NCBI GenBank assembly: GCA_049971805.1
Contig: JBMFKU010000030.1
Span: 1 to 13,006 of the forward strand
From: Caldisphaera sp.
Lineage (GTDB): Archaea > Thermoproteota > Thermoprotei_A > Sulfolobales > Acidilobaceae
Direction of reading: 5' to 3'
Length of the DNA: 13,006 nt
The notes beneath the pieces are model-generated. The model made no database searches. It saw nothing but the letters and a program-made list of their open reading frames with translations, and was not told where the DNA came from. Shown one piece after another: positions 1 to 13,006 of the stretch (its first letter is position 1; the number at the start of each line of letters is the position of its first letter). Both the position numbers and the translations under genes were made by a program.

Positions 1-77
1 TAAAAAATGAATGCAGTGAATCACAAAACTAGAACAGCTCTAAGAGAACCCTCACTCTTTAGTGTGGGAAGGGTCAG
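1..77 (+). mobile_element. Decayed 3' end (right end / omegaRNA-type region) of an IS200/IS605 tnpB element, truncated by the window edge
   Basis: GAACCCTCACTCTTTAGTGTGGGAAGGGTCAG (46-77) has a subterminal hairpin CCCTCACT-CTTT-AGTGTGGG (49-68, one mismatch) and ends in TCAG. It resembles the crenarchaeal IS605 right-end pattern as I recall it (GAACCCTCGCCCTTTAGGGCGGGGAGGAGGTCAG). The upstream ATGAATGCAGTGAATCACAAAAC also resembles recalled tnpB 3' ends. Not verified by search. Confidence 0.75.
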
Positions 78-114
78 GAACCACTAAAATCACTATATAA
101 AGAAATTCATTAAA

Positions 115-210
115 TGAAAAGAAAAAACTAAGAAGAAAAAGCACAAAGCAAGACTATTTATAGCTATCTTGTTATTTTAATTTATATTTATAATATTCTT
201 CGTGCTTTTT
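115..210 (-). terminator. Probable 3' end/terminator region of the 209..1447 gene: inverted repeat followed by U-tracts
   Basis: AAAAAGCACAAAG (136-148) and CTTCGTGCTTTTT (198-210) form a 12/13 inverted repeat with an inner CAAGA/TCTTG pair (149-153/167-171). On the minus-strand transcript several U4-U6 runs follow (115-140). Confidence 0.4.
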
Positions 211-1447
211 AGATTTGAGGCTTAATAATTGCAAAATCTTTGTTACATGAAGGATAAAAGATTGCATTTTCTTTTAATAGTTCTGCAACCTTATAAGATT
301 CCTTATCATATAAAAATACCTTTGCAATACTTAATGCTAAAGAAGGGTCTTCAATACAACATGCAAAAAACCCCGATGATTTTGCATTATATTTTTGCAT
401 AATTTCATTGCCTAAAATTAAATCGCTTTCTATAATAATGTTATTGCTTTTTGAAAGATCCCTTATCAAATTCCTAAATTCTTTATTTTCTACAACATCT
501 TTATCCGCACGTATAATAAAAATTCTATCTTTAAAATCTTTTAAAAGACTTAAAACGTGTATAGAGTAAATTCTATCTTTATCACTTAAGTCAATACCTA
601 TGCATTTCTCAAAGCTATTAATCTGAGTTATATCCATTAAATTATTGCAATAAGGCCTTTTAGAGATACCAATTTCTATATAATTATTTATTTTAATTAG
701 ATTATCTTTTAAATTATATGCCCATAATAAATAAGGTTCATCAAGCATTATCTTGCTTTTTTCTGATCTAACACAGACAACCTTTTTATTTCCATTAATA
801 TTAATACCTGAATATATAATTTTACCATTCAATTCCAGGCCATCGCAATCGCATAAATAAAATGGCTTGTTGTATAAAAAAACAGATAATAAATAAAGAC
901 CTATAGGGCCTGTTGAAGATGCCAACCCCAATAATATGGATCCCTTAATGCCTTCATCTAAAGTTGAAGATATTAATGCATTTACAAAGCTAACAATAAA
1001 TAAAGTTAACAAAAAATAATAGGTAAAAAAGTTATTCAAAAAATTTATTAATAATAATATAATTAAAACAAAGGAAACAAATGCTGGGGGTATTGGATTA
1101 ATAGGCCTGTCTATATTTAAAGATCCCTCACCCCTTTTTAAAGCAAAGCGTGCGACCAAAGAAGAAACGATACCCATAAAAGAAGAAAGCAATAATATGC
1201 CCCAAAAATATTTAATAAACAAAATTGGTATCAAAGATATTGAAATGCCTAGCAAATAATTACCTATAAATGTGGCGAGCAATGAAAAAATTATTATTAT
1301 AAATGGTAATAAAACCAAATAAAGCAATGAGCCTAAATTAAAGTTGTAAAGAATATAAGAACTTCTATTAGAATAAAAAATAACAATCAAATATGAAATT
1401 AAAACAACTATTTCTGCTATTTGTTTGTTTAAATTTTTGCATTCCAT
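209..1447 (-). CDS. Membrane protein, about 6-7 N-terminal TM segments plus a ~215-aa soluble alpha/beta domain (possibly degenerate HerA/VirB4-like, no Walker A)
   Basis: 412-aa ORF with GGTG upstream of the ATG. Residues ~10-192 are strongly hydrophobic. The C-terminal pattern (IFIIRAD...FRNLIRDLSK...IIIES...ILGN...IEDP) loosely follows the post-Walker B part of HerA/VirB4 ATPases. The CDS is well supported; the family call is weak. Confidence 0.8.
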   Translation of the reverse strand: MECKNLNKQIAEIVVLISYLIVIFYSNRSSYILYNFNLGSLLYLVLLPFIIIIFSLLATFIGNYLLGISISLIPILFIKYFWGILLLSSFMGIVSSLVARFALKRGEGSLNIDRPINPIPPAFVSFVLIILLLINFLNNFFTYYFLLTLFIVSFVNALISSTLDEGIKGSILLGLASSTGPIGLYLLSVFLYNKPFYLCDCDGLELNGKIIYSGININGNKKVVCVRSEKSKIMLDEPYLLWAYNLKDNLIKINNYIEIGISKRPYCNNLMDITQINSFEKCIGIDLSDKDRIYSIHVLSLLKDFKDRIFIIRADKDVVENKEFRNLIRDLSKSNNIIIESDLILGNEIMQKYNAKSSGFFACCIEDPSLALSIAKVFLYDKESYKVAELLKENAIFYPSCNKDFAIIKPQI

Positions 1448-1505
1448 CCTAATTTAAACACCATTATTTTAATAAAAATAAAGCTATTTATTTTTTAGAG
1501 CCTTA

Positions 1506-1527
1506 AGGTTTAAAGCTTTTAAAACCT
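1506..1527. promoter_or_regulatory. Back-to-back BRE/TATA promoter for the divergent 209..1447 gene and the pilus operon
   Basis: AGGTTTAAAGCTTTTAAAACCT has dyad symmetry (AGGTTT...AAACCT). Plus strand reads AAAG-C-TTTTAAAA (TATA 1517-1524); minus strand reads AAAAG-C-TTTAAA (TATA 1514-1509). Confidence 0.55.
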
Positions 1528-1569
1528 GCATTTTTATTATATTAGTTGGGAAACTGTGGGGTAGCCTTT

Positions 1570-3138
1570 ATGAATGAAAAAGCAAACCTAAAGATATTGG
1601 AAGAATATGGTGTTATAGGCTACCCCAAGGTATTTATTAGGATTTCTGAAGATGAAGACAAAAGAAGGCTTTATGATGTAATAGAACCAATACTAGATGA
1701 GGTATCTCAATTTGTTTATAAGGAAATTATGAACTATGTAGCAAAGGATCTAGATTTATCAAGAAAATTGAGCTTAAAGAAAAGTGTAGAAGAAGGTATA
1801 GAAGTGCTTTTGCCATTAGCCAAAAGCCTGGCATCCAAAAAAATTAAAATAGGCTTTCATTTAAGAAAAGATGGTAGACTAAAGGATTTAGAAAAGAAAA
1901 TTAATGATTGTGCATTAACCTCATCATATTATGCCTCAAGGGATCTTATAGGATATGGTAAAATAGAGCCATTGATGAGGGATCCATATATAGAGGATAT
2001 ATCATGTAACGGCCTGCATATATCCCTATTTGTATACCATACAAAGTATGAATGGCTTACAACGAATGTCGTTTTTAATAGCGAAGATGAATTAAATTCA
2101 ATAATTTCAAAGCTTGGAGTTAAAAGCTCTAGAGAGCCCTCCATTGCAAATCCAATAATAGAAGGCGTTTTAAAACCTGAAGGGTATAGAGTAAACATAG
2201 TTTTAGATACAGTATCAAGACATGGTCATAGCTTTACAATAAGAAAGTTCAGAGCCGAGCCTTTTACAATAATAGAATTGATGAAAACAAAAACTCTAGA
2301 CCCATTAGTTGCATCATTTATTTGGTTAGCTGTTGAAAGCAAGCAAGGAATTATATTTTACGGCCCAACAGGTAGCGGTAAGACAACATTGCTAAATGCA
2401 TCAACAATGCTTATGCCAACAGAATACAAGATAGTTACAGTTGAAGATACCCCTGAAATATATTTACCATTCCATGAAAACTGGGGAGCAATGATGACCA
2501 GGTCTTCTACAGATCCAAGAGTAGAAAACATTACTTTACAATCGCAAATAGAGGCGGCATTAAGACAAAGGCCGGATGTCATAATAGTAGGAGAAATAAG
2601 ATCAAGAGAAGCATTTGCATTCTTCCAGGCACTGGCAACTGGTCATGGAGGTCTAACAACAGTTCATGCAGAGTCTGCAGATGTCTTAATAAAGAGGCTC
2701 GTCTCTCCTCCAATGAATGTGCCAGCTAGCCTTATATCTGCAGCAAGACTGTTTGTAAACATCTTAAGAGTTGAAGAAGGGGGAAATACATTTAGAAAAG
2801 TGATGAGAATCGATGAATCTTGGGGTTATGATTTCAATACAAACAATGTTATATTAAAGGAAAAGATTTTATGGGATAGACAAAAGGATTATTGGTACAT
2901 TAAAGGAAAAGAGAGCTATCTATTAAAAACAGTTGCACAATTAAATTTGATTAGCTATGATGAGGTAATTAATGACTTAAAAAGGAGAGCAACAGTACTT
3001 AACTGGTTAATTAAAAAGGTTTCTAATAGTACAATGCTTAATGAAGTTCTCAGGCTATACAAGAGGGATCCAATCGATATATATAAACAAGCTGTTTCAG
3101 AATCGGGAGAATACAATATAGAAATAAGAGGGGATTAA
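1570..3138 (+). CDS. Type IV pilus / type II-IV secretion assembly ATPase (VirB11/TadA/FlaI family)
   Basis: Walker A GPTGSGKT, Asp box TVEDTPE, Walker B DVIIVGEIR, His box TGHGGLTTVHA and the archaeal GYGKIEPLMRDPYIEDISCNG motif. Start moved from TTG 1546 to ATG 1570, which has a GGGGT SD-like site upstream. Confidence 0.95.
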   Translation: MNEKANLKILEEYGVIGYPKVFIRISEDEDKRRLYDVIEPILDEVSQFVYKEIMNYVAKDLDLSRKLSLKKSVEEGIEVLLPLAKSLASKKIKIGFHLRKDGRLKDLEKKINDCALTSSYYASRDLIGYGKIEPLMRDPYIEDISCNGLHISLFVYHTKYEWLTTNVVFNSEDELNSIISKLGVKSSREPSIANPIIEGVLKPEGYRVNIVLDTVSRHGHSFTIRKFRAEPFTIIELMKTKTLDPLVASFIWLAVESKQGIIFYGPTGSGKTTLLNASTMLMPTEYKIVTVEDTPEIYLPFHENWGAMMTRSSTDPRVENITLQSQIEAALRQRPDVIIVGEIRSREAFAFFQALATGHGGLTTVHAESADVLIKRLVSPPMNVPASLISAARLFVNILRVEEGGNTFRKVMRIDESWGYDFNTNNVILKEKILWDRQKDYWYIKGKESYLLKTVAQLNLISYDEVINDLKRRATVLNWLIKKVSNSTMLNEVLRLYKRDPIDIYKQAVSESGEYNIEIRGD

Positions 3139-3217
3139 AACGTTTAAAAGATCAAAAAAGGTAAAAAAGAATAAAATACATAAAAATTTTTTAAAAAATT
3201 TAAATTACTATATAAGC

Positions 3218-4075
3218 TTGTTTTATAATAACATTAGGCCATGTAATTTAATATATAAGATAAACCACGACATAAGCTATTTAGTTATAGGCTCTGGGAT
3301 CAGCAAGAATCTTTCAGATTATTGCAAAAAAGCTGTATTAATATACCTTTTCCTGCCAACATTATTATGGGAAGTAGCTTACATATACATGGGCTTAAAT
3401 CCTAAATATGATTTAGAAAAAATAATAGTTTTCTCGATATTAACAGCAATTATTGGCTATATCATATCAATTTTTATAAGCGTTTTAATACCATCGTTTA
3501 AGTATTCATCTAGAAAAGACTTGTTGGAGGCAAAATTCCATGTATTTGCATCTTCCTTAACTTCAATACTTGCAGGGGGTGAAGGGTTAGCAATTGCTTT
3601 GCAAATCTTTTCTACAAAATATGAAAATGAGTTGAAGGAATTTAATGTTGAACTAAACTATATAAAGGCATTAAGCAATTTAAATGTTGATCCAGTAACA
3701 ATACTCGAAGATCTATCAAAAATTACCCCTTCCCCTAGCTTAAAGCTTTTTTGCCAATCATTAGCCAGAGGAGAAAGGGCTGGTGCAGATTTAGTCCAAA
3801 TAGCCCAAGACTCTATAAACTCCTATTTGAATTTCTACTATTCTTTAGTTGAAAAGGTATCTGCATCGATTGGTACATTATTGGAATCATTTCTTGTTGT
3901 GGGTATAGTTGCACCTGTTTTAGTTGGAGTAATGGGAATGCTGTTTACTGTAATGCCCGTTAGCAGTTTAAGCTTTAGCTCACTAATTATATTGGTTATT
4001 TTTATATTAATACCGATAGTTTCAATAATAACAGCAGTTCTGGCTGATAACCAATCAAGCAAGCTAAAGCTATAG
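3218..4075 (+). CDS. Type IV pilus membrane platform protein (TadC/FlaJ/T2SS-F family), copy 1; true start may be upstream (ACG 3140)
   Basis: Two N-terminal TMs, a T2SSF-like cytoplasmic domain (LTSILAGGEGL...LSKITPSPSLKLFCQSL...GADL) and two C-terminal TMs; lies directly downstream of the ATPase. Confidence 0.88.
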   Translation: MFYNNIRPCNLIYKINHDISYLVIGSGISKNLSDYCKKAVLIYLFLPTLLWEVAYIYMGLNPKYDLEKIIVFSILTAIIGYIISIFISVLIPSFKYSSRKDLLEAKFHVFASSLTSILAGGEGLAIALQIFSTKYENELKEFNVELNYIKALSNLNVDPVTILEDLSKITPSPSLKLFCQSLARGERAGADLVQIAQDSINSYLNFYYSLVEKVSASIGTLLESFLVVGIVAPVLVGVMGMLFTVMPVSSLSFSSLIILVIFILIPIVSIITAVLADNQSSKLKL

Positions 4076-4083
4076 GTGGGAAA

Positions 4084-4992
4084 ATGACAAAAAGGGTTGG
4101 ACCTCCAAGGCCTACAAGATACATATCTTTTACACCAATTTCAGGCCTCATATCATTGCTTCTATTTTATTTTTTATTTATAAAGCTTTTTCCAACACAG
4201 TTTCCAAAGTTTATCATATTTTCGGGCATACCTGTACCTGCAAGTAACATAACTATTATATTTATTGATCTGTTTTTAATTTTCCTCCTTCTTCCTCTCG
4301 CATTTTACTCAAAAAAATATACTGTATTTATGCAAAAACTAAAAGAACAGACAAGGGGGTTTTTGCAAGTATACCCAAGCGTTGCAACTTCATTGCCCTC
4401 TGTTTCACAGGCAATAATTGCATCTATAGACCTAGTTGAAGAACCTTTAAAGGACTATTTAGCTGCATTTGGCTATCTTTATAAGATGACTGGCGATTTA
4501 GAAGGTTCTTTCTTAAAGATATTTTCAAATGCCCCTAGAGATGTTAGGTTATTGCTTATATCTATATTGACAACAGCCAAAAGTGGTGGGAGGTCTAGCG
4601 ATGTATTAAACGTTACAAGTAAATACGCATCAGAGCTACAAAGGATGGAGTCTTACCTAAAAAACAAGTTGCAATCATACTCAACAGTAATAATGATGGG
4701 TATAGCAGTTTATGGTTTTTCAGTTGGTATGACAACTGTTATGCTGGAAATACTAAGAAAGAGCCCTTCTCTTGGTTTAACAGGGATTTCTACATATGCA
4801 ATAAATGTTGAAGGTGTTATAGGGATTTTCTTTTATTCCCTTTTAATAGTATCTGCTGCATCTGCATATGTAATTGCAAAGATAATTTCAGACTATGCTC
4901 CAAGAACTAGCGAATATTTTATTTATTTAATATCAATTGGTACAATAAGCATGATGATAGCATTTTCCATGGCCCGGGGTTTAATACACTAA
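4084..4992 (+). CDS. Type IV pilus membrane platform protein (TadC/TadB/FlaJ family), copy 2
   Basis: GGTGG SD site before the ATG. TM-TM, T2SSF-like domain (TTAKSGGRSSDVL...LKNKLQSY), then three TMs; operonic with the ATPase and pilins. Confidence 0.88.
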   Translation: MTKRVGPPRPTRYISFTPISGLISLLLFYFLFIKLFPTQFPKFIIFSGIPVPASNITIIFIDLFLIFLLLPLAFYSKKYTVFMQKLKEQTRGFLQVYPSVATSLPSVSQAIIASIDLVEEPLKDYLAAFGYLYKMTGDLEGSFLKIFSNAPRDVRLLLISILTTAKSGGRSSDVLNVTSKYASELQRMESYLKNKLQSYSTVIMMGIAVYGFSVGMTTVMLEILRKSPSLGLTGISTYAINVEGVIGIFFYSLLIVSAASAYVIAKIISDYAPRTSEYFIYLISIGTISMMIAFSMARGLIH

Positions 4993-5004
4993 GGTGGAAA
5001 ATTA

Positions 5005-5037
5005 ATAAGGTCTTAAAAACCATATATATAAGGGGAT
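5005..5037 (+). promoter_or_regulatory. Possible internal promoter (BRE/TATA) and SD site for the pilin genes
   Basis: TAAGGT-CTTAAAAA (TATA-like 5012-5019) lies about 22-29 nt upstream of TTG 5041; AGGGGA at 5031-5036. Confidence 0.4.
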
Positions 5038-5040
5038 AAA

Positions 5041-5481
5041 TTGAAAAATAAAAGAGCTATTAGTGATATTGTTGCAGAAATAATGATGATTTTAGTAACG
5101 TTAGCGATAGGATTTGTTTTAATAGCCTATCTATCTTCATCCGCAGGGTCATTTGTTAGCCTTGTAAATTCCAATAGCAACAAGGAGCAATTAAACCTCC
5201 AGCAATATATTGTTCCGATGGGATCTTATGTAAATAAAAGCAATTTATATATAATTTTTAATACAGGCCCTATGGGTGAAGAGGTTTACAATGTTTACAT
5301 TAATAGCACATTAATCAATACATGCCAGGTTTCTTATAAAAACAACTGGTATTCATTACCTGCTAATTTGCCATCTAATGCGGTTGCTGTGATAAAGTGT
5401 TCCAACATAAAAAACTCACCACTACTGGTAACAATATCTTATAGTGGGGGGGAAGTAGAAATTGAGGCAAATCCATCATAA
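5041..5481 (+). CDS. Archaeal type IV pilin (class III signal peptide), 146 aa
   Basis: MKNKRA/ISDIVAEIMMILVTLAIGFVLIAY: basic leader, PibD/FlaK-type cleavage site and hydrophobic helix, followed by a small beta-rich domain with two Cys. TTG start with AGGGGA SD. Confidence 0.9.
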   Translation: MKNKRAISDIVAEIMMILVTLAIGFVLIAYLSSSAGSFVSLVNSNSNKEQLNLQQYIVPMGSYVNKSNLYIIFNTGPMGEEVYNVYINSTLINTCQVSYKNNWYSLPANLPSNAVAVIKCSNIKNSPLLVTISYSGGEVEIEANPS

Positions 5482-6451
5482 AAGATCTCAATCAGCAATA
5501 GTTGGTGCAGTAATTTTTGTCATAGCAGTTTTTATCGTGGCTGGAGTATTAATTTCTCTAATAAACTATAATGAAAACCTGTATTCAACCCAAAAAAATT
5601 CCATACAGATACAACAAATGGTTAGCTTGATAGAAAAAGATATATTTTCTTATTATTACTACAATGGAAGCTATATCTTTATTAATGTTACAAACAATGT
5701 TTATCCCTATGGCTATTATATTTCTGGCATTTCAGTTATTTTAAGCAATGGAAGCTATATAACTTATGATCAATACTCTGGGGCTAGCAACTCATTAAAT
5801 ATAACAGTTAAAGGAGTTAATGGAGGGGTTGCAACATATAACTTTTTGCCTGTTCCAATGAACCCTAACTACTCTGCCCTAATTATTATAAAGAATATTA
5901 AATCAAACCCTATAGGAATTTCTATAAGCGTCGCTAATGGAAAGGCCATAGCTTCAATACCTGTTGAGAATTTACAGCAAATTCTTTCAGCATTAAGAGG
6001 AACTGGTGTTATATATGTTGTTCCACCGGTAAGCAAAATAATAACTAATAAATATTTTGTTGTTAACTTTACTATTGTGGATATAAACCCTTACGATATA
6101 ACATATAGCCAAACCCATGATGAAAATAATAAAGGGTATTATTCATGGAATGTTTCGTTTTATTACACAACAAAATATATTAATGGTACTTTATACTATC
6201 AAAATTCATTATTTAAAGAACAATCTAGTGGTAGCAATCTGTATTTATCCAACGGTTATAATATAACATACACAAACGTACCTTCAGGTTACTACTATTA
6301 TTACAATATATCCGATCTATACTTATATTCTTCTAGTAATAAACAAACGGAAATAATATGTTATCCAAATCCAGCTTCTGGTATAATTCTAGTTAACCAA
6401 AATATCTTTATAAATATTACTTATAATTGTCCTGGAGCAAAAAAAGATTAA
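5462..6451 (+). CDS. Large minor pilin / putative adhesin with class III signal peptide, 329 aa
   Basis: MRQIHHKRS/QSAIVGAVIFVIAVFIVAGVLISL; Tyr/Asn/Ser-rich beta domains; about 11 N-x-S/T sequons counted by eye; C-terminal Cys pair; overlaps pilin 1 by 20 nt. Confidence 0.85.
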   Translation: MRQIHHKRSQSAIVGAVIFVIAVFIVAGVLISLINYNENLYSTQKNSIQIQQMVSLIEKDIFSYYYYNGSYIFINVTNNVYPYGYYISGISVILSNGSYITYDQYSGASNSLNITVKGVNGGVATYNFLPVPMNPNYSALIIIKNIKSNPIGISISVANGKAIASIPVENLQQILSALRGTGVIYVVPPVSKIITNKYFVVNFTIVDINPYDITYSQTHDENNKGYYSWNVSFYYTTKYINGTLYYQNSLFKEQSSGSNLYLSNGYNITYTNVPSGYYYYYNISDLYLYSSSNKQTEIICYPNPASGIILVNQNIFINITYNCPGAKKD

Positions 6452-6485
6452 ATTGATAAAAATATAAACAAATCTTACCTTTTAA

Positions 6486-6746
6486 TTGGGAGTATGGTTT
6501 AAGGTTTGTTTTCAAAATAAATTAGATAATGCTAGCCATCAAATAGAGTATGTTTCACAATATGAGGTAAGCATCTACTTATTGTCAAATCCAAGGGTAA
6601 GAAGGTTTAAGATGTCTTCCTCAGGTCAAATAAGGATAAGGAGTTGGATTAACTTTACTCCCACATAGGGAGGAATCAGAGTAGCTCCTTTAAGGAATAA
6701 CTCTTAAGATCTCAGAAACCCTCGCCCATCACGACGAGGAGGACAG
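6486..6746 (+). mobile_element. Internally deleted, decayed IS200/IS605 tnpB remnant (5' part joined to 3'/right end)
   Basis: Right-end-like GAAACCCTCGCCCATCACGACGAGGAGGACAG (6715-6746) resembles 46-77. The translation LLSNPRVRRFKMSSSGQ...FTPT resembles the N-terminus, and RVAPLRNNS*DLRNPRP the C-terminus, of Sulfolobales-type TnpB as recalled. In-frame stops are present and no RuvC motifs remain. Left boundary is approximate. Confidence 0.65.
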
Positions 6747-6834
6747 ATTAGACAATAATACTGATTTTATTTTTAAATTATTTATACAAATTGAATTAAA
6801 ATTAAATAATTACCTTAATAAACCATTAGTAATT

Positions 6835-7260
6835 TTATTGTTCTTTAGCTCCCTTCTCAATAAGTTTTTTCCTCAATTCTTGGGGTATTTCCATTGATTT
6901 GTTATTTATTTCATCATATACCACGGTAACTATTTTGCATACTGCTGATAACTCATTGCTACTCTCATTGTATATCTCATAAGTATACCTTATGCTGCTC
7001 TTACCCAATTGGATTTCTTTTATGTTAACGCTATATAGATCCCCAGGCCTCAAGGAGTTTTTATAATCACACTCTGCATGTACTCTAGGCATTATCAATC
7101 TTTTTCCAACTTCACCTTTTTGAGAAATGTTTAAAGATGCGTAAAAGTCCTCTTCAGCCCTTTCACATACTCTAAAGAAATTTGAGAAGTGCATCATTAA
7201 TGCAGCATCTGTTTCACTCCAATAGACTCTATATTTAGCTGAGAAAATAGGCCTTTCCAT
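6835..7260 (-). CDS. Acyl-CoA thioesterase, hotdog fold (4HBT/YbgC family)
   Basis: RVYWSETDAALMMHFSNFF (family D-x-x-G-x-V-x-x-x-x-Y-like motif), MPRVHAECDYKNSLRPGD and LGKSSIRY. Start placed at ATG 7260, which has a GGGGA SD, rather than at 7284. Confidence 0.9.
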   Translation of the reverse strand: MERPIFSAKYRVYWSETDAALMMHFSNFFRVCERAEEDFYASLNISQKGEVGKRLIMPRVHAECDYKNSLRPGDLYSVNIKEIQLGKSSIRYTYEIYNESSNELSAVCKIVTVVYDEINNKSMEIPQELRKKLIEKGAKEQ

Positions 7261-7273
7261 ATTTATCCCCAAG

Positions 7274-7322
7274 AAAGGAATCAAAAGATGGATTTAAAAA
7301 ATTAACTCAAAAGGAATCAAAA
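7274..7322. repeat. 13-bp perfect direct repeat AAAGGAATCAAAA in the divergent thioesterase/SmAP3 intergenic region
   Basis: Copies at 7274-7286 and 7310-7322 (period 36) flank a minus-strand TATA-like TTTTTAAAT (7300-7292). Confidence 0.75.
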
Positions 7323-7395
7323 ACAAGCTTAAATTCCCTATTATAAACCTAATAGTTAATTAGCCTAAAAATCAAAGAAGAGATAGGTGGAAAAA

Positions 7396-7842
7396 ATGTC
7401 AGCATCGCCAGAGCCTGCAAGGAGATTTGTTTCGCGTTTAAACTCAATTTTAGATAGAACAATTACAGTAAAATTAACAAATGGAAAATATTACTCTGGT
7501 AGATTATCGGGCTATGACCCATCGAGCTATACAGTTATGCTTGAAAACGCAAAAGATAATGATGGAAATGTATGGCCTTTAGCCATAATATTTAGCAACA
7601 ATATAAGTGAGCTATTGATAGGAGAGAGCGAGGTATTTAATGCAAAGGAATTCTCAGAGTTCTTGGCAAGATTTGGTAACATAGAAAGGCATTTAATAAA
7701 AATATATGATGATATAAATGTTGTTGAAGTTGGTAAAAACATAAAGGTATCAAAAAATGGTGTTGAGGGATCCGGGCCATTGGCGCAAAAGATCTATAGC
7801 ATATATAGAGAATACTTAAGAACAAAGGGGATAAACCAGTAA
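7396..7842 (+). CDS. Sm-like archaeal protein with C-terminal extension (SmAP3 / Lsm family RNA-binding protein)
   Basis: Sm1 motif (ITVKLTNGKYYSGRLSGYD...VMLENA), Sm2-like AIIFSNNISEL, and an Lsm C-terminal domain (IKVSKNGVEGSGPLAQKIY). Start at ATG 7396 after AGGTGG. Confidence 0.92.
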   Translation: MSASPEPARRFVSRLNSILDRTITVKLTNGKYYSGRLSGYDPSSYTVMLENAKDNDGNVWPLAIIFSNNISELLIGESEVFNAKEFSEFLARFGNIERHLIKIYDDINVVEVGKNIKVSKNGVEGSGPLAQKIYSIYREYLRTKGINQ

Positions 7843-7856
7843 GGTGCCCAAATTAA

Positions 7857-9344
7857 ATGTTTATTATAAAAGAATTTGAGCTTGAGGGAAGGCTAGGAGT
7901 TATAAAAACTAAGAGAGGAAAAGTGGAAACCCCTGCATTCTTTCCAGTTATAGATCCGTTAAAACAATTGGTCTCCATAAAGGAAATTGAGGAAATAGGA
8001 TTTGACCAAATAATAACAAATGCATATTTATCCTATAAAAGATTTGGTGAAAAATTAATAAGTGAAGGAATCCATAATGTTTTAAACTTTGATAAGGTAA
8101 TAATGACAGATTCGGGCGCATATCAAATACTTGAATATGGTAATATAGATGCTTCCCAAGAAACAGTAATGAATTTTGAAAAAGCCATAGGCAGTGATAT
8201 TGCAGTTATATTGGACAAGCCAACAGGTGATGTAAATAAATTAGATGCCGAAAAAAGTGTTGAAGAAACTCTAAAAAATGCCTATGAGGCTGTAAAGTTA
8301 AAAGATGATAAAACTTTATGGGTTTTACCAATACAAGGAGGTAGATACCTGGATTTAATAAAAAGAAGCTCTGAAGAGTCTGCAAAATTACCATTTGATA
8401 TATTTGCAATAGGTAGCCCAACAGTTTTTTTAGAAAAATACAGCTATAAAACAATAATTGATATGATAGCAACTGCTAAAAATTGTCTCCCCCCTGAAAA
8501 GCCTGTTCATCTATTTGGCGCAGGCCATCCATTAATATTTCCATTTGCAGCATCTTTAGGTATTGATGCATTTGATTCTGCATCGTATGCATTGTATGCA
8601 AGAGATAACAGGTATATGACCGACTATGGTACAGAGAGGCTTGAGGATCTAGATTACTTTACATGCAATTGCCCAGTTTGTTCTAAATATACACCAAAGG
8701 AGCTTATGGAGATGGATAAGAAAGAAAGGGAAAGACTTCTTTCAATGCACAATTTATATGTAATAAAAAGGTCTATAAACAGGACAAAACAAGCAATTAA
8801 AGAAGGAAGACTATGGGAATTTCTTGTTGAAATTTCCAGGTACAGGCCAGAGGCCTATGAGGCCTTAAGATCATTAAGCAAATATATAAAACAAATAAAC
8901 AAATATAATCCAAGATATAAAGGAAACCCAAGGGGTCTAAGGTTTTACAACGAAGAAAACCTTTGGAATCCAAGGATAATAAACTACAAGACCTGGATAC
9001 TAACAAAATATTTGCCAGATGAAAAGAAAGTAATATTAAGGCAGATACCTAAAGACACAAGATATTGTATGGGGGAAGATGGAAGGGAGGTTATTTATTA
9101 TACTCCATACATAGGCTTGATACCATATGAAATCTGCGGAGTTTATCCAACGATCCAATTCCATTATTATGATCCCATACCAATACAGGTTGAGAGGGAT
9201 TTAATAAACATGGTTAGAGTTTTTATTATTAAAATGAAGAAATTAGGCTATGATATAATTGTTGAGGCCTCATATAACAACTATTATAGCCATGATATAG
9301 GTAAAGAGGCAGAAAGACTTAAAGTTAAGGTTAATTGGAAATAA
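7857..9344 (+). CDS. tgtA: Archaeosine tRNA-guanine(15) transglycosylase (arcTGT), lacking C2/PUA domains
   Basis: ETPAFFPV, IMTDSGAYQ, PIQGG, VHLFGAGHP, FDSASY, Zn site CNCPVC...HN, C1-domain PYEICGVYP; 495 aa. Confidence 0.96.
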   Translation: MFIIKEFELEGRLGVIKTKRGKVETPAFFPVIDPLKQLVSIKEIEEIGFDQIITNAYLSYKRFGEKLISEGIHNVLNFDKVIMTDSGAYQILEYGNIDASQETVMNFEKAIGSDIAVILDKPTGDVNKLDAEKSVEETLKNAYEAVKLKDDKTLWVLPIQGGRYLDLIKRSSEESAKLPFDIFAIGSPTVFLEKYSYKTIIDMIATAKNCLPPEKPVHLFGAGHPLIFPFAASLGIDAFDSASYALYARDNRYMTDYGTERLEDLDYFTCNCPVCSKYTPKELMEMDKKERERLLSMHNLYVIKRSINRTKQAIKEGRLWEFLVEISRYRPEAYEALRSLSKYIKQINKYNPRYKGNPRGLRFYNEENLWNPRIINYKTWILTKYLPDEKKVILRQIPKDTRYCMGEDGREVIYYTPYIGLIPYEICGVYPTIQFHYYDPIPIQVERDLINMVRVFIIKMKKLGYDIIVEASYNNYYSHDIGKEAERLKVKVNWK

Positions 9345-9361
9345 AGAAAACTACATATAAA

Positions 9362-10093
9362 TTACATATAAATGTTTGAAGAACCTTCTTTAGGTATTTC
9401 TGATTGCAACATCTTGACAATTTTATCTATTTCTTCCCTCTGCTTAACTGCCAGCTGCTCTAATTCAGGAAGTGCGGCTTCCATTTTCAGCAGGCTCTTT
9501 AATATAGCCTTAACACCAACAAATGTAGCATCATAATCAACCCCCTCTATTATTGAATATGGCAATACCATAACCGTTGGTATCTTAATTTTCTCCAAAT
9601 AAATATAAAGCAATGCTAAAGGTCCAACAACCCCAAGCCCTTTCTCCATTCTAGGGGCATCTAATTCGGGGCCTTTGTATGAATTGTTTGAAAGCCATCT
9701 GTAACCAAACTTCTCATTTTCACTCATAAATTCCCTGCTTAGCCCTCCAACCAATACCGCATATTTAAATCCCATCTCTTTTATCCATAATGATATTTTA
9801 TTGCTATAGGAGTTTTGGTCAATTATTTCTGGCACTGCCCTATTAATTAAAGCAGAAGCCCCTTTGTTTTGATATATCTCGAAAGGAAGACCAATTCCAT
9901 CATCTTCTACCAATATAACTGATGGCATTCTGCTAGTCATTATATAACCTACCTTTTTCATAGACAAAGCTAACGAAAGGTATTTGGGAACCATATAACC
10001 TACTCTTCCAAAACCTGGAAAACCTGTTACAAGTATGTTATCTTTAAATACTTCTTTATCTACATCTATTACTATATCAACTTTTCTATCCAT
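9362..10093 (-). CDS. PAC2-family proteasome assembly chaperone homolog with C-terminal HbYX motif
   Basis: LVTGFPGFGRVG, LVGGL, GVVGPLALL; C-terminus ...NIYM. Confidence 0.9.
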   Translation of the reverse strand: MDRKVDIVIDVDKEVFKDNILVTGFPGFGRVGYMVPKYLSLALSMKKVGYIMTSRMPSVILVEDDGIGLPFEIYQNKGASALINRAVPEIIDQNSYSNKISLWIKEMGFKYAVLVGGLSREFMSENEKFGYRWLSNNSYKGPELDAPRMEKGLGVVGPLALLYIYLEKIKIPTVMVLPYSIIEGVDYDATFVGVKAILKSLLKMEAALPELEQLAVKQREEIDKIVKMLQSEIPKEGSSNIYM

Positions 10094-10556
10094 TTCCTTG
10101 CACCTTCTCCCTTAGTCTTACAGCTTCCCCTTTGCCCAAAGACGCCATCATAAACCCAGGCGCCCTAGCCTTTCCTACACCTATAATCTGCCCCTTATAG
10201 TCTATTATGACGACTTCATCTCCTGGTCTTATCAGAGGATCTGATGATATAACATCTATACCCATCACATCCCCCCTATAATCTACATCGTTTCTTGCTA
10301 TTACCCTATACCTTGGAGGATCGGAATTTTCTAATATTATCTTTCCTGCCTCTAAACTTATTGTAAATCCATAGTCTGTTGGTCTCATAGTCATAATCCT
10401 TTTTTCTTCTAAATAAACATACCTAAGCTTACCTAGTCTTAATGATATCTTTATAGGCAATTTTATAAATGCATTTGCAACCTTTTCATCAAATTGATAT
10501 GATAATAAATTCCTTATCATCTTTAATTGATCTTCATTTGGATCTAGCAATTTCAT
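10086..10556 (-). CDS. Stand-alone TGT C2 + PUA domain RNA-binding protein
   Basis: LSYQFD (TGT C2-like YQFG motif), MRPTDYGFTISLEAG, and PUA signature DPLIRPGDEVVIID...IIGVGKA...GEAVRLR. Confidence 0.88.
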   Translation of the reverse strand: MKLLDPNEDQLKMIRNLLSYQFDEKVANAFIKLPIKISLRLGKLRYVYLEEKRIMTMRPTDYGFTISLEAGKIILENSDPPRYRVIARNDVDYRGDVMGIDVISSDPLIRPGDEVVIIDYKGQIIGVGKARAPGFMMASLGKGEAVRLREKVQGNG

Positions 10557-11194
10557 TTTTCAAACCCTATTGCCTTAATTTCCTCTTCTTTTATTGCCCC
10601 CTTCCTTAAAATCTTAATCTTACCATTTATTATACTTACAACAGTGCTTGAAACGCCTATCCTTGCTTCCCCTCCATCTATATATAAATCAACCTTATCT
10701 CTTAGCATCTCATACGCTTCTCTAACATTTTTTGGAGATGACATATGAGAAATGTTTGCGCTTGTACCAATAATTGCTCCCCCTACATCATTGGCTAATA
10801 GCCTACAAAAATAGCAATTTGGCAGTCTAACTCCAATGCTTCCCCACTGCAATAAGTGATTAGGTGCATTTTCTGATATTTTCTCTACAATAGTTAAACT
10901 ACCAGGCCAAAACCTTTGGGCTAATTTCCAAAATATTTTACTAGGATTAACAAGCAAAAAGGAGTGATGGCTTTCCCCTATCAGAATCGGTAGTGGCTTA
11001 CCTTCCTCTCTTCCCTTTACTTCATAAACCTTTTTTATTGCATCTTCATTAAATGGATCTCCAGCTAAACCGTAAACTGTATCTGTAGGTATAACTACTA
11101 AACCCCCTTTTTTTATTGTTTCTGCTGCTTCCTTTATAACATCCCTTTCAGGGCAATCTACGTTTACCTTAACCTTTTTCATTAATTCCACCAT
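10553..11194 (-). CDS. tsaC: L-threonylcarbamoyladenylate synthase, single-domain TsaC/YrdC type (Sua5 family)
   Basis: PTDTVYGL, KGR...KPL, FWPGSLT, GVRLP, TSANIS, SSTVV, ILRKGA. Alternative start at ATG 11182 (GGTGG SD). Confidence 0.95.
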   Translation of the reverse strand: MVELMKKVKVNVDCPERDVIKEAAETIKKGGLVVIPTDTVYGLAGDPFNEDAIKKVYEVKGREEGKPLPILIGESHHSFLLVNPSKIFWKLAQRFWPGSLTIVEKISENAPNHLLQWGSIGVRLPNCYFCRLLANDVGGAIIGTSANISHMSSPKNVREAYEMLRDKVDLYIDGGEARIGVSSTVVSIINGKIKILRKGAIKEEEIKAIGFEK

Positions 11195-11273
11195 AGCTTT
11201 TTTAATTAAACAAAGCCAATATATTTTTTAACACTTTTATACCTTTGCGATGATAATAACTCTTGGTGAAACA

Positions 11274-12218
11274 ATGTCTATTAGAGACTTAAAAGGAAAG
11301 GATATGCTATGTTTAGCAGATTACACACCAGAGCAAGTGCAATTCCTAATAAACTTGGGCTTGGAATTAAAGATCAGGTATTATACTGGGGAAAGAATCT
11401 TAAATACTTTATCTGGAAAAAGCATAGCAATGATATTTGAAAAGCCTTCAACAAGGACCAGGGTAAGCCTAGAAGTAGCTGCTTATCAGCTAGGGGCGCA
11501 ACCAATAACCCTAGGATGGAATGAGCTACAGCTAGGAAGAGGAGAACCAATTAAAGATACAGCTAGAGTATTGTCTAGGTTTGTAAATGGTATAACTGCA
11601 AGGGTTAAAAATCATGGGGATTTAATAGAGCTAGCCAATTACGCAAGTGTACCTGTAATAAATGCATTGAGCGATTTATCTCACCCTATGCAGGTAATAG
11701 CTGATTACATGACTATCTACGAGAAGAAAAATAGGCTAAAAGGAATTAAGCTAGCATTTATAGGGGATGGAAGCGATAATATGGTTAATAGCTTGATGGT
11801 AGTAGCTTCCCAATTGGGTGTTGATTTCTATCTTGGCTCTCCAAGTAGCTTAAAACCAAATGAAAATGTATTTAAAAAGGCTTTGGAATTTTCTCAAATA
11901 AGCGGTTCTAAAATAATTTTTACTGAAGATCCTTATGAAGCAGTAGATAGTGCAGACGTTGTTTATACAGACGTATTTGTGAGCATGGGACAAGAGGATA
12001 TCGCAGAACAAAAAAAGAAGATACTAAAGCCTTATCAAGTTAATATAAAATTAATAGAAAAAGCAAAAAATAAGGCAATATTTTTACATTGTTTACCAGC
12101 ACACAGAGGGGAAGAAGTTACGGATGAAGTAATAGAAGGTCCTTGGTCTGCTGTATGGGATGAAGCCGAAAACAGGTTACACAGTGAAAAAGCTGTTTTA
12201 TCTGCTCTTATACCATAA
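11274..12218 (+). CDS. argF: Ornithine carbamoyltransferase
   Basis: FEKPSTRT, HPMQ, DVVYTDVFVSMG, FLHCLPAHRG, AENRLH. Start placed at ATG 11274 (GGTGA SD); leaderless ATG 11250 is an alternative. Confidence 0.97.
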   Translation: MSIRDLKGKDMLCLADYTPEQVQFLINLGLELKIRYYTGERILNTLSGKSIAMIFEKPSTRTRVSLEVAAYQLGAQPITLGWNELQLGRGEPIKDTARVLSRFVNGITARVKNHGDLIELANYASVPVINALSDLSHPMQVIADYMTIYEKKNRLKGIKLAFIGDGSDNMVNSLMVVASQLGVDFYLGSPSSLKPNENVFKKALEFSQISGSKIIFTEDPYEAVDSADVVYTDVFVSMGQEDIAEQKKKILKPYQVNIKLIEKAKNKAIFLHCLPAHRGEEVTDEVIEGPWSAVWDEAENRLHSEKAVLSALIP

Positions 12219-13005
12219 GACATTTTTCTAAAGAATTTATATCAATCTCTATAGGATCCATTGGAATAGACCTTAGATGATTTCTTATTGATTTTAATAT
12301 TAATTTATTTTGATTAATATCTAAATAAAAAACATTATCATAGACATTTATTAAAGGTATCTCCATTAAATCTTTTTCATAACTATTAATAAAATAAAAA
12401 CCTGTTACATTATTAACTGCCCTTCTAACTAAATTATTATAGTGCTCTTCTTTATATGTTTCTTTATCTGCAACAAAGTCAATATAATTTCCCAGGCCTT
12501 CAATTATTATAATATCAGGTTTTTCTATTTTTTCGATTGCCTCAGCTATTAACTCTAAATCAATTATAGATCGAGAAGTCGGATTTAAATTTCTAATAAA
12601 TAAATTGTTTAATCCCTCTTTATATAAATCAAGGTGATTTTTTATGCACCTCGTTAATGCATCAATTATAGTCCTTTCTCCATGCATGTAACTTCTATAG
12701 TGTATCCTTAACTTATTTTTCATAATTGAAGGTAGTAATATTGATGTTATGAAAGATAAAGTATCTATGCTTGGATTTGCCAAAAAAACATTTTGGGTAC
12801 CTGAAACCAAGGAAATTTTATTCTGGCCAATTATAATATCTATATAGCCTTTTTCAGGCATAATGCCAGAAGGTATAGACTTTAAATCTGGAGGCATTCT
12901 AAATGAAATAATATCTGGAACCCCTATAGTAAACGGTATTTCACCAATGTTTATTTCATTCCCCCTCATCTTCCTTATTTCCATTAACCTAACAAGCTTC
13001 CTCTT
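12208..13005 (-). CDS. KaiC/RAD55-like RecA-superfamily ATPase, 3' part only (5' end outside the window); second domain degenerate
   Basis: The frame is open to the window edge (KRKLVRL-MEIRKMRG...IPFTI, the typical end of a KaiC domain). A second domain follows with an eroded Walker A region (ISLVSGTQNVFL) and Walker B-like PDIIIIEGL. Overlaps argF convergently by 11 nt. Confidence 0.78.
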   Translation of the reverse strand, partial: KRKLVRLMEIRKMRGNEINIGEIPFTIGVPDIISFRMPPDLKSIPSGIMPEKGYIDIIIGQNKISLVSGTQNVFLANPSIDTLSFITSILLPSIMKNKLRIHYRSYMHGERTIIDALTRCIKNHLDLYKEGLNNLFIRNLNPTSRSIIDLELIAEAIEKIEKPDIIIIEGLGNYIDFVADKETYKEEHYNNLVRRAVNNVTGFYFINSYEKDLMEIPLINVYDNVFYLDINQNKLILKSIRNHLRSIPMDPIEIDINSLEKCLMV

Positions 13006-13006
13006 T

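Follow-up and report, generated by a model that had tools for sequence, protein, structure and literature searches.

The locus described here raises the question of whether a membrane protein encoded back to back with a type IV pilus operon in Caldisphaera is a dedicated part of a distinct cell-contact system, as had been proposed from the nucleotide sequence alone (hereafter the sequence-only reading), or whether the operon belongs to a known class of pili and merely has an unrelated neighbour. The stretch of DNA that was analysed, referred to as the window, comprises 13,006 nt of Caldisphaera sp. (assembly GCA_049971805.1, contig JBMFKU010000030.1, positions 1-13,006). Our results favour the second answer: the segment 1570-6451 is probably a vertically inherited 4A type IV pilus operon of Caldisphaera, and the divergent 412-aa gene a neighbour that does not form a functional unit with it. 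All six ORFs claimed earlier were present at their coordinates when the window was checked, and together with the divergent intergenic region they form the features below, in which the arCOG labels were inferred through orthology and synteny with published tables and not computed.

209..1447, minus strand: gene of the 412-aa orphan membrane protein ('X412'), an ORF without family match
1448..1569, no strand: divergent intergenic region between the 412-aa gene and the ATPase gene
1570..3138, plus strand: type IV pilus assembly ATPase gene of the FlaI/PilB/GspE family, arCOG01817-type (Pfam T2SSE)
3218..4075, plus strand, 285 aa: platform protein half 1, TadC/T2SSF with one domain, arCOG01812-type (by position and synteny)
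4084..4992, plus strand, 302 aa: platform protein half 2, TadC/T2SSF with one domain, arCOG01808-type (by position and synteny)
5041..5481, plus strand, 146 aa: class III signal-peptide pilin gene (by conserved N-terminus), arCOG11238-type
5462..6451, plus strand, 329 aa: gene of a second class III-like protein (by conserved N-terminus)

The five pilus ORFs (ATPase, two TadC genes, 146-aa pilin and 329-aa pilin-like protein) are co-directional and tightly packed, in keeping with a single transcription unit: the TadC genes lie 8 nt apart, the second is followed after 48 nt by the pilin gene, and the pilin gene shares 20 nt with the gene of the 329-aa protein. The identification of a type IV pilus operon with an ATPase and two separate TadC-type genes was right. 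The ATPase matched Pfam T2SSE with 116.9 bits (cut-off 24.9, E 1.1e-33), has intact Walker A and B motifs (Walker A GPTGSGKT, and VIIVGEIR) and found afGspE (2oap, 261 bits), FlaI (4ii7, 226 bits) and CpaF (122 bits) among PDB sequences; its NCBIfam scores for FlaI (355 bits, cut-off 550) and BasE (180 bits, cut-off 1000) were both sub-threshold. It is 100% identical to a Caldisphaera sp. database protein (P0002) and 62% identical to Acidilobus saccharovorans P0007. The ATPase frame is open from a TTG at 1546 (1546..3138, plus strand, 530 aa); the gene probably starts at ATG 1570, giving 522 aa, and we prefer this start because three orthologous loci have their start codons at the same place in an alignment and because the resulting length is that of the identical protein P0002. 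The gap from the 412-aa gene measures 98 bp to the start at 1546 and 122 bp to that at 1570, and it holds a TTTAAA-N3-TTTAAA element (1509-1523) as well as GGGGTAGCC (1558-1566), just 5' of ATG 1570. Both elements were invariant when the window was aligned with three related loci (L001, L002 and L005), in which the DNA further upstream differs, and we infer that the TTTAAA repeat and GGGGTAGCC are the operon's own putative promoter and leader.

The T2SSF domain matches of the two platform proteins fell below the Pfam cut-off of 25.2 (20.6 bits for half 1 and 20.1 bits for half 2, E about 5e-4 each); the genes at the same two positions in another related locus, L010, pass it with 39.5 and 32.4 bits, and the location and TM layout of the two window genes suit platform proteins. 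In a profile comparison the T2SSF regions of the two halves aligned weakly (E 0.015). Half 1 has TM segments at both ends; where it starts is uncertain, as the reading frame continues upstream into an orthologue-like N-terminal extension that contains no ATG, GTG or TTG. The 146-aa protein is likely the major pilin, judging from its N-terminus MKNKRA/ISDIVAEIMMILVTLAIGFVLIAYL (the slash marks the cut), a class III signal peptide kept in 10 of 10 sequences and with a predicted cut after KRA, at the site KRA/ISDIVAEIMMIL; its profile scores were sub-threshold (Pilin_N 17.5 bits, UpsA 29.9 bits). The 329-aa protein had no family match in Pfam, NCBIfam, PHROGs or PADLOC. It has a class III-like N-terminus, KRSQSAIVGAVIF (KRSQSAIVG), found in 8 of the 10 sequences compared, 11 N-x-S/T sequons, 9.3% charged residues and 11.9% Tyr, and its orthologues vary in size from 300-346 aa in Caldisphaeraceae to 638-709 aa in the Acidilobus group; it is likely a minor pilin or adhesin.

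From what is known of these families, a hexameric ATPase of the FlaI/PilB type would drive pilus assembly by acting on a membrane platform of two half-size TadC/T2SSF proteins, a pair that would take the place of the two T2SSF domains which FlaJ/TadC carries in one protein (compare bacterial TadB/TadC and Methanococcus EpdJ/EpdK). A class III signal peptidase whose gene lies elsewhere (no Pfam match to an A24 peptidase of the PibD/FlaK type was found among the 14 window proteins scanned) would cleave the 146-aa pilin after KRA, and the pilin would then polymerise via its hydrophobic N-terminal helix. The sequon-rich 329-aa class III protein would serve as a minor pilin or as an adhesin, with its variable outer domain determining the adhesion target, and the pilus would most likely mediate adhesion to surfaces or cells.

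The sequence-only reading had regarded the operon as part of a distinct, uncatalogued surface or contact system. This proved overstated, as the same gene content has been published as class 4A in two censuses. In the supplementary table of Makarova et al. 2016, A. saccharovorans has arCOG01817 (FlaI), arCOG01812 (TadC), arCOG01808 (TadC) and an arCOG11238 pilin labelled 'subclade_4A', and Caldisphaera lagunensis shares both TadC arCOGs and has an arCOG11238 'subclade_4A' pilin of 146 aa, flanked by LSM1 and FadM. Akin to the window operon, these loci (ASAC_0299-0302 and Calag_1251-1253) consist of an ATPase, two TadC proteins, a short pilin and a larger arCOG-less protein, and the C. lagunensis locus shares with the window both the LSM1 and FadM thioesterase flanks and the pilin length of 146 aa. 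Subclade 4A is the subsystem 4A of Sivabalasarma & Albers 2026, and the window operon has its gene content and gene order. In light of these matches to subclade and subsystem 4A, the operon is, on sequence grounds, an ordinary type IV pilus cluster of an already catalogued class, carried by an archaeon of hot springs.

Consistent with this assignment, the ATPase and a directly following orthologue of the first TadC gene were found in 10 of 10 related loci, the second TadC gene in nine by phmmer, with Pfam supplying the remaining case (L010), and the pilin orthologue in nine. A tree of 126 ATPase sequences, made up solely of relatives found here and leaving out the AapE, UpsE and BasE references, followed taxonomy, with groups of Caldisphaeraceae, the Acidilobus group, Pyrodictiaceae, Desulfurococcaceae/Ignisphaera and Sulfolobales MAGs. 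One outcome that would count against the sequence-only reading, an ATPase falling into a characterised clade with the same gene content, was thus borne out in that the clade is catalogued, but not at the bench: our literature search found no bench study of any 4A pilus in Acidilobales or Desulfurococcales. For a pilus class already present in two genome censuses, the operon is a further Caldisphaera example and otherwise of little import, although the locus, compact with its five genes and encoding both an evident major pilin and a second, adhesin-like pilin that varies, would lend itself well to the purification of filaments and to cryo-EM.

Comparison with better-known systems gave the same picture. 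As had been stated, the locus is not an archaellum (no archaellin or FlaF/G/H match in 14 window proteins; FlaI 355 bits against a cut-off of 550), nor is it a ups locus (UpsA 29.9 bits against a cut-off of 130, UpsB 19.2 against 70, and two TadC genes). The Ups pilus (UpsX/E/F/A/B) is likewise a type IV pilus with two class III proteins, but it has a single UpsF where the window operon has two TadC genes, and the accessible text of the 2026 census places it in subsystem 4I, described as exclusive to Sulfolobales. Closer to the window operon is the Aap pilus of Sulfolobus acidocaldarius (AapE/AapF/AapA/AapB/AapX), which belongs to the same ATPase clade in the 2016 scheme and which the same census, in the part available, calls 'formerly part of subsystem 4A' (Sivabalasarma & Albers 2026). 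Like the window pilus it is described as having short class III pilins with an RA/xS-type site and as likely adhesive, and the window pilin site RA/IS resembles the UpsA KAIS and AapA/B RALS sites in the part of a review table that we used. Judged by the descriptions accessible, Aap differs in having one full-length platform protein, AapF, in place of two half-size genes, and no aapX-like gene was seen at the window locus. An ATPase with two PilC/TadC paralogue genes is also described, in the excerpts at hand, for the bacterial Tad system (CpaF, TadB, TadC) and Methanococcus Epd (EpdL, EpdJ, EpdK), but these belong to other clades and have other accessory genes; TadZ, a secretin and a Flp-type pilin were all absent from the window.

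The Ups comparison bears on the possibility that the operon has a role other than plain adhesion, either as an aggregation pilus for Ced DNA exchange without Ups or as a machine akin to the bindosome, on which class III substrate-binding proteins would be presented. Some crenarchaea are reported, in the text accessible, to encode Ced without Ups; Ups genes are described there as confined to Sulfolobales, and cedD and other ced genes as reaching Acidilobales. The available part of the 2026 census moreover proposes that functionalised T4F machines are widespread. However, the pilin lies far below the UpsA and UpsB cut-offs, the ATPase lies far below the BasE cut-off (180 against 1000), the Pfam scan revealed no ABC transporter or binding-protein gene in the window, and we saw no sign here of DNA-damage regulation. 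We consider such a role quite improbable.

We then turn to the 412-aa protein, whose description as a multi-TM protein transcribed divergently from the pilus operon was borne out, with about 7 helices in both structural models. The TM helices (residues ~1-192) are followed by a charged alpha/beta C-terminal domain (193-412), which has 27.7% charged residues and 0 sequons, like the cytoplasmic proteins of the window, and is probably cytoplasmic. The family had 4 representatives among 1.84 billion, all from Caldisphaera or Acidilobaceae where named, and was confined to Acidilobales at HMMER sensitivity. The protein had no match in Pfam, NCBIfam, PHROGs or PDB sequences and one negligible match in PADLOC, and four family members and one TM-only form had no NCBIfam match; the family is a true orphan, with neither family, structure nor annotation to its name. 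A GK[ST] motif was absent from the window protein, its L001 homologue, P0122, P0124 and P0125, a test that a dead member fails by definition. An alignment-based model (pLDDT 50, pTM 0.39) has a beta-alpha-beta pattern in the C-terminal domain and gave EccC, TcpA and HerA among its best PDB matches, with E of at least 4.7e-3, TM of at most 0.28 and 0 matches at E <= 1e-3; a single-sequence model gave unrelated fold matches and did not reproduce them. The 'dead HerA/VirB4 domain' that had been suggested is hence unconfirmed: neither family, PDB-sequence nor Walker A evidence points to it, and the fold matches are weak and did not recur with the second model, though EccC, TcpA and HerA as the best of them would be compatible with a pseudo-ATPase reading.

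As to linkage, the 412-aa gene was adjacent and divergent to the operon in 0 of 8 related loci, the eight being those whose upstream sequence extends to 3.9 kb or more and the counts leaving out the genomic context of the full-length Acidilobaceae-type members P0124 and P0125. The six genes are therefore not conserved as a unit. The other outcome that would count against the sequence-only reading, namely that orthologues are unlinked to pilus loci elsewhere, holds in that they are not adjacent in any of these loci, but fails in that a family member lies within 10 kb upstream in four of the eight loci, with housekeeping genes between. It is full length in L001, a sister Caldisphaera whose ATPase is 80% identical, and is a TM-only form ~2 kb upstream in L007-L009; class II aminoacyl-tRNA synthetase and DUF2122 genes separate family member and operon. 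In L001 the homologue lies 8,741 bp upstream on the same strand, and the genes in between encode a molybdopterin oxidoreductase, a CedD-like ATPase, a P-loop kinase-like ORF, an AIR-synthase-related protein, two MetE, a thiolase and a pirin. Elsewhere the position is otherwise occupied: the divergent upstream slot of L003 and L004 is filled by a 486-488-aa pilin-like protein, the upstream genes of L006 and of the published A. saccharovorans table encode wHTH/Cdt1-type proteins, and the orphan, directly upstream in the window, is absent from the published tables for A. saccharovorans and C. lagunensis. The upstream proximity in four of eight loci exceeds that of random genome placement and represents about two independent lineages. 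As a control, the unrelated thioesterase, Lsm and TGT genes lay within 10 kb downstream in all four loci with enough downstream DNA, so that proximity kept here is no sign of function by itself.

These observations bear directly on the proposal that the 412-aa protein serves the pilus machine as a dedicated pseudo-ATPase partner anchored in the membrane, a scaffold or regulator acting on the ATPase or platform (loosely, by analogy, as FlaH/ArlH might for FlaI or TadZ for the Tad system), and that the six genes form one cell-contact system. The divergent arrangement across the 98-122-bp gap, the upstream family members in four of eight loci, the cytoplasmic composition and beta-alpha-beta pattern of the C-terminal domain and the P-loop ATPases among the weak best fold matches are all compatible with it. 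We nevertheless judge it unlikely, given that adjacency is lacking in every informative locus, where housekeeping genes intervene, and that the operon retains its conserved promoter-like element where the 412-aa gene is not adjacent. Moreover, the TM part alone is kept in Acidilobus loci, and the supposed pseudo-ATPase domain is thus dispensable there; by HMMER the family is limited to Acidilobales, whereas the operon reaches Pyrodictiaceae, Desulfurococcaceae and Sulfolobales MAGs; and the 2026 census, in the text available, finds no further conserved gene across T4F loci beyond known arCOGs. The 412-aa gene rather appears to be a chance neighbour of the operon and no dedicated partner, and local rearrangement in a syntenic part of the chromosome accounts best for its position.

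The CedD-like gene of L001 suggested another affiliation, namely with Ced DNA import, in which the 412-aa protein would be a channel with a CedA/VirB6-like role fused to a degenerate FtsK/HerA-type domain and acting with CedD and CedB. [quoted passage not shown] By its description there, CedA has 6-7 TM helices, close to the ~7 of the 412-aa protein, and the top fold matches were EccC, TcpA and HerA. EccC and TcpA, like CedB and CedD, are membrane-anchored ATPases of the FtsK/HerA superfamily, and they have in common with the 412-aa protein a membrane anchor at the N-terminus and, after it, an alpha/beta domain in the cytoplasm. Against this, the CedD neighbourhood was found in one locus only, with the convergent molybdopterin oxidoreductase gene in between; the score of 242 bits is below the curated cut-off of 600; a profile comparison (hhalign) of the family with the L001 CedD-like protein found nothing (probability 0.14%); no NCBIfam profile matched the four family members and the TM-only form; and the fold matches came from the pLDDT 50 model and were not seen with the second. 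In comparable Pfam scans the L001 CedD-like protein matched DUF87/AAA_10, but the 412-aa protein did not; CedD is listed, in the portion available, with a single 'transmembrane (TM) domain', as against about 7 TM helices in the 412-aa protein; and a PDB profile search with the 412-aa family gave no VirB6. We therefore lend very little credence to this affiliation.

Least probable of all, in our estimate, is a union of both ideas, in which the family would be a catalytically dead Acidilobales offshoot of FtsK/HerA proteins (CedB/CedD-like) that links Ced to the 4A pilus, the latter taking the cell-contact role of Ups; the pilus-side position in the window and the CedD-side position in the sister genome would then be two traces of one DNA-exchange module. 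Should further genomes bear out the CedD link of the 412-aa family, that link would be a lead to a component still lacking from the picture of crenarchaeal DNA exchange where Ups pili are absent.

All six open reading frames (ORFs) described in the sequence-only reading are present at the expected coordinates in the AT-rich window (GC 0.26-0.36): the five type IV pilus ORFs run in the same direction and are tightly packed, and the sixth, coding for a membrane protein of 412 aa, lies on the opposite strand. The start of the 412-aa gene faces that of the ATPase gene at a distance of 98 bp (ORF start 1546) or 122 bp (start 1570).

Pilus genes and their divergent neighbour (window coordinates, strand, product)
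209..1447, minus: 412-aa protein
1546/1570..3138, plus: ATPase
3218..4075, plus: TadC-like protein, first
4084..4992, plus: TadC-like protein, second
5041..5481, plus: 146-aa protein
5462..6451, plus: 329-aa protein, overlapping the preceding 146-aa gene by 20 nt

The ATPase, which shares 100% identity with a protein assigned by NCBI to a Caldisphaera sp. MAG, matches Pfam T2SSE (E 1.1e-33), carries the motifs GPTGSGKT (Walker A) and VIIVGEIR, and aligns over the full length of the NCBIfam FlaI model with 355 bits (equivalog cut-off 550), scoring 180 bits against NCBIfam BasE; its closest relatives of solved structure are GspE of Archaeoglobus (2oap, 261 bits), FlaI of S. acidocaldarius (226) and CpaF (122). 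Each of the two TadC-like proteins matches one T2SSF domain (E ~5e-4) at a score under the Pfam cut-off, a cut-off exceeded by the genes at both TadC positions in L010, the most distant related locus. The two are too diverged to recognize each other by BLASTP, and their profiles align weakly over the T2SSF regions (E 0.015). The frame of the first TadC gene is open in the 5' direction almost to the ATPase stop (window 3125-3218) and encodes an N-terminal extension resembling that of the orthologues, whose 5' ends overlap the ATPase gene. No ATG, GTG or TTG occurs in this extension frame, the first listed start being the TTG at 3218, and the real start is possibly a rare start codon.

The 146-aa protein begins with MKNKRA/ISDIVAEIMMIL..., a class III signal peptide kept in all 10 sequences compared and close to the UpsA (KAIS) and AapA/B (RALS) sites tabulated in a review. 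The N-terminus of the 329-aa protein, KRSQSAIVG and then a hydrophobic helix, is found in 8/10 sequences compared, including two from the Acidilobus group. The rest of the protein has 11 N-glycosylation sequons and only 9.3% charged residues, a composition matching that of the window's exported proteins. Orthologues measure 300-346 aa in Caldisphaeraceae and 638-709 aa in the Acidilobus group, and an adhesin-like minor pilin is what one would expect from such a conserved N-terminus joined to a variable outer domain. A signal peptidase gene was not found within the window. In L008, a large pilin-like ORF (13819-15735) lies 3' of the pilin gene; it contains a masked run read as X, and its N-terminus was left out of the comparison.

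Searching 185,579 species genomes with the window ATPase yielded ten related loci (L001-L010); their sources are Caldisphaera, 'Hestiella', Acidilobus, an uncultured Desulfurococcales archaeon and a Thermoprotei MAG. The ATPase and the first TadC gene occur in all ten, the second TadC gene in nine by phmmer and in the tenth by a Pfam T2SSF match, and the short pilin in 9/10. Because a tree of 126 ATPases agrees with taxonomy, the pilus system appears to be vertically inherited. In their supplementary table, Makarova et al. list for A. saccharovorans an arCOG01817 FlaI of 514 aa followed by two TadC genes (arCOG01812 and arCOG01808), an arCOG11238 pilin labelled subclade_4A and a 658-aa protein without arCOG; the A. 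saccharovorans ATPase P0007 has the same length of 514 aa and is 62% identical to the window ATPase. For C. lagunensis, the same table gives LSM1, FadM thioesterase, a protein without arCOG, a 146-aa arCOG11238 pilin of subclade_4A and two TadC genes, the same neighbours as those of the window operon, with a thiolase-MetE-MetE run beside the operon as in L001. The earlier suggestion of a possible distinct system thus gives way to the same gene content in these 4A entries, and we conclude that the operon is a further example of a known, catalogued pilus class. Sivabalasarma & Albers (2026) describe the Aap pilus as having once belonged to 4A. A literature search, judged by title or abstract, found no bench study of such a 4A pilus in Acidilobales. 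In the C. lagunensis rows (NC_019791, 1251580..1253447), the two TadC genes are followed by the thiolase, leaving a 1.87-kb unlisted gap at the ATPase's expected place; that record may have left the ATPase gene without annotation or carry it as a pseudogene.

Upstream of the ATPase, a TTTAAA-N3-TTTAAA element (window 1509-1523), palindromic in the orthologues (GCTTTAAATATTTTAAAGC), and a GGGGTAGCC box immediately 5' of the start codon (1558-1566) are invariant in four genomes that differ in the DNA further upstream. These are likely a TATA or regulator site and a leader element, respectively, and their invariance whatever DNA lies farther upstream suggests that the operon has a promoter of its own.

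The sequence-only reading had joined the 412-aa gene and the operon into a six-gene unit. In none of the eight related loci with at least 3.9 kb of DNA 5' of the ATPase is a member of the 412-aa family (the protein and its homologues) adjacent and divergent to the operon, and the six-gene 'system' is not supported as one unit. A family HMM gave 5 hits among the 477 ORFs covered. In L001, a Caldisphaera locus whose ATPase is 80% identical, a full-length homologue lies 8,741 bp upstream on the operon's strand, separated from it by genes for a molybdopterin oxidoreductase, a HerA-type ATPase, a P-loop kinase-like ORF, an AIR-synthase-related protein, two MetE, a thiolase and a pirin. In the Acidilobus-group loci L007-L009, a gene for a ~200-aa protein matching the membrane part alone (HMM positions 14-192, E ~1e-12) lies ~2 kb upstream on the same strand, with class II aminoacyl-tRNA synthetase and DUF2122 genes intervening. 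No family member was found upstream of the operon in L006, L010 or A. saccharovorans, and in the 'Hestiella' loci L003 and L004 the divergent upstream slot holds a class III signal-peptide protein of 486-488 aa. As a control, the thioesterase, Lsm and archaeosine-TGT genes lie within 10 kb downstream in 4/4 loci with enough downstream sequence. The chromosomal region around the operon thus holds its gene set while being shuffled, and the proximity of the 412-aa gene weighs little because plainly unrelated control genes also stay near; its position beside the operon is most simply explained by local rearrangement. A single clean inversion relating the window to L001 is ruled out by window 1-208, in which the oxidoreductase gene found after the L001 homologue has left no trace; this judgement concerns the window and L001 alone, the upstream DNA of L002 and L005 being too short for it.

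The 'Hestiella' genes divergent from the pilus ATPase (L003:2330-3790 and L004:2420-3886, both on the minus strand) code for proteins with the class III signal peptide KRRGISNIVAV... that match no Pfam family. Each locus also has a second, related ORF of pilin-like type, truncated at the start of the contig (L003:1-345, L004:1-441), and these upstream ORFs look like extra pilin or adhesin genes 5' of the operon.

The 412-aa protein is a genuine orphan. It has no match in Pfam, NCBIfam or PHROGs, the sole match in PADLOC being a negligible one to SIR2 (13.6 bits, E 0.0078). Word-indexed homology searches with the protein or the family alignment returned only itself and the database member P0125, and HMMER run exhaustively over 1.84 billion representatives returned four proteins: one a fragment of the query, one a Caldisphaera cluster (41% identity) and two of 25-30% identity. 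Of this last pair, P0124 has Acidilobaceae MAGs as its NCBI source. Invariant in the membrane part are P118, S161, G174 and GPxG (180-183), and full-length members share C201, C225, EPxxLW, (I/V)DL(S/G), SSG and YP(S/G)C in the C-terminal part; GK[ST] is absent from every member. The ~200-aa proteins (L007:7038-7949, L008:7301-7927 and L009:5816-6643, plus strand) retain the invariant P, S, G and GPxG residues and, since they match the membrane domain only, the family occurs with and without the C-terminal domain. That domain has 27.7% charged residues and no sequons, and we would place it in the cytoplasm from this composition, which resembles that of the window's cytoplasmic proteins (24-28.5% charged vs 9-10% in exported pilin domains).

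Two AlphaFold models of the protein were poor (mean pLDDT 49.9 and 50.0; best stretch residues 280-345, pLDDT 71-83), and in both ~7 membrane helices precede a beta-alpha-beta domain. A Foldseek search of the PDB with the alignment-based model found nothing at E <= 1e-3; its best matches were of FtsK/HerA type, membrane-anchored EccC (E 4.7e-3, TM 0.27) and TcpA; many AAA+ proteins also appeared, and a HerA assembly ranked 34th. The single-sequence model gave unrelated matches such as RFC and glutamate receptors (E at least 0.045). The membrane helices and the divergent gene are as proposed earlier. The 'dead HerA/VirB4' domain would be a possible reading, for which the FtsK/HerA-type matches are weak (E at least 4.7e-3) and come from one of the two models. 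A PDB profile search with the family gave a best E of 0.12, to de novo designed alpha/beta proteins, which would show only a generic beta-alpha-beta pattern. Comparisons by hhalign of the family with a CedD-like protein, a 258-aa orphan at the right edge of the window, the ATPase alignment and both TadC alignments found nothing. ESM Atlas neighbours of the protein (glycosyltransferases, DUF218) were set aside (TM <0.5, Atlas model pLDDT 0.40), and no usable Atlas feature match was obtained for the whole protein or its C-terminal part.

The CedD-like protein is a 536-aa membrane-anchored HerA/FtsK-type ATPase (L001:2397-4007, plus strand) that scores 242 bits (E 1e-71) against NCBIfam CedD (cut-off 600) and has an intact Walker A (GSTGTGKS). 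Its gene is separated by 1.2 kb from the 412-aa homologue, and the convergent molybdopterin oxidoreductase gene occupies the interval. CedD itself was described recently as an ATPase that Ced DNA import requires, and it is reported to occur together with CedB in Acidilobales. This neighbourhood was seen at one locus, L001, and comparing the profiles of the two proteins gave no match; we regard a link between the 412-aa family and a CedD-type ATPase as an improbable lead.

A 383-bp spacer (window 6452-6834) separates the 329-aa gene from the thioesterase gene and is without counterpart in L001 or L002, where these genes nearly abut. It includes a 60-aa ORF (6486..6668) and a GC-richer part (6560-6760, 0.40 vs 0.32 for the window), and resembles neither any Rfam family nor the related loci. 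A structured-RNA check of window 1-260 and 6440-6840 found no tRNA genes or Rfam gathering hits, a sub-threshold PreQ1 match (18.7 bits vs 39) and RNA fold z-scores of -0.36 and -0.54. Searches of Pfam, NCBIfam, PADLOC and PHROGs with the 258-aa right-edge ORF (12208-12984, minus strand) gave no match, and the ORF is not similar to the 412-aa family. The catalytic part of a tRNA-guanine transglycosylase (TGT, 495 aa; 7857-9344, plus strand) and a TGT_C2+PUA protein (156 aa; 10086-10556, minus strand) are encoded by separate genes that lie on opposite strands and flank a PAC2 gene.
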